Assembly: GCA_963811165.1 (NCBI GenBank)
Contig: CAWEQH010000004.1
Span: forward strand, 352,001-416,000
Length of the DNA: 64,000 nucleotides
Direction of reading: 5' to 3'
From: an uncultured Nitrospiraceae bacterium
Lineage (GTDB): Bacteria; Nitrospirota; Thermodesulfovibrionia; Thermodesulfovibrionales; UBA6898
Shown here: positions 1-64,000 of the stretch, one piece after another
Layout: every line of letters begins with the position of its first letter
Numbering within the stretch: the first letter of the stretch is position 1
Made by a program: the position numbers and the translations under genes
The notes under the pieces: generated by a model
The model's database searches: none
What the model was told of the DNA's origin: nothing
The model's input: the letters and a program-made list of their open reading frames with translations, nothing else

Positions 1-1
1 G

Positions 2-169
2 ACTTTGCATATCGCGGGAAAGAATATAGATAAGAAAAAAGTGGACCGCGCCGTCGCGCTTTCTCATGAAAAATACTGCTCTGTTTACAATTCACTGAGA
101 AAAGATATGCGCATGAACATAGCCTATGTCATCGAGGACAAAGAACCATCAACGGAGCTCACCGTGTAA
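2..169 (+). CDS. OsmC/Ohr family protein, C-terminal part (runs off window start)
   Basis: Manual translation ...KKVDRAVALSHEKYCSVYNSLRKD...*; the ALSxEKYCSV motif is typical of OsmC/YhfA. Confidence 0.75.
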   Translation, partial: TLHIAGKNIDKKKVDRAVALSHEKYCSVYNSLRKDMRMNIAYVIEDKEPSTELTV

Positions 170-240
170 AGACCGAGGGCGGACGCCAAGACTGTAAGTT
201 ATGGAGCCTCCTTAGTATCGGGATGATGCGAGCGGGCGAG

Positions 241-335
241 CGGATTCTCAACGCTCTAAGGACCCCCGTGCCCAAGGAGGAAAAAACCGTTAGAATGAGG
301 TTCGGTATAGGTCTTGAGAGAAACTACACCCTCAA
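241..335 (+). pseudogene. Remnant of sigma70 (RpoD-like) region 4
   Basis: LRTPVPKEEKTVRMRFGIGLERNYTL resembles RpoD LxTLTPREEKVLRMRFGIG..D.TLEEVG; similarity stops before the HTH. Confidence 0.5.
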
Positions 336-343
336 CATGGCGC

Positions 344-371
344 TCACAAATTCAAATTATGTTCATAATTG
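344..371 (+). promoter_or_regulatory. Conserved upstream box of Cys4 microprotein gene, copy 1
   Basis: TCACAAATTCAAATTATGTTCATAATTG is identical (28/28) to the minus strand of 25565..25592, at a similar distance from the paralogous ATG. Confidence 0.65.
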
Positions 372-428
372 CATGCTATGCCGTTCTGATAAAATTTATT
401 TTTAAATTCATTTTTTAGGAAGGCATAT

Positions 429-629
429 ATGAGCTGCCCCTATTTTGATGAAGGATACTTTGGTGCCTGCGGGGCATCGGAATCAAGGTATGTTCCCAGC
501 ATGGATAAGAGGGAACAATACTGTTTTAAGCAGAGCTACAGATGCTGTCCTACTCTGTTGGAACATCTATACGAAGAAGGTATTGCTGTGGCTAACCGTT
601 CCCCACATAAGAAGCTGTCTCAACAGTAG
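429..629 (+). CDS. Small Cys-rich protein (MSCPYF family, paralog 1)
   Basis: RBS AGGAAGG; C-X10-C-X17-C-X7-C; paralogs at 25291 and 29734. Confidence 0.8.
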   Translation: MSCPYFDEGYFGACGASESRYVPSMDKREQYCFKQSYRCCPTLLEHLYEEGIAVANRSPHKKLSQQ

Positions 630-673
630 CGATTGGGGTTGCCCTTGCATCTGGAGAAACATGAAGGCTGCAT

Positions 674-1225
674 TTATTCTATGGCGGACATGTCTATTTC
701 ACATCCGAAGTGCAGCTGCGCTTTTCTTATAAACTGCTTAATTTCTTTGATATCTATTGATTTCTCAAAAAAAATCTTGTGTATTTTATGTTCAGAATCA
801 ATTAAAAAATGATATCTGTACTGAAATATACCAGACAATAACCAGAAGCCCATCCCGCCCATGAGCCAAAGGGTTATCGGGATCAGGGGTAGCATAGGGT
901 TTCCGGATTCGGCAATTACTTTTACTCCGTCCGCTGTCTGGATGAGCAAATCCCCTCCCGCACTCATCGCGACAAAGAACACGATTAATCCGATCAGGCC
1001 GAACAAAAGAAGGGTAATACCGAAGAAGAATTGAAGGAATGGATTTTTTACCCTCGTGTCATACGAAAGTTTGATCTGCTGAATTCGTTCTCTCTGGATA
1101 GCAATGACGACCCTGTCGCCATCGAACTCATTGATTGCGCTTCTCGAAATCTCCACTTTCGCGCACCTGATCGAATCATGAAAGGTAGCGGCCTTTTTAC
1201 CTATCTTCTCCCGATACGCCGGCAT
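674..1225 (-). CDS. Hypothetical membrane protein (2 TM)
   Basis: Long ORF with two hydrophobic segments; start uncertain (1225 or 1270). Confidence 0.65.
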   Translation of the reverse strand: MPAYREKIGKKAATFHDSIRCAKVEISRSAINEFDGDRVVIAIQRERIQQIKLSYDTRVKNPFLQFFFGITLLLFGLIGLIVFFVAMSAGGDLLIQTADGVKVIAESGNPMLPLIPITLWLMGGMGFWLLSGIFQYRYHFLIDSEHKIHKIFFEKSIDIKEIKQFIRKAQLHFGCEIDMSAIE

Positions 1226-1460
1226 GTTTTTCTCCCACTTTCCTGTTTCGTTACATGTGATTCTGCGCATCCGATTACAATATACCAGTTATCCCTGTCA
1301 TAAGAAATTGGAATATATTCCTATTTCCGAAGGAAAGAATTCTTAGACATGTTTTGCTTGCGTACGGGTATTGACAGTCTTATGACAATAACTAAATGAT
1401 CGTCATTGGGCCGGTCGTGAAGTGGTTGTGAAAGTTGATGGCGAAATGTGCCTCTTATTC

Positions 1461-1489
1461 TTGACAACAGTAGATCTTCGTGGTATAAA
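1461..1489 (+). promoter_or_regulatory. Sigma70 promoter of the cold-shock gene
   Basis: TTGACA-17 bp-TATAAA, with TG upstream of the -10. Confidence 0.75.
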
Positions 1490-1552
1490 ATGTTAACCCG
1501 TGACGACGGGTAACAGTACGTCCTGTAAGGGGAAAAGGAGGAATTACGCAGT

Positions 1553-1756
1553 ATGTCAGTAGAAGGTACTATCAAGTGGTTTAATGAAAAGAAAGGGTAT
1601 GGCTTTATCCAGCAGGACAACGGCCAGGATATCTTTGTCCATTACTCTTCGATCGAGGGGGACGGGTTCAAGACCCTTTCAGAGGGACAGAGGGTCAAAT
1701 TCGAAATCGAGGAAGGCGCAAAGGGACCAAAGGCGATTAACGTCACCAAAATTTGA
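1553..1756 (+). CDS. csp: Cold-shock protein (CspA family)
   Basis: [15 protein letters not shown] (RNP1) and IFVHYS (RNP2); RBS AGGAGG. Confidence 0.97.
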
Positions 1757-1873
1757 CCGCATTCTTATTAGACTGATTTTCCCAAGGGCCCGCCTTAGGA
1801 GTTTTCCGGATGAGACGGGCCCTTGATTTCCGCCCGCCGAATTTGACAAAGTCCGGAGATTTATTTATTTTTA

Positions 1874-2731
1874 ATGACCATGAGACTCCCTGACTGGATA
1901 AGGACGCAGTGCCGTGCGGACCGGCATGCAACCAAGCTTGTTTTGAGGAAGTACGGGATCACGACGGTCTGTGAAGAGGCCAGGTGTCCCAATAGCGCAG
2001 AATGTTTCTCGAAACCGACGGCCACGTTCCTGATACTCGGTCCGAACTGTACGAGGGACTGCGGTTTCTGCTCGGTGAGTTCCGCGGCGCCCGGACCTCC
2101 CGATGAAAACGAGCCGGAGAACGTGGCGCGTGCTTCGGAGGAGATAGGGCTGAAATATGTCGTCATCACCTCGGTCACGAGGGATGACCTCCCCGACGGA
2201 GGCGCCGGACATTTCGCAAAGACGATATCGGCGGTCAGGAAAAGGCTGCCCGGGGCGAAGATTGAGGTGCTCACGCCCGATTTCCAAGGCGAAACCGAAG
2301 CGCTCAGGACCGTGCTCGGGGCCCGGCCCGATGTCTTCAACCATAACGTCGAGACGGTCGAACGCCTTTATCCTCATGTGCGGCCTCAGGCGATTTTCCA
2401 GCGCTCCCTTTCGGTACTGAGAGAGGCCAAGACAATCGCTCCCGCTATCCCCACCAAATCCGGTTTTATGCTCGGACTCGGCGAAGATCAGGATGAGGTT
2501 CTGGAGCTCTTGAAAGAACTGAGGCAAACGGGCTGCGATATTGTGACGATAGGGCAGTATCTTAGACCTACGAGGAACAACCTTCCTGTGGTAAAATACA
2601 TTCGCCCCGAGGTCTTCGATTATCTGAGAGAGAAGGCCCGCGACATGGGCTTCTCCTATGTGGCCTCAGGCCCGATGGTCAGGAGCTCGATGAACGCCGC
2701 TGAAATGTACAATCCGGTCCCCGGCCTGTAG
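1874..2731 (+). CDS. lipA: Lipoyl synthase
   Basis: CEEARCPNSAEC auxiliary-cluster motif, CTRDCGFC radical SAM motif, C-terminal VRSS. Confidence 0.97.
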   Translation: MTMRLPDWIRTQCRADRHATKLVLRKYGITTVCEEARCPNSAECFSKPTATFLILGPNCTRDCGFCSVSSAAPGPPDENEPENVARASEEIGLKYVVITSVTRDDLPDGGAGHFAKTISAVRKRLPGAKIEVLTPDFQGETEALRTVLGARPDVFNHNVETVERLYPHVRPQAIFQRSLSVLREAKTIAPAIPTKSGFMLGLGEDQDEVLELLKELRQTGCDIVTIGQYLRPTRNNLPVVKYIRPEVFDYLREKARDMGFSYVASGPMVRSSMNAAEMYNPVPGL

Positions 2732-2760
2732 TCCGCGGCCTTGTGAGGAGGAAACACTGA

Positions 2761-3936
2761 ATGTTTGAATTTAACAGGATCAAAAGATTGCCGCCCTACG
2801 TCTTTGCGATTGTGAACAACCTCAAGATGGAGGCCAGGCGAAAGGGCGACGATATCATCGATCTCGGCATGGGGAACCCCGACGGGGCAACCCCTAAGCA
2901 TATTGTGGAGAAACTGGTCGAGGCAGCAAGGAAGCCGAAGAACCACCGGTATTCCGCATCAAAGGGGATTACGCAGTTGAGGATGGCTATATGCGAGTGG
3001 TACAAGAGGAGATACGACGTCGATCTCGATCCGGAATCCGAGACCGTGGTGACTATAGGCTCCAAAGAGGGATTGTCGCATCTGGTCCTTGCCACCGTGG
3101 GACCGGGCGACGTTGTCCTGACTCCCACCCCTGCATATCCGATACACCCTTACAGCGTGATTATCGCCGGAGGAGAGGTGAGAACCGTCCCCATAGGCGC
3201 AGGTATTGACTTTTTTGAAGAGATGGAGAAGGCATATAAGACCACATGGCCGCGGCCCAAGATGCTGATCATGAACTTCCCTCATAATCCGACTACGCAG
3301 GTAGTGGAGGGGCTTGATTTTTTTAAGAGGGTCGTTGATTTTGCGAAAGAAAACGGGATAATCGTCATCCACGACCTGGCATATGCCGACCTGGTCTACG
3401 GCGATTACAAGGCCCCCAGTTTTTTGCAGGTCCCAGGGGCTCGGGACGTAGGGGTGGAATTTTTCTCTCTTACAAAGAGCTATTCGATGGCCGGATGGAG
3501 AGTAGGTTTCTGCTGCGGAAATAAAGAGATCGTCGGGGCGCTGATAAAGATAAAGAGTTATCTGGATTACGGTATGTTCCAGCCGATCCAGATCGCCAGT
3601 ATTGTTGCGCTCCGCGGTCCCCAGGACTGCGTCGAGGACATTCGAGGGGTTTACGAACGCAGAAGGAATGTGCTGGTGAAGGGGCTCAGGCAGGCGGGCT
3701 GGATAATCGAGCCCCCGAAGGCGACGATGTTTGCATGGGCCGAGATACCCGATGCGTTTAAGAAAATGGGATCTCTCGAGTTCTGCAAACTCCTTATCAG
3801 GAAGGGCGGCGTGGCCGTTTCTCCCGGTATAGGGTTCGGAGAGGGGGGAGACAATTTCGTGAGGTTTGCCCTCGTCGAGAACGAACACCGAATAAGACAG
3901 GCCACGGCCGGAATAAAGAGGGTATTGAACAAATGA
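2761..3936 (+). CDS. alaC: PLP class I/II aminotransferase (AlaC-like)
   Basis: [40 protein letters not shown]; directly upstream of hom. Confidence 0.85.
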
Positions 3937-5237
3937 TAAACGTAGGGATTATAGGATTTGGAACAGTAGGAACAGGGACTGCAAGCATCCTCTTAAAAAA
4001 CAGAGACCTTCTACGGGAAAGGACCGGTGTCGACATTAACCTAAGGAGGATAGCGGACCTCGATACCAAAAGGGACAGGGGTATCAGGCTCCCAAAGGGG
4101 GTCCTTATCGCCAAGGCGGAGGAACTCCTCGGTGACCCGGATATCCATATAGTGGTCGAACTCATCGGCGGCACGACGGTCGCAAAAGACCTGATACTCA
4201 AGGCAATCAATAGCGGCAAACATGTTGTCACGGCGAACAAGGCCCTTCTTGCCACTTACGGGGCTGAGATATTCAGGGCAGCGGGCAAACGGAACGTCGA
4301 GTTGGGGTTTGAGGCGTCTGTTGCCGGAGGTATCCCTATTGTAAAGGTCATCAGGGAGGGACTTGTGGCCAACAGGATAAAGGCGGTGTACGGCATCATC
4401 AACGGCACCACTAACTATATCCTTACTAAAATGACAGAGGAAAAGGCGGAATTTGCCGAAGTCCTGAGGGAGGCACAGAAGCTCGGTTATGCGGAGGCAG
4501 ACCCTACCTACGATATAGAGGGGATAGACTCGGCCCACAAACTCGCAATCCTTGCCTCGCTCTCTTACGGACCCCGGTTCAGCGTCAAGGACGTGTACCG
4601 TGAGGGCATCTCCTGGATTTCCCCGATGGACATAGAATTTGCCCGCGAGCTCGGATATAAGGTCAAGCTTCTGGCGATAGCAAAAGAGTCCGACGGCAAA
4701 GTCGAGTTGAGGGTCCACCCCACGATGGTACCGGAGGAATATCTCATTTCAAAGGTTGACGGCGTATATAACGCTGTCTACGTAGAAGGTGACGCCGTGG
4801 GTTCGACCCTTTATTACGGCAGGGGCGCCGGGGACATGCCTACGGGGAGCGCGGTCGTCAGCGATATCGCAGAAATAGCGAGAAATATCGTCACCAACTC
4901 CGTCGGGAGGATCTCGCTGGACTCTTCCCGGAGGGCCAAGAATCTCATGAAGATGGACGATGTCCAGTCTATGTATTACTTCAGGTTTTCTGCGATTGAT
5001 AAACCGGGCGTATTATCGAAGATCTCCGGAATACTAGGTAAGTATAATATAAGTATTGTTTCTGTCATCCAGAAGGGCCGGCGAGAGGGGAAGGCCGTGC
5101 CGCTCGTCGTCCTTACCCACAGGGCAAAGGAAAAAAATGTCCTTGCTGCGCTCAAGGAGATAAACAGGCTTTCTATGGTGGCGGACAAGAGCGTTTTTAT
5201 CAGGGTTGAAGGGAAAGAGGGAGACCGGCAGCCCTAA
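3933..5237 (+). CDS. hom: Homoserine dehydrogenase with ACT domain
   Basis: [31 protein letters not shown]-terminal ACT domain (DKPGVL). Confidence 0.96.
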
Positions 5238-5239
5238 AT

Positions 5240-5499
5240 TATAGAACCATACGGTGGACATCCCCTTCGCTCGGGTTATTCCCTCGCGATGGGGAACCTT
5301 GTCCTCGTATGGCTCCAGAATAACTAATTGCGATACCCCAGATTCGGGAAACCCTGAGCTTTTTTATAATATGGGTGCTTCGATAGATGCTTCAGGCTTC
5401 CTCTTTCGAGGCATGCTCACCACATCCAACTCCCGCTCCCTAAACTCAGTAGCTTGATCCTCTGGTTTACCCGCCCGGGGTAACGCAAGCTCTCTTTCT
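5240..5499 (-). ncRNA. Structured ncRNA with 6S-like core (copy A)
   Basis: Own sigma70 promoter; long rod 5328..5488 plus second rod 5244..5315; core shared with 28438..28512. Confidence 0.7.
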
Positions 5500-5505
5500 A
5501 ATTTC

Positions 5506-5534
5506 ATTGTAGCTCGCTATTATGGATTCGTCAA
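5506..5534 (-). promoter_or_regulatory. Sigma70 promoter of ncRNA copy A
   Basis: TTGACG-17 bp-TACAAT on the minus strand; no credible downstream CDS. Confidence 0.75.
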
Positions 5535-5739
5535 GAACGAAATCGGCCAGGCAGTATCTCTAAACTGAGACACAACTATAGGCCATGGGCCATATAGAGA
5601 ATCCAGTGTTTTCAGGGACTTTTGAATTTGTCTCGCCAAAAGATGAGGCTCATATTGATTTTGCGTGAATATTGAGATATGTTTATAAAGGACGGTTTTG
5701 ATTTGCTGTTAATCGCACCTTAAAAGAAGGAGGGAAATC

Positions 5740-5928
5740 ATGGAATTAAACGAAGTAAAGCGCATCGCAGCCAAGCGCGGGATAAAAACGGGGAAGATGA
5801 AAAAAGAAGAGATAATCCGGTCGATCCAGCGGGCCGAAGGGAACTTCGACTGCTTCGGTTCTGCCATTTCCGGGGAATGCTCCCAGACAAACTGCCTTTG
5901 GAGAAAAGACTGCCTGATGAAAGTCTAG
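5740..5928 (+). CDS. Small SAP / Rho-N-like domain protein with Cys-rich tail
   Basis: IAAKRGIKTGKMKKEEIIRSIQRAEGNFDCF...C.Q..CLWR.DC; RBS AAGGAGG. Confidence 0.8.
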   Translation: MELNEVKRIAAKRGIKTGKMKKEEIIRSIQRAEGNFDCFGSAISGECSQTNCLWRKDCLMKV

Positions 5929-6024
5929 CCTTGGCGGCCTTCCTAACTTTTCCATCGCCTCGACAGCACCGATTTGCGCCTCATTATTTTCGGATGCGGA
6001 CCGAAATAAACAATAGGAGAGCAG

Positions 6025-7389
6025 ATGAAGATACGGTCTATTAATCCTTATACCGAAGAGGTCATGAAAGAATTCGACCTCATGACACCAGACGAGGTAG
6101 ACGGAGAAATCGGCAGATCCCGCCGTGCCTTCCTTGCATGGAGGGAAGTACCTGTTTCGGTACGAGCTGAATATGTCGGGAAGTTAGGAGACCATCTGAG
6201 GTCTGAGAAACTCAGGTACGCCGGGACCATCACCTCTGAAATGGGCAAACCCATCAGGGAGTCGGCTTCCGAGATCGAAAAGTGTGCGTGGCTCTGCGAT
6301 TACTACGCTTCGGGAGGGGAGAAACTCCTGGAGCCCGAGCAGATTAAAACCGAGGCGAGGAAAAGCTACGTCCTGTTTCAGCCTCTGGGCATCGTGCTTG
6401 CCGTTATGCCATGGAACTTTCCTTTCTGGCAGGCGTTCCGTTTCGGCATCCCTGCGATCACCGCCGGAAATGTCGTTGTTCTCAAGCATGCATCAAATGT
6501 CCCAATGTCGGCGCTGGCGATTGAGGAGGCGTTTAGGAAGGCCGGGTTTCCCGAAAACATCTTTAAGACCTTTCTCATCCAGCCCCAGGACGCCCTGAGG
6601 CTCATCGATGACGACAAGGTCGATGCAGTATCTTTGACGGGCAGCAATAAAGCGGGGGAGGAAGTCGGGGGCCTGGCAGGCAAGAAAATAAAGAAGCTTG
6701 TCCTTGAACTTGGCGGCTCGGATCCGTTTATCGTCTTAGACGATGCAGACATTGAAAAGGCGGGCAGGACAGCGGCAAACGCCCGGATGATCAATGCCGG
6801 TCAGAGCTGTATCGCGGCAAAGCGCTTCATAGTTATGGAGAAGGTGGGCGAGGAATTCAAGGAGGTCTTTATCGGCCGGTTGAAGGAACTGAAGATCGGC
6901 GACCCGATGGATGAAACCACCGATGTCGGCCCTGTTGCCAAGAAGGAGATTCTCGATTCCCTGCATGAGCAGCTCCGGGATGCGAAGGCGAAGGGCGCTG
7001 AAATCTTACAAATGGAGCATACGTTAAGGAAAGGGCTCTTCTTCCCGCCTTGTGCCGTTTTTAATCCGACTCGGGATATGAAGATCCTGACCGAGGAAGT
7101 CTTCGGCCCCATAGCTCCGATCATCACCGTAAGAGACGAGGACGAAGCAGTCAGGACGGCAAACGACACGCCGTACGGCCTGGGCGCTTCGATCTGGAGC
7201 CGAAACCTGAGACGGGCCGAACGGCTCGCCGCAAGAATTGAAGCGGGGTGCATCGCGGTAAACGATATGGTGAAGTCGGACCCTAGACTCCCCTTCGGGG
7301 GGGTAAAGAAATCGGGGGTCGGCAGGGAACTGTCGCACTACGGGCTGAAGGAATTTGTGAACATCAAAACTGTGGTGGTAAGAGAGTGA
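6025..7389 (+). CDS. NAD(P)-dependent succinate-semialdehyde dehydrogenase family aldehyde dehydrogenase
   Basis: [40 protein letters not shown]. Confidence 0.92.
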
Positions 7390-7490
7390 ACCCTAACTGC
7401 ATAAGATGCCGAAGGGAGAAGCTGAAAAAGCCTTGAATGACGGCATGATTTTTTCTTCTTTATTTTATGCAAGTGTGAGGTTGGGCCGGC

Positions 7491-9113
7491 ATGAAGGCGT
7501 CTGATCTTTTGGTGAAGTGCTTAGAGAATGAGGGAGTTGAGTACGTATTCGGCCTGCCGGGCGAAGAGACGCTGGATCTTATGGAGTCACTGAGGACCTC
7601 TACGATACGTTTTGTCCTGACCCGCCATGAGCAGGCTGCCGCATTCATGGCGGACGCCTACGGCCGCTTTACCGGCAAGCCCGGCGTCTGTATCTCCACC
7701 CTTGGTCCTGGTGCCACAAACCTTCTTACGGGGGTGGCTGATGCCTTTTTGGACAAGTCTCCGCTCGTTGCGATAACAGGACAAGCCGACCTCAAAAGGA
7801 TACATAAAGAATCGCATCAGTACATAGATATCGTCGAGATTTACAAGAGCGTGACCAAGTGGAACGGCAGGATAGATTCACCCGATGTAATCCCCGAAAT
7901 GGTGCGCAAGGCTTTTAAGGTTTCGGCAACGGAAAAACCGGGTTCAGTGCACCTGGAGCTTCCCGAAAACGTGGCCGCCATGGAGGTCGGAGAAATGTAC
8001 CAGACTATGATCGCGCCCATCCGCCCCAGAAGAAGTTCACCCGACAGGCAGTCCCTAAGGAAGGCGGCGGAGCTTATCGAACAGGCACGGTTCCCGGTCA
8101 TACTCGCAGGACACGGTGTTGTCCGGAAGTCTGCCGGCAACCGGCTCCAAACATTCGCGGAACTATTCTGTATCCCGGTCGTGACGACTTTTATGGGCAA
8201 GGGCGGAATAACGGCGGAAAGCCACTGCTCGATCGGGACCCTCGGACTCGCACAGGACAGACAGATCGCCGATGTTTTTTCGAAGGCAGACCTCATCATC
8301 GCCATCGGCTACGACCTTGTCGAGTATGCACCCGGGAACTGGAACCCGAAGCTCGATAAAAAAATCATCCACATCGACTTTACCACGAGCGAGGTCGATC
8401 TCCACTATGTGCCGGAAATCGAGATCATCTCAGACATCAGGGAAACCCTTGAACTGATGGAAGGGGTTATGAGCACGAACAAAAAGAGCGAGTGCCTTAT
8501 CTCGATGAGACGTGAATTCGTCGAGGGCTTTGAGAGGGGGGGTGCGGACAGTTCTTGGCCGCCGCGGCCGCCCCGGATTATCTACGGGATACGGAGGGTC
8601 CTCGGGCCGGACGATATCCTTATATCCGATGTGGGCTCCTGTAAGTTCTGGGCCGCAAAATTTTATCCCGTTTACCGCAACAACACCTTTATCCTTTCAA
8701 ACGGGTTCGCTTCCATGGGGTTTTCTCTCCCTTCGGCAATCGTTGCAAAACTCGTCTATCCGGAGAGGAACGTTGTGGCCCTCTGCGGGGACGGCGGCTT
8801 CCTGATGAATCTGCAGGATTTGGAAACGGCATGCAGGCTCGGGCTTAATATCGTCATCGTCATCTTTAACGACAGCGGATACAACCTCATCAAGTGGAAG
8901 TCGGAAAAGAAATTCGGGACCTCCTTCGGTGTCGACTTTTCCAATCCTGATTTTGTCGGGCTCGCCGGAAGCTTTGGCGCCGTCGGCATCAAACTGGAAT
9001 CCTCCAGGGAATTTCAAGACGTGCTCCGGGATGCGTTAACGAAGAGCGTGCCCGTCATAATCGATGTCCCGATAGATTACAGCGATAACGATATGATCTA
9101 CAGGCTTTTGTAA
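7491..9113 (+). CDS. Acetolactate synthase large subunit-like TPP enzyme
   Basis: RHEQAAAFMA, TLGPGATN, GDGGF TPP-binding motif. Confidence 0.92.
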   Translation: MKASDLLVKCLENEGVEYVFGLPGEETLDLMESLRTSTIRFVLTRHEQAAAFMADAYGRFTGKPGVCISTLGPGATNLLTGVADAFLDKSPLVAITGQADLKRIHKESHQYIDIVEIYKSVTKWNGRIDSPDVIPEMVRKAFKVSATEKPGSVHLELPENVAAMEVGEMYQTMIAPIRPRRSSPDRQSLRKAAELIEQARFPVILAGHGVVRKSAGNRLQTFAELFCIPVVTTFMGKGGITAESHCSIGTLGLAQDRQIADVFSKADLIIAIGYDLVEYAPGNWNPKLDKKIIHIDFTTSEVDLHYVPEIEIISDIRETLELMEGVMSTNKKSECLISMRREFVEGFERGGADSSWPPRPPRIIYGIRRVLGPDDILISDVGSCKFWAAKFYPVYRNNTFILSNGFASMGFSLPSAIVAKLVYPERNVVALCGDGGFLMNLQDLETACRLGLNIVIVIFNDSGYNLIKWKSEKKFGTSFGVDFSNPDFVGLAGSFGAVGIKLESSREFQDVLRDALTKSVPVIIDVPIDYSDNDMIYRLL

Positions 9114-9210
9114 AATTCTGGTAAGGGACGCGCAGGGAAAACGTGAAAAACGTGATGAATTGGTCCTCACACGCATCATCAAATGGAACCAACGCAGGTG
9201 CAGTGAGCTG

Positions 9211-10752
9211 CTAATGCACTGCCAAGGTACTGCTGATAAACTGCGACACATCACGCTTCAGTTGGGAAATAGAGCCGCCGTCCAAATACATCATATGCCC
9301 TGACCGGTATCTGTGTGTCGTGACGTTGGTCCTGAGAGTCGGTGTCAACCCCAGATGTGACAAGGTATACTCCGTCGCAAAATAAGGAGTTGCCAGGTCG
9401 AAGCAGCCCGACGCGATGAACAGTTTCATGTAAGGGTTTTTGGCAAAGGTGTTCCGTAAGTTATCACCGACATCGGCATAGCTGTTTTTTGCCTCCCAGT
9501 TCCACTGCCCGATGCCGCCGCCCAAAGTGAAGTACTCCAAATCAGTCTTAAACCCGAGTTCACCACGGACATAGTCGTTGAACGTAGCCGTGAAGGGCGG
9601 CCGGATTGTCGCGATTGTCGGGTCAAAATTGGAAGGCCCCGCCGGATTGAGGTTCAAAGCGGTAAAACGACTGTCCATGTATCCGACCACGCGCCCCTGC
9701 TTCCGGAGAAGCTCATTGACAAAACTTCCACGATCGATGCGCAGGTTTCGGTCATCGATAAAGGCCTTGTCAAGCCCGGTAAATTCCGCCAGCTTTTCCG
9801 CTACCTTCTCGCGCTCCCCGGAAGACAGTCGGTCCCCCTTGCCGAGGGCCGTTACATAACCGGTTTCCGCCCAAACCTCTGCTGCTTCCAGGGTCTTGTC
9901 CAGGTCGGTTTGCGGCGCAAGTTTTTTGTGATACCAGGCCGTCGCAGTGTAGCTGGGGAGGAACAAAACATACGGGAGGTCGTTGCCGCGATCAAAAGAG
10001 GTGGTCTCCAGGTTCATTATGGAAGAGATCATGATAATACCGTTTAGGGCGATGCCATGCTCAACCAGATACTCCGACAGGCCGGCGGCACGGAACGTCC
10101 CATAGCTTTCCCCAACCAAAAAAAGCGGTGAACTCCAACGCTCATACTGTGTCAGATAAAGCCTTACAAATCCGCCCACCGAATCTATATCGCCCGACAC
10201 CGAGGCAAACTTCTTGGTAAGTTCCGGCTTGACTGCCCGGCTATAGCCCGTGCCGACCGGGTCTATAAAGACCAGGTCGGCCTTATCCAGCCAGGTGAAC
10301 TCATTGTCCGCCAGCACGTACGGTGGCGGCGGCATACTGCCGTCTGCGCGCATTTGGACACGCCGGGGACCGACGGCACCGAGGTGGAGCCAGACGGCTG
10401 AAGCACCGGGTCCACCGTTAAATACGAACAAAAGAGGCCTCTTACTGCCGAAAGCTGAGTTGTCGCCTACCGTGTAAGCAATAAAAAAGATCTGTGCCTC
10501 AGTTTCGCCGGCATTATTCATTATCGGCAGTTGGCCTGCCGTTGCGGTGTAGCTTATTTCCCCTCCCTCCAGGGTCACCTTGTGTTCGGTGACCGAAGGT
10601 TTTGCCATGGGGACTTCATACTTACTCTTTACCGGCTGTTTTTCCCCGGCCTTGTCCTTATCGGCAACAATAACGGTCTCCGTAGCCGTCGGCGACGGAG
10701 GGTGGGGTGTATCGGCCATCAACGCTGCCGCCAGCAGTATGGATAAAAACAA
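9211..10752 (-). CDS. Secreted serine carboxypeptidase (S10 family)
   Basis: Signal peptide; FNGGPG, DPVGTGYS, GESYG nucleophile, GHMMY. Confidence 0.93.
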   Translation of the reverse strand: MFLSILLAAALMADTPHPPSPTATETVIVADKDKAGEKQPVKSKYEVPMAKPSVTEHKVTLEGGEISYTATAGQLPIMNNAGETEAQIFFIAYTVGDNSAFGSKRPLLFVFNGGPGASAVWLHLGAVGPRRVQMRADGSMPPPPYVLADNEFTWLDKADLVFIDPVGTGYSRAVKPELTKKFASVSGDIDSVGGFVRLYLTQYERWSSPLFLVGESYGTFRAAGLSEYLVEHGIALNGIIMISSIMNLETTSFDRGNDLPYVLFLPSYTATAWYHKKLAPQTDLDKTLEAAEVWAETGYVTALGKGDRLSSGEREKVAEKLAEFTGLDKAFIDDRNLRIDRGSFVNELLRKQGRVVGYMDSRFTALNLNPAGPSNFDPTIATIRPPFTATFNDYVRGELGFKTDLEYFTLGGGIGQWNWEAKNSYADVGDNLRNTFAKNPYMKLFIASGCFDLATPYFATEYTLSHLGLTPTLRTNVTTHRYRSGHMMYLDGGSISQLKRDVSQFISSTLAVH

Positions 10753-10934
10753 AATCGCGACCTCCTGCAGTCGAAAGTAAACCTAATTAACATCTTACCA
10801 CACTTGTGTCGCGGCGCTTGATAGGGCCTTTTTATCTGAAGGACTGTATTGGGAGTGTTTTTACCGCGGCCTTCTTCCAGACAACCTCATCTGTTGATAT
10901 CTTAGCGGTAAAAAATGCGCTATAATTTATGTAG

Positions 10935-13490
10935 ATGAATCTGTTCCGGACATTGGAACGCGTAAAAACCTGGCATTTCTTTCTTGCCGCGGTACTATTT
11001 TCAGAATTCTTTACCTTCCTTCTTAATTCACTTCAGAGTATCTTTCGATGGGGCATGGTTTCAAGGGAACTCGTCGAGATCGGCGCCATTGACGCCGTCT
11101 TCGTGTCCATCATGGTAACTTGTATCCTGGTCCCTCTCCTTAGATACTCGACAAAGATCGTGCTTGAAAGAGAAGTGCTGCAAAAAGAGATCGCTGAGCG
11201 TAAGCAGAGGGAATTGGCACTGAGGGAAAGCGAGGAGTCCTATCGGGTGCTGTTTAATCAGGACCCCCTGCCCGGGTGGGTATACGACGCGCAGACCTAC
11301 AGATTTCTCCTCGTCAACAATGCAGCCCTGAAACATTACGGCTATACTTCGGAAGAATTTCTTTCGATGACCATCAAGGACATTCGACCGTCAGAGGAAA
11401 TCGACAGACTCTTGAAATTCTCATCCGAAATCAGGGACCTCCCGGCTGCTTCCCGTTTTTGGCGGCACAGGAAGAAGGACGGGACCCTGATCGATGTCGA
11501 GATCAGCTCGCACCCCATATTGTTTGACGGAAAGAAGGCACGGCGCGTCATAGTCCATGACGTCACCGAGCGCAAGAGGCTGCAAAACGAGGTGTCGCTG
11601 CGGGAGCAGCGGCTGAATTCATTTTTCAAGGGTGCAACGGCGGGGCTGGCGCTATTTGACAGGGACTTGAGGTTTATACGGATCAACGATACGCTGGCCG
11701 GGATGAACGGGTTCCCTGCCGAAGAACATATCGGCAGGACGGTCCGTGAAATCCTGCCGGAGCTTGCCCCGGTAATCGAGCCGATATTTCAGCGGGTGCT
11801 TAGCACCGGTGAACCGGTCCTTGACATGGAAGTGGCCGGTGAAACGCCGAGCAATCCGGGCGTCCAGCGACATTGGCTGGAGTCATTCTTTCCGGTTGTT
11901 GACGCGGGCGGGGCCCTGGACGGCGTCGGGACGATCGTTGTCGAAATTACGAGGCATAAGCGTGCGGAAGAGGCGCTGCTGGAGAGCGAGCGCAGGTATA
12001 AGAGCCTCATTGAAACGACCGTAGACGGCATATATAGGAGCGATGCCGACGGCTTTTTCCGGTTTATAAACCAGGCGGGCGCCGAGATGTTCGGCCACAA
12101 GTCTCCGGCGGAAATGATCGGCAAGACAGTGCTGGAGTATTGGGTCGATCCTAAAGATAGAGTTTCGTTTCTTGACGAGTTGAAACGCGAAAAGAGACTG
12201 AGGGCCTACGCCGTCAGGGGGAGAAAAAAGGACGGTTCTGTTATACATCTGGAGATATCGAGTCATGTCCTTGAGGATGGACAGGGCCGTTTTATGGGGG
12301 TGGAAGGGATACTGCGCGATGTGACCGAAAAAACGAATCTCGAGGCCCAGCTCCGTCATGCCCAGAAGATGGAGGCCGTCGGGCAACTGGCCGGCGGCGT
12401 AGCGCATGATTTCAATAACATCCTTTCGGCCATAATCGGTTTCAGCGCCCTCGGGGAGATGAAGCTTCCCCACGACCATCCGGTCAGGCACTATATGCAG
12501 CAAATACTTCAGTCCTCAGAGCGCGCGGCGGCCCTGACCCAGAGTCTGCTCGCCTTCAGCAGGAAGCAACCGCTCAGGTTGGAGCTTTTGGGGATCAACG
12601 AGGTAATCGGCAGATTCGAGAAATTCCTCATCAGGCTGCTGCGGGAGGATATCGAGCTGGTCATACACCATGCAGACGAGGAGCTGACAGTCTTGGTCGA
12701 CCGGGGGCAGATCGAGCAGGTGGTCATGAACCTCGTGACGAATGCTCGGGATGCCATGCCGAACAAGGGCAGACTGAGTATAGCGACCATGCACGTTGTC
12801 CTCGGTGAGGACTTTGTGAAGGTGCACGGCTATGGGCGGACGGGCGATTTCGCGGTAATATCGGTGACGGATTCCGGCGTCGGCATGGACGAGAAGACGC
12901 GCCGGAAGATCTTCGAGCCCTTTTTTACTACGAAGGAGGTCGGGAAAGGGACGGGTCTTGGGCTGGCGACCGTGTACGGCATCGTCAAATCGCATGACGG
13001 TTTTATCAACGTATACTCGGAGCCGGGCAGGGGGACCAGCTTCAAGGTCTATCTGCCGGTCGCTCATTCTGCCGAGGGCGTGAAGGCGCCGGCGGTGCGG
13101 CGGCCGAAGGAGCTTCAGGGGGGTACCGAGACTATCCTGCTAGCGGAGGATGATGCGGCCCTTCTCACCATGACCTCAATTGTTCTTAGAGAAATGGGCT
13201 ATACCGTGATCGGGGCAGCCGACGGAAATGAAGCGGTCAATAAATTCATCGAGCACCAGGACTCCATCAGGCTGGTCATCCTCGACGGCATCATGCCAGG
13301 CAAGAATGGAAAAGAGGTCTACAATGAAGTCACGGCCTTATGTCCTGATACGCGCTGTCTTTTCATAAGCGGGTATGCCGAAGACATTTTCACGAAGGAC
13401 GGGATACAGCAGGATGAAGTTACTTTCCTGACAAAGCCTATCACACCGTCGGTGCTTCTGAAAAAAGTCCGCGAGGTGCTGGATAGGTGA
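10935..13490 (+). CDS. Membrane hybrid histidine kinase (2 TM, 3 PAS, HisKA, HATPase, REC)
   Basis: AHDFNN H-box, GTGLGL, C-terminal receiver ILLAEDD...LDGIMP. Confidence 0.93.
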   Translation: MNLFRTLERVKTWHFFLAAVLFSEFFTFLLNSLQSIFRWGMVSRELVEIGAIDAVFVSIMVTCILVPLLRYSTKIVLEREVLQKEIAERKQRELALRESEESYRVLFNQDPLPGWVYDAQTYRFLLVNNAALKHYGYTSEEFLSMTIKDIRPSEEIDRLLKFSSEIRDLPAASRFWRHRKKDGTLIDVEISSHPILFDGKKARRVIVHDVTERKRLQNEVSLREQRLNSFFKGATAGLALFDRDLRFIRINDTLAGMNGFPAEEHIGRTVREILPELAPVIEPIFQRVLSTGEPVLDMEVAGETPSNPGVQRHWLESFFPVVDAGGALDGVGTIVVEITRHKRAEEALLESERRYKSLIETTVDGIYRSDADGFFRFINQAGAEMFGHKSPAEMIGKTVLEYWVDPKDRVSFLDELKREKRLRAYAVRGRKKDGSVIHLEISSHVLEDGQGRFMGVEGILRDVTEKTNLEAQLRHAQKMEAVGQLAGGVAHDFNNILSAIIGFSALGEMKLPHDHPVRHYMQQILQSSERAAALTQSLLAFSRKQPLRLELLGINEVIGRFEKFLIRLLREDIELVIHHADEELTVLVDRGQIEQVVMNLVTNARDAMPNKGRLSIATMHVVLGEDFVKVHGYGRTGDFAVISVTDSGVGMDEKTRRKIFEPFFTTKEVGKGTGLGLATVYGIVKSHDGFINVYSEPGRGTSFKVYLPVAHSAEGVKAPAVRRPKELQGGTETILLAEDDAALLTMTSIVLREMGYTVIGAADGNEAVNKFIEHQDSIRLVILDGIMPGKNGKEVYNEVTALCPDTRCLFISGYAEDIFTKDGIQQDEVTFLTKPITPSVLLKKVREVLDR

Positions 13491-13610
13491 GCCCCAGGGG
13501 CGGCCTGCCTGAGTAAGGCACAGGGACGTTGCTTTCGAAGCGATGACGGATGAGGAACAGCACTCTGCAATAGGTCAGATACGTTTCTTATTTCCTGAGG
13601 GTTTCTCCAT

Positions 13611-14261
13611 TTACCGCCCCTTCTTGCCGCGGCCCCGTAGTCGTTTCTGCAGTTCCTCAACCCTCTCTCTGGCTTCTCTCTCTTTTTCATCCGCGGGTTC
13701 GGTCCAGGGCTGGGTTACCCGCCAGGTTATCGCGCCATTTAAAGGCGGTTCAGGGTAGGGTCCGATATTTTTTTCCTGACAGCAGGCAAGGACGGCATTC
13801 TTCAGCAGTGCCGGGTCTCCCTGGTATTGGAGGTCGATTAAGGTAATCTGTTTCCGGAAACGGTTAATGTATTCCACGGGCAAGTTCAACAATAGCGGAA
13901 CAGGGGCGTTTGTCCCTAAAATACGTCTGCGGTCATCGAGTCCGTTAAGAAGAAAGGCCTTCAGTGCTTCTCCTGTCAGGTGGCCTTCCGATTCCGGTCC
14001 CCCGATAACCAGGTAGCGGATGTTGGGGTTCGACACGACATTGCAGACTATTTTCTCTATTCCGATATTTTCAGTCTGCACCATTCCTGAAAGGGCGGCC
14101 CCACCATCTATTCCGTTCTGAACGAGTTCCTGAAGTTCATGGGGTATCTTATAGTCCGGGGCATTTAGGATAATAGCTACGGCAACGGGAGAAAAGTCAT
14201 TGCCACGCATGTAACGGCCTTCCTCGGGAGGATACCCCGAAGACGGATTAACTTTTAGCAT
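13611..14261 (-). CDS. Tetrahydromethanopterin S-methyltransferase subunit A (MtrA)-like corrinoid protein
   Basis: GxxQTENIGIEKIVCNVVSNPNIRYL and ESEGHLTGEAL match MtrA, including the cobalt-ligand His; no C-terminal TM anchor. Confidence 0.82.
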   Translation of the reverse strand: MLKVNPSSGYPPEEGRYMRGNDFSPVAVAIILNAPDYKIPHELQELVQNGIDGGAALSGMVQTENIGIEKIVCNVVSNPNIRYLVIGGPESEGHLTGEALKAFLLNGLDDRRRILGTNAPVPLLLNLPVEYINRFRKQITLIDLQYQGDPALLKNAVLACCQEKNIGPYPEPPLNGAITWRVTQPWTEPADEKEREARERVEELQKRLRGRGKKGR

Positions 14262-14276
14262 TACATCCCCTTACTC

Positions 14277-14292
14277 GCATTTAGTATGCCAA
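14277..14292 (-). promoter_or_regulatory. Sigma54 promoter of mtrA-like gene
   Basis: TTGGCATACTAAATGC (-24 GG / -12 GC with correct spacing); unusually close to the annotated ATG. Confidence 0.55.
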
Positions 14293-14456
14293 AGCCGGAC
14301 CTCGCTTCAATGATACTATCTTATGTCAAAATGTCCTGCTTTAAGGCTACCATATCTCCGGGGCGTGTCAAATGCTGTTATAATCTGCATATGGCGTGGT
14401 GCGAAACCGCGATATTTCTGTGATTTATTATGACGAGAAAAGGAAGGGGGAGAGCA

Positions 14457-14792
14457 ATGAAGACTCGTTTGAAAGTGACTATTAGTTGCATGATGTGCAT
14501 GGGTGCTTTTTTATGGTGTCTTGGCCCAGCCTCGGCGGGGCGGGCGGACTGGAAGGTCCTCCAGCAGAGTTCATATGGTGACACATTGTCTTATGATGCC
14601 GCGAGCGTAAAACATACCGAGAGTGATACGATAACGGTTTTGACCAGAACTCAAAGCAGCGAGTATCTCTACGAAATAGATTGCAAAAATAAAAAAGCAC
14701 GCCTTCTTGAGGAAGCCGTCGCCGCCGGATCAGGGTGGTTCAATATTACGGGCGGCGGAGACGAATTACTTTACAAAGCGGTCTGTCCCTGA
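14457..14792 (+). CDS. Exported small protein, surface-adhesin E-like
   Basis: Signal peptide; W...YD..SV, EIDCK, W..I, VC pattern; similar to the IS-disrupted gene at 35584..37181. Confidence 0.65.
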   Translation: MKTRLKVTISCMMCMGAFLWCLGPASAGRADWKVLQQSSYGDTLSYDAASVKHTESDTITVLTRTQSSEYLYEIDCKNKKARLLEEAVAAGSGWFNITGGGDELLYKAVCP

Positions 14793-15282
14793 ATTTTCGA
14801 TGCCGAATGGTCGTTAAAATAATTTGCTCCACCTGATTACCAACAGATCTTTCCAGACGCAACTATTGAAGATTCTATCCCGAAATATGCGCCTCGTGAT
14901 CGCCGCGAAGATTCCTATGGTTTATCAATCTGAGCCCGTAGCGAGATGGCAGGCAGTGTTGCTTATTTGCGGTATTTAACGGACAATGAGCTAATTCCTC
15001 AGAAAGAAAGATTTGCCCGCAAGCACGCACAGCCTCCAAGATTCAGAAGAGAAGGTCTTGCGATCCGGGATTCACCGACTAACTGACACAAGGAGTGAAG
15101 CGAGGCACTCACAATTTTCAAAAAAACTCCTCACACCCGAGAAAAGATCATCGCATCCCAGTTCATCCAGGACTCTGCATGTCTCGGGGTTTGCCCGGCA
15201 ACTGAATGCAGTTGCGGCAAAGCCGCCTTTTGATATAATTATTATAAATAATTCAAATTCACGAGGGAGGAGGACGTTACAA

Positions 15283-16092
15283 ATGTCACTTATCACAATT
15301 TCCAGAGGCTCCTATACTCGAGGAAAAGAAGTAGCCGAAAAGGTTGCCAGGAAACTCGGATATGAATGTGTTGCGAGGGAGACCGTTGTTGAAGCTTCAA
15401 GGGAATTCAATATTCCTGAATTCAAGCTCATAAAAGCACTGCACGATGCTCCTTCAATTCTGGACAGATTCTCTTACGGGAAAGAAAAATTCGTCGCATA
15501 CTGTCAATTGGCTTTTCTAGAACATTTGCAGAGAGACAATGTCGTTTATCACGGTCTTGCTGGACATTTTCTGCTTAGGGGCATTTCTCATGTGCTCAAG
15601 GTCCGAATCATTGCAGACATGAAGGATCGTATAAAGCTGGAAATGGAACGGGAGAGGATTTCTGAAAGGGAGGCAGCTCGAACTCTGAAAAATGACGATG
15701 AAGCAAGACAGAAGTGGAGCCTGTACGTGTATGGGGTTGACACCAAGGACTCCAGTCTTTATGATCTCGTGATTCATATAAGAAAGATAACTGTTGATGA
15801 GGCGGCAGATATCATATGTGACACTGTCAAGTTTGATCACTTTAAGGCTACTAAGGAATCCAAAGACGCCTTTGAAGACTTACTGCTTACCGCTAGGGTA
15901 AAGGTGGCTCTCTTAGACCAAGCTCCCGCAGCCCAGGTTTATGCCAGGAGCGGCGTTGTCCAAATCAAGACAAGCGCCCCGGACTATCAGGAGGACAAGC
16001 TTGTAAAAAAATTGGAACTCATTGCCAAGGCAGTACCAGGAGTCAAGGATGCCAAGGTCTTTGTGGTGCCTATAGTCCCGTTTGCCGACTGA
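15283..16092 (+). CDS. Cytidylate kinase-like family protein with C-terminal BON-like domain
   Basis: ITISRGSYTRGKEVA, HVLKVRIIA, YDLVI; start moved to the ATG after GGAGGAGG. Confidence 0.85.
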   Translation: MSLITISRGSYTRGKEVAEKVARKLGYECVARETVVEASREFNIPEFKLIKALHDAPSILDRFSYGKEKFVAYCQLAFLEHLQRDNVVYHGLAGHFLLRGISHVLKVRIIADMKDRIKLEMERERISEREAARTLKNDDEARQKWSLYVYGVDTKDSSLYDLVIHIRKITVDEAADIICDTVKFDHFKATKESKDAFEDLLLTARVKVALLDQAPAAQVYARSGVVQIKTSAPDYQEDKLVKKLELIAKAVPGVKDAKVFVVPIVPFAD

Positions 16093-16481
16093 TACGTGAG
16101 CAATAAGGATTTGACTAAGAAATGCTCAAAAAGCCTTTTATTAGGCGTGCGACATATTCTTCTCCAGTTGGATTCCCGCCGTCCATTTATTTCCAGGAGA
16201 GAGTTTGCGTCTGTGGGAGAAACGCTACAGTGTGGTTTTCAGGAAGGATTGTTGCGCCAGCGACTCTATTTTATTCAGATGCTATATTCTTCCCGCACTC
16301 TGCATGGCTATTTTGTGGCCTCCGACGAAGAAACACTTTTCTAAAATCGAGAGACTCACAAACACCAAAAGAATTCCGCGCATCCAGGTAAAATCACGGC
16401 CGCGACCTTCATCCAGGAAGGCGCCTCTGTGAGCTTTCAAGAAATTTGCGGAGCAGCTGACGGCCTTGCATCCGATAGTCA

Positions 16482-16675
16482 CTAAAAAAAGTCCTCCATC
16501 CGGTATTTAAGGACCTTAGCGATATCATATAGCGTTGACGCTTTCGCATCGCCTTTGTTTCGCTCGAAGCGGTTGATGGTACTAACTGACATTTTCACCG
16601 CCTTTGCAAGATTTTCCTGTGTGATCCCAAGGCAAGACGCTGCGTCCTGATCCGCTTGCCTTTCAGTTTTGCCAT
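16482..16675 (-). pseudogene. XRE-family HTH regulator with 1-nt deletion
   Basis: MAKLKGKRIRTQRLALG / ITQENLAKAVKMSVSTINRFERNKGDAKASTLYDIAKVL..EDFF*; 194 nt, frameshift near 16625. Confidence 0.75.
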
Positions 16676-16939
16676 GTGGGTCAAATGCGGGATTTCGAGG
16701 AAGATTTTTCTTTCGCGAGAGCAGCGGGTTTGATCGCCCGTTATAGTGAGGAAACAGTAACTTAGCCGTATTATGTGAGGCTGCCTGGGATAATTATCGG
16801 ACTTCCCACCGCAATATTACCTTTTTTCCTAAGAACACATCACCTTGTCGAGTACGATGTTCTTCCAATTGTACGAAAACCCTGAGGGGAGTAACCTAGA
16901 ATCAGAACAAGGGAAAAAAGAGAAAAGGAGGACAAGAAA

Positions 16940-17320
16940 ATGTTAAAACACAATGCGGGTAACAAGGTCGGAAAAGGAACATACTGGAACTTCTCTACTG
17001 GTGAACGGATCGACATCAGCGCCGAAGGCGTACTTCCCGGCGGAAAGAAGGACGTATATTACAGGCTCCCGGCAACCGGAATCTTGGTCGCGGCGCCGGT
17101 ACTGGGGTTGCTCTATGCAGCTTTTCTGCCTTTCATCGGGATTGCGATGCTCGTGAAGGTGGTCCTCAGGAAGGTGGCTTCTACAGTGACGGCGCCAACT
17201 CAGAGGGCGGCATCATTTGGCTGGAGACCGAGCGAATCCTATCTCGCCGGCAAGAAGAAGGGTTCAGAAGCGGCAAAGAAGGACGAAGGCGGGGAGAGCC
17301 CCGGGAACAAAGAAGACTGA
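16940..17320 (+). CDS. Hypothetical membrane protein
   Basis: RBS AAGGAGG, hydrophobic core, followed by a terminator. Confidence 0.8.
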   Translation: MLKHNAGNKVGKGTYWNFSTGERIDISAEGVLPGGKKDVYYRLPATGILVAAPVLGLLYAAFLPFIGIAMLVKVVLRKVASTVTAPTQRAASFGWRPSESYLAGKKKGSEAAKKDEGGESPGNKED

Positions 17321-17339
17321 TATCTCCTGCCATGAGGAG

Positions 17340-17367
17340 AAAAAGGCCCCTTTTTGGGGCCTTTTTT
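17340..17367 (+). terminator. Intrinsic, probably bidirectional terminator
   Basis: AAAAAGGCCCC-TTTTT-GGGGCCTTTTTT. Confidence 0.85.
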
Positions 17368-17586
17368 GTTTTTCCACCTTTTCCCCTGCCAAAGCGAAAT
17401 TCGGAATAATTCTGAAGGTTACAGTTGCATTGCAAGGATGCCATAGGGTTTTTAAAAGAAGTGGCGTCTGAGAAGACTTCCCGCCTTCCTTTATCCAACC
17501 CAGCTTTTTTTTGCACAAGCGCGAAAGGATTTGCGGGAATGCATTGGGATTGGAGTGAGGAATCATTTAGAATCGGCGAGTTAGTA

Positions 17587-17603
17587 TTGGCATGGGGAAT
17601 GCA
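17587..17603 (+). promoter_or_regulatory. Sigma54 promoter
   Basis: TTGGCATGGGGAATGCA upstream of the Gly-rich membrane gene pair. Confidence 0.65.
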
Positions 17604-17641
17604 CTATATATTTGCAAGAACATAAGAAGGAGGACGGGAAG

Positions 17642-17959
17642 ATGAAAGACAAAGGATACGCAAAGAAACTGGCATACATGGGAGCAGGGTGCGGAGTAGT
17701 GCTGTTTGGAGTATTTGGGTTGCTTCCCGGGTCATTCCTTGGCGGGGTGATGGGACTTAATATCGCAGGGAAGCTGCTTGGAGTGCCTTTGGCCTCGGGT
17801 ATCCTTTCGAGGCTGATAGTTGCGGCATCGATGGTAATAGGGGTGATGGTCTCTGGGATCATGTTCATCACCGCCAGTTCGATTGCGGGCTGGCTTATAG
17901 GGACGGTGCTGGATGCGATCACGGCAGAGAAGAAAGAAATGGCCGACAGTAGGGCATAA
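17642..17959 (+). CDS. Gly-rich small membrane protein A
   Basis: GLLPGSFLGGVMG; RBS AAGGAGG; paralog at 63728..64000. Confidence 0.8.
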   Translation: MKDKGYAKKLAYMGAGCGVVLFGVFGLLPGSFLGGVMGLNIAGKLLGVPLASGILSRLIVAASMVIGVMVSGIMFITASSIAGWLIGTVLDAITAEKKEMADSRA

Positions 17960-18003
17960 ATAATTATTGTCGGATAACAAATAAAAACCAAGGAGGAAGT
18001 GTC

Positions 18004-18339
18004 ATGAAAGAGGAAAGAAAAAGGACGATGAAGGTAGGGACGAAGATCGGGGCGGCGTTGGGTGCGATAGTATTTCTGGTATTTGGGATAGTGCCGGGGT
18101 TTTATTTCGGCAGTTACGGGGCGCTGGTATTGATGAGCAGGCTTGCAGGCGGACCGGTAGAGCCCACGACAATCGTAAGAATGATCACCGTGGTGGGCGT
18201 TGCCCTGGGCATCTTCTGCGGCGCAGCTGCCAGCATCGTGCTGGGTTCGGTATTCGGCACCTCCCTGGCTTGGGCTGTCGATGTGATCGGCAGTCTCGGC
18301 AAGGTCAAAGAGACCGAGGAAGTGAAGGCACACAATTAG
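18004..18339 (+). CDS. Gly-rich small membrane protein B
   Basis: FGIVPGFYFGSYG; RBS AAGGAGG; degenerate copy at 63362..63693. Confidence 0.8.
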   Translation: MKEERKRTMKVGTKIGAALGAIVFLVFGIVPGFYFGSYGALVLMSRLAGGPVEPTTIVRMITVVGVALGIFCGAAASIVLGSVFGTSLAWAVDVIGSLGKVKETEEVKAHN

Positions 18340-18358
18340 TGGCCTAGAGACTATTGCC

Positions 18359-19429
18359 ATGTGTGACGTGTCGCAAAGGGAATTGGACACATTACGAAAA
18401 CATTCATTAATGCTCTTTGCGTTGCTGAATGAATCGACCGACTCTATATATTTCAAGGACCGTCAGTGCCGCTTCGTTATGGTGAGTAGTAGTAAAGCAG
18501 AACATCTCGGCCTTCCTTTTGATCAGGCTACGGGAAAGACAGATCATGATTTTCTCCCCCATGACGAAGCTCAGCAGGCATTCGAAAATGATACGAAGGT
18601 TATCACTACAGGGCAACCGATCGAACTTGAAGAATGTATTACACGCCCGGACGGAAGCTATACATGGAATTCGGTCAAGAAGTGCCCTTGGCGCGACGCT
18701 GACGGGCAGATTATTGGCATGTTTGGTATCACAAGGGATATCCATGCAAGGAAGACCTACGAGCAGCATATACTTGATATGCTTAGCATTGCGACGCACG
18801 ATATCCGAGATCCACTGGCAGCGATGGGCATGACCATAAAGCTGCTCGCGCGCGGATCATTCGGTCTCATCGACGATAGCATCAAAGCAACGCTCGAAGA
18901 TCTGTATGCACGGGCACAGCGTTTGGAGCGTATTGTCACCGACTATTTGTGTAAGACATCGGTGCAAAATGCTCATATACCGAGCAAGGAAACCATTGAT
19001 TTGCGTGAAGACGTGATTGATCCTGTTCTTAACGAGCTTGCAGATTTGATTGAGGAGAATAATATTACGATTGATAACCGTCTCAAGTCGATACCAGGCT
19101 ATTCGGTGTTAATCAAAGCCAACCGTGTCTGGCTGATGATCGTTTATCGCGCACTCATTAACAATGCGATAAAATACGGTGGAATGGGATGCACAATCTC
19201 CTTTGGCCGGGAAGACCATGGAGACGAATATGTCCTTAACGTCTGGGACAGCGGGCTCGGAATACCTGAAGAATATAAAGAGAAGTTATTCACGAAATTC
19301 GAGAGCACGAGAAGTACTGGTTTGGGGTTGCCGATTAGCCGTGATCTTATCTCAAAACTTGGCGGGAAACTTTGGTACGAACAAACTGCCGGGGGCCATC
19401 CCAATTTTAAGTTCTCACTTCCAAAATAG
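18359..19429 (+). CDS. PAS-domain sensor histidine kinase
   Basis: IYFKD..GKTD.D PAS, THDIRDPL H-box, NNAIKY, DSGLGI, GLGL. Confidence 0.88.
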   Translation: MCDVSQRELDTLRKHSLMLFALLNESTDSIYFKDRQCRFVMVSSSKAEHLGLPFDQATGKTDHDFLPHDEAQQAFENDTKVITTGQPIELEECITRPDGSYTWNSVKKCPWRDADGQIIGMFGITRDIHARKTYEQHILDMLSIATHDIRDPLAAMGMTIKLLARGSFGLIDDSIKATLEDLYARAQRLERIVTDYLCKTSVQNAHIPSKETIDLREDVIDPVLNELADLIEENNITIDNRLKSIPGYSVLIKANRVWLMIVYRALINNAIKYGGMGCTISFGREDHGDEYVLNVWDSGLGIPEEYKEKLFTKFESTRSTGLGLPISRDLISKLGGKLWYEQTAGGHPNFKFSLPK

Positions 19430-19513
19430 AGAAAATGGACAAGTGAGAGCCTCATTCAGGAGCTGATCATCATGACTGGAACCGAGACAGTGTATGGCGG
19501 GGAAGATTGAAAA

Positions 19514-19837
19514 ATGGCTTATTTACACGAGAAGACGTCGAGTGCCTCTGATGGCAATTCTGCCATTCGTAGTTCTCTGTCCTTCTTGACAGAGGTTATA
19601 GGGTGTCAGGAAGGAATCACTAGTTCTACCGACCCTGAGAGGATGACGCTTATGAAATATCCGATGGCGAAAGGGTACCATTCTATTTATATCAACGTGC
19701 GCTGCAATTATTTCCAAAAGAATCCCACACCAATGTCAAAGATCCGACGACGTCGAGTACAGGAAGAAGCCAAAAAACTAATCGAAACCTGCGGAGCAAG
19801 ACATCACTCCTTATGGCCAGAAGAGTACGAGGCGTAA
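19514..19837 (+). CDS. Hypothetical protein
   Basis: 107-aa ORF filling the gap; no recognised motif. Confidence 0.35.
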   Translation: MAYLHEKTSSASDGNSAIRSSLSFLTEVIGCQEGITSSTDPERMTLMKYPMAKGYHSIYINVRCNYFQKNPTPMSKIRRRRVQEEAKKLIETCGARHHSLWPEEYEA

Positions 19838-19846
19838 CACGATATT

Positions 19847-20062
19847 CTAGAAGTCGTCCATGTACTCCCACATCTCGTTCTGATGCAACCAGATAGGGTC
19901 CGCATTCCTCCGGATGAACTCATCCACATCCATGCCGTCAATGGTTGGCGGTCGCTTGACGCGTTTCTGCTTTCCATTGATGAAGATGGTCATATATTCT
20001 TTCCGTCTCCGCCGTTTTTCAGCTTTCTCGGCAGCGGTCAGTTGTCGCTTTTGTTTTCCCAT
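19847..20062 (-). CDS. Small hypothetical protein
   Basis: Basic N-terminus, DEFIRRNADPIWLHQNEMWE; protein-like composition. Confidence 0.7.
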   Translation of the reverse strand: MGKQKRQLTAAEKAEKRRRRKEYMTIFINGKQKRVKRPPTIDGMDVDEFIRRNADPIWLHQNEMWEYMDDF

Positions 20063-20094
20063 AACAACGAAGAAAGAGGCACCTATAATCTCCT

Positions 20095-20277
20095 CTATTT
20101 CGGGATATAGGCATTCAATCCGATCGTAAGAGGTTTTCCATTTACTGTCAGAGCGGTTTTCATATTGCCCCTGGTGCTGGCGACCACAAGAGTTTTCCCT
20201 GATGAACTCGGCACAGGCTCTTCAAGATCGCAGGTAATAATGAGCTTGCTCCCTTCGATTTTTGCTTCAATTGCCAT
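20095..20277 (-). CDS. Small conserved hypothetical protein
   Basis: RBS AGGAGG; PSSSGKTLVVASTRGN...IGLNAY. Confidence 0.75.
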   Translation of the reverse strand: MAIEAKIEGSKLIITCDLEEPVPSSSGKTLVVASTRGNMKTALTVNGKPLTIGLNAYIPK

Positions 20278-20342
20278 GATGTTTTACCTCCTGAGGATAA
20301 TATTTGCTTGTCCGCGTCAACGGGGATTCCGGCCAGGAGGTC

Positions 20343-20775
20343 TTAAGTCCCTGACCTGAAGCCCCTCCTCATCATGCGTCCTTTCCAAAGAGGCATGCCG
20401 GAAGAATCCCTGAACGGCGTGATCTTCCCAGTCGAGAGATTTTTGAGACGGCTCGCGACGATATAGATATTTCCATCACGGGCGATATATTTCGACCCCG
20501 TTACTTCGTAGGATATTCCGGACCTGAACTCAATGCCTTCCCTGTCGATGTACCACGGCGGTGCGGTGACGACTCTATAATCCTTGACTCCGGACTTGAA
20601 GAATGACAATCACCGGACCTCTCAATTCCCTCGTAACTTCCCTAAACGTCCCTTTTATCGTTACCTCGGTATTTTCGTCGTACCCTTCTCCGCCCTCGCT
20701 TTCCGCATACGCGGCAGAAAAGAGAAAAACTATTAAAAAAGAAGCCAGCAAACCTCTCATCGTGTAATTCTTCAT
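20343..20775 (-). pseudogene. Exported OB-fold-like protein (YD..TE.T..G / PPWY / RDxxGxPLW), frameshifted
   Basis: Signal peptide and N-half in ORF 20575..20934, C-half in ORF 20343..20609; 433 nt total (3n+1). Confidence 0.7.
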
Positions 20776-20879
20776 GCTATCTCTAATAATACCTGATTTT
20801 AATCCTCCGTTTTGTTTTTTAACGCAGATGCGGCGAGGACACATTGCATGTACGCTCTGTGTCCTCCTTTTGTTTCCTG

Positions 20880-21278
20880 CTAAAACCCGCCCATTCTGCC
20901 CATGCGTCCGAAGCCATATCCGCAAGCACCGCATCCGCCGCCAAAGCCGCTTTCAGTTCTCCTTTTCTGTATCTCGGTCCTTACGTCAACCATCTCCTTC
21001 TGTTTGGCTGAAATAGCCTCCCAGTCCGTGGGCGTCTGTGCCCGCAGCGTCATCAGTTCCGCCCTGCGTTGAAGCATCTGCTGCTTCAGCGGCAGGATGT
21101 CGGTTTGAAACTTGCCGAACTCCTGGGACTGTTCAGGCGTAAAGGTACCTGTCGCCCCTGGGCATATCCCGTAACCCGCGCCCATTCCCCGGCCATAGCC
21201 AGGGCCGAAAGCAAAGGCTGCAGTGACGACTACCGCCACCATGGCGACTACTACACCAGCAATAAGACCTTTTTTCAT
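20880..21278 (-). CDS. Periplasmic Spy/CpxP/ZraP-family protein
   Basis: Signal peptide, Gly-rich GYGRGMG ends, TPEQ motif, helical core; next to a ZraSR-like system. Confidence 0.8.
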   Translation of the reverse strand: MKKGLIAGVVVAMVAVVVTAAFAFGPGYGRGMGAGYGICPGATGTFTPEQSQEFGKFQTDILPLKQQMLQRRAELMTLRAQTPTDWEAISAKQKEMVDVRTEIQKRRTESGFGGGCGACGYGFGRMGRMGGF

Positions 21279-21324
21279 GTTGATCACCCCTTTCTGTGGT
21301 CAATTTCATCCTGACCTTAGTAAG

Positions 21325-21429
21325 AGCAATGACCATGCCGGAATAAAACATGCTGATTTATTGAGTTTTTTATAACAAAGGCATCTACTTGTCTGCAAAT
21401 ATTGCGCTAAATTGGGTGCAATATTTGCG
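21325..21429 (-). promoter_or_regulatory. Sigma54 promoter plus two enhancer-like palindromes
   Basis: CGGCATGGTCATTGCT (21325..21340, minus); TGCAAATATTGCG (21394..21406) and TGCAATATTTGCG (21417..21429). Confidence 0.7.
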
Positions 21430-21437
21430 TCACGACA

Positions 21438-22769
21438 TCATGTCATGCCGTATTCCTTAATCTTGTAGTGAAGAGACCTTAGAGATATGCCGAGCATCTC
21501 AGCCGCCCTCTTTCTGTTCCCACCAGCCTGTGAAAGGGCATTCTTTATCGCTTCTTTTTCGATGGCCTTCAAATCCCTACCGATCATTTGCTTGGGACCT
21601 GGTTCAGAAATATGACCTACGCCGGAGATTTGCAACTCCGGGCCTTTACTCACAATGATGGCACGCTCAATGACATTTTCCAGTTCGCGTATGTTACCCG
21701 GCCAAGGATATTCCATCATCTCTTTCATGGCCCCGGAGGGAATGGCCTTCGTCTCCCTTCCGATCCTTCTTGAGATAGTGTCGACGAGATAATGAGTAAT
21801 ATTTTCAAAATGCGCCTTGCGTTCTCTCAACGGCGGAACCGAGATGGGGAAGACGTTCAAACGATAAAAAAGGTCTTCCCTGAACTTCTCTTCCCGTACC
21901 ATCTGCTTCAGATCCCTATTCGTTGCCGCGATAATCCGTGCATTTGTTTTAATCGTAGTGAGTGAACCGAGTCGTTCAAAGGTTCTTTCTTGAATGATCC
22001 TTAGGAGCTTAGCCTGCAGGGTCAGGCTCATCTCCGATAATTCGTCAAGCAGTATAGTGCCGTCATTGGCAAGCTCAAATTTGCCCTTTTTCTGGGCCAT
22101 GGCGCCTGTGAATGCGCCCTTTTCATGACCGAAGAGCTCCGACTCGAGCAGGGTTTCAGGAATGGCGGCACAGTTGATATCCACGAAGGGTCCCCGTCTT
22201 CCGCTCAGGCGATGCAGGATCTTTGCCACAAGCGTCTTGCCTGTTCCCGTTTCGCCGTAAAGCATAACCGTAGCATCCGTCTGAGCAACATCCTTTACCT
22301 CTTTTAACACGCTGTCCATTCCTGCAAACACGATATCGAGGGAAGGAATATCTTGAAAAAGTGCCGATTTCAGGAGGGCATTCTCGCTGAGGAGAGCCTG
22401 ATGCTCAAAGACTTTGGCCACCGCAATCCTAAGCTGATCAGGGTCTTTGAGGGGCTTGGTAATGTAGTCCACAGCGCCTTTTTTCATAGCTGTGACCGCT
22501 GTCTCGACAGTGGCAAAGGCAGTAACCATGATGAAATCGACTTCGCTTCTTCTTCTGACCTCTTCCATGAATCGGATGCCGTCCATCTTCGGCATTTTCA
22601 AATCAGAAATGATCAGATTGGGATCGAAGGAATCCAGGAATTTCAATGCGTCTTCGGGATCAGAGCGTCCTTTGACTGTATATCCCTCACCCTCAAGAAT
22701 TTTTGTCATCAGGAGAAGAAAGGATTTCTCATCATCCACAATAAGTATCCTGAAATTCTCTTTATTCAT
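21438..22769 (-). CDS. Sigma54-dependent response regulator (NtrC/ZraR family)
   Basis: REC domain, GETGTGKT, GAFTGA, WPGNIRELEN, Fis-type HTH. Confidence 0.95.
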   Translation of the reverse strand: MNKENFRILIVDDEKSFLLLMTKILEGEGYTVKGRSDPEDALKFLDSFDPNLIISDLKMPKMDGIRFMEEVRRRSEVDFIMVTAFATVETAVTAMKKGAVDYITKPLKDPDQLRIAVAKVFEHQALLSENALLKSALFQDIPSLDIVFAGMDSVLKEVKDVAQTDATVMLYGETGTGKTLVAKILHRLSGRRGPFVDINCAAIPETLLESELFGHEKGAFTGAMAQKKGKFELANDGTILLDELSEMSLTLQAKLLRIIQERTFERLGSLTTIKTNARIIAATNRDLKQMVREEKFREDLFYRLNVFPISVPPLRERKAHFENITHYLVDTISRRIGRETKAIPSGAMKEMMEYPWPGNIRELENVIERAIIVSKGPELQISGVGHISEPGPKQMIGRDLKAIEKEAIKNALSQAGGNRKRAAEMLGISLRSLHYKIKEYGMT

Positions 22770-24048
22770 ATCGGCCCTTATTCAGTACCACGGGCAGCTC
22801 TATCCTGAAAACCGCTCCATTGGCTGGTTTGCTCTCGAGTCTTATGCGCCCTCCAAGAACCTTTGTGAGCTTGTCGACGATCGCAAGCCCCAGGCCCGTT
22901 CCTTTCGCCTTCGTAGTAAAAAATGAGGTGAAAGCCATGGACTTCGTCTTTTCGTCCATGCCGCACCCGTTATCGCTAATTATTATAATGATTTTATCTC
23001 CCGCCTGTTGTGCAGCAAGTTCGATAAGGCCCCCCTCATTCACCGCATCGGCAGCGTTCTGGAGTATGTTGGAAAGTATCTGCTTCAACTTTTCCCTGTC
23101 CGATACAATCATCGTGTCCACAGGGATTGTTGTATTGACCGTTATGACGGTCTTTTTCACTCGGTCCGATTCTTCTAATACTTTTACCGATTCATTAACC
23201 AACTCACGCAGACTGAATTCTTCTATCCTGACTTCTGAAGGTTTCGCATACAGAAGCAGTTCCTCCGTCAAACGTTCGAGTCTTCTTGCTTCATCAACAA
23301 TAACACCGAGCTCTTCTTTGCCTGTCTCACTTTTTTCCGTAAGATACTGGGCGAAGCCCTTGATACTCCCGAGAGGATTCCTGATTTCATGAGCAAGAAC
23401 TGCCGCCATTTCTCCGATAACGGCAAGTCGCTCTCTTTCCGCCATCATCGCAGTGAGTTTGTCGGACCGCCTCAATGCCTTGATAAAGAAAAAAACCATG
23501 CCCCACAGGACGACGACTGTGATAAAGATACTTATGGCCTGGAGCCTGGCCTGCCGCGTAATGTTCTGTGCTGGATAGGGATGAAGGGCAAGTCTCAGGA
23601 CCTTGACCGAATCCGGCGTATGTATCGGATAATTGAGAATGAAGATCTCCTCGCCGGTCCCAAGAGTCATGCGGCCGAATACCGGCTTTCCCTCTCCAGC
23701 GGAACGTTTGATGTCCGGCGAATCAATGCGTCGTCCCACCAGATTTTTATTGGAGTGAAGAAGGGTCAGCCCGCTCTTGTCATAGAGCGCGATAAAGGCA
23801 ATGCCCTCCCAGGACGAATCTGCGACAATCTCCTTAAAGATGCCTTCTTTTAAATGTGCCTCCTGCAAGGAAGGTTCGAGACTCACCGCCATGCCCAGTG
23901 CCTCAAGCTTAAGGGATTCTTCTGCCGCCTTAAGTGAATTCCGGTAGATGATAAAAGTGCTAAGCAGCGTCGTAAAGGATGCGACTGCTATAATAATGAT
24001 GAAATAAATATGGGTTTTCTTAGGTCTCTTTTCTCCTGCGTCGGACAT
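22762..24048 (-). CDS. Membrane sensor histidine kinase (ZraS-like)
   Basis: 2 TM, AHEIRNPL, GTGLGL; overlaps the regulator start. Confidence 0.92.
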   Translation of the reverse strand: MSDAGEKRPKKTHIYFIIIIAVASFTTLLSTFIIYRNSLKAAEESLKLEALGMAVSLEPSLQEAHLKEGIFKEIVADSSWEGIAFIALYDKSGLTLLHSNKNLVGRRIDSPDIKRSAGEGKPVFGRMTLGTGEEIFILNYPIHTPDSVKVLRLALHPYPAQNITRQARLQAISIFITVVVLWGMVFFFIKALRRSDKLTAMMAERERLAVIGEMAAVLAHEIRNPLGSIKGFAQYLTEKSETGKEELGVIVDEARRLERLTEELLLYAKPSEVRIEEFSLRELVNESVKVLEESDRVKKTVITVNTTIPVDTMIVSDREKLKQILSNILQNAADAVNEGGLIELAAQQAGDKIIIIISDNGCGMDEKTKSMAFTSFFTTKAKGTGLGLAIVDKLTKVLGGRIRLESKPANGAVFRIELPVVLNKGRYE

Positions 24049-24248
24049 ATATTTGAATTATAGACCAAAAAGTTCAATTTGACTCAAGCCGCCTCTTGCT
24101 CTCCGAATAGAGACAAAAATTCTGGCAACTGGCGATAAATTGAACGCGCCAAACGTTGCCATGGTCTCATTTAATCGACTCCAGTTCCCTCACCCCTTAA
24201 ACGACTCCAGCGCCTCCTTAATGACACGCATCCGGACAGCCCATATAC

Positions 24249-24941
24249 CTACTGCAGCGAAGCGCCGGTCTCATTTGTTTCAGTGCAAAGACCGGCCTTC
24301 TTTGCTTCTTTTAAATGTTCGCAATTCCCGAATTTACAAGCTTGTTTCCAGTCCGAACACGCCAACTCCGCATGGAGACTCCCCCGGATGTCATACACTG
24401 CGGCGCTGCCCGATTGGATCTGGAGCGACCTGTTAAGGTCCAAAAGAGCAAGGTCGAATTGCCCTCTTATGGCATAAGTAATCCCACGATTGTATAAGAC
24501 CTTTGAAGCGTTGGGATCTATACCGAGGGACTTTGTGAAATCGGCGATGGCAAGGTCGTATTGGCCCTTCTTTGAGTAAGTAATTCCCCTATTATTGTAT
24601 GTCTCCGCGGACATTGGAGCGATGTCGAGCGCTTTATTGAATTCTGAAAGGGCGAGATCGTATTGGCCTTTTTCCGAATAGGCAACGCCCCGTTCATTGC
24701 AGCCTTTAGCTTCAAGGACGTCCCGGTCGAGTGCCCCATCGATGTCGCGTGCCGAATCAAGCATCGGTTTCTGAGAAGTTTCGCCGAGGGATGCAACTTC
24801 AACAGGCGTCCCGAAGGTCTTCATGTTTGCCTCTTGCGCAGAACTGCTTGCCGAGCCTATCGATAACAGTATGGCCTGCAACAAAATAACGCAGAGTATG
24901 TTTCTGCGCATTATACTTTGCGTGAGCTGACACTTATGCAT
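24249..24941 (-). CDS. Exported TPR-repeat protein
   Basis: Signal peptide; repeated YNNRGITY..KGQYDLA TPR units. Confidence 0.88.
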   Translation of the reverse strand: MHKCQLTQSIMRRNILCVILLQAILLSIGSASSSAQEANMKTFGTPVEVASLGETSQKPMLDSARDIDGALDRDVLEAKGCNERGVAYSEKGQYDLALSEFNKALDIAPMSAETYNNRGITYSKKGQYDLAIADFTKSLGIDPNASKVLYNRGITYAIRGQFDLALLDLNRSLQIQSGSAAVYDIRGSLHAELACSDWKQACKFGNCEHLKEAKKAGLCTETNETGASLQ

Positions 24942-25290
24942 AGTAAGAACTCCTTTTGCGGATCTCTACAGCAGGGGGCTTCGCATATATGTCCCCGCAA
25001 TTTATCAAGCGGTAAACACCTCGTCGCAACCGGAGGGCACTGGCCTGACGAGGCGTTTATCGCAGCGCCTCAACGGCGCATTCATTAATTTCTTATATGG
25101 CAAGACGATGAATGCAAGTAGTCGGTTACAATATTTCCCCCTTACCGGTGGGGAAAATAATTCTTCAGGACAAACATGATTCGAAAATATTTTCTGCTGT
25201 TACCGCCTTTCGTATATGAGTTGAGATGCTCTTAGCAACTCCAAAGGCTGAAACAAGCATTCGGTTGCATTTTTTTCGGGACTGCACCGA

Positions 25291-25509
25291 TTATGAAGAA
25301 ACGTCATTTGCTGCATGAAACACCCTCTTTCTCAGGGGATAGTTAGCCATCGCCATATCGTTTTCGTAGAGATATTCCGATAGGGTAGGGCAGAGTCTGA
25401 AGGTCTTCTTAAAACAGTATGTTTCCATCCTCTCAATGCTTGGAACATACCTTGATTCCGATGCACTGCAGGTTCCGATGTAGCCTTCGTCAAAGTAGGG
25501 GCAGCTCAT
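25291..25509 (-). CDS. Small Cys-rich protein (MSCPYF family, paralog 2)
   Basis: RBS GGGAGG; MSCPYFDEGYIGTCSASESRYVP...YCFK...CPTL. Confidence 0.8.
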   Translation of the reverse strand: MSCPYFDEGYIGTCSASESRYVPSIERMETYCFKKTFRLCPTLSEYLYENDMAMANYPLRKRVFHAANDVSS

Positions 25510-25564
25510 ACGTACCTCCCGTAAAACTGAATTGAAAATGATCTTATGGCGAAATAGTAACATC

Positions 25565-25592
25565 CAATTATGAACATAATTTGAATTTGTGA
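25565..25592 (-). promoter_or_regulatory. Conserved upstream box, copy 2
   Basis: Identical to 344..371. Confidence 0.65.
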
Positions 25593-25661
25593 ACGGGATA
25601 AGGGAAACTTTCGATTAAATCTATTTAACCTGATGCGGGTGGGCACACTCGACCCGTCCTC

Positions 25662-26630
25662 TCAACTTCGAAACGCCTCCATCGCCTCCTTAACGACCGC
25701 ATCCGGACAGTCCGTGTATCTGGGTGAGATATGCGACACAAAAAGGTTTTTCACCCCGGCATCCTTCGCGATAAGTCCGCATGTCTTTGCGGTAAGATGG
25801 GACCTTTCTTTTGCCCGCTCCCTGTCTTTATCGAGGAAATAGGCTTCACAATAAAAGGCGTGGGAGCCCCTCGCAAGTTCCGAAAGACGGGCGATATTCT
25901 TTACGGTTGCGGCAACGTCGGTGGCGAACGTGATCTTCTGCCCCTCCGTGATGTGAGCGATATCCCAGAGCCTGTCCATGCGGTAATGTTTCCCCGATAT
26001 CTCCACGGTGCTTTCAGCGGGTGCATTTCTTCTCAGTGCCTTCTTAAATTCACTGAGCCACGGGCCTACCTCCAGGTCCTTTCTCATCAGACGGTCTTTG
26101 TCGATATTAATATGGGACTCTTCCTCGATCGAATATGCCAGACACGGGGTGCCGTGCGACAGCCTCGCCGCCTTTACCCGAAACAGGGGGTCTTCAAGCA
26201 GTGTTCCGTCCGAAACCGACTCCGAGACATCCTCCCGCTTGAACCCGTCATGCGCCTTAAAAGCGGAATGGGCCAGGAACTTGCCGTCATAGGCAAAAAC
26301 GTGTATCTCAAGCGGGTAGTCCCTGATGAGGTTCCATGTGTATCCTCTTAGCTTGCCTGCGACGCAGCGCGTAATGTTTCGGGGGCCGTATATATTTAAC
26401 GGGATTTCCCTTCTCAGGACGGCCCGTAAGAGGGAGTCGAACCCGATGAAGTGGTCGATATGGGTATGGGTCACGAAGACATCGGTGATCTTGTAAATCT
26501 CAGACGGGGCCAGCCCGCTTATGTCCCCCAAATCGAATTGCACGGCCCGTTTTTCCCTTAGTATCCTGATAAAGAGGGCGGGGTCTCCGAAGAGGTCGTT
26601 TATCAGTCTATACCGGAATATCGGTTCCAT
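25662..26630 (-). CDS. Ribonuclease Z-like metallo-beta-lactamase fold hydrolase
   Basis: THTHIDH motif, exosite-like VGPWL segment, CEA, HLT, HISPRY. Confidence 0.88.
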   Translation of the reverse strand: MEPIFRYRLINDLFGDPALFIRILREKRAVQFDLGDISGLAPSEIYKITDVFVTHTHIDHFIGFDSLLRAVLRREIPLNIYGPRNITRCVAGKLRGYTWNLIRDYPLEIHVFAYDGKFLAHSAFKAHDGFKREDVSESVSDGTLLEDPLFRVKAARLSHGTPCLAYSIEEESHINIDKDRLMRKDLEVGPWLSEFKKALRRNAPAESTVEISGKHYRMDRLWDIAHITEGQKITFATDVAATVKNIARLSELARGSHAFYCEAYFLDKDRERAKERSHLTAKTCGLIAKDAGVKNLFVSHISPRYTDCPDAVVKEAMEAFRS

Positions 26631-26687
26631 AAGTAATTATAGAGTATTATGTGTACAATATCGGACGTTTCGGCTGTGTTAAGAGTT

Positions 26688-27069
26688 TCATATAATACCT
26701 CCTCCCAACCCGATAGCAATTCCAAAAACCATTACTGATACAATAATCTGTATTGTACGCATAGTGACCTTCTTGACCAACCGATTCCCTAAGAATGCTC
26801 CCAAGAATGCGGAGACGACAGCCGCAGGCAAAAGGAAACTGCTGTTGCCGATACCTGCCGGCGAAAAGTGGTACTGTAGATGAGTAGTCTCGAAAAATCC
26901 ACCAAACAGGCTATGACAACACCCGTTGCAACAAATCGTTCTTTAGATGACCCGCTTCTGATGAGAAATGCACTGCGCAAAGCCCCCTGATGTCCCGAAA
27001 GTCCACCGAAAAAACCACTCAATATCCCGCCAAGCGGCAGATACTTTTTTTCAAACGATATTTTTTCAA
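26688..27069 (-). pseudogene. TauE/SafE (TSUP) transporter C-terminal remnant
   Basis: [23 protein letters not shown]...ATGVVIACLVDFSRL; no N-terminus; internal frameshift. Confidence 0.75.
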
Positions 27070-27306
27070 ATGTCGGCAAACATCTCTAAGGCAGCAGCAG
27101 GAAAGGCTCTGGATTCTTTTGTTGACGGCATCAAGAAGACCCTGAAGAAAGGCAACAAGGTAACGCTGGTAGGATTTGGAACCTTCTCAGTTGCAAAAAG
27201 GGCTGCACGGAAGGGTAGGAATCCCAGGACGGGAGAAGTAATCAGAATAAAGGCTTCCAAGTCTCCTAAATTCAAGGCTGGGAAGACATTCAAGGACGCT
27301 ATCTAA
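27070..27306 (+). pseudogene. hup: HU DNA-binding protein lacking about 12 N-terminal residues
   Basis: [25 protein letters not shown]; 5' end abuts the TauE remnant; no RBS. Confidence 0.8.
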
Positions 27307-27316
27307 GATCCTTCCG

Positions 27317-27727
27317 ATGCATTGGGATTTTACGCCTGAAGATGTCCTGAACGGTAAAGCTCATTATAACGTTGCCCAATTCAGGGATGATCTGCTCAAG
27401 GAAATAAGGGAAACAGTAGGACAACACCGAGACGGGGAGAAATTTACCAAGTTCTATTCCATCATAACTGTCATGCTTCTGACATCCCTTGCTCTCGGTA
27501 AATCCACGGATGGCTTTGTTGCCTCCGTGCAGAAATATTTTCCAAGTAAGGAACTGCAACAACAACTTACGAAACGTGAACTGCTAGACCAGATACAGGA
27601 TACCAACAAGGAAAACATTGAAATGCTGAAGGCTGTCATTCGCAGACGTATTCAGGATGATACAGCTATCGGGATTGAATCTAGCTGCGTTACCAAAACC
27701 ATTACATCGGAGCTGATGACGTTTTAA
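27317..27727 (+). CDS. Hypothetical protein
   Basis: 136-aa ORF with helical, protein-like composition. Confidence 0.65.
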   Translation: MHWDFTPEDVLNGKAHYNVAQFRDDLLKEIRETVGQHRDGEKFTKFYSIITVMLLTSLALGKSTDGFVASVQKYFPSKELQQQLTKRELLDQIQDTNKENIEMLKAVIRRRIQDDTAIGIESSCVTKTITSELMTF

Positions 27728-28112
27728 GTAATACTTTGCCTGAAAGAAGGTCTAGTTGTTGACCATTCTTTAAAAGTAATTCTGCTTTTGTTATATGCCA
27801 ATTCCTCTTTTCTGTATTTAATTCTAAAAAGGCTTTACCATCATGATTCGATCCGTGAACAACAAAAGTAAACTTTGCTTTCCCTTCAGCGCTGCGATTA
27901 TTATGCACCTCAAAACTATCAAAAGCGGCCAATGCTATTTTTTGAGGTTTACCCACATTATCTTTCACCCTGCTGTTATTCATTAAAAATTGTATTGAAA
28001 ATAGATATGGTTCTGATCGTAAAACCATGAAGCGGCTGTAAAGTTGAAGCAATGTAAACGTAACAATGACTATGAGAAGAACAATGCTTCCTTTGCGAGA
28101 TAATATTTTCAT
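27702..28112 (-). CDS. Membrane-anchored hypothetical protein (Coa1-like)
   Basis: N-terminal TM; SEPY..., V...VG.P, G.AKF.F.V.G...G, W.I pattern. Confidence 0.6.
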   Translation of the reverse strand: MKILSRKGSIVLLIVIVTFTLLQLYSRFMVLRSEPYLFSIQFLMNNSRVKDNVGKPQKIALAAFDSFEVHNNRSAEGKAKFTFVVHGSNHDGKAFLELNTEKRNWHITKAELLLKNGQQLDLLSGKVLLKTSSAPM

Positions 28113-28187
28113 AATTCCTTCAGGGGTATGATACCAAATTGTTTAGCCGCTGGGTTGCAAAACACTCAAAATATTCTCAAAATATTC

Positions 28188-28216
28188 TTGACATCCTTCC
28201 AGGAAAGGAATATAAA
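28188..28216 (+). promoter_or_regulatory. Sigma70 promoter of ncRNA copy B
   Basis: TTGACA-17 bp-TATAAA, preceded by a CTCAAAATATT x2 direct repeat. Confidence 0.8.
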
Positions 28217-28221
28217 TAAAT

Positions 28222-28565
28222 TGAAGGCAGACTTCACCAAGTGGTGGTTTTGCTCTTCTCAGTTCAGCATTAAAGGTTTAGGACTGAAGAACGTTATGCC
28301 TGGATGAAGAAAAGTTCTGGCAAATGTTCACAAGGTGCTTAAACCGCTGGGCAAGGGAAGAAGCAAACACCACTTTTAAGCAGAAGGAAGTCAATGCCTT
28401 GGAATGGGTTAAGGCTTAGAACTAAGTCAATTGGTTAGGAAGCGGGAGCAAGATGTGGTGAGCAAGCCCCCAGCAGCAAGGGGGAAGCCTAAAGCATCTG
28501 CCGAAGCATCCACTAAAAAAGACTCTAAGGATACCCAGCACCAAGGTGTTGTACTTCTTTTTTTT
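28222..28565 (+). ncRNA. About 340-nt structured ncRNA with 6S-like core (copy B)
   Basis: Nested stems 28224-35/28387-400 and 28239-60/28355-75; second rod 28405..28537 carries the shared core; ends with hairpin and T-run. Confidence 0.72.
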
Positions 28566-28602
28566 GACCTATCAGAAACAACTTTTTTTCGGAGGCATTT
28601 CT

Positions 28603-28812
28603 ATGGCGGAAACAATAATCTATGGCAAGGCGGGTTGACCCTATACCGACAGGGCTAGGTCAGCCTACAACACAGCACAATATTTTGATGTGAAACAAGA
28701 CCCCATTAGACTTCAGGAAATGCTCCTGCATTCCAAAGGAGCCAGGAAAGTACCAGTCATTGTTGAAGGCGGCAAAGTATCAATAGGTTATGGGGGATCG
28801 TGAGGGGTTTGA
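28603..28812 (+). CDS. UXX-star type glutaredoxin-like selenoprotein with two Sec (69 aa)
   Basis: RBS GGAGG; MAETIIYGKAG-U-PYTDRARS...RKVPVIVEGGKVSIGYGGS-U-GV*; UGA at 28636 and 28801. Confidence 0.85.
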
Positions 28813-28831
28813 TCCCGATAGTTTGTCGGGA
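28813..28831 (+). promoter_or_regulatory. SECIS-like hairpin for the second UGA
   Basis: TCCCGATA-GTT-TGTCGGGA begins 10 nt after UGA 28801..28803. Confidence 0.6.
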
Positions 28832-28855
28832 AATAAATAACTGGAAGGAGAAAAG

Positions 28856-29131
28856 ATGGTTACTTCAATTATTCTCATGAATGTTGAAAGAACAAAAATC
28901 AACGAAGTAGCTGAACAACTGGCAGCAATGGATGGGATATCTGAAGTCTATTCAGTTAGTGGAAATTATGATCTGGTTGCAATTGCCCGTGTTCCATCAA
29001 CTGATGACCTTGCAAATCTTGTTACTAAAAAAATGGTCAGTATTAACGCCATTTTGAAATCAGAAACAATGCTAGCATTTAAGGCATTTTCACGTCACGA
29101 CCTTGAAGCAATGTTCTCTATCGGAGAGTAG
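28856..29131 (+). CDS. Lrp/AsnC ligand-binding domain protein
   Basis: EVYSVSGNYDLVA; no HTH. Confidence 0.88.
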   Translation: MVTSIILMNVERTKINEVAEQLAAMDGISEVYSVSGNYDLVAIARVPSTDDLANLVTKKMVSINAILKSETMLAFKAFSRHDLEAMFSIGE

Positions 29132-29155
29132 GGATGGGTATATCGGACTAACCCA

Positions 29156-29515
29156 TTACTTTTTCTTCTTCACCAGCCTATAGACAAGCCACACAATAGC
29201 AATAAAAATAATACCTGGCAGCAGTAAGAATGCCATAGGCATCAAAGGAAAAAACAACATAATAAACACGACAAAGACTATTGATAGCACCATAGCCAGG
29301 ATGAAGACGGATGGAATCAATAACACCAGCACCACCGCCAAGATAACCAAGCCCAAATACGCAGCAAGATAGCTGCCCACACTGGTTACATGCTTGCCAT
29401 TTATTGTTATTGTTGTGCCTGTCGAGAAGTTGATTACGGATACCAGCATCAACATGCCGATTACGATCAATAGTATTGTTTTCTTATTCATTATCATGCT
29501 TTTGATATGCTCCAA
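29156..29515 (-). CDS. Hypothetical membrane protein
   Basis: Very hydrophobic, basic C-terminus; start may be 29497. Confidence 0.7.
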   Translation of the reverse strand: MEHIKSMIMNKKTILLIVIGMLMLVSVINFSTGTTITINGKHVTSVGSYLAAYLGLVILAVVLVLLIPSVFILAMVLSIVFVVFIMLFFPLMPMAFLLLPGIIFIAIVWLVYRLVKKKK

Positions 29516-29733
29516 TTCTTGCCGACCCTAATCAAATGGCAATACTCTACCATAATTTTAAACGAGAGTTTACAACGGCTTTTTGAATTCATTGTGAAGA
29601 ATGCAAAAAATTATGCAGGTAATGAAAATAGCTGGTAAATTCTTCAAGTCTAGTAGTAAGTTCAAATTGTCTTCACAGTTAAGTGGTAACTTGTACGTCA
29701 TGAAAAGCGTCTTGAGTATCAAAGGAGGTATAC

Positions 29734-29925
29734 ATGAGTTGCCCTTATTTTGAAGAAGGATACATCGGCACCTGTGGTGCATCAGAAACTAAGTATGTTC
29801 CGAGAATTGAAAGGATGGAGCAATACTGTTTTAAGCAGACATACATACTATGCCCGATCTTGTCGGCATCAACAGCTTTAAATGTTAGGAGGTTCAATAA
29901 TGGCGACTATATTGGTTGTAGATGA
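29734..29925 (+). CDS. Small Cys-rich protein (MSCPYF family, paralog 3)
   Basis: RBS AAGGAGG; same Cys spacing; upstream box variant at 29661..29680. Confidence 0.8.
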   Translation: MSCPYFEEGYIGTCGASETKYVPRIERMEQYCFKQTYILCPILSASTALNVRRFNNGDYIGCR

Positions 29926-30331
29926 TGATGTTTTAGTCAGAAGCGTCCTGAAACGGATTCTGAACATGAATCGGCATGAAGTCATTGAAGCCCAGGATGG
30001 GCAGGAAGTCCTTGAACTCATTGATCCAAATGCCCTGCCTGACCTAATCCTAATGGATCACAAAATGCCAAAACTCAGTGGTGTAGACTGTGCCAGACAA
30101 CTAAAAAAACTATACCCTTTCCTAAAGATCGTCCTGATATCTGGTTGTTTTGCTGTTGATGACGATGGTTATCTTGCTGCCGTTAAATATTTGTTCACAG
30201 GCATTATTTTAAAACCATTCCAAATTAAAGATGTGGTCAGTGCTGTTCAATATGCTCTTGGTACTAAGCAGGAATATCCCGTCCGTTTGCTATCCCGACA
30301 CATAGCCCAGGAAATAACAGGGGGGTGGTGA
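29900..30331 (+). CDS. Single-domain response regulator
   Basis: ILVVDDD, LMDHKMP, KPF; RBS AGGAGG lies inside paralog 3. Confidence 0.9.
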   Translation: MATILVVDDDVLVRSVLKRILNMNRHEVIEAQDGQEVLELIDPNALPDLILMDHKMPKLSGVDCARQLKKLYPFLKIVLISGCFAVDDDGYLAAVKYLFTGIILKPFQIKDVVSAVQYALGTKQEYPVRLLSRHIAQEITGGW

Positions 30332-30376
30332 TGTTTCCGAACTATTGGGGCTTGGCTGTGGTAGATTAAATCAAGC

Positions 30377-31192
30377 ATGAATGATGCAATTGAACTGAGC
30401 GACACAGGGACCACGATGCCAGCCTTGTTTGTGGGGCATGGAAGCCCGATGAACGCCATAGAAGATAATGAATTTAGCAGGGCATGGATTAAAGCAGGTC
30501 AGTCTTTGCCTATCCCAAAGGCGATTCTGTGCATATCGGCTCACTGGATGACAAATGGGACACGTGTGACAGCTATGGAGAAACCAAAGACGATCCACGA
30601 TTTCGGCGGTTTTCCCAAGGAACTCTATCAGGTTCAATACCAAGCTGAAGGTTCTCCTTCATTGGCTCGTCTGACTGAACAGACCCTTAAAAAAACAAAC
30701 GTGGAAATGGATTTCAACTGGGGGCTTGATCATGGTACATGGTCAGTCTTGTCCCGTATGTTTCCTAATGCCGACATTCCCGTTGTTCAACTCAGTCTTG
30801 ATGGTCACAAGGAACCACAAGCTCACTATGACTTAGGAAAAGAATTACGATCACTGAGGAATAAGGGGGTACTGATTGTGGGTAGTGGCAATATGGTTCA
30901 CAATCTCATGATGCTATCATGGGGAGACACTGCTTACGACTGGGCTGTAGAATTTGACGAGATCCTGAAGCAGTTGATCCTGTCAGGTGACCACGACTCA
31001 ATTATTCACTATCAGAAGTTTGGCAAGGCATCAGATTTATCCGTGCCTACCAATGAACACTATCTGCCTCTTCTCTATATCCTTGGACTTAAGGATCGTG
31101 ACGAGAATGTCACGTTCTTTGCTGATAAGGTCACGTTGGGTTCTATATCCATGCGTTCAGTCAGGATAGGCCGACCAGGATTAATGCCCTAG
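30377..31192 (+). CDS. ygiD: 4,5-DOPA extradiol dioxygenase
   Basis: FVGHGSPMNA, ISAHW, GLDHG, GSGNMVHNL, PTNEHYLPL. Confidence 0.92.
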   Translation: MNDAIELSDTGTTMPALFVGHGSPMNAIEDNEFSRAWIKAGQSLPIPKAILCISAHWMTNGTRVTAMEKPKTIHDFGGFPKELYQVQYQAEGSPSLARLTEQTLKKTNVEMDFNWGLDHGTWSVLSRMFPNADIPVVQLSLDGHKEPQAHYDLGKELRSLRNKGVLIVGSGNMVHNLMMLSWGDTAYDWAVEFDEILKQLILSGDHDSIIHYQKFGKASDLSVPTNEHYLPLLYILGLKDRDENVTFFADKVTLGSISMRSVRIGRPGLMP

Positions 31193-31423
31193 CTTCATTG
31201 CTATGAATATAATTATGCCAACCAAAATAAAGGTAGGAATCAGAAAGGAAAAAAGCATAGCCCAAGCACCTTTCTTGTTTCCTAAATTGAAAGTCCAACC
31301 CAGCACAGGATTTCTCTTGGGTACTATCCACCTTGTATCTTTCTTGGAGAAGTAAAAACCTGGGGATGTCCAATTATCTTGCTTTTCCCACTCTGATTTA
31401 TTAATCTGGTCAATGTCAGCCAT
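31181..31423 (-). CDS. DUF5808-like small membrane protein
   Basis: W...FYFSKKDTR..VPKR...GWTFN plus TM. Confidence 0.75.
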   Translation of the reverse strand: MADIDQINKSEWEKQDNWTSPGFYFSKKDTRWIVPKRNPVLGWTFNLGNKKGAWAMLFSFLIPTFILVGIIIFIAMKLGH

Positions 31424-31436
31424 GGGGTATTCTATC

Positions 31437-31820
31437 CTAATAAACAAAACCAACAACCAACAAATAACACCCGACAATCAACATGATTACGCCTACTGGA
31501 TAAATCACCACAGGACTCAGGTTGACCTGCTGGATAATCTTGTTTGATAAATCAAGCAGCAGTATCCCGAACGTTCCCTTGAACAATGCTCCCCACCCTA
31601 GCAGTGTTGCTAATCCCGCTGCATTCAACGTCCATTGATTCAGTACCGAAACACTTAAAGCCCCTATGACCAGCACAACAAAAAAATACAGGAATCTAGT
31701 GGTTTCATTCTGAAGTGCCTTGACCAGCCTGACATAAAACCCAGCATTGAACAGCATCGAGCATGACAATACAATCAAAATGATACCCCAGAATCTTATC
31801 ATGATTAAGGCAGGGTTCAT
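31437..31820 (-). CDS. 4-TM hypothetical membrane protein
   Basis: Hydrophobic; W.....TLLGW..LFKG. Confidence 0.75.
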   Translation of the reverse strand: MNPALIMIRFWGIILIVLSCSMLFNAGFYVRLVKALQNETTRFLYFFVVLVIGALSVSVLNQWTLNAAGLATLLGWGALFKGTFGILLLDLSNKIIQQVNLSPVVIYPVGVIMLIVGCYLLVVGFVY

Positions 31821-32098
31821 TATGTCGTCCTGTTGCTGATTTCTTTTTTGGCTTCCACAGTCTCGGCTGTTTCCTGCTTCTGCTCCATAGTGGTGGGGGA
31901 TGAAATTTCTTTAGGTGCTTCTTTTGCCTGGGGGGTAACGTTAATTTCCTTGGTGGCATCCGACATAGCACTTTTGAATTCTCTCATAGCCTTGCCCAAT
32001 CCCTTCCCCAGTTCAGGTAGTTTTCCAGGACCAAAGATAATCAGGGCTATCGCCAGGATTATAATCATGTGCAGCGGTTGAAACAATCCTTCAAACAT
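31820..32098 (-). CDS. tatA: Tat translocase subunit TatA/E (copy 1)
   Basis: TM followed by [21 protein letters not shown]. Confidence 0.93.
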
Positions 32099-32183
32099 AG
32101 TTCACCTCCTATTGGTTCATTATAGCGGTTCTGGAGTAGCTTTGCCTGTTTATATCACTTCAGGTTTTTGAGGATGCAGGGGG

Positions 32184-32268
32184 AAATAAAATCGGGCAGG
32201 TCTGGGAATCAGGGATCGACCTGACCGATGTAAGTTCAACTGGGCATCATTTGGAGTGGCTTACCTTC
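32184..32268 (-). ncRNA. C-rich-loop sRNA-like element (copy A, at 3' end of small ORF)
   Basis: Stem ATCGGGCAGGTC/GACCTGACCGAT; homologous to 32864..32965. Confidence 0.5.
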
Positions 32269-32358
32269 AACCTTGTCTTTCTTCGCCTGTCTTTTTTCTT
32301 TCAGCGTGTGCTGTGGTTTTTTCTTTGCATTTGGTTTTTGCTTATTTTCTTTGCTCAT
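32236..32358 (-). CDS. 40-aa Lys-rich microprotein
   Basis: RBS AAGGAGG; MSKENKQKPNAKKKPQHTLKEKRQAKKDKVEGKPLQMMPS*; upstream TATAAT. Confidence 0.7.
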   Translation of the reverse strand: MSKENKQKPNAKKKPQHTLKEKRQAKKDKVEGKPLQMMPS

Positions 32359-32482
32359 GCTGTCCTCCTTTATATAAGACTTACTTTCATTATACTGCAT
32401 CCCTCAAAATGCTGCGTTCCGAATACCACTCCATCGCCCCCGATCATGTCTTAAATCCTATTATGGATAGCCTTACAACACT

Positions 32483-32773
32483 TTAACAACGAGATAGATT
32501 GCTACGGAGTACTTTCATCTGCCTTATATCATGGAGGTTTGATGTTTCCAATGGTGGTCTGGAAAGTAATACATGAATATATATGTAAAAGGCACATCCC
32601 TCACATGATTTGATCCTTTCGGTGTGCTTACCATGCACCTTACCCCCACATAATGTCTTTGGAACGAGCCAGCACGATCTGCCCGCATTCTGCTCTACCG
32701 CAGGGCATAATGAATCTTTTCCATGACCGCAGTTATTGTAATGCCAGCAGTGCATATTCCTACTACTTTCCAT
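32483..32773 (-). CDS. Two-CW domain (Cys-rich) protein
   Basis: CW...C...CPA...AGRSCW...TLCGG...C..C.FY. Confidence 0.75.
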   Translation of the reverse strand: MESSRNMHCWHYNNCGHGKDSLCPAVEQNAGRSCWLVPKTLCGGKVHGKHTERIKSCEGCAFYIYIHVLLSRPPLETSNLHDIRQMKVLRSNLSRC

Positions 32774-32863
32774 AATCCTTCCCCCTTTCTAAAAACCGAT
32801 CCACATTACGAGCACATAGGTACATTAACACAGAAGGTCATTATTGGTTTTTTTGACTCTGTC

Positions 32864-32965
32864 AAAAAAATAAAATCGGGCAGGTCTGGGGATCGGGGAA
32901 TGACCTGCCCGATGTGAAAAGAAGGCACGTCTTAAATGGGGATCATTTGGAGGGTCGTGCCTTCA
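32864..32965 (-). ncRNA. Two-hairpin sRNA with GAUCCCCA motifs (copy B)
   Basis: Extended -10 TGCTATCAT (32971..32979); perfect 9-bp and 12-bp stems; U-rich tail. Confidence 0.65.
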
Positions 32966-33079
32966 GGTGTATGATAGCACATACGAGACTCTTTTCATCT
33001 CTTTTCTTCAATAGCTGCCTGTTCTCTTCCCTCTCCCAATTCTGTATACTTTCAATTATAAATCCATAAGGGGGATATC

Positions 33080-33176
33080 ATGACCAAATCAGAACTCATC
33101 GAAAAAATGGCGAAGGATGTAGACATCTCAAAGGCAGTGGCGGGGAGGGCATTAGATTCTTTCATTGATGGGATAG
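33080..33176 (+). pseudogene. HU N-terminal fragment
   Basis: RBS AAGGGGG; MTKSELIEKMAKDVDISKAVAGRALDSFIDGI, then similarity stops. Confidence 0.75.
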
Positions 33177-33360
33177 TAGCAATCAGTAACCCGTTCCACG
33201 GCTCCTGTCCCGAACAAAGAACAAGCATGAGCCTCCCATGAAGATAAATTGCACGGCACCCGAACCATGCTCGGTCACTGTAGCTCGGCTCATCCATGAT
33301 GGATTCAACGACCCATAAGAGGGGATTTTGAGGTTTTTTCTTCTTTGATGGGGAAGTCAT
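33177..33360 (-). pseudogene. Truncated TfoX-N-like hypothetical gene
   Basis: R.WFGCRAIYLHGRLMLVL...EPWNGLLIAT, cut off at the HU fragment. Confidence 0.5.
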
Positions 33361-33388
33361 TAATTCAGAGCAGAAGGAGTCTTCATCT

Positions 33389-34147
33389 TTATATTTTTTC
33401 CTCAATAGCTTTCCTAACAAACATTTTAAACTTCTCTAAGACTGCCTTAATTTCTTCATTAGTTTCTTTCAGCGGTCTTTTCTTTGGATGTCCAACATCG
33501 TTTCTCAATTTGGTATATAAGGTTTGTTTCCCCTGTCTATCGGGAAACTCTTGCACTGAGGGTTCCTCTTGACGAATGAATTCATCAACAAATTTTTGGT
33601 CATCACCCAATACCTGTAGCAAAATATTGTAAAGTGACATAAATACTGCAATGGGGTCATTATTAAGTAAGATAAATCTGTATTCACTGTAGTAGTGATC
33701 TTTCAAATTATCTTCGTAAGGCAACCCATCCAGCAAAATTTTTATCTTATCGCTTGGGGGAGGCGTGATCTTTAAATCAGCACTGACTGTTACACGACTA
33801 GTTATTGTAGAAGGATGAATTATCACTGATTTCATACCATCTTCCAAGGTAATTTCCTCTACTATGGTTCCAGAATATAACCGAGGTATTCCAATAATGG
33901 CATTAAAGGTAAAGGCTATTCGATTAAGGATTTTGTCGGAAAAATAATTTGCTATCTCACAGGCTTTTTCGAGTGACTGCTCATTGATAATCGAAAAAAT
34001 TAATATAATTTTGTCAGCCTCTTTAGATTCGAGGCATACCCTCTCTATTGAGGGATGCTGTATATCGAAAATAATTGGTTCCGAGAAAAGGACTCCTCTA
34101 TATTGCGCAAAATATTGTACAGTACCTTTAAATATTCTCGTCTCCAA
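33389..34147 (-). CDS. Hypothetical protein, MauJ/HEPN-like
   Basis: AT-rich; FMSLYNIL and YTKLRNDVGH (RxxxxH). Confidence 0.65.
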   Translation of the reverse strand: METRIFKGTVQYFAQYRGVLFSEPIIFDIQHPSIERVCLESKEADKIILIFSIINEQSLEKACEIANYFSDKILNRIAFTFNAIIGIPRLYSGTIVEEITLEDGMKSVIIHPSTITSRVTVSADLKITPPPSDKIKILLDGLPYEDNLKDHYYSEYRFILLNNDPIAVFMSLYNILLQVLGDDQKFVDEFIRQEEPSVQEFPDRQGKQTLYTKLRNDVGHPKKRPLKETNEEIKAVLEKFKMFVRKAIEEKI

Positions 34148-34211
34148 TTCCTAATACACTCTCATTTACAAATATTCTCATTAGACTCTATTTTTGCTTA
34201 TAATAGTGCCA

Positions 34212-34730
34212 ATGAGCAAGACATTCTCAAACCCCAATCAACTGGAGGAATGGGTAGTTGCCTCCCTGGGGATAGCTAACCGATTTGGAATCGAGAAGGC
34301 ATTAGGATATCTGATCGGAGAAAAATTTTATAATCTAGTCCGTGACCTCTTCGGTTTTCAGAAGATGAGCCGAGTGATTAATAAACAACGAAAACAACTG
34401 AATTATACCCCTATAATTGAAAAGCAAGTCCGCAATCGGCGTTACGTGATTAATTTGGATGAAGTCCATGAGAGAGTAAAAGCTCGCATAATCGAGCGGG
34501 AAGGATTATTGGTGAAGTTTGTCTTCCTAATAAATCAGGCATTCCCCCCTCATGAAATCCGCAAATACTTTGACTCCCATCCACGGTTAGGCGTACATGG
34601 ACATATCTCCACGGAAGAAGATCATGAGTTCCTTATTAAGCATGGGGCAATTGAACACTCAATTGAAACTGAAGTTCAGGATGCTTTGATTTTCGGGGAT
34701 ATGATGAAATATTTTGGGATCAATGTCTAA
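34212..34730 (+). CDS. Hypothetical protein
   Basis: FGIEKALGYLIGEKF; 3' end duplicated at about 39676..39732. Confidence 0.7.
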   Translation: MSKTFSNPNQLEEWVVASLGIANRFGIEKALGYLIGEKFYNLVRDLFGFQKMSRVINKQRKQLNYTPIIEKQVRNRRYVINLDEVHERVKARIIEREGLLVKFVFLINQAFPPHEIRKYFDSHPRLGVHGHISTEEDHEFLIKHGAIEHSIETEVQDALIFGDMMKYFGINV

Positions 34731-34908
34731 GAAGCGAAAAGAATATGGCGTGTCCAAAGACAGGATGCTTACCGTTTATCCATCTCTCCATGAGACAAAG
34801 GAAGAGGGAATGCTCAAACGTATTCTCAAAAAGCTGATTCATATACGGAAGGGGCATTGAGAGATAGGAAAAGTGACCCTCTAACATCATAACAAGGGAG
34901 ATATCACA

Positions 34909-35559
34909 ATGAAGGTTATGGCATTCAATGGAAGTCCGAGGAAAAAGTGGAACACGGCAACATTGCTTGGGAAGGCTCTTGAAGGGGCTGCCTCAAAGGG
35001 AGCCAAAACGGAACTTATTCATCTATATGATTTGAACTTCAAGGGATGCATAAGCTGTTTTGCCTGTAAGACCATCGGGGGTAAAAGTTATGGCAGATGT
35101 GCAGTCAAAGATGACTTGAACCCAATTTTTAAGAAAATTGAAAAAGCTGATGCCATAATCTTGGGTTCCCCTATTTATTTTGGTGATGTTTCTGGGGAGA
35201 TGCGGTCATTCATGGAACGACTGCTGTTTGCGAACCTCACCTATACTGATCCCCCTCAGTCGCTTTTCCCCACTAAGATCAAGACAGGGTTCATCTATAC
35301 TATGAATTCTAATGAAGAACAAATGAGGGAACGTGGTTATCTTCAGCTTTTTGGTATGAATGAAACTTACCTCAAGATGATCTTTGGAGCTTCTGAATAT
35401 ATCCTGAGTCTGGATACCTATCAATTTGACGATTACTCAAAGGTGGTTTCAACCCGCTTTGATCCTGAGAAGAAAAAAAAGAGGCGGGAGGAGATATTTC
35501 CAAAGGAGTGTGAAAAAGCCTTCGGCATGGGGGTTAGATTTGCCAATAGTGGGAAGTAA
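34909..35559 (+). CDS. Flavodoxin-fold iron-sulfur flavoprotein / NADPH-dependent FMN reductase
   Basis: NGSPRK.WNT, CISCFAC...C, GSPIYF. Confidence 0.92.
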   Translation: MKVMAFNGSPRKKWNTATLLGKALEGAASKGAKTELIHLYDLNFKGCISCFACKTIGGKSYGRCAVKDDLNPIFKKIEKADAIILGSPIYFGDVSGEMRSFMERLLFANLTYTDPPQSLFPTKIKTGFIYTMNSNEEQMRERGYLQLFGMNETYLKMIFGASEYILSLDTYQFDDYSKVVSTRFDPEKKKKRREEIFPKECEKAFGMGVRFANSGK

Positions 35560-35648
35560 CAGACATGACACAAAACTTAACAACTATTTCTTGCATACGT
35601 AACGATAAAAGGCAATGGACCTACCCCCAGTTGCTGTGCCAATCATAA

Positions 35649-36461
35649 TTAGAGTATCCCAACTACCTTTTCCTCTTCAAGCCTTATGAATTCAGCTGGC
35701 GTCAGATCGCCCAGGGAGCTATGGGGCCGCTCGTTGTTGTAATCAAGCCGATAGTCTTCAGCTATAGCACGGGCATGTCCCACGCTTATGAACCAGTTGA
35801 GATTCAGGCATTCGTCCCTGAACTTGCCGTTGAAACTCTCCATGTACGCATTATCTCCCGGCTTTCCGGGGCGGATGAAATGGAGTTTGATGCCTCGCTC
35901 ATATGCCCATGCATCCAAAGCGTTACTGATGAATTCAGGGCCATTGTCCACGACAATCTTCTCGGGGAGTTCCCGAAGAGCCGCTATTTGGCTCAAAACA
36001 GCACAAACCCGTTTGCCGCCAATCGATGTATCGACTTCGATCTTTAAGCACTCCTTTGTGTAGGTGTCAATGATCGGCAAAAATCTCAATTTCCTCCCGT
36101 TATGCAAAGCATCATGCAGAAAATCCATCGCCCAAAGCTCGTTCGGCCGTGTGGCCTTCTCTACGTCAATCCTCCCTTGGGCAGCCAGTTTCTTCCTCCT
36201 GCGAATCCGTAGTGCGAGTTTCTCTTCCTTGTACAGCCGCTCTGTGCGCTTATGATTTACGACCAAACCTTCTCTTTTAAGCAGGACGTGAAGCCTTCGA
36301 CATCCAAAACGCCTCCTTTGTTCGGCGATCTCCTTCATCCGAATCCGGAGCTCCTCATCTTCATCCGGCCCTGGTTCGTATCGTAAAATGTTTCTGCTTA
36401 ATCCAATAAGCCGACTTGCTCGTCTTTCGCTCAGCCCAAAGCAGTTGATGATATGCTCCAC
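35649..36461 (-). CDS. IS3 transposase OrfB (DDE)
   Basis: WAMDF, VDNGPEF, PGKPGDNAYMESFNGKFRDE; joined to OrfA by a frameshift at the A6C run 36491..36497. Confidence 0.95.
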   Translation of the reverse strand: MEHIINCFGLSERRASRLIGLSRNILRYEPGPDEDEELRIRMKEIAEQRRRFGCRRLHVLLKREGLVVNHKRTERLYKEEKLALRIRRRKKLAAQGRIDVEKATRPNELWAMDFLHDALHNGRKLRFLPIIDTYTKECLKIEVDTSIGGKRVCAVLSQIAALRELPEKIVVDNGPEFISNALDAWAYERGIKLHFIRPGKPGDNAYMESFNGKFRDECLNLNWFISVGHARAIAEDYRLDYNNERPHSSLGDLTPAEFIRLEEEKVVGIL

Positions 36462-36484
36462 TGCTGCTCTCCGCGCCTTGGGCC

Positions 36485-36751
36485 TTAGAAGTTTTTTGAG
36501 ATGACCTCTTTGAGCGCCTGATTATCAAGGGTAAGGTCAGCAACCAGATGCTTCAAACGCCGGTTTTCATCCTCAAGCTGCTTCAGCCGCTTCACATCGC
36601 TTGTGGCCATGCCGGCATACTTGGCCTTCCAGTTATAGTATGTGGCGTCGCTCATTCCGTACTTCCTGCAAAGATCAGTCACCGAAATGCCCGCTTCGCC
36701 CTCTTTCAGAATGCTTACAATCTGCTCTTCCGAATACCTGGTCTTCTTCAT
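36485..36751 (-). CDS. IS3 transposase OrfA (HTH)
   Basis: YSEEQI..ILKE, LCRKYGMSDATYYNWK, LEDENRRLK. Confidence 0.95.
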   Translation of the reverse strand: MKKTRYSEEQIVSILKEGEAGISVTDLCRKYGMSDATYYNWKAKYAGMATSDVKRLKQLEDENRRLKHLVADLTLDNQALKEVISKNF

Positions 36752-37283
36752 TAATCTGCCTCCTTGCTTTGAGTGTTTATATTACCAACACTCTAATTAC
36801 AAGTGGCACATTTTTCGGGGGACAGGTCCCAATCATAGCGGTATTGGGTTCAATGTGTTGCCATTGCCCTTCATCACTGTCAGTGTCACTCTTGCCATTT
36901 TTGTCATATCCTGTTATCCGAAGCGTGCGATATCTTTCCTCCTTGCAGTCCACTTCATTGTAGCCTCTCATCTCCTTAAAGCTGGGGTCGTCTGACAATA
37001 CTCGTTTATCCCAGAACGTTACCTTATCACCATCATAATGAATGCTTGCAACGTCTATAAAATAAATCGCCGTCCCTGTCGCATTCTTGGTCACCTCAAT
37101 CCAGTCTGCTGTTTCTGCCATCAGTTCGAGTGGAAAAATAATGAGAGCCAGTAACAATAGCATGCGTTTAATGAAGCCCATGAGGTTTTATATCAACTTT
37201 ACCCTGGTGTAGTCAAGATAGTAAAAAAAGTGGTGTCAAAAAAATGTCCGAGTCCAAGGATATAATATAATCTTTCGGAACCC

Positions 37284-37880
37284 CTAGCAACTCCTAGACT
37301 TCTTCTTTTGGATATATTTAAAAACTGACCACCCTGTGATAAAACTAGCGAGACAGAAGATCGCTAAATATTCAGTCTTACTGATGTGAATTCCTAAATC
37401 TTTCAGACTATGCCCCCCCACGTACCCAATTGAAACCATCACTGCAATGGTGAAAATAACCGTAACCGCATCTGCTAACAAGAATTTCAAAGGATGCATC
37501 CTCATGATGCCAGAAACAATGAATATCTGCGTTCTTAGTCCAATGAAATGCCTACCGAGCAAGATAAAAAAGATACCTTTCCTTTTATATCTGTCTTCAA
37601 GGTCTGTGAGTTTTTCTGGAGATAAAAACCTATGGAACCATCTGTGGCATACAACCATGCGACCATATTTCCTGCCAAAAGAATAGATGATAAAATCTGC
37701 TATCAACACCCCGATGTAAATAACGAGCAAGGCAGGAACAGTTTTTACTGTTCGAGCTTGAATCAAGAATCCACATAAAATGAACGTGGCATCTTCGGGG
37801 AAGAGAGGTAGCCCTATGCCTCCGAGAATAAGGAGTACGAAAAGCCCAATGTAGGGCGAATTTGCTATAAGGGCAGTCAT
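37284..37880 (-). CDS. DedA family membrane protein
   Basis: GLPLFPED, AD..IY..GR..G, GRHFIGLR. Confidence 0.9.
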   Translation of the reverse strand: MTALIANSPYIGLFVLLILGGIGLPLFPEDATFILCGFLIQARTVKTVPALLVIYIGVLIADFIIYSFGRKYGRMVVCHRWFHRFLSPEKLTDLEDRYKRKGIFFILLGRHFIGLRTQIFIVSGIMRMHPLKFLLADAVTVIFTIAVMVSIGYVGGHSLKDLGIHISKTEYLAIFCLASFITGWSVFKYIQKKKSRSC

Positions 37881-38076
37881 GGCATCACCCCTTTGGTTCT
37901 GGTGTGCTTTTGTTCTGGATTGTCTGAGGTAATAGGGTTTCCATTAATTGAATGATAACTCTTTCCCCCTCCTCTGTGAACCAACACCCTTTTGTTAATA
38001 AGTAGGGGAGAACATCTTTTTCAATTTGCTGAAGAAATCATTCTGTGACATACATGGTGAGAGGGTAGCGAATGGG

Positions 38077-38217
38077 CTAATTTTGCGACTTGTCGAGAAA
38101 GGGGTACTCCTTTAACAATTTAAACAAAAGAGCTATCTTTTCCTCATGGGTCATGGTCATATATAGTGGCGACTCCTTCAGGATAGAAACCAGCATTCTC
38201 ATTTTTACCATGTCCAT
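38077..38217 (-). CDS. 46-aa microprotein with upstream sigma54-like promoter
   Basis: MDMVKMRMLVSILKESPLYMTMTHEEKIALLFKLLKEYPFL...; TTGGCATATATTTTGTA at 38244..38260 (minus). Confidence 0.5.
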   Translation of the reverse strand: MDMVKMRMLVSILKESPLYMTMTHEEKIALLFKLLKEYPFLDKSQN

Positions 38218-38601
38218 ACCGTCATTGCCTCTGAAATATCTATTACAAAATATATGCCAATGAATAAGCCTCCGCTATAGATAAATCCCAGAGGGCTAGT
38301 TAACTTGAATTGCCTTAGAAATTATGTTGTTACATCAAGTTAATCCCCAGAATGGACAGCGTTATTTTATTGACTGGGCAAGAAACCCTGTGTTATTTTT
38401 AACTCTTTTTTTCATTTTATTGACACACTTCCTGAATTCAGGCATTCAAGTATAGATGAAAAAACTCTCATAGGTTTTGATTTGCCTACAATTTTCATTA
38501 GGGAAGAGGATTTGTAATCAAAATTTCACAGTAAGGTCATTACCCTGTAACATTTCTTTTATTAAAATAAGTAGTAATCCACATGGGGAAGGGGAAATGC
38601 C

Positions 38602-38721
38602 ATGAAATGCATAGCTTGCGGCAGGGAGATGTTAGACAAGTGAACTCATTATGAGTGTTCTAATATTCTTTGTGATTGCGATGAAGAAATTGAAGACAGG
38701 GAATATTGGCATTACTGCTAA
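38602..38721 (+). pseudogene. Zn-ribbon microprotein with in-frame TGA
   Basis: MKCIACGREMLDK*THYECSNILCDCDEEIE...; G-rich RBS. Confidence 0.5.
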
Positions 38722-38773
38722 TCCGCTGTGAAAGTTTTCCAGTATCAAGTTAAAAAGAAAGGAGGTGCATAAA

Positions 38774-38983
38774 ATGAATGCTACAGCAAAAGAAGTCAGG
38801 AAATATTTTGAGGCATGTCCGTACTGTGATGCTAAAACCGATATATGTGAAGCGTCCGTGACATCCATCAAAATTGGTGCATTAGTAAGATCAAATCGCT
38901 GCGATAGCGAAAACTATGACAGCTGTTCCCTGTTTTTAGCAAAATGTCTTAGAAGGACACGGCAATACAGTTGTGGGTTTTGA
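38774..38983 (+). CDS. Small Cys-rich protein (divergent paralog 4)
   Basis: RBS AAGGAGG; CPY..C.AS with C-X9-C-X17-C-X7-C. Confidence 0.7.
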   Translation: MNATAKEVRKYFEACPYCDAKTDICEASVTSIKIGALVRSNRCDSENYDSCSLFLAKCLRRTRQYSCGF

Positions 38984-39072
38984 AATAGCCTTGGGCACCT
39001 AAATCTGTTTCCGCATCCCTTCTTTATCCTCCCTTTGGCTTGTGCGGGGAATAAGATAAAGGAATGACCTGA

Positions 39073-39483
39073 TTATCCCTTAATCTTAGACTTCAAAAAA
39101 ACGCCAAGGGTCATATCAGCAGTTCTTACATGATTACTGAACCATTTAATAAGAAGGTTATTGCTCCTTACTATTACGTCAGCCGTTGGTCCCTCAGTTC
39201 CAAACTTTTTCTTTATGTCAGAAAATACATCTATAAACCAGATATGTTGTATCTTGTGCTGGGAATATCTCTGGTATCCCAATTCTGTCATATATTTTTC
39301 TTCTGTGCCGAAATGAAAAAAAATGTATTTATCTAAAAAAGCAATCAGCCCATTTGTTTCGTCCTTGGCTTTTCCCTTTCTCATGGCTGAGTCAAGGTTA
39401 TTTATCGTCTCAAATAATTCTTTATGCTGGGTATCTATCTCTTCCACACCAACGGAAAAGTCTTGAGTCCAATGTAACTGCAT
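39073..39483 (-). CDS. Bacteriohemerythrin
   Basis: W...SVGVEEIDTQH, HFGTEE, H...H, W..NHV...D. Confidence 0.92.
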   Translation of the reverse strand: MQLHWTQDFSVGVEEIDTQHKELFETINNLDSAMRKGKAKDETNGLIAFLDKYIFFHFGTEEKYMTELGYQRYSQHKIQHIWFIDVFSDIKKKFGTEGPTADVIVRSNNLLIKWFSNHVRTADMTLGVFLKSKIKG

Positions 39484-39740
39484 AAAAAAAGCCTCCTGAT
39501 ATTAAAAAAATATTTATCTGTATTTGTGCCTTACACTTCTTTACTTAGTATATGATAATTAGTGCAGTCTTTGTTCTTGCTGCATATCCGATCTCATCTT
39601 CTAAGCGATACCAAAACCACCCAACGGGGCAGCAACCCAAATCGCGCTGGAGTAATTCTCAAGGGGGATGTGCAGCCCTGATCTTCGGGGATATGATGAA
39701 GTATTTTGGATTAATGTCTAGGGAGCGAGAAGATATAACT

Positions 39741-39909
39741 ATAACAAAAAAATTTATCATGTTAGGTATGGTCATAGGGTCATTCGCTGGCAGTTATATT
39801 CCTGTAATTTGGGGTGACAGTGCGTTTTCCACGTCTTCTCTATATCTTTGGTGCTGTTGGAGGTTTTATCGGTATTTGGGCTGGCTATAAAGTAGCTGAT
39901 TGGTTATAG
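39741..39909 (+). pseudogene. Small Gly-rich membrane protein, frameshifted and without start codon
   Basis: KKFIMLGMVIGSFAGSYIP.IWG..FS / IFGAVGGFIGIWAGYK. Confidence 0.55.
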
Positions 39910-39961
39910 CTTTATTTGCGACATGTGTAGTTCTCCGGCATATTAACGTAGAGTAGAAATA

Positions 39962-40126
39962 TTAAGCCTCTTTGGCTAGGCTTATCATCTTAGAATATGT
40001 TTTTTCTAAGAGTTCTACTGCATCGGGTGCTGTTACATATTGTCCAGAGCTAACTGCTTGAATAACTATATCTGCGGCTTTTAACAAAATAGTTAGTTTT
40101 GTTGGATCATCTAGTAGCATGGTCAT
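39962..40126 (-). CDS. 54-aa hypothetical microprotein
   Basis: RBS AAGGAGGT; MTMLLDDPTKLTILLKAADIVIQAVSSGQYVTAPDAVELLEKTYSKMISLAKEA*. Confidence 0.6.
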   Translation of the reverse strand: MTMLLDDPTKLTILLKAADIVIQAVSSGQYVTAPDAVELLEKTYSKMISLAKEA

Positions 40127-40761
40127 CACCTCCTTTGGGCAATAAAATAGGTGAAATAAAATCTTTGATCCCCTGAATTTTATCAGAATTAAACGGATAG
40201 AGCTAGAATTTCTTCAATAGCAAGCATCGCACTAGTCGGAAAAATCAAACTGACCACTACCCGCCTGAATCGTTAGGTGACTCACAGGCTCTTTGAGTTT
40301 ACAAAAGGGGGTAATCCTTTAAACGTCTTTAAAGCCACGTCCGAGACTCACAAGCCAGGACTATATGTCTGGCTTGTCCCAGAAACCTCCATAACGGCTA
40401 TTGTCTCGTTTTGGTGGGGATTTGGATAACGAGACGGGAGACGATCAGGGTAGGGGGGGTGAGGGGATTATGAAGCTCTCACTTATCAGTAAAATTTCTA
40501 CTAAATTTCTACCGAAATGGAGAACATAAAAGGAAAGGGATTATCTGATGCTGACAACCCCTAAGTCATTGAAATTAAGATAAACGCTTGAAAGTTAAGT
40601 AACTTTTATGCCTTTTTTATCATACAAAAGTTAATTAACTTTGCCACATCCTTGCAAAGAAAGGGTCTAAGTATTGTGATATAATAACAAAAAGTAAGGG
40701 TTTAGAAGGTTTTTGTGCCGGGTTTCACAATCCCTATTTCGGTTTTACAGACGGAGGTTAT

Positions 40762-41757
40762 ATGCCTGAATTAAGAAAAGACCCTATCGTGGGGAGATGG
40801 GTGATTATTTCGGTCGAGAGGGGGAAAAGGCCTACCGATTTTATCTCGCCGTCCCAGAGGAAAAAAGGGGGGTTCTGCCCCTTTTGTCCCGGTAATGAAT
40901 ATACCACGCCCCCCGAGATCATGGCCTTCAGGCCTTCGGGGTTACCGCCTAATTCTCCGGGGTGGACGTTGAGGGTCATGCCCAACAAATTCCCGGCCCT
41001 GCAGATTTACGGAGAGCTCGGCAAGACGGGTGAAGGGATCTTCGACAAGATGAACGGCGTGGGGGCGCATGAGGTAATCATCGAGACGCCGGACCATCAC
41101 CTTTCGCTTTCGACAATGCCTAAAAAGGCGGTCGAGGACGTCTTATGGGCGTGCCATCTCCGGCTCACCGATCTGAAGAAGGACCAGCGCTTTAAATACG
41201 TCCTGATATTCAAAAACGAAGGGGAGGTCGCAGGGGCTACCCTCGAACACTCTCACACTCAGCTGATCGCACTGCCGATTGTCCCTGCGCTTGTCAAGGA
41301 GGAGGTGGACTCTGCGCGCCGCCACTACGAATTCAAGGAACGCTGCATCTTTTGCGATGTCATCACCCAGGAACTTGTGGACGGCAAAAGGGTCATCTAT
41401 GAAAATGCCGGATATGTTGCGCTGTCTCCCTTTGCCCCGAGGTCGCCCTTTGAGACGTGGATCCTGCCGAAACGGCACCAGTCCATGTTCACCCCTTCCG
41501 ATGGGAATTTCGGCGACCTGGCGGAGATACTCCAGAGGATACTTCGACAGACAGACAGGATCCTCGATACGCCTCCGTATAATTTCGTCATTCACACATC
41601 TCCCTTTTACGATGAGATAAACGAGCATTATCACTGGCATATAGAGCTGATGCCGAAACTTACCAAGATAGCCGGTTTCGAATGGGGTTCGGGCTTTTAT
41701 ATCAACCCTACGCCCCCTGAAGAATCGGCCAAGTTCATGCGTGAGGCAAAAATTTAG
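40762..41757 (+). CDS. galT: Galactose-1-phosphate uridylyltransferase family protein
   Basis: ELRKDP, CPFCPGNE, NKFPAL, HSHTQ catalytic motif. Confidence 0.92.
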   Translation: MPELRKDPIVGRWVIISVERGKRPTDFISPSQRKKGGFCPFCPGNEYTTPPEIMAFRPSGLPPNSPGWTLRVMPNKFPALQIYGELGKTGEGIFDKMNGVGAHEVIIETPDHHLSLSTMPKKAVEDVLWACHLRLTDLKKDQRFKYVLIFKNEGEVAGATLEHSHTQLIALPIVPALVKEEVDSARRHYEFKERCIFCDVITQELVDGKRVIYENAGYVALSPFAPRSPFETWILPKRHQSMFTPSDGNFGDLAEILQRILRQTDRILDTPPYNFVIHTSPFYDEINEHYHWHIELMPKLTKIAGFEWGSGFYINPTPPEESAKFMREAKI

Positions 41758-41770
41758 CGATGGGTTTGAT

Positions 41771-43216
41771 ATGAGGATACTGATTGCGACGCCGGAGGCC
41801 GTGCCGTATATAAAGACCGGCGGACTGGGAGACGTTACGGGCGCGCTCGTGAAGGAGTTCCGCAGACGAAATATGGATGCGTCGCTGGTGCTCCCCCTTT
41901 ATAAGACAATCAGAGACCACTTCACTCCCCAACCGACGGGAAAGGGCTTCAGCCTGAGGATGGGCGACATTTCCATCGAAGGCAAGGTCTGGGTTTCGGA
42001 CGGATCGCCGGTGCCCCATGCGTATTTTATAGAATGCGAAAGGTTATTCGGGAGGACCGAGCTTTACGGACCTCCGGGTAATGGGTATCCCGACAACGCG
42101 TTGCGCTTCGCCTTTTTTTCGAGGGCCGTGCTTGAGACTTGCCTCGCGATGGACGTCCGGCCCGATGTCATACACTGCAACGACTGGCAGACGGGCATGC
42201 TGCCGCTTTATCTGAGCGGTCTTTACCGGGAGCGTCTTGACCGCACGGCTACCCTTTATACGATCCATAACCTGGGCTATCAGGGGATCTTCGCCGCGTC
42301 CGACCTGAAGTATACGGGGATTGGAAAGGACTATTTTACGCCGGAGAAGATCGAGTTTTACGGCAGCATGAATTTCATGAAGGCAGGACTGCTGTATGCG
42401 GACCTGCTTACCACGGTGAGCGAAACGTATGCGGGTGAAATCCTTCAAAGCGAGTTCGGGTTCGGGCTTGAAGGGGTATTGAGTATGCGCAGGGATGACC
42501 TCTACGGAGTGATAAACGGGATAGACTACGATGAGTGGGACCCGGCCGGAGACCCGATGATCCCCAGAAAGTACGGCCCCGATACCCTTGGGGGCAAGGC
42601 CGAATGCAGAAGGGTACTACTTCAAGAAGCGGGGATTACGCATGAGAAGTCTCCTCTTTTTGGAGTGGTGAGCAGGTTTTCAGGACAGAAAGGGATTGAC
42701 CTGATATCGGAATCGGTTGATGATCTGATTTCCCTTGGGGTGAATGTCGTTGTCTTGGGGAAGGGCGATGCCTATTACCAGAAACTCCTGACCGACATAG
42801 CCGGCAGGCACCCCGGGCGCATATTTGTCAGGGCCGGATTCGAAGAGAGGCTCGCCCGCCTTATCTATGCCGGCAGCGATTTTTTCCTGATGCCTTCCCG
42901 GTATGAACCCTGCGGACTCGGCCAATTGATCGCACTCAGATACGGTGCGGTCCCTGTGGTGAGAAGGACAGGGGGCCTTGCCGATACGGTACGAGATTAT
43001 GATCATCTTTCAGCCAGAGGGACAGGGTTCCTCTTCGAGGATTACACTCCGTCCGGCCTAAAAAATGCGGTGAAGAGGGCAGCCTGCGTCTTTGTCGAGA
43101 AACGGAGGCTGGGCCGGGTGGTGCGTGAGGCGATGGGTGAAGATTTTTCCTGGAGAAGATCCGCCGACACATATCTCGGACTTTACGAAAAGGCCGTGCA
43201 GAGGTTGACCGCATGA
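41771..43216 (+). CDS. glgA: Glycogen synthase
   Basis: KTGGLGDV, HCNDWQT, HNLGYQG, PSRYEPCGL, TGGL. Confidence 0.96.
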   Translation: MRILIATPEAVPYIKTGGLGDVTGALVKEFRRRNMDASLVLPLYKTIRDHFTPQPTGKGFSLRMGDISIEGKVWVSDGSPVPHAYFIECERLFGRTELYGPPGNGYPDNALRFAFFSRAVLETCLAMDVRPDVIHCNDWQTGMLPLYLSGLYRERLDRTATLYTIHNLGYQGIFAASDLKYTGIGKDYFTPEKIEFYGSMNFMKAGLLYADLLTTVSETYAGEILQSEFGFGLEGVLSMRRDDLYGVINGIDYDEWDPAGDPMIPRKYGPDTLGGKAECRRVLLQEAGITHEKSPLFGVVSRFSGQKGIDLISESVDDLISLGVNVVVLGKGDAYYQKLLTDIAGRHPGRIFVRAGFEERLARLIYAGSDFFLMPSRYEPCGLGQLIALRYGAVPVVRRTGGLADTVRDYDHLSARGTGFLFEDYTPSGLKNAVKRAACVFVEKRRLGRVVREAMGEDFSWRRSADTYLGLYEKAVQRLTA

Positions 43217-46200
43217 ACTTCAGAGTGAAGTTGTCGGTCATGCTATCGGCGTTCCTGGTCCTTGTCGCTGTCTTGGCTGCGGGGAGCGTGCTGATCTTCG
43301 ACAGGATGAGCGACTCAATGGGCGCGCTTCTGCCGGTAAGCGAGAGAAACAAGCTCTACAATGAACTCGACCGCAACATCGGAGAGTTTTCGGAGACGGC
43401 CAAAAACTGGGGACTGACCGGAGACCTGCGGTTTCAGAGACTCTACCGCAAGAAGCTGGCGGACGTAAACAGGAGTTTCGGCAACCTAAACGTGACCGCA
43501 AGGGATAATGGAGAACTCCGGGAGATCGAAAGCGAATTCCAAAGGGTGCTGACCTACGCAACCCCCGTTATGGAGAACAGGCAGCCCGTCGGCGACCCTG
43601 AGGTCCTCCGCTACCTTCAGAAGATGGATATTGACACGATCGACGTGATAACGAAAATCGACCAACTCCAGCAACGGTCGGTCGATACCGTCCTCAATGT
43701 CGTCAAGGAAGGCGCTTTGGTGAAAAAAGAGATGATCTACTACCACGTCTCTCTCATTACCTGTAGCGTGCTCATGGCCATATTTCTCATCCTTCGAATC
43801 AGAAGGGCGATCGCCGCCCCTTTTAACGAACTTCTGACGGCCACCGAAAGGATAGGCAAGGGAGACCTTTCTTATCGGATACACACAGTCCGCAGGGACG
43901 AGTGCGGTGTGGTCGCCAAAAGGTTCGACAGCATGGTGGAGGACCTGGAATCTTCAAACCGGCAGATAGGAAGGAAGCTTGCCGAGACAGAACTCCTCCT
44001 TGAGGTCACGAAGATTGCAGGGACGACGCTTGACCTAAGGGACGCGCTTGCGTTCATAACCGAGACGATCGCAAACGGGCTCAATTACGAAAGCAGCGGG
44101 GTCTATATGTTTAGGCCCGATCAAAACTCTTTCTGTATCGGCCCGGGCTGCAAGGCGGACGTCGCCTGCCTTCCTGCTGAAGAGGGGATAGCGAATGAAA
44201 TTGTGAGTACGTTAAGCCCTGTCATTGTGCATGACGCCACCGGATCCAGGGAATCCGATCCCGTCTTCAGGGAGGGCTACCGCTCGGGGGTTGCCCTCCC
44301 CATTATCCGCGGCCATATGGTCTCGGGCCTCCTGCTTATCAGGAAGAAGTCTGCGCATGTGTTTACTGATGATGAGATCAGTACGCTCGAGATCCTGGCC
44401 CATACCGTAGGATCTGTGATAAGGAACGCCGAGCTCTATCTCGCCACTAAAAAGCAGCTTGAAAAGCTGATGGTGCTGTATGAGCTGAGCCGGGCCGTGA
44501 CCTCGGTCCTCGACCTCGAAGACCTGCTTAAGAAAATGGCCGAGGAGATCTCCAGAGTGCTCTCTTCGAGTGGCTGCATCATACGACTGCTCGAAAACGA
44601 CAAGCTCAGGGTTAAATCGCATTTTGGGCTTCCCGCGGGGGTTGAAGATGAAATGGAACTGCGGGTGGGAGAAGGGCTTGCGGGATGGGTTGCGCAGGAA
44701 GGTACACCCTTACTGGTGGAGGATATGTCAAAGATGCCGCCGGGCATGAGGGTCCCGCTGCTGGACGTGAAATCCATGATCTGTGTTCCCCTGAAGGTCG
44801 GTGATGCGGTCATAGGCACCCTGGGACTTTACGATAAATACGACTCAGAAGGCCGTACGACACCTTTTACCCCCGACGACATGAACACCGCCGAAGGCTT
44901 TGCTTCCATATCGGCGATCGCCATAGACAAATCAAAGGCATACGAGCATGAAGTGAGCAGGGAGCAGGAGGCGATAGAGGCAAAGAAACGGCTGGATGTC
45001 CTCTTCGACAGTGTGCAGGGGGGTATCATCACCCTCGACAGGGACTTTACGATCATTTCTGTAAACAAATACATCGAAGATTGGGTGAGCATGCCGCCTG
45101 AGATGCTCGTCGGCCACAGCAGCCTGGATATCTTTCATGAGAAGATAGGCATATGTCCTCACTGTGCCGCAAAGTCGACCTTCGAGACCGGGCAGATAAA
45201 CTCTATCACGCAATCGAGGGGGGTAAACTACGCGGAACTTACCGCTTATCCGATAAAGGAAGGGGAGGGGACAATCAGAGAGTGCGTCGTATTCGTGCAG
45301 GATATTACGGAACGGGTGCTCTATCAGGAGGAGACGCTCAGCCTCTACCGGGAAGTTATCCAGACAAAGGAATATCTCGAAAGTATCATCAGTCATTCCG
45401 CAGATGCGATCGTCACGACAGACCTCGAGGGCATAATCACCTCGTGGAACGAGGGTGCGGAGAAGACGTTCGGCTTCAGCGAGTCCGAGGCCATAGGCAA
45501 GTTCATGCTTTTTGTTCCCGATTTCCTCCTTGAAAAGGAGAAGGAGAATATCGAGAAGTTAAAAAAAGGCGAGGTCCTGAAGGATATCGAAACTCTGCGA
45601 AAGAAGAAGGACGGTATGATCATAGAGGTCAGCCTCACGCTGTCTCCGATCAAGGACGCTGCCGGAGATATCATAGGCATAAGCGGCATTTCGAGGGACA
45701 TATCCGGAAAAAAGAGCGTGGAGAAGGAGCTGATTAGACGCAACCAGGAGCTTTCCAGATTGTTCTTTATAAGTTCGGCGATGAGGGGCACTCTTGAGCT
45801 GGACAAGCTGCTCCGCATGGTCCTGGTGGCTGTTACGATGAGCGACGGTATGGGGTTCAACAGGGCGATCCTATTTCTCTTGGATGAATCGAAAAATGTC
45901 TTGAAAGGCGCGATGGGGGTCGGGCCGGGGAGTCCGGAGGAGGCATGGAAGATATGGGACGAACTCTCATTACAGAAAAAGACCCTCAACGACATTATGC
46001 AGGACGTCATCAGCGGTCCTCTTAAGAGTGACGGGTTCCTCGACAGGTTGACCCTCGGGATGGAGATCCCTCTGAATGAGGAGACCGTCCTGGCCCGGGC
46101 GGTGAAGGAGAAAAAGTCCTATAATGTGACGGACGTCAAAGCAGAAGCGCTTTCCGATACGATACTGATACAACAGCTTGGCACGCAGGCCTATGCAGTG

Positions 46201-47394
46201 GTCCCCCTGATGTCGAGGGACAAGGTGATAGGGATCATATGGGTGGACAACTACTTCAACAGAAAACAGATAACCGACGAAGACATGACGTTTCTTACGA
46301 GTTTCTCAAATCACGTTGCATCGGCTATTGAAAACGCTCGCCTTTTCGAGCAGGTGACAATGGCCGAACAGCAGCTCGAAAATATCTTCGAGTCGATGTC
46401 GGACATGGTCTACTTCAACAGCAAGGATTACGAGATAAAGAGCGTCAACCGGGCGGTCTGCAGCAAGCTCGGACTTCCGCCGGCAGAGATTATCGGCAAA
46501 AAGTGTTACGAGGTCTTCCACGGGATGAAAGAGCCCTACGAAAAATGCCCCCATCATAAAACGGTAACTACCAAGAAGGCGTATATAGAGGAACTCGACG
46601 ACCCGCATATGGGCGGGACGTTCCTGACGTCCAGTTCCCCCATCTTCGACCTGACCGGGGAATTCATCGGGTCGGTGCATGTGGTCCGGGACATCAGTGA
46701 GCTTAAAAGCCTGCGCGAGAAGCTTGTGATGGCGGAGAAAATGGCCGCCCTGGGCGAAGTGGCGGCGAAAGTCGCGCACGAAATAAGGAACCCGCTTGTC
46801 TCCGTCGGGGGGTTTGCAAAGAGGCTCGAAAAGAAACTTGACGGCAACCTCAGAGAATATGCAGGTATTATCGTAAAGGAGGTGGAAAGGCTCGAGGACA
46901 TCCTCAAGGAGATCCTCGGCTTTGTCAAGGAGGCGAGACTCGCAAGGGAAGTGGTTAACCTCAATTCCCTTTTGGATGGCGTGCTGAAGCTCATGGAATC
47001 CGGGCTCGAAGACAGGGGGGTTATGGTGACAAGGGACTTCAAACTACAGGCCGAAGTCTTCGTCGACTCTAACCGGGTGAAGGAGGCGTTTGTCAATATC
47101 CTGTCCAATGCGGTGCAGTCCATCTCGGGCAGCGGCTCCGTATCCGTCAGCACATATCTGAAGGGGACCGATGCGGTCGTGGAGGTAAGAGATACGGGGA
47201 AGGGGATCCAGGAAGAGGAAATCCCGTTCATCTTTAACCCTTTTTTTACGACGAAGCCCTCGGGCACGGGTCTCGGGCTTGCGATCACCCACAGGATAAT
47301 ACAGGAACATAACGGCACAATCGAGGTCGAAAGCGAAGTCGGCAAAGGGAGTGTCTTTAGGGTGTTTATACCAATCAAGGAGGAACAAAGATGA
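43213..47394 (+). CDS. Multi-sensor histidine kinase (periplasmic 4-helix bundle, HAMP, 3 GAF, 3 PAS)
   Basis: 2 TM, HAMP, GAF and PAS motifs, AHEIRNPL, GTGLGL. Confidence 0.93.
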   Translation: MNFRVKLSVMLSAFLVLVAVLAAGSVLIFDRMSDSMGALLPVSERNKLYNELDRNIGEFSETAKNWGLTGDLRFQRLYRKKLADVNRSFGNLNVTARDNGELREIESEFQRVLTYATPVMENRQPVGDPEVLRYLQKMDIDTIDVITKIDQLQQRSVDTVLNVVKEGALVKKEMIYYHVSLITCSVLMAIFLILRIRRAIAAPFNELLTATERIGKGDLSYRIHTVRRDECGVVAKRFDSMVEDLESSNRQIGRKLAETELLLEVTKIAGTTLDLRDALAFITETIANGLNYESSGVYMFRPDQNSFCIGPGCKADVACLPAEEGIANEIVSTLSPVIVHDATGSRESDPVFREGYRSGVALPIIRGHMVSGLLLIRKKSAHVFTDDEISTLEILAHTVGSVIRNAELYLATKKQLEKLMVLYELSRAVTSVLDLEDLLKKMAEEISRVLSSSGCIIRLLENDKLRVKSHFGLPAGVEDEMELRVGEGLAGWVAQEGTPLLVEDMSKMPPGMRVPLLDVKSMICVPLKVGDAVIGTLGLYDKYDSEGRTTPFTPDDMNTAEGFASISAIAIDKSKAYEHEVSREQEAIEAKKRLDVLFDSVQGGIITLDRDFTIISVNKYIEDWVSMPPEMLVGHSSLDIFHEKIGICPHCAAKSTFETGQINSITQSRGVNYAELTAYPIKEGEGTIRECVVFVQDITERVLYQEETLSLYREVIQTKEYLESIISHSADAIVTTDLEGIITSWNEGAEKTFGFSESEAIGKFMLFVPDFLLEKEKENIEKLKKGEVLKDIETLRKKKDGMIIEVSLTLSPIKDAAGDIIGISGISRDISGKKSVEKELIRRNQELSRLFFISSAMRGTLELDKLLRMVLVAVTMSDGMGFNRAILFLLDESKNVLKGAMGVGPGSPEEAWKIWDELSLQKKTLNDIMQDVISGPLKSDGFLDRLTLGMEIPLNEETVLARAVKEKKSYNVTDVKAEALSDTILIQQLGTQAYAVVPLMSRDKVIGIIWVDNYFNRKQITDEDMTFLTSFSNHVASAIENARLFEQVTMAEQQLENIFESMSDMVYFNSKDYEIKSVNRAVCSKLGLPPAEIIGKKCYEVFHGMKEPYEKCPHHKTVTTKKAYIEELDDPHMGGTFLTSSSPIFDLTGEFIGSVHVVRDISELKSLREKLVMAEKMAALGEVAAKVAHEIRNPLVSVGGFAKRLEKKLDGNLREYAGIIVKEVERLEDILKEILGFVKEARLAREVVNLNSLLDGVLKLMESGLEDRGVMVTRDFKLQAEVFVDSNRVKEAFVNILSNAVQSISGSGSVSVSTYLKGTDAVVEVRDTGKGIQEEEIPFIFNPFFTTKPSGTGLGLAITHRIIQEHNGTIEVESEVGKGSVFRVFIPIKEEQR

Positions 47395-47741
47395 AGATTC
47401 TGATTGTTGACGATGACCAAAACATCCTCAGGCTGTACAAGGAAGAGCTCGAGGAAGAGGGGTATGTTATCGTGACGGCGTCCAACGGGCAGGAGGCGAT
47501 GGAACAGTTCGAGCGGGAGGTCCCTGATCTGGTTACCCTCGACATTCTTTTGCCCGATGTGGACGGCATCAAACTGCTTCGGCAGATGAAGGAGAAAAGG
47601 CCGCGGCTGCCCGTGATCATGTCCACCGCGTACGACTACAGGGACGATTTTGCGGTGTGGGCCTCCGAGGCGTATATAGTGAAATCGGCCGACCTTACCG
47701 AGCTCAAGGCAACTATCAAGAAGCTGGCCGAAAGGGAATAG
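47391..47741 (+). CDS. Single-domain response regulator
   Basis: ILIVDDD, VTLDILLP; ATGA overlap with the kinase. Confidence 0.93.
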   Translation: MKILIVDDDQNILRLYKEELEEEGYVIVTASNGQEAMEQFEREVPDLVTLDILLPDVDGIKLLRQMKEKRPRLPVIMSTAYDYRDDFAVWASEAYIVKSADLTELKATIKKLAERE

Positions 47742-47745
47742 GAAA

Positions 47746-48948
47746 ATGGGAATGATACTCGAGTCCCTCTCGCCGGCCTACGGCGGGTACTCCATCGCCA
47801 GGGACGAAAAGGTGATATTGATCAAGGGCGCCATCCCTGGAGAAATCGTGGACGTGGAGATCCTGGAAAAGAAAAGGGACTATTCTGTCGGCTTTGTGGT
47901 GAATGTGATAGAGCCGTCCGCAGACAGGGTTGATCCTCCCTGTCCGGTCTTCGGCAAGTGCGGGGGCTGCCAGTTGCAGTACATACAATATGAAAGGCAG
48001 GTGGCGATGAAGGACGAGGTCCTTCGGGACACCCTTGCCAGGCTCGGCAAGGTCCAGACCGACCTTGGCGCTCCGCTTTGGGGATCGAACTGGCATTACA
48101 GACAAAAGGCGCAGTTCAAGGTCTCTAAGACCGGCGAGATCGGTTTTTTCAGGGAATCTTCACGCGACGTGATTACATTTGATGAATGTCCGTTGATGAA
48201 TGACGACATTAACGCGCTCCTGAGAAAGATAAAGGAGAAGTGTGCTGTCGGCAACCTTAGTGATATTCATATCGCAGCCGGCGATACCCCTGTGGCGCTC
48301 CTTAAGGGAAAGGGGTATAATGCGGCTTCCTTCGAGGATTTTGTAGCGGCCGGTCTTTCCGGCATCGCCTACAACGATTCGATCGCCTATGGAGGGGCCT
48401 ACACGGGATTTGATTTAAACGGCCTGAGATATACTATCTCTCCCTGGTCTTTTTTCCAGGCCCACTGGGACCTAAATAAAAGGGTCGTTGAGTTTATGAC
48501 AGAAAGAATGGGCCCCCTTGAAGGGAAGCATGTCCTTGATCTCTACGCAGGAGCGGGTAATTTTTCGTTGCCCTGCGCTGCCCGCGGTGCGGAAGTGGTC
48601 GCAGTGGAAGAGAATGCGTATGCGGTAGAAGACGGCAATAGGAACCTTGAATTAAACGGGATAAAGAACTGCAAGATTGTGAAGTCCTCCTCCGAAAAAT
48701 ATCGTATCAACAAGAGATTCGACGTCATCATCCTGGACCCCCCGAGGCCCGGACTCACCTCAGAGGTGATAAAGAAGATTATGGATAACCCTTCCGAGGC
48801 GATCGTCTACGTCTCGTGCAACCCCGCGACGCTTGCGAGGGACGTTAAGAAACTGAAGGAAAAATACGATCTTCAGTCGGTCCATCAGATAGATTTTTTC
48901 CCCAATACCTTCCATATCGAGTCCATCTCTCTTTTGAAAATACGATAG
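47746..48948 (+). CDS. RlmD/TrmA-family RNA (uracil-5)-methyltransferase
   Basis: TRAM domain, C..FG.CGGC, SFFQ, DLYAGAG, DPPRPG, YVSCNP. Confidence 0.92.
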   Translation: MGMILESLSPAYGGYSIARDEKVILIKGAIPGEIVDVEILEKKRDYSVGFVVNVIEPSADRVDPPCPVFGKCGGCQLQYIQYERQVAMKDEVLRDTLARLGKVQTDLGAPLWGSNWHYRQKAQFKVSKTGEIGFFRESSRDVITFDECPLMNDDINALLRKIKEKCAVGNLSDIHIAAGDTPVALLKGKGYNAASFEDFVAAGLSGIAYNDSIAYGGAYTGFDLNGLRYTISPWSFFQAHWDLNKRVVEFMTERMGPLEGKHVLDLYAGAGNFSLPCAARGAEVVAVEENAYAVEDGNRNLELNGIKNCKIVKSSSEKYRINKRFDVIILDPPRPGLTSEVIKKIMDNPSEAIVYVSCNPATLARDVKKLKEKYDLQSVHQIDFFPNTFHIESISLLKIR

Positions 48949-49243
48949 TGTATTTCAGTGATTGCCCGAAACATGGGAGATTTTTATGGTGCGGCATTCT
49001 ATCCGGCCTCGCCCGAAATCCACTGACACGCATCCCCCTTTGTTAGGCTACCCCATAAGACTGAGGAAATATATAGGTATTTGTCTGGTAATGTTATAGG
49101 ACTTGTTGCCGACAAATATCATCTCTTCACGATAGAGATTGACCTGAACGAGAAGAAATTGAGGAGATACATCAAGAGTCTGAAGATAATAAACAGGCAA
49201 AGCCCTGTCAGAACCGTTATAATGAACCATTAGGAGGTGATGT

Positions 49244-49519
49244 ATGTTTGAAGGATTGTTTCAACCGTTGCACATGATCATAATTTTGGCGATAGCCCTG
49301 ATAATCTTCGGTCCCGGCAAACTGCCCGAACTGGGTAAGGGACTAGGCAAGGCTATGAGAGAATTCAAAAAGGCCACGTCAGATGCCGCCAGGGATATTG
49401 ATGTTACCCACGAGGTTAAGGAAATACCGAAGGAAATAACATCCCCCACCACAATGGAGACGAAGCAAGAAGCCGCCACAAAGGAAACAGTGGAAACCAA
49501 GAAAGAAACTACTGTATAG
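49244..49519 (+). CDS. tatA: Tat translocase subunit TatA/E (copy 2)
   Basis: First 42 aa identical to copy 1. Confidence 0.93.
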
Positions 49520-49583
49520 GCAAACCCTAGAGCGTTATGGACACATCATAGAGCCGGCTTTTCGGGGGTTCCTGCCCGCGGGA

Positions 49584-50294
49584 CTAAAATACCCCCTGCT
49601 TCATGGTCCCGTCTTCCATTACATATGTCGGAACTCCGCCCATCCCGGCCTTTTGTGCTTCCGCTACGTCTTCCTCAACCATCTTCTTGGCCTCTTTGAG
49701 AAAATCCGCCTCTTTTGTAAGATCTTTCCTGTTTTTCTTCAGCCACTCAGCCTGCTCTGCAATGGCTTTCTGCGTCGCTCCCGGATGGATCTGCTCCAGG
49801 GGAAAGTACTTCACGATGACCCTGTATTCTCCGTTATAGCTGTTCAGTTTCTCCTTGGCGCTCTTGCAATATGGACAGTCCGGATCAAAAAACGCGTAGA
49901 TCGTTTTTTTGCCCGACGGGTTATAGACGAACCTGTCCTTATCCGAAGGCGTGAAATTTATGCGGCCCAATTCAGGCTCAAGATGTTTTGTGAAAATCGG
50001 CTTATTGCCTACAAATACCATGGAATTCGGCACCACTGACTTGCCGTCGCGAGATATGAAGAATATGACCGGCATATTTGCGGTTTGCTGCTTTACGTAG
50101 ACAACGACGGCCTTCCATTCGGCCGAGTTCGTATCTTCGACATCCCTGACCGTGTAGTCCTTTACCGGGCTTGTGTTCTTTATGAAATCATCTGCAATCT
50201 TCTTATAATCAGGCTTGGTGCACGACGTACTGACCAGCAGTAGCAAAAACATAGATATGAATATAAGGTTTTTTTTCACGCCACTTCTCCTCAA
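49584..50294 (-). CDS. DsbC/DsbA-like thioredoxin-fold lipoprotein
   Basis: Lipobox-like STSC, FFDPDCPYC, GVP cis-Pro motif. Confidence 0.82.
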   Translation of the reverse strand: MRRSGVKKNLIFISMFLLLLVSTSCTKPDYKKIADDFIKNTSPVKDYTVRDVEDTNSAEWKAVVVYVKQQTANMPVIFFISRDGKSVVPNSMVFVGNKPIFTKHLEPELGRINFTPSDKDRFVYNPSGKKTIYAFFDPDCPYCKSAKEKLNSYNGEYRVIVKYFPLEQIHPGATQKAIAEQAEWLKKNRKDLTKEADFLKEAKKMVEEDVAEAQKAGMGGVPTYVMEDGTMKQGVF

Positions 50295-50459
50295 TTACCG
50301 AATTTGCCTTTTATGCATTACAAAGAGTAGCACATGAAAAAGCGCTTTTTCAATCCCGGACGGTTTGGCGGTAACCAAGGATGCCTGCCGGGAGGCCTGG
50401 TTTGTCAGTATTTAACGCGCCAAAAGCCTGCTATAATTTAAAAAAACTACAGGGGTGTC

Positions 50460-52094
50460 GTGGAAGATGCAGTGAAGCGGACGGCAGGCAGGACATTCGC
50501 CCCCGACGGCGATTGTCACGGGGCTATTCATGGAGGCAGTAAGGTCGTCGACGTACTATGCGACCATGACCGGGAACTGATGACCGAGTTCAGCAGGGTC
50601 TGTGTAAGACGTCTCGGTAAGTACTTTCCCTTAAAGCTCTTCCTGTCCCTCTTTGAGCAGATCCTCGATGCCAATGTGCATAAGGAGATAGAGAAGGACG
50701 TATTGATCATCACACATGCCGCAGCCGGGTTTGTCAGGGGGAAGGACAAGGCTGCCATGGACGCGGACGAACTTTTCGAGTTGACAAAAGGGATCGATGA
50801 CGAGTTCATAAGAAAATTGTCGACCCCACTTTTTTCGATAGAAATCAGGTATGAGGATTTTGCGGAGATACGGAAAAGGAGAATCATCTCCCTCGTCAGT
50901 ATGGTATTCGATCTGATGGGTAAGTGGCGGGACGTGCTGTCTTTCGCCGATAATCTGAAAACCACGTATACGGAGAAACGCTACAGAGAAGTCCTTTACG
51001 GGCTCCTTCATCTTTACAATATCGAAACGAGGATGCTAAGCAATTCCTTCACCTTTCATGGCCCGGCCGGAAAGGTGAAGGACCTTTTTGCGGAAAAACT
51101 TTTTGCCACGATGGAAAGGACGGCCGAAGACCTTTGCTCGGAGTATACTCGCCGGGTATACGGCGAGGGAGACCACCCGATCGGCCGGCCGGGTCTGACA
51201 ATTAAGATGAAGATCTACAAAAAGGCACGGCTCCTCTACACCTGGGCTTTTAGCCGTACGAAGACCACGGCTGCGATAGACATCACAAGCAACTGCAACC
51301 TTAAGTGCGCCCATTGCTATTGGTGGAAGGAGGAGCGCCCGGAAGAACTCAGCGACGACGCCATGGTCGCCTTTATGAAAGACCTCAGGCGCCGGGGAAT
51401 GACTGCAGCCATCATCTATGGCGGAGAGCCGATGCTGCGACCCCGGATGTGCGAGGCGGCATCGAGGATCTTCGACCACCCGCTGATATTCACCAACGGG
51501 ACGCAGGGATTTGCGTCATTTGACGCCCAGTGGATCTTGTCCCTCGACGGCACAAGGGAGGTCCACGACAGCATAAGAGGTAAGGGCGCCTACGACTGCT
51601 CCGTCGAAAACCTCAGGAAGGCCCCGCGCAAACCTGTCGTCCATACAACGATCACCAGACAGAACCAGCACAACCTGGAAGAGTTCCTCGACGAGCTGAG
51701 CAGGTTGCCTGTAAAGGGGGTCGGATTCAGTTTCTACACACCCCATAGGACAAGGGATGAAAGCAGTCTCTTCATCCCGGTTGCCGAACGGGACAGCGTT
51801 TTGGATGAGCTTCTGCGGTTGAGGAAGAAGTATTGGAGGATAATGGGACTGACCGCTTCCATGGCAAATCAGTTCAGACAGGGTGGTGAATTCTCCGAGT
51901 GGAACAGCATCGAAAAATGCCCGGCCCACAAGGTTTGTAACTGTTATAACTCAGACGGTACGCCAAAGTCGTGCACCTACGGAAATGAAGCGGACTGCAG
52001 CCGTTGCGGCTGTGCAAGCATCGCCGTCTACCGTGCCGCGATCAACCATCTAGACCCCCTGGCCATCTTCATGATTCACCGCATGCTTAACTGA
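50460..52094 (+). CDS. Hypothetical helical domain fused to a radical SAM protein
   Basis: CNLKCAHC, GGEP, SLDG, C-terminal Cys cluster in the distal ~295 aa. Confidence 0.8.
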   Translation: MEDAVKRTAGRTFAPDGDCHGAIHGGSKVVDVLCDHDRELMTEFSRVCVRRLGKYFPLKLFLSLFEQILDANVHKEIEKDVLIITHAAAGFVRGKDKAAMDADELFELTKGIDDEFIRKLSTPLFSIEIRYEDFAEIRKRRIISLVSMVFDLMGKWRDVLSFADNLKTTYTEKRYREVLYGLLHLYNIETRMLSNSFTFHGPAGKVKDLFAEKLFATMERTAEDLCSEYTRRVYGEGDHPIGRPGLTIKMKIYKKARLLYTWAFSRTKTTAAIDITSNCNLKCAHCYWWKEERPEELSDDAMVAFMKDLRRRGMTAAIIYGGEPMLRPRMCEAASRIFDHPLIFTNGTQGFASFDAQWILSLDGTREVHDSIRGKGAYDCSVENLRKAPRKPVVHTTITRQNQHNLEEFLDELSRLPVKGVGFSFYTPHRTRDESSLFIPVAERDSVLDELLRLRKKYWRIMGLTASMANQFRQGGEFSEWNSIEKCPAHKVCNCYNSDGTPKSCTYGNEADCSRCGCASIAVYRAAINHLDPLAIFMIHRMLN

Positions 52095-52096
52095 TC

Positions 52097-52267
52097 TAAC
52101 CCCATTGTTGGCGGATGCGGGAGGCTAACCTTTCGCTCATTCTCGCTCCGCTCCTCCGCCACGTCGGATTTGCCTGTGGCGAAGAGGCAATTTCTTGCCT
52201 GCCTGCGGCCGGCAAATACGGGAAATTGAAGCCGCTCAAGGCCGGTCTCCTGCATCTGTGGGTCAAG
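52097..52267. repeat. Intergenic inverted-repeat (MITE/REP-like) element
   Basis: CGGATGCGGGAGGC near 52112 pairs with GTCTCCTGCATCTG near 52245; lies between convergent genes. Confidence 0.4.
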
Positions 52268-52336
52268 TGAAAAAAGTGTAATATCGGCAAAAGAAACCGC
52301 GCGTCTTATTCGGTTCGATTTACTGAATTAAGCAGG

Positions 52337-53191
52337 TTAGAAGCGGAATCCCATTCCTGCCCCGAAGTAATGAGTGTATCCGCCCAGGTCTCCGGTAAGC
52401 CGCACGCCTCCCTCCAAATCGACTTCCCAGAAGGGCGTAAGCAAGTACTGGATGCCGCTGTCTGCGTTGTAGCCCGCGCCTTTATCCGGGGCGGTTTTGC
52501 TCTGCCCGAAAATTTCACCGTAGAACTGAAGACGCACCGCAGGCTGCCAGGTGGCAACGAGATTGGAAATGAAACCGGTAAAACGCCTGCCCCCTGCGCT
52601 TGCCGGGTCGGTCTGCGAACTCACGCCAAGTTGAAGTGAGAGCCCTGTCTGCTCAGTCGGCGAACAGGCGGCTATAACGTTAGCGGCGACGCCGAGGCCT
52701 CGGCTCCCGAATGCGGACCCGCCTGTCGGCAGCGTCAACAGGGCTTCCACCGCGCCCGACCAGGAGCTGGTGTAGCCCAGTGAATGCTTAATACCGAGAG
52801 TAACAGCAGACGTGCCGGTGATCTTTTCTTCGGCCGAATCTGATTCGTGGTGTGCCGCCTGACGCGTATAATTGGGGGCAAGAATGACGAATTCGTTCCT
52901 CCCGGGCAGGCCGGTGCGAAAGACTGCCTGTGGATAATTGTCAGCTGTGCCGCCGCCTTGTCCCCGCAAAGTGGCGTGTTGGAACCCAAACTCCATCACT
53001 ACGCTGCCTAAAGGAATGACGCATGCACTGTCCGAGACGGTCGGCCGGTCCAGGATTGCAAGGAAGGAAGATGGGCCCGCACAGGGGTCGGAGACAACAG
53101 ACTCCTGCTCGACGGCATAGGCCTGTACCCAGACTGCAAGCAAGATTGCGAGGACCAGAGAAATTTGAACCACGCGGCGCACGATTCGCAT
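52337..53191 (-). CDS. Outer-membrane beta-barrel (MetA-pathway / phenol-degradation transporter-like)
   Basis: Signal peptide, DRP..SDSA, alternating beta strands, C-terminal RF; start revised to avoid the tRNA promoter. Confidence 0.8.
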   Translation of the reverse strand: MRIVRRVVQISLVLAILLAVWVQAYAVEQESVVSDPCAGPSSFLAILDRPTVSDSACVIPLGSVVMEFGFQHATLRGQGGGTADNYPQAVFRTGLPGRNEFVILAPNYTRQAAHHESDSAEEKITGTSAVTLGIKHSLGYTSSWSGAVEALLTLPTGGSAFGSRGLGVAANVIAACSPTEQTGLSLQLGVSSQTDPASAGGRRFTGFISNLVATWQPAVRLQFYGEIFGQSKTAPDKGAGYNADSGIQYLLTPFWEVDLEGGVRLTGDLGGYTHYFGAGMGFRF

Positions 53192-53300
53192 GTCTTTAAG
53201 CATCTCATACCCTGCGTATTGGATCAAGAGGCTTTTTATCGAAAACTTGACAGAATGGCCGTTTTTGCGGTTTAATGAATATCTCCAAGTTTGGTTCAAC

Positions 53301-53375
53301 AGGCTCGTAGCTCAGGGGGAGAGCGCTACCTTGACACGGTAGAGGTCGGCGGTTCGAAACCGCCCGGGCCTACCA
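53301..53375 (+). tRNA. tRNA-Val (GAC)
   Basis: Cloverleaf AGGCTCG...CGGGCCT-ACCA; anticodon arm CTACC-TTGACAC-GGTAG; GTTCGAAAC T-loop. Confidence 0.96.
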
Positions 53376-53390
53376 TATAAACATAAGAGG

Positions 53391-54150
53391 TTAGTCATTG
53401 TCCATAGCCTCTTTTTTTGTGGAATGTGAAGTAAAATGTGAAGTTGGCACTTTTTGCACGTCATTAATCGTCTTATCAAGGATATCCACCGCTTGGGCCA
53501 GGTGGGCTGGTGACAGGTGCGAATACCGCAAAGTCATTTTAATGTCCTTATGCCCGAGTAACTGGGATACCGTTGGAAGGTTCACGCCACCCATTACCAA
53601 ATGTGAAGCGAACGTGTGCCGCAAATCGCGGAAGTGAAAGTCCGTGATCCGCGCCCGTATGGCGCTTGTCTTCTTTAAAAAGCTTACCCTTTTTCATGCC
53701 CTTCAAGACTTCGGGCTCGACCGTTTCCCAATCGACCGCTTTAGAAAACATATGCTTTAATACGTTCACGATCTTGTTATTGCTCGCGGGCTTCAGGCCC
53801 CTGTTGATCAGGTCCGTTTGATGCTTTTCTACCAGTGCCTTCGAAAACTTTCTCAAAGGAAGATTGCCGAATACCTGGACCAGTTGGCCGATAATGTACC
53901 CTTTCACCTTGGCTGAGTTCTGCCGTCCGGTTACCCAGGTCATATACTCTTCAGCGAGTTGTGCAAACGTGAAATTCTGGATCTTCTTGCGGTCCGGCTG
54001 CTTACGCTCTATCTCGATGGAGTGCTTCCGGCCGGTTAGCATCGTCTTTGCATCCTGGAACTTGTCGCTTTCCGAGGAGTCACGGATCTTACGACCATCA
54101 AGGCCGACGTAACATATCCACCAAATATTTCCGCGCCTTTCGATTTTGCC
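53391..54150 (-). pseudogene. Tyrosine integrase remnant at tRNA-Val
   Basis: N-terminal SAM-like part joined out of frame to ITDFHFRDLRHTFASHL...LGH...MTLRYSHL; central catalytic region missing; HxxR His replaced by Arg. Confidence 0.85.
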
Positions 54151-54479
54151 GCAGAGCGTGTTCGTCGGTGCACAACGCATGCCGGCCCTTTGAGACATTG
54201 TCCATCTGGTCAAACAGTGGCAATATGTTTAATCCAAGTCCCGCCAAAAAAATGTTCTTTGTATCTTTCCGATTCAACCTGTGTAGTTTGGTATAATTTA
54301 GTCATGAAATACAGAGATTATGAACGTGACAAGGACGGCAGGCTTACTATATATCCTTCTTTGTATGAACCCCGAGAAAAAGGTTTTTGCAGCAGAATGT
54401 TCAAGGAGATAATAAATCTTATCGTTAAACGTAGAAAATAGAATGGGCAGGCCGTATGGGGATCGGGGATGCGTCTTCA

Positions 54480-54764
54480 AGATCGGCGCCTTTTTGAAGC
54501 CAATCTGTGACACGATTTTTGGTTCCGTTCCATATAAACGTTTCAAGCAGTTAGATCAGGCTCCTAAGCAGGTCGTCCTTTTTATTCAGGGCATGTCCCG
54601 AAAAGGAACTGGGGCCAAAGGAAGAAGTGTTTCGGGACATCCGAATGAAGCTGTGGGAGATCTTAAGCCAAAAGGAAATGGACAACGTCACGTTCGATAT
54701 CAAAGAGGTTGATGACCTGCAGGTGGATCCGAAGACCGGCAAATTCAGGCTCATTACCCGCTGA
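54480..54764 (+). pseudogene. C-terminal fragment of phenylacetate-CoA ligase / CapK-like gene
   Basis: Ends ...EVDDLQVDPKTGKFRLITR*; frameshifted upstream, no start. Confidence 0.5.
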
Positions 54765-54793
54765 TCGCCCACGGTACGAGGTTGCGCCGACGT

Positions 54794-57706
54794 CTACTGC
54801 AGTATCAGATTTTCGACTGTTGCCCCTCCGGCACGTATCGTCATACCCCCTGTTATCGTCGTAAGCCCGGTCTCGGAGGAAAAATCGGAATTGTATCCTC
54901 CTTTAAGGATGATGAGCCTGTTGTCATCGAAGTAAAGGGTCTCACTAAGAGCAACCGACTGGGCCTGAAGAGTATCTCCGCTTGAGGCTGTATCATATGC
55001 ATCCTGCACCTTAAGAAAATATGACGTAACAGGACCCGATAGCCTTCTTACAGGATAAGCCCGGAAGGTAGCGGTTATCGTATGCTCGGCCACATCCGAA
55101 ATTGTGTACTGACCGTTAGACACCAGATCGGTAACGTCTGCCGAGTTGTCGGTAAGTGTTTGCAGATAATAACCCGTATCAGGGCTTATCGTGCAGACAG
55201 AACTGCCGTGGGGATCACCGGGAATTGTACAGATAATCGTACCATGCCCCGAGGGAGCCGCAAAATCAAAATAGAGCGGCGAAGCGATCTTCAGTATGAA
55301 GGCGTCGTAGGCCTCTGCGTTAGTGGTCTGATAGGCCCCTGCGGTCACAGGGAAGTCAATAGACCATGTATACCCCGTCAGATAGGCATTACCCATGGTA
55401 TCTACTGTTACGCTCTGGGGGCTCTCCTCGGGAATGCCGTACCCGGGATTGACAGCGCTTCCGCCGAGATAGGTGGAGTAGAGTAAAGAGCTGCCGCTGG
55501 CGTTTACTTTCGCGACAAAGAGGTCCACGTCTCCTTTTTTCGTATCCTGCAAAAAATTTGCAAGCGGAAAGTCGGTTGATCCGCTGGTCCCTATCACATA
55601 GGCATGTGAAGCCGAATCCACCGCGACATCGATGCCCTGATCATCCCCGCTTCCGCCGAGATAGGTGGAGTAGACGAGCGCATTTCCTGCGGCATTCAGC
55701 TTTGTTACGAAGGCATCGAATTTGTTGACATGGTCCGGAGGCAGCAGACCGTCATCGTTACAGGTGCCGTCGGTTCCGCAGGAGGTGTCAAAGGCACCGT
55801 CAGTTGTCGGGAAATCGGATGAGGCGGTCCGGCCGGCCACATATGCATTGCCTGAGGCATCCACCGCAATGCCGACTCCCCGGTCTTCGCCGCCGCCCCC
55901 GAGGAAAGTGGAATAGATTACTGTGCCGTCAGCGCCGTGTATCTTTGCCACAAAGGCGTCAAAGGCCCCCCCGCCAAATGTGTCCTGTACGGCTTCCTCG
56001 ATAGGAAAATCGGTGGAACCAGTCGCCCCTGTAACATAGACATCTGCCGATGAGTCGATGGTTATGCGATAGCCCCGGTCGTCGCCCCCGCCCCCGAGAT
56101 AGGTGGAAAAGACAAGAGATTCCTCTCCGGAGGCAGAGGGATTCACCTTCGCCACGAATGCATCATAGGCCCCGCCGCCGAACTGCTCCTGGTAGGCATT
56201 TTTTACGGGGAAAGCCGTGGAGTTGGTTAACCCAGTCACATAGGCGCTACCGGACGCGTCTACGACGATTCCCATCCCGTAGTCAGTGCCGCTTCCGCCC
56301 AGGTATGAAGAGTAAAGAAGGGTATCGCCCATGGCATTCAGTACCGTCACCACGGCGTCATAGCCTCCGGCATTGGATTTCTGGTATGCATTGTCGGATA
56401 TCGGAAAGTCGGTAGAATTCGTCAAACCGGCAATATAGATGTTCCCCGCGGAGTCAAGGGCGATAGCGCTGGCGTTATCCTCATTGTACGCGCCACTGGC
56501 GCCGCCAAGGTATGTGGAGTAAAGAAGTGTCGTGCCGTCTGCGCTCAGCTTCGAGATGAAGATGTCATACCCGCCGGCATTGTAGCCTTGCCGCGGATTC
56601 ACCGTGGGAAAGTCGGCAGACCAGGTCTCTCCCGCCACATAGGCATTGCCCGAAGAGTCCACTGCGATCGTAGTGCCGAAGTCCCAGCCATAGCCATAGC
56701 CATAATACGTGCCTCCAAGATAAGTAGAGTACATTAACACAGGGTCGATGATGAGGGGTTCGTCTGTGTGGTAGGCTGCCACTTTAAAGCCCACCTTGTC
56801 TTTGTCTTTGAGTACATAGCCGCCTTCGACACTTTGTCGCAAGCCGTGTATCAGCTGATACATGGCCGGTTTGCGCAGGGTCACCTGAGCGCCGCCGGGC
56901 ATATGGAATATCAGGTTGCCCTGTCCGTCAACTTCAAGACGGTCTGCGCCTTCAAACTTCAGCTGGATGGCCCCTGGGTCCATCCCTCTGTCCACAACAA
57001 AATCATACTCCAGCTGACGCTGATTTCCATAAAAAACCAGATCTATGCCGGGATACAGGTCATGGTATTTGACACGAGAGTAATGGGGGATCTCGGCACG
57101 CCACTTCAGTGGGTCATTGCCGATAAAATAATTGCTCCTGCCGGGCAGAGATGCCATGCCGGCGATCTTGGGGTCTTTGGCGGCGCCTGAAAACTTCATC
57201 CTGAGCATGGCGGAAGAGGTTTTTCCGGCCAGCAGACCCTTGGCATCATCGTGTTGCCTGTCTTCGCTGCCGCGAGCGGCATTCCTTTGGGGAAGCGGCT
57301 TAGCAGCTTTCAGCATCACTATCGCTTCGGCAGGGGTCAGGAGCATGGAATACCCCCTTCCGTAAGAGACAAATTTCACGGGACCATCCGACTGTCCTCC
57401 GCTCTCCTCAAAAAATAAGGGGAGCCTGCCATAGTTTTCCATGATTCGTGTCTTTGCCGCCGCATCAGGCTTCGTAAGCCCTGATAGCGGGACAGCGGGC
57501 ACTGCATGAATCTCTGCTACGATATGCGCCGTTTCCCGGCCGGTTGAAATAATGGATTTACCGGCGATGGCGGTGTCCCTAAGAGGCTGCCGCTTCTCTT
57601 TGCCGGCAGACGTGAAGTCTAATGCTATGGTGCCCCATAAAAGGATGACAAAAAATGTGATGGTAAAAATGCGAGAAAGAAGCAAGGCTGCGAACCTTCT
57701 GATCAT
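54794..57706 (-). CDS. Large secreted SBBP (beta-propeller) repeat protein
   Basis: LPLFFEE / NYFIGND / YPGIDL N-domain; repeats YSTYLGG...IAVD..GNAYV.G.T.S.DFP. Confidence 0.92.
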   Translation of the reverse strand: MIRRFAALLLSRIFTITFFVILLWGTIALDFTSAGKEKRQPLRDTAIAGKSIISTGRETAHIVAEIHAVPAVPLSGLTKPDAAAKTRIMENYGRLPLFFEESGGQSDGPVKFVSYGRGYSMLLTPAEAIVMLKAAKPLPQRNAARGSEDRQHDDAKGLLAGKTSSAMLRMKFSGAAKDPKIAGMASLPGRSNYFIGNDPLKWRAEIPHYSRVKYHDLYPGIDLVFYGNQRQLEYDFVVDRGMDPGAIQLKFEGADRLEVDGQGNLIFHMPGGAQVTLRKPAMYQLIHGLRQSVEGGYVLKDKDKVGFKVAAYHTDEPLIIDPVLMYSTYLGGTYYGYGYGWDFGTTIAVDSSGNAYVAGETWSADFPTVNPRQGYNAGGYDIFISKLSADGTTLLYSTYLGGASGAYNEDNASAIALDSAGNIYIAGLTNSTDFPISDNAYQKSNAGGYDAVVTVLNAMGDTLLYSSYLGGSGTDYGMGIVVDASGSAYVTGLTNSTAFPVKNAYQEQFGGGAYDAFVAKVNPSASGEESLVFSTYLGGGGDDRGYRITIDSSADVYVTGATGSTDFPIEEAVQDTFGGGAFDAFVAKIHGADGTVIYSTFLGGGGEDRGVGIAVDASGNAYVAGRTASSDFPTTDGAFDTSCGTDGTCNDDGLLPPDHVNKFDAFVTKLNAAGNALVYSTYLGGSGDDQGIDVAVDSASHAYVIGTSGSTDFPLANFLQDTKKGDVDLFVAKVNASGSSLLYSTYLGGSAVNPGYGIPEESPQSVTVDTMGNAYLTGYTWSIDFPVTAGAYQTTNAEAYDAFILKIASPLYFDFAAPSGHGTIICTIPGDPHGSSVCTISPDTGYYLQTLTDNSADVTDLVSNGQYTISDVAEHTITATFRAYPVRRLSGPVTSYFLKVQDAYDTASSGDTLQAQSVALSETLYFDDNRLIILKGGYNSDFSSETGLTTITGGMTIRAGGATVENLILQ

Positions 57707-57831
57707 CGCGAATCTCCCTTCCTACTATGCATGCGAGGAAAACAAAATGCCTGCACCCTCCAGGGCCTCCTCATCCCCCGCTGTCATCCGGGTATCGTTA
57801 TTCAGACTATCTTAATATATGTGTGATTTTC

Positions 57832-57847
57832 TGTGATGGGCATCACA
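57832..57847. promoter_or_regulatory. CRP/FNR-family palindrome
   Basis: TGTGAT-GGGC-ATCACA upstream of the SBBP gene, with TAAGAT -10 on the minus strand. Confidence 0.55.
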
Positions 57848-58317
57848 AGACAGATGAGATTTGACGATGAAATAATTTTAATCCCTTCGTGCACCTTGCT
57901 TTCCGGCGGGCGATTCAATGTTTTCTGCTTTTCTCTATTTTTTCCCTTAGAATGAGCGAAATAAAGTCTTCCGCATATACAGGTAATGACATCCCCTTTC
58001 TGAAAACCACCGAAAGATAATCGGCCCCGAAATATTACAATTACCTCCTAATTCCTAGTGTCCGTATAAGTGTCCAATAGACCCCAATTTTGACGAATCA
58101 CGCTTCGAAAGAATCAGTCTCGCAGACGATATCGGTTTAATTGTGATCACGTGGAGGAATTTCTTGTCCAAAAAGTGGTTATTCAGCAGAGGCTGATATC
58201 AACATGGGCCGAACATCCGATATATAACCTATCGTAATCAGATACCCACCCCTTGACAAGAGCTCTTGATGAAGTGATAGTAATATACGTGAAAACTAAT
58301 TGCCTCAAGGATATGTG

Positions 58318-59568
58318 ATGCAGGACAAGAGGAGACACAAAAGATACACTTTGAAGGTTATGGAAGTTGAAGGCAAAATGATGTTCGCTTCTGAAGTGAA
58401 AATCATCGATATAAGTATTGATGGAATATCAGTGAAAGCAAACAGGCGGCTTAATATCGGCAGTGAATATTTACTGAAATTGGATGATAAAAAAAAGGTC
58501 ATCTCTCTGAAAGGTACCGTCATATGGTCTTCACTCAGCGAAAGCAGAAAAGGTCCTGGTGGCGGATTGGTCCCCATATACGCAGTCGGTATGAAATTCA
58601 ATAATATTTCCGTTCAGCAGATTACTGAACTTCTGGAATTTATCGAAGGGCACAAGAAAGAGGAAGTGCCTATGACAGGAGGGCAGCGGCTTAATATACG
58701 GTTTCACATGAAGGATCGGGCAAACGTGATTTTGAATTTTCCCACAATGTACAAAGTAAAATCAATCAGTTTTGGAGGTATGCTCATCGAATGCATGAGA
58801 GATCTTGAAGTCAACAGCAGGATACCCATGGAGTTATCCGTTCATGACGATAAGCCTATTAATTTTATGGGCAGAGTTGTTACATGTAAAGTCATTGGCG
58901 GTGGCGGCCAGAAACTATATGAAATAGGGGTAGAGTTTTTAGATTTGGCAGTTGAGGATAGGGGAGTACTCACGACATTCATAGAGTATTGCAATATTGC
59001 GGAGACCGGAAACGAAACGGACACGACTGCCAAAAAGGCTGTTGATGAGGATATTCCCGGCATTTCACAGGAATTCATAGACAGGGCGGAATATTCGCCG
59101 CTGACCGATCCTAAATTGGGAAAGGAATATTACATAAGACCTGTCCCAAGGGGCGGACCGGCAATGGAACGCGTTAAGGTCGTCGTTAACTATGCAGATG
59201 GCAGAATTATCAGGGGCCATGCAAATGATTTCTCGCCTGCTAGCCCCTCTTTTCATGTTCATCCGATTGAATTGGGCCTTGCCGACAAGGGAATTGAGGT
59301 AGCCATGAAGGAGCTTAAGGCCCTATTCTTTGTGAAGGATTTCACCGGGAACCGAGTTTCCATTGACAGGAAGGAATTTACCAAAGGTCAGCAACTTTCC
59401 GGGCGCAAAGTGGAAGTTACATTCGCTGATGGTGAGGTGTTGGTCGGATCGGTCTTGGGTTATGACACCCGTCGTCTTGGGTTTTTCGTTACTCCTGCCG
59501 ATTCGCAGTCCAACAATTTGAGAGTGTTTGTTGTATCAGCAGCGGTAAAAAACTTTCGTTACCTGTAA
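58318..59568 (+). CDS. Tandem PilZ-domain protein with C-terminal domain of unknown function
   Basis: RRHKR and DISIDG (PilZ1); RLNIR and SISFGG (PilZ2); duplicated KV.V.(Y/F)ADG domain. Confidence 0.85.
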   Translation: MQDKRRHKRYTLKVMEVEGKMMFASEVKIIDISIDGISVKANRRLNIGSEYLLKLDDKKKVISLKGTVIWSSLSESRKGPGGGLVPIYAVGMKFNNISVQQITELLEFIEGHKKEEVPMTGGQRLNIRFHMKDRANVILNFPTMYKVKSISFGGMLIECMRDLEVNSRIPMELSVHDDKPINFMGRVVTCKVIGGGGQKLYEIGVEFLDLAVEDRGVLTTFIEYCNIAETGNETDTTAKKAVDEDIPGISQEFIDRAEYSPLTDPKLGKEYYIRPVPRGGPAMERVKVVVNYADGRIIRGHANDFSPASPSFHVHPIELGLADKGIEVAMKELKALFFVKDFTGNRVSIDRKEFTKGQQLSGRKVEVTFADGEVLVGSVLGYDTRRLGFFVTPADSQSNNLRVFVVSAAVKNFRYL

Positions 59569-59823
59569 TCCCCTCTAAAATAATTTTTTGTAACGTCATT
59601 GGTCACTCAGCCGACCCGCTGAGATAATTTTCCCCCCCCCCGTTTATCCCTGGAGAATTGGGAATCTTTGTAGAGAAAAAATTATAAGTCCGTCTCAAGT
59701 GCTTCCTGAAAGCCGCAGCGATTTCGAGATCCGATAACGGTTTCTTTCCCTTCCTGATCCGTAAAATAGTGAGAGCTCAAACCGCGAGAAATACTCCCTC
59801 CTAAATCAGGCACGGGTGCCCAT

Positions 59824-59910
59824 TTACTGAGAGATAAACATCATTACCGCAACCGCGAAAATCGCCAGCAAGAGGCCGAAACCCAGACCTAGCCGTATTA
59901 CTATCTGCAT
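59824..59910 (-). pseudogene. N-terminal fragment resembling an MCP first TM segment
   Basis: MQIVIRLGLGFGLLLAIFAV...*. Confidence 0.35.
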
Positions 59911-60344
59911 ATTGCTACCATTTCGTTTATGTTTTCAACAGCCCAAGTGAATCAATAGAATCGTTACCGCAGAATTACTATCTGGGCAATTTGAGGACAA
60001 CTGATCTGGCATCGATATCAATAATTCCACAAAATTTATAGCCAGTCAAATTAAGTTTTCTTAATGTTCCTTTAACGTGGCGACGTTTAACAGTCGGGAC
60101 TCAACAGCATGGGCCAACTATCAGGTTGTCGGGTACTCGATATTCACCCGTCTTTTCCACTCTCTTTTCTATTGCAATTCGCAATAAAGGTTGCAGGGTC
60201 GTAAAGAACACGGTAACATTATTATATCTGACCACATATTCAAGAGCGGTCGTCGATAAAGGTAATTGCATCACTCTCGCATCCCTTTAGAGTGTAGTTA
60301 TAGAACGCCCTTTGGGCGTGCATTCAAAAGCAAGGAGGCAAAGC

Positions 60345-60725
60345 ATGAAGAGAGCGTCAGTCGTTTTCCTAGTATTTTTTGTAATGTTTGTGATGGCCTC
60401 AGGAGCATTTGCACAGGAGGTGAAACCCTGTACGGGAGACATAGCTAAGTTCTGCGGCAATGTGAAACCAGGTGAGGGACGGATGGCGCGGTGTTTGAAG
60501 AAGAATGAGGCACAACTTTCGCCTGTTTGCAAGATGCATGTTAAACAGGTGGAGGAGGCAGTCAAGAAAGAAGTGGATCAGGCATGTGTGAACGAAATTA
60601 AGGCTTTCTGCGGAGGATTGAAGGCGGGAGAGGGCCGGGTCGTGGACTGCCTGAAGGCGCAGAAGGCTCATCTGTCACCCAAATGTAAGGCGAAAGTGCT
60701 GGAGGAAGAAAGAAAGATAGAGTAA
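60345..60725 (+). CDS. Exported cysteine-rich repeat (GLG1-like) protein
   Basis: Signal peptide; 2x C..(D/E)I..FC..(V/L)K.GEGR...CL......LSP.C. Confidence 0.85.
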   Translation: MKRASVVFLVFFVMFVMASGAFAQEVKPCTGDIAKFCGNVKPGEGRMARCLKKNEAQLSPVCKMHVKQVEEAVKKEVDQACVNEIKAFCGGLKAGEGRVVDCLKAQKAHLSPKCKAKVLEEERKIE

Positions 60726-61099
60726 AAGCAACATCTGCTGCTTGTGCGTTAGACGCGCTTGGGTAGCGGCTACTATGGAGAAGCTTTAGGAGCAATTACG
60801 GCAAGCTGGCTATTTACTAAAAGATATTCTATATAACGACCATTGAGCGAATATCGAGAGGCAGAGGCTATTTTGGCTCTGCCTCTTATCCTCCTTATGA
60901 CTCTTTTAAGCGATCAGCGGCTTTTCGTTGGGGAAAGGGATTTTCCAGGGCTTTAAGTCTGTCATTAATCCAAAATTCTTCGCAGATCCTCAAGAGTTTC
61001 AACCCCAATACCTGATGGTGGATTGCGACGCTAAAATTATGCAGTATAATGCAGTATACTGTAAACGAAAACGCAATAAATTAATTGTGGGTGTTTGTA

Positions 61100-61921
61100 A
61101 TGAAAAAGAACGTTGCCCTTGTATTTATCGCCATTTCACTCGTGGGTGCAGGCCTGTATGTGTATTCACTGAAGGTTGTATTTCCCAAACCGGAAAACTG
61201 CTCTATCTGTCATTTCATGGCCCCATATTATGCGAAATGGAAGACGTCGACTCATAACAAAGTCGCCTGTCTTAAATGCCATGACTATGGCATGATCACT
61301 GCCCTTGCCGCACAGCTCAAGTTCCTCACGGGGGGGGCGAGCAGCCGTCCCTTTTCGAAAGTCCCGGACAAAAACTGTCTTCAGGCCGGATGCCATGATA
61401 GACGCCTTTTAGAATCCAAGGTGACTACGTCTAAAATGAACATCAGTTTTGACCACTTTGGGCACGGATCGCACTTCACGCAAATGGAGCTGGGCATTCA
61501 GCTGCACTGTAGGAGCTGCCATTCTGACATTCTCCAGGGTGAGCACATGAAGGTTTCCATGAAGGTCTGTTATCTTTGTCATTTTAAAGACGTTCCCCAT
61601 GATCAGTCTTTTACGGGTTGTCCGTCCTGCCATACAGCTCCGGACAAACCGGTAACCGTCGCGGGAAAGAGCTTTTCTCACGATGACGTTCTCAAGGCCG
61701 GGCTTAAATGCCAGGAGTGCCATCTCGCCATCACAAGGGGGGAAGGGACCACCCCCAAGGGGAAATGCTTTTTCTGCCATGTCGACAGGTCCGAGCAGTA
61801 CAGCAATGTCCGGCTTATCCATGCAAAACATGTGACCGATAAACAGATCGATTGCCTGTGGTGCCATGAAGTTATCGAACACGGCAAAATACGCATGGCG
61901 GAGAAGATACCGAATTTATAA
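61100..61921 (+). CDS. Membrane-anchored multiheme cytochrome c (8 CxxCH plus 1 CX4CH)
   Basis: CSICH, CLKCH, CLQAGCH, CRSCH, CYLCH, CPSCH, CQECH, CFFCH, CLWCH; NapC/NirT-like start. Confidence 0.92.
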   Translation: MKKNVALVFIAISLVGAGLYVYSLKVVFPKPENCSICHFMAPYYAKWKTSTHNKVACLKCHDYGMITALAAQLKFLTGGASSRPFSKVPDKNCLQAGCHDRRLLESKVTTSKMNISFDHFGHGSHFTQMELGIQLHCRSCHSDILQGEHMKVSMKVCYLCHFKDVPHDQSFTGCPSCHTAPDKPVTVAGKSFSHDDVLKAGLKCQECHLAITRGEGTTPKGKCFFCHVDRSEQYSNVRLIHAKHVTDKQIDCLWCHEVIEHGKIRMAEKIPNL

Positions 61922-62019
61922 GAGGGACTTATTCGTGTATCGGGAGAGGTTGCCGGGAAAAATCCTGCCGTTAAGCAATGGGGAAAAATCGCACAGATGA
62001 CTTATACTGAGAGAGGAGC

Positions 62020-63255
62020 ATGAAAAGGTATGTATCAGAAAGAGCAATTTTCATCATTCCCGCACTCCTCTGGTGCATCCTGATAACGGAAGGCGCGATG
62101 TCTGCGCCTGGTCCCATCGTCGGCGGCTGCCCTGTCTTTCTGGCAGATAATATTTGGAATACCCAGATAGATACACTTGCCATTGATGCAAATTCTTCAA
62201 ACTATATCTCCGCGATCGGCGCAGGCATTGGTCTTCATCCTGATTTTGGTTCGGGCATGTGGGACGGAGGCCCTATCGGCATCCCGTATACCATTGTGAG
62301 CGGAACACAGCAAAAAGTGAACATTACCTTTGAGTATGCAGATGAAAGTGACCAAGGTCCTTATCCGATACCACCCGATGCCCTCATTGAGGGAGGAAAT
62401 CAGGCTACAGGAGACCGTCATGTCATTGTACTGGACAAGGATGCCTGTATTCTCTATGAGACATGGTCGACATATCCTCAGTCCGATGGAACTTGGCATG
62501 CGGGTTCCGGAGCTGTCTTCGACCTCGGGTCGGATGCCTTGCGTCCCAGCGGATGGACATCAGCCGACGCGGCGGGGCTCCCCATTCTGCCCGGGCTTGT
62601 ACGTTACGATGAGGTGGTATCCGGAGAAATCCATCATGCAATTCGCTTTACCGCGCCGCAGATAAGAAGAGCCTTTGTGTGGCCTGCCCGTCATTATGCG
62701 GGAAGCATTACCGCAGCGAACGATCCTCCGATGGGACAGCGTTTTCGTCTCAAGGCAAGTTTTGACATCTCGGCTTACTCCTCAGATGTGCAGGTTATCC
62801 TCAGTGCCATGAAAAAATATGGAATAATCCTTGCCGACATTGGTTCAGCGTGGTATATTTCGGGAGTTCCCGATCCCGGATGGAATGATGATATCCTGGT
62901 AAATGAATTCAGCCGGGTTCACGGATCTGATTTCGAAGCTGTTGATGAGTCTTCCCTGACAGTAAATCCCGATACCGGGCAGGCGTGTGGTCAGCATCCC
63001 GCTTTTATTGACTCGACTGCGTACAATTCTGTTGCCGAAGCATATTCGGCGGCAGGGTCGTATAGCTCGCCGGTAACGATTAAACTGCTTGGCGCGAACC
63101 TGTCAGAAACGCTTGATTTCAACCAGGGGCATAACGTGATTCTGCAGGGCGGGTATAACTGCGGTTTTGCAAATCAGTTGCTCTATAGTGTTTTACACGG
63201 GTCCCTAATACTCACCAGCGGTATGACGGAGTTGGACAGCATAGAGATAGAGTAG
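62020..63255 (+). CDS. Secreted hypothetical protein with shared C-terminal domain
   Basis: Signal peptide; FLADNIWN, GDRH, SADAAGLP, KKYG..LAD. Confidence 0.85.
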   Translation: MKRYVSERAIFIIPALLWCILITEGAMSAPGPIVGGCPVFLADNIWNTQIDTLAIDANSSNYISAIGAGIGLHPDFGSGMWDGGPIGIPYTIVSGTQQKVNITFEYADESDQGPYPIPPDALIEGGNQATGDRHVIVLDKDACILYETWSTYPQSDGTWHAGSGAVFDLGSDALRPSGWTSADAAGLPILPGLVRYDEVVSGEIHHAIRFTAPQIRRAFVWPARHYAGSITAANDPPMGQRFRLKASFDISAYSSDVQVILSAMKKYGIILADIGSAWYISGVPDPGWNDDILVNEFSRVHGSDFEAVDESSLTVNPDTGQACGQHPAFIDSTAYNSVAEAYSAAGSYSSPVTIKLLGANLSETLDFNQGHNVILQGGYNCGFANQLLYSVLHGSLILTSGMTELDSIEIE

Positions 63256-63361
63256 CCTAAGCCTCTCCCTTATTGCCGCTCTTATATTGGGGTATGCATT
63301 CTCTTAAAGCCGTCCGGCTACGCCGGAAGGGCCTTATACACGGTCGGTCGGGAAACTTCTA

Positions 63362-63693
63362 TTAATTGTGGGCCTTCAGTTCCTCGGTCTCTTTGACCTT
63401 GCCAAGGCTGCCGATCACATCAACTAACCGGCATGGCTGTCCCAAATACCGAACCCAGCACTATGCTGCACTGCGCTCGCAGAATATACCCAGGGCAATC
63501 CCAACCACGGTCAGCATCCTTACTATCGTCGTTGGCCCCACAGGCCCCCCTGCCAGATGACTTATCAGTATCAATGTCCCGTAACTGCCGAAATAAAATC
63601 CCGGCACTATCCCAAATACCAGAAACACTATCCACCCAATGCCGCTCCGATCTTCGTCCCTACCTTCATCGTCTTTTTTCTTTCCTCTTTCAT
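63362..63693 (-). pseudogene. Degenerate copy of Gly-rich membrane protein B
   Basis: RBS, 5' end and 3' end nearly identical to 18004..18339; several indels. Confidence 0.82.
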
Positions 63694-63727
63694 GACACTT
63701 CCTCCTTTTTTATTTGTTATTAATTAA

Positions 63728-64000
63728 TTATTTATGTCCTATTGTTGCCATTTCTTTTTTCCCTGTTGCTATAGTGTCCATCACTGTGCCAGGCCAGCCC
63801 CCAATCGTACAGGCCATAGTGAACATCGTCCCTGAAACCATAACTCCAAGCACCATCGAAATTGCTACGATCATCCTGGGAAGTAAACCTGCTCCTAAAG
63901 GTATGCCAAACAGTATGCTCGCTATATTTAATCCCATCACTCCGCCAAGGAATGACCCGGGAAGCAATCCAAATACTGCAAAGAGCACCACTCCGCAGCC
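63728..64000 (-). CDS. Gly-rich membrane protein A paralog (start lies beyond window end)
   Basis: GLLPGSFLGGVMGLNIA identical to the 17642 gene. Confidence 0.78.
   Translation of the reverse strand, partial: GCGVVLFAVFGLLPGSFLGGVMGLNIASILFGIPLGAGLLPRMIVAISMVLGVMVSGTMFTMACTIGGWPGTVMDTIATGKKEMATIGHK

Follow-up and report, generated by a model that had tools for sequence, protein, structure and literature searches.

The window (the whole stretch of DNA that was analysed, 64,000 nucleotides from an uncultured Nitrospiraceae bacterium) carries, at 28224-28565 on the plus strand, a region without coding content that consists of two RNA domains. We refer to the 5' domain as M1 and to the 3' domain as 6A; a short selenoprotein gene lies downstream, and a second RNA, termed type B, spans 5489-5236 on the minus strand. 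The features of the two loci are:

28189..28217 (+), promoter: TTGACA at 28189-28194, 17-nt spacer, TATAAA at 28212-28217; read from the sequence
28224..28238 (+), single-stranded 5' tail of M1, AAGGCAGACTTCACC; unpaired in the minimum free energy (MFE) fold and aligned with homologues
28239..28375 (+), M1, a rod-shaped small RNA; MFE -60.2 kcal/mol, z -5.9, 39 homologues aligned
28275..28345 (+), helix P3 of M1, GGTTTAGG / CTTAAACC, with the part it encloses; MFE folds and alignment columns 60-67 / 125-131 of the 13-sequence subtype
28374..28385 (+), T-run reduced to TTTT, and linker AAGCAGAAG, joining M1 to 6A; T counts after helix P1
28386..28558 (+), 6A, a divergent 6S paralogue with closing stem, central bubble and apical stem; Rfam RF00013 match, consensus fold, z -5.3
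28421..28433 (+), 5' strand of the central bubble, ACTAAGTCAATTG; unpaired consensus columns 48-60
28437..28512 (+), core common to 6A and the second RNA: AGGAAGCGGGAG ... GATGTGGTGAGCAAG (CCCCC/GGGGG hairpin) AAGCCTAAAGCATCT .. CGAAGCATCCA; read from the sequence, and Rfam
28514..28523 (+), 3' strand of the central bubble, TAAAAAAGAC; unpaired consensus columns 144-154
28558..28565 (+), T-run 3' of the 6A closing stem, predicted intrinsic terminator; read from the sequence
28603..28803 (+), glutaredoxin-like selenoprotein gene, 66 aa, with its UGA (28636-28638) in a SECIS-like hairpin; Pfam PF00462 at E 1.9e-6 when TGA is translated as U
5506..5534 (-), type B promoter: TTGACG, 17-nt spacer, TACAAT; consensus scan, 10/12 matches
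5329..5489 (-), type B 6S-like RNA, core at about 5372-5441; Rfam 6S model positions 59-132, 32.3 bits, E 7.6e-5
5236..5318 (-), type B 3' domain, closed by CTGGAGCCATA / TATGGTTCT and followed by ATAATTT; predicted fold, 14 further loci

The two domains fold independently of each other (z -5.9 and -5.3, respectively), and a 345-nt stretch reaches an MFE of -136 kcal/mol as compared to -96.9 +/- 5.0 kcal/mol for its shuffled counterparts (z -7.8, equalled by 0 of 100 shuffles), which bears out the description, in an earlier note on this DNA, of non-coding sequence folded in two domains. The TTGACA-17-TATAAA promoter proposed there is present, with a predicted transcription start near 28224-28226, and its TTGACA box and spacing are conserved at homologous loci. 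It was not listed by our consensus promoter scan because the scan rule demands a T at position 6 of the second hexamer; under this rule, no internal promoter-like site was found over 27900-28900. At the other end of the region, a T-run stands behind the closing stem in most of the 27 aligned type A copies, the group to which 6A belongs, while one copy (L052) has none.

When the whole window was scanned against Rfam at the gathering score, only a tRNA was reported. Below that score, the 3' domain matches the 6S model (RF00013) over its full length (28388-28556, model positions 1-187, 40.4 bits, E 9.6e-7, gathering score 46.4), in agreement with the 6S-like core that had been suggested for it. 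A search of the whole genome returned the same match at E 1.4e-6 and, on another contig, a canonical 6S RNA at 77.2 bits; type A copies scored elsewhere range from 30.9 to 41.6 bits, every one below the gathering score. As in 6S RNA (SsrS), 6A is a rod of approximately 175 nt in which a closing stem and an apical stem flank a large central bubble, and the blocks GGGAGC ... GGUG.GCA.G ... AAGCCU.AAGC ... GCACCCA are conserved. It differs from canonical 6S in its lower score, in being an extra copy beside the canonical gene, in its restriction to 9 of the 54 genomes of the family, and in that it is usually transcribed behind another small RNA.

The consensus fold of the 27 type A sequences contains 49 pairs, 7 of them compensatory, and a central bubble of 13 x 10 nt; support for this fold is moderate, since the aligned sequences are close kin. 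In the closing stem, 97.6% of cells are paired, compensatory changes occur at 2 pairs, and 0 of 500 shuffles reach either the pairing or the covariation score. The 5' strand of the bubble adjoins the block TTAGAACTAAG, which recurs in type A copies.

The core of 6A is shared with the type B RNA (28437-28512 and 5372-5441, the latter on the minus strand), and both match the Rfam 6S model (E 9.6e-7 and 7.6e-5). The compensatory change between the two copies (GGA/TCC versus GGG/CCC) and their two different apical hairpins, pointed out in the earlier note, were confirmed by reading of the sequence; within type A, the corresponding pair (columns 67/138) is AU in 20 sequences, GC in 3 and GU in 2. 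Homologues of type B in other genomes match the whole 6S model at 28-55 bits, and three of them pass the gathering score (54.7, 49.5 and 46.7 bits), which places the second locus in the family of 6S paralogues. In 14 further loci the type B RNA is followed by a 3' domain with the same closing helix and a variable interior. In a tree of 59 sequences, canonical 6S RNAs are split from type A plus type B at 100/100, with type A at 97/80 and type B at 96/75; 6A and type B thus group together, as sister to the canonical 6S RNAs that the same genomes encode. One genome holds all three 6S classes (canonical, type B and type A), in four genes.

Judging from its sequence and fold, 6A would bind the housekeeping RNA polymerase holoenzyme as a mimic of an open promoter, and 28406-28433 is a candidate template strand for short product RNAs (pRNAs), whose synthesis on 6S RNA frees the polymerase. 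Alternatively, 6A could be a decaying or re-purposed 6S copy that does not bind RNA polymerase and has another function or none, as might be suspected from a score under the Rfam gathering score, a patchy presence in 9 of 54 genomes and the existence of a canonical 6S gene in the same genome. Such a copy, however, would sit badly with a sequence and fold that are tightly kept across genera, on short tree branches, with the consensus promoters of 6A and with its appearance in contigs from RNA libraries, and we consider decay or re-purposing to be quite improbable.

The partner of this 6S paralogue, M1, is closed by a helix of approximately 20 bp (P1, AAGUGGUG-GU-UUUGCUCUUCUC / GGGAAGAAGCAAACACCACUU), inside which follow P2, P3 and an apical hairpin; in the M1 alignment, a CACC directly preceding the rod shows wide conservation. 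The long helix AAGTGGTG..TTTGCT.CTTCTC / GGGAAG.AGCAAACACCACTT of the earlier note can be read directly in the sequence. The strands it took for a possible pseudoknot (GGTTTAGG, 28275-28282, and CTTAAACC, 28338-28345) are both present, but form an ordinary nested helix inside the rod, namely P3, that is seen in the plain MFE fold. MAFFT and RNAalifold applied to all 39 M1 copies gave the closing helix only, because the interiors of two subtypes misalign; the copies were then split, yielding consensus folds of 39 pairs for one subtype (13 sequences) and 38 pairs for the other (23 sequences). Support for these structures is largely that of conserved sequence, compensatory pairs being few (7/39 and 3/38, respectively) and the closing helix hardly varying. 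Neither M1 nor the type B 3' domain obtained a credible match when the two loci and 12 related ones were scanned permissively against Rfam.

In related genomes, M1 usually stands by itself, as a small RNA of approximately 135 nt that has a TTGACA promoter of its own and a T-run behind its closing helix. A pattern search returned 35 loci, 29 of which are true M1; 22 of these 29 have no 6A behind them and terminate in T5-7. The pattern is found in 32 of the 54 genomes of the family, at 1-5 copies per carrier genome. The genome studied here has three copies: the fused one in the window, one in the arrangement M1-gene-6A on contig C8, and a lone M1 on contig C1. The possibility that M1 is a many-copy repeat or MITE was rejected because its copies in this genome number only 3; 6A has 2 copies there, and M1 and 6A each have a conserved TTGACA promoter, which is not the picture of a MITE.

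The order of promoter, structured RNA and terminator is also that of a cis-acting leader, in which the closing helix and T-run would form a conditional terminator, riboswitch- or attenuator-like, that gates 6A or protein genes downstream. Indeed, 11 of 23 lone M1 copies have within 260 nt a same-strand gene with a ribosome-binding site (26-178 nt downstream), several of them without room for a promoter; on contig C8, a selenoprotein gene starts approximately 25 nt after the M1 terminator; and the CACC of the tail can pair with a GGUG of P1 to give an alternative small hairpin. Nevertheless, the other 12 of the 23 lone copies have no such gene, no convincing theme emerged among the genes adjoining lone copies, and those downstream (ferredoxin, ferritin, a membrane protein, small proteins, a phosphoribosyltransferase) share no function. 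The terminator helix pairs both ends of the RNA and is nearly invariant, there is no obvious competing expression platform, and an Rfam riboswitch match is absent. We judge the leader reading to be distinctly unlikely; M1 has more the look of a small RNA that acts in trans or binds a protein than of a leader.

Y RNAs are bound by the Ro protein at a long helix that is formed by the two ends of the RNA and carries a small bulge. M1 resembles bacterial Y RNA (YrlA) in its long, nearly invariant end-to-end helix with a small bulge, but differs from it in the absence of a tRNA-like domain and of an Rfam Y RNA match. A TROVE/Ro gene was looked for in the genome of this bacterium (95.4% complete) and none was found, and the idea that M1 is a Y RNA was rejected because of this absence.

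How M1 and 6A came together can be followed from the 6A side, on which 26 distinct loci were compared. The two RNAs are fused in 15 of these, which span several genera; 3 have them in tandem with separate promoter and terminator, 1 has an intervening gene, 2 retain a remnant of M1 and 5 have no M1. Where it is not fused, 6A is found either by itself, under a promoter of its own, or downstream of M1 as a gene apart. The T-run of M1 is cut to 2-5 T in the window and in 15 of the 26 loci, where both the spacer and the 6A promoter are absent, so that 6A lies directly 3' of M1. Counted over the 9 nt after P1, the number of T has a median of 5 (range 3-6) in 14 fused copies and of 8 in 21 unfused copies, all of which are kin. 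Three fused copies (L090, L113 and L118) have only 2 T after P1, and read-through is therefore obligatory there; since T5 is kept in many other fused copies, the M1 terminator may still stop most transcripts in those.

Our reading of the region is that it is probably one transcription unit joining two separately evolving RNA genes, M1 and 6A, with 6A likely acting as a 6S-type decoy of RNA polymerase and the shortened terminator of M1 leading to read-through into 6A. Polymerase that passes this terminator would continue into 6A; the resulting long M1-6A RNA would be the primary transcript, possibly cut into M1 and 6A, and the residual T4-5 terminator may set the ratio of short M1 to long M1-6A.

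The earlier note had instead proposed a modular family of 6S-like RNAs with different accessory domains. On such a view both domains would act as one functional RNA, in which M1 would alter the behaviour of the 6S-like part on RNA polymerase, for instance through its sigma specificity, by bringing in a second factor or by a change in stability. The modular part of this proposal stands: M1 is alone in 22 of 29 loci, 6A can be alone with a promoter, and the second RNA bears a different 3' domain. The accessory part does not, as the 5' domain did not evolve as an appendage but is a gene in its own right that has been joined to 6A. A single functional RNA would be in keeping with the preservation of the fusion in 15 of 26 loci from several genera, with the obligatory read-through in three copies and with the constant extra domain of type B. 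M1 and 6A nevertheless exist as separate genes elsewhere, including in the genome studied here, and there is no conserved pairing between them. The outermost stem AAGGCAGACTTC/GAAGTCAATGCCTT, with which the earlier note had enclosed the 5' domain, exists in the window but is not conserved: in 14 fused homologues 71.9% of cells pair, no compensatory change is seen and 480 of 500 shuffles score as high. It also occupies the same bases as the 6S closing stem, with which it competes. On this balance we regard a single functional RNA as unlikely, and the joining of two genes remains our preferred reading.

Contigs from 4 environmental metatranscriptome runs, belonging to 3 studies, map to 28340-28548; most of them stem from relatives that are 85-99% alike. 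Several of them bridge the junction from the 3' strand of M1 into 6A: X15 record 1 (28359-28479), X18 record 23 (28350-28418, 0 mismatches, 2 indels) and X16 record 9 (28359-28512). These contigs, which speak for a single M1-6A RNA, are assemblies and therefore give no RNA level, start, end or strand. RNA libraries can contain DNA, which bears on all metatranscriptome contigs over 28340-28548. The segments 28150-28225 and 28264-28339 are without contig cover, and beyond 28567 there are no contigs in X17 and X18 and one low-depth contig each in X15 and X16, over the selenoprotein gene. Such gaps do not mean silence, because the interior of M1 varies among relatives and much is lost in contigs.

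Two metatranscriptomes, each of a different study, contain an RNA contig in which the 3' end of a module runs straight on into the 5' end of the same module. The M1 back-joint reads ...CACCACUU-C-UCACCAAGUGG and lies in a record of 169 nt with the same sequence at its beginning and its end, as expected of a de Bruijn cycle of approximately 138 nt; that of 6A reads ...GUACUUCUU-CAGAAGAAGUC. Both would cap the terminal helix with a loop of 3-7 nt, and a gene for the RtcB ligase is present in the genome. One could imagine from this that M1 and the 6S-like RNA are at least partly covalently closed, DNA-encoded, viroid-like rod circles, one of them an RNA polymerase decoy, a proposal that we hold to be quite improbable. 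One of the back-joints places a 5' end at CAGAAG, a position between the two modules such as cleavage would leave, and this counts against a single M1-6A RNA as the functional form.

The selenoprotein gene of the window has its ribosome-binding site approximately 25 nt past the 6A terminator, with no promoter-like site between the two, and its paralogue on contig C8 lies between M1 and 6A, directly behind M1. Both arrangements would suit the option, raised in the earlier note, that the entire RNA serves as 5' leader to the gene at 28603-28803. Among 133 loci examined, however, these two places, both in this genome, are the only ones at which such a gene adjoins M1 or 6A, and 6A terminates in a strong stem followed by T8. 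The option applies to this genome alone and was rejected; we hold it to be highly improbable. As to the accessory island in which the earlier note placed the RNA, the 6A pattern is patchily distributed (9 of 54 family genomes), and the genes around the locus are those of an ordinary chromosome; one transposase, of the IS3 type, lies at a distance of 7 kb.

The joined arrangement can be set beside known systems. E. coli 6S RNA is made as a precursor, from which a long 5' extension is subsequently cut away, and ssrS is co-transcribed with the downstream gene ygfA. The locus described here likewise has a long 5' extension on 6S and a protein gene directly downstream without an evident promoter. 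In contrast to the E. coli precursor, the extension is a conserved, independently encoded small RNA with a terminator remnant, and the downstream gene encodes a selenoprotein glutaredoxin that is found there in this genome only. Mycobacterial Ms1 RNA, of approximately 300 nt, is structured like 6S and tied to RNA polymerase; to our knowledge it gives no match to the 6S model and forms one continuous fold, whereas the present RNA couples a true 6S homologue to a module that is separate from it. Bacillus subtilis has two 6S-type RNAs per genome, 6S-1 and 6S-2, with different sequences and a common fold, as described in the accessible parts of PMC3923129, PMC4793215 and PMC10578484. Here, by comparison, there are three classes and four genes, and a further structured domain is present in two of the classes; those parts make no mention of such a domain for the B. 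subtilis pair (PMC3923129, PMC4793215, PMC10578484).

A literature search on 6S RNA in Nitrospirae and Thermodesulfovibrio, with part of the literature accessible and most subscription journals outside its reach, returned only papers on other subjects. M1 is a previously undescribed small-RNA family, present by pattern in 32 of the 54 genomes of the family, and 6A is a divergent extra copy of the known 6S RNA. Type A and type B lie mostly below the Rfam threshold, and annotation pipelines based on thresholds would therefore miss most copies.

6S RNA is a well-studied global regulator of transcription that is usually treated as a single, self-contained RNA, of which there are two at most. One clade (Nitrospirota, Thermodesulfovibrionales) keeps three 6S-type classes, two of which carry an extra structured domain. 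M1 was joined to a 6S paralogue by the loss of terminator tail, spacer and promoter, and all intermediate arrangements are still visible, making M1-6A a concrete, testable case for the origin of composite regulatory RNAs. Together with type B, it lets one ask whether 6S paralogues serve different forms of RNA polymerase.

The predicted transcription unit begins at a promoter of the form TTGACA-17-TATAAA, as the earlier note had read it, and carries no gene-like frame from ~28224 to the T-run at 28558-28565. Its fold bears out the proposal of a non-coding RNA in two domains: the minimum free energy of the 345-nt stretch is -136 kcal/mol versus -96.9 ± 5.0 for shuffles (z = -7.8), the corresponding fold contains no contact between the 5' and 3' halves, and the halves folded alone give z values of -5.9 (28224-28380) and -5.3 (28382-28562) against shuffles.

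Features of the window (promoter by sequence reading)
28189-28217, plus: promoter, TTGACA, 17-nt spacer, TATAAA
28239-28375, plus: M1, rod-shaped small-RNA module
28386-28558, plus: 6A, predicted divergent 6S paralogue
28603-28803: glutaredoxin-like selenoprotein, 66 aa (PF00462, E 1.9e-6)
35649-36461, minus: transposase of the IS3 family (domains rve, rve_3, HTH_21), 7 kb downstream of the RNA
5318-5236, minus: extra domain of the second, type B RNA

Two details of the earlier folding model did not hold. Its outermost stem (28224-28235 with 28387-28400) is paired in 71.9% of cells among 14 fused homologues, displays no compensatory changes, and is equalled by 480 of 500 shuffles; its 3' arm coincides with the 5' strand of the stem that closes the 6S fold, for which 97.6% of cells are paired, two pairs carry compensatory changes and 0 of 500 shuffles reach the score. 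The AAGGCA of the tail is also present in lone M1 copies with no 6A behind them. The suggested pseudoknot, GGTTTAGG with CTTAAACC, is in fact a nested helix of the rod.

The 3' half is predicted by homology to be a whole 6S-type RNA. In a permissive scan, 28388-28556 aligned to all 187 positions of the Rfam 6S model (40.4 bits, E 9.6e-7; below the gathering score of 46.4), and 5372-5440 (minus) matched model positions 59-132 (32.3 bits, E 7.6e-5). The model finds four places in the source genome (3.66 Mb, 10 contigs): these two and the following.

Further Rfam 6S matches in the source genome
Contig C10: canonical 6S, 77.2 bits
Contig C8: close paralogue of 6A, 41.6 bits

A 6S match was present in 40 of 41 related genomes, above threshold in 37, and many of them hold one to three additional weak matches. 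By reading of the fetched sequences, these fall into two kinds: type A, resembling window 28386-28558, and the more widespread type B, resembling 5489-5329 (minus), which exceeds the Rfam threshold in three genomes (54.7, 49.5 and 46.7 bits). The type A consensus fold (27 distinct sequences; 49 pairs, 7 with compensatory changes) is the classical rod: the closing stem leads through a short helix to a central bubble of 13 nt facing 10 nt, beyond which come the GGA/UCC helix, the inner stem and the apical hairpin. Maximum-likelihood analysis of canonical (17), type B (15) and type A (27) sequences gave a tree in which the split between canonical RNAs and A plus B was supported at 100/100; the corresponding values were 97/80 for type A and 96/75 for type B. 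Since A and B are sisters, the covarying core that the earlier note saw in both RNAs is homology between two classes of 6S paralogue. The difference between GGA/UCC and GGG/CCC is genuine, and this pair is variable inside type A too (AU 20, GC 3, GU 2). A search with the 6A pattern gave hits in 9 of 54 family genomes, spread over 5 of 16 genera; one hit is doubtful (3 mismatches, strand opposite to the nearby M1 copy). At L117, the 6A copy breaks off past the apical hairpin, a decayed form.

Type B RNAs also carry an additional domain. In the window, where the RNA is preceded by a TTGACG-17-TACAAT promoter, and at 14 other loci (L035, L036, L037, L040, L043, L044, L045, L050, L051, L053, L054, L057, L059, L060), the 6S-like part is followed without an intervening T-run by a conserved helix, CTGGAGCCATA / TATGGCTCT, around 60-115 variable nucleotides and then by ATAATTTT. 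The interior varies from genus to genus, and Rfam scans returned no family for this domain.

The 5' half, M1, for which Rfam scans likewise gave no matching family, appears to be a separate small-RNA gene. Its closing-helix pattern was found at 35 places in one-genome-per-species contigs; by reading, 29 are true M1 copies (28 from Nitrospirota/Thermodesulfovibrionales records) and six are chance hits in coding DNA of other phyla. No 6S-like RNA follows 22 of the 29. Nearly every lone copy has a TTGACA-N17 promoter of its own, a ~15-nt 5' tail and the same ~20-bp closing helix, followed by T5-7 and ATT/GTT in the form of an intrinsic terminator. Every copy folds as a single long rod, with two interior subtypes (I: 13 sequences, 39 consensus pairs, compensatory changes at 7 of them; II: 23 sequences, 38 pairs, such changes at 3). 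The near invariance of the closing helix is partly owing to the pattern used to find it; copies reached from the 6A side carry the same sequence. When up to 2 mismatches are allowed, 32 of the 54 family genomes, belonging to 10 of 16 genera, contain the pattern (1-5 copies each), with 0 hits for the reversed-pattern control. The source genome holds three copies, in the window, on C8 and on C1.

Lone M1 copy of the source genome
L133, contig C1, 1390-1590, minus: own promoter, T6 terminator

A ferritin-like gene follows this copy on the same strand, 178 nt downstream, and a close same-strand gene is found at 11 of 23 lone copies, which would suit a leader, a role that we considered for M1. A Y-RNA-like role was considered and not retained; no Ro gene was found in the source genome. 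At L087, L099 and L102, M1 is preceded on the same strand, at a distance of 47-104 nt, by a small conserved ORF (M.ILD.LYN.LTRKVQIANKDITREIVEDWVG...); the L099 copy lacks promoter and T-run, a decayed form. M1-M1 tandems also exist, with copies on one strand 214-275 nt apart.

Same-strand M1-M1 pairs
G045:C4:166045/166259
G047:C17:33917/34144
G050:C67:9381/9656
G017:C192:8072/8319

The two modules are joined in several ways.

Arrangements at the 26 distinct loci reached from 6A
15 loci: direct M1-6A fusion, the arrangement of the window
3 loci: M1 ends in its full terminator, and a ~55-nt spacer holding a second promoter (TTGACA-N17-TACGAT) leads to 6A
1 locus (source genome, C8): gene between M1 and 6A
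2 loci: M1 remnant only
5 loci: without M1

The C8 cassette (L002, reverse-complement positions 940-1680) runs promoter, M1, full terminator, selenoprotein gene, promoter, 6A, terminator, its gene being a paralogous Sec-glutaredoxin (82% identical over 61 aa). In the 9 nt past the closing helix, fused copies have a median of 5 T (range 3-6, n=14) and unfused copies 8 (n=21); L090 and L113 have just 2 T, as does L118 by reading. At L115 (L122 is the same sequence), most of M1 is lost ahead of 6A. A scan inside the window's unit found no promoter-like site, under a rule that also passes over the main promoter, owing to the A at the end of its second hexamer. The conserved CACC in M1's 5' tail and GGUG in the closing helix can base-pair (28234-28247), forming a small hairpin followed by TTTTGCTCTT that was flagged by the terminator scan and is a possible transient alternative to that helix.

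Around the RNA lie ordinary chromosomal genes, for two-component systems, HU, a Coa1-like protein, an AsnC-type domain, LigB, TatA and an FMN reductase. The selenoprotein gene, whose ribosome-binding site lies ~25 nt past the 6A terminator, stands beside M1/6A only in the source genome among 133 loci compared. Its UGA (28636-28638) is inside a stem, GGTTGACC / GGTCAGCC (28630-28662), that by eye resembles a bacterial SECIS-like hairpin.

Six metatranscriptome runs contained small shares of the stretch, and contigs of four were aligned to the window. They sit on 28340-28548, are 85-99+% alike and come mostly from relatives; they give no ends, strand or level, and RNA libraries may contain DNA. 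Several bridge the M1 3' strand into 6A: X15 record 1 (28359-28479), X16 record 9 (28359-28512) and X18 records 23 (28350-28418) and 24 (28350-28414). Back-joints link each module's 3' end to its own 5' region, in an X17 contig for M1 (28376 to C to 28234) and in an X16 contig for 6A (28546 to GTGTTGTACTTCTTCAGAA to 28387). The 169-nt X17 record ends with a repeat of its own start, fitting a cycle of ~138 nt. Such joints could reflect circular RNA, template switching by reverse transcriptase on abundant small RNAs, or tandem DNA in a relative.

Going beyond the observed homology, fold, modularity, arrangement series and bridging contigs, we propose that 6A would act as 6S does, as an open-promoter mimic occupying the housekeeping RNA polymerase. 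Fused 6A would depend on the M1 promoter and on polymerase reading past the weakened terminator of M1, and the long M1-6A RNA may then be cut. E. coli 6S RNA has a long precursor and is co-transcribed as ssrS-ygfA, and mycobacterial Ms1 offers a comparison system for a 6S-like RNA. A search of the available literature on 6S RNA with Nitrospirae or Thermodesulfovibrio turned up only papers dealing with other matters. Bacillus, with 6S-1 and 6S-2, likewise has several 6S genes in one genome (PMC3923129, PMC4793215, PMC10578484).

The M1-6A feature is real and conserved, and is probably expressed. 6S itself being known, what is new here is the existence of 6S paralogues with extra domains, one of which, M1, is a new small-RNA family attached via gene fusion.
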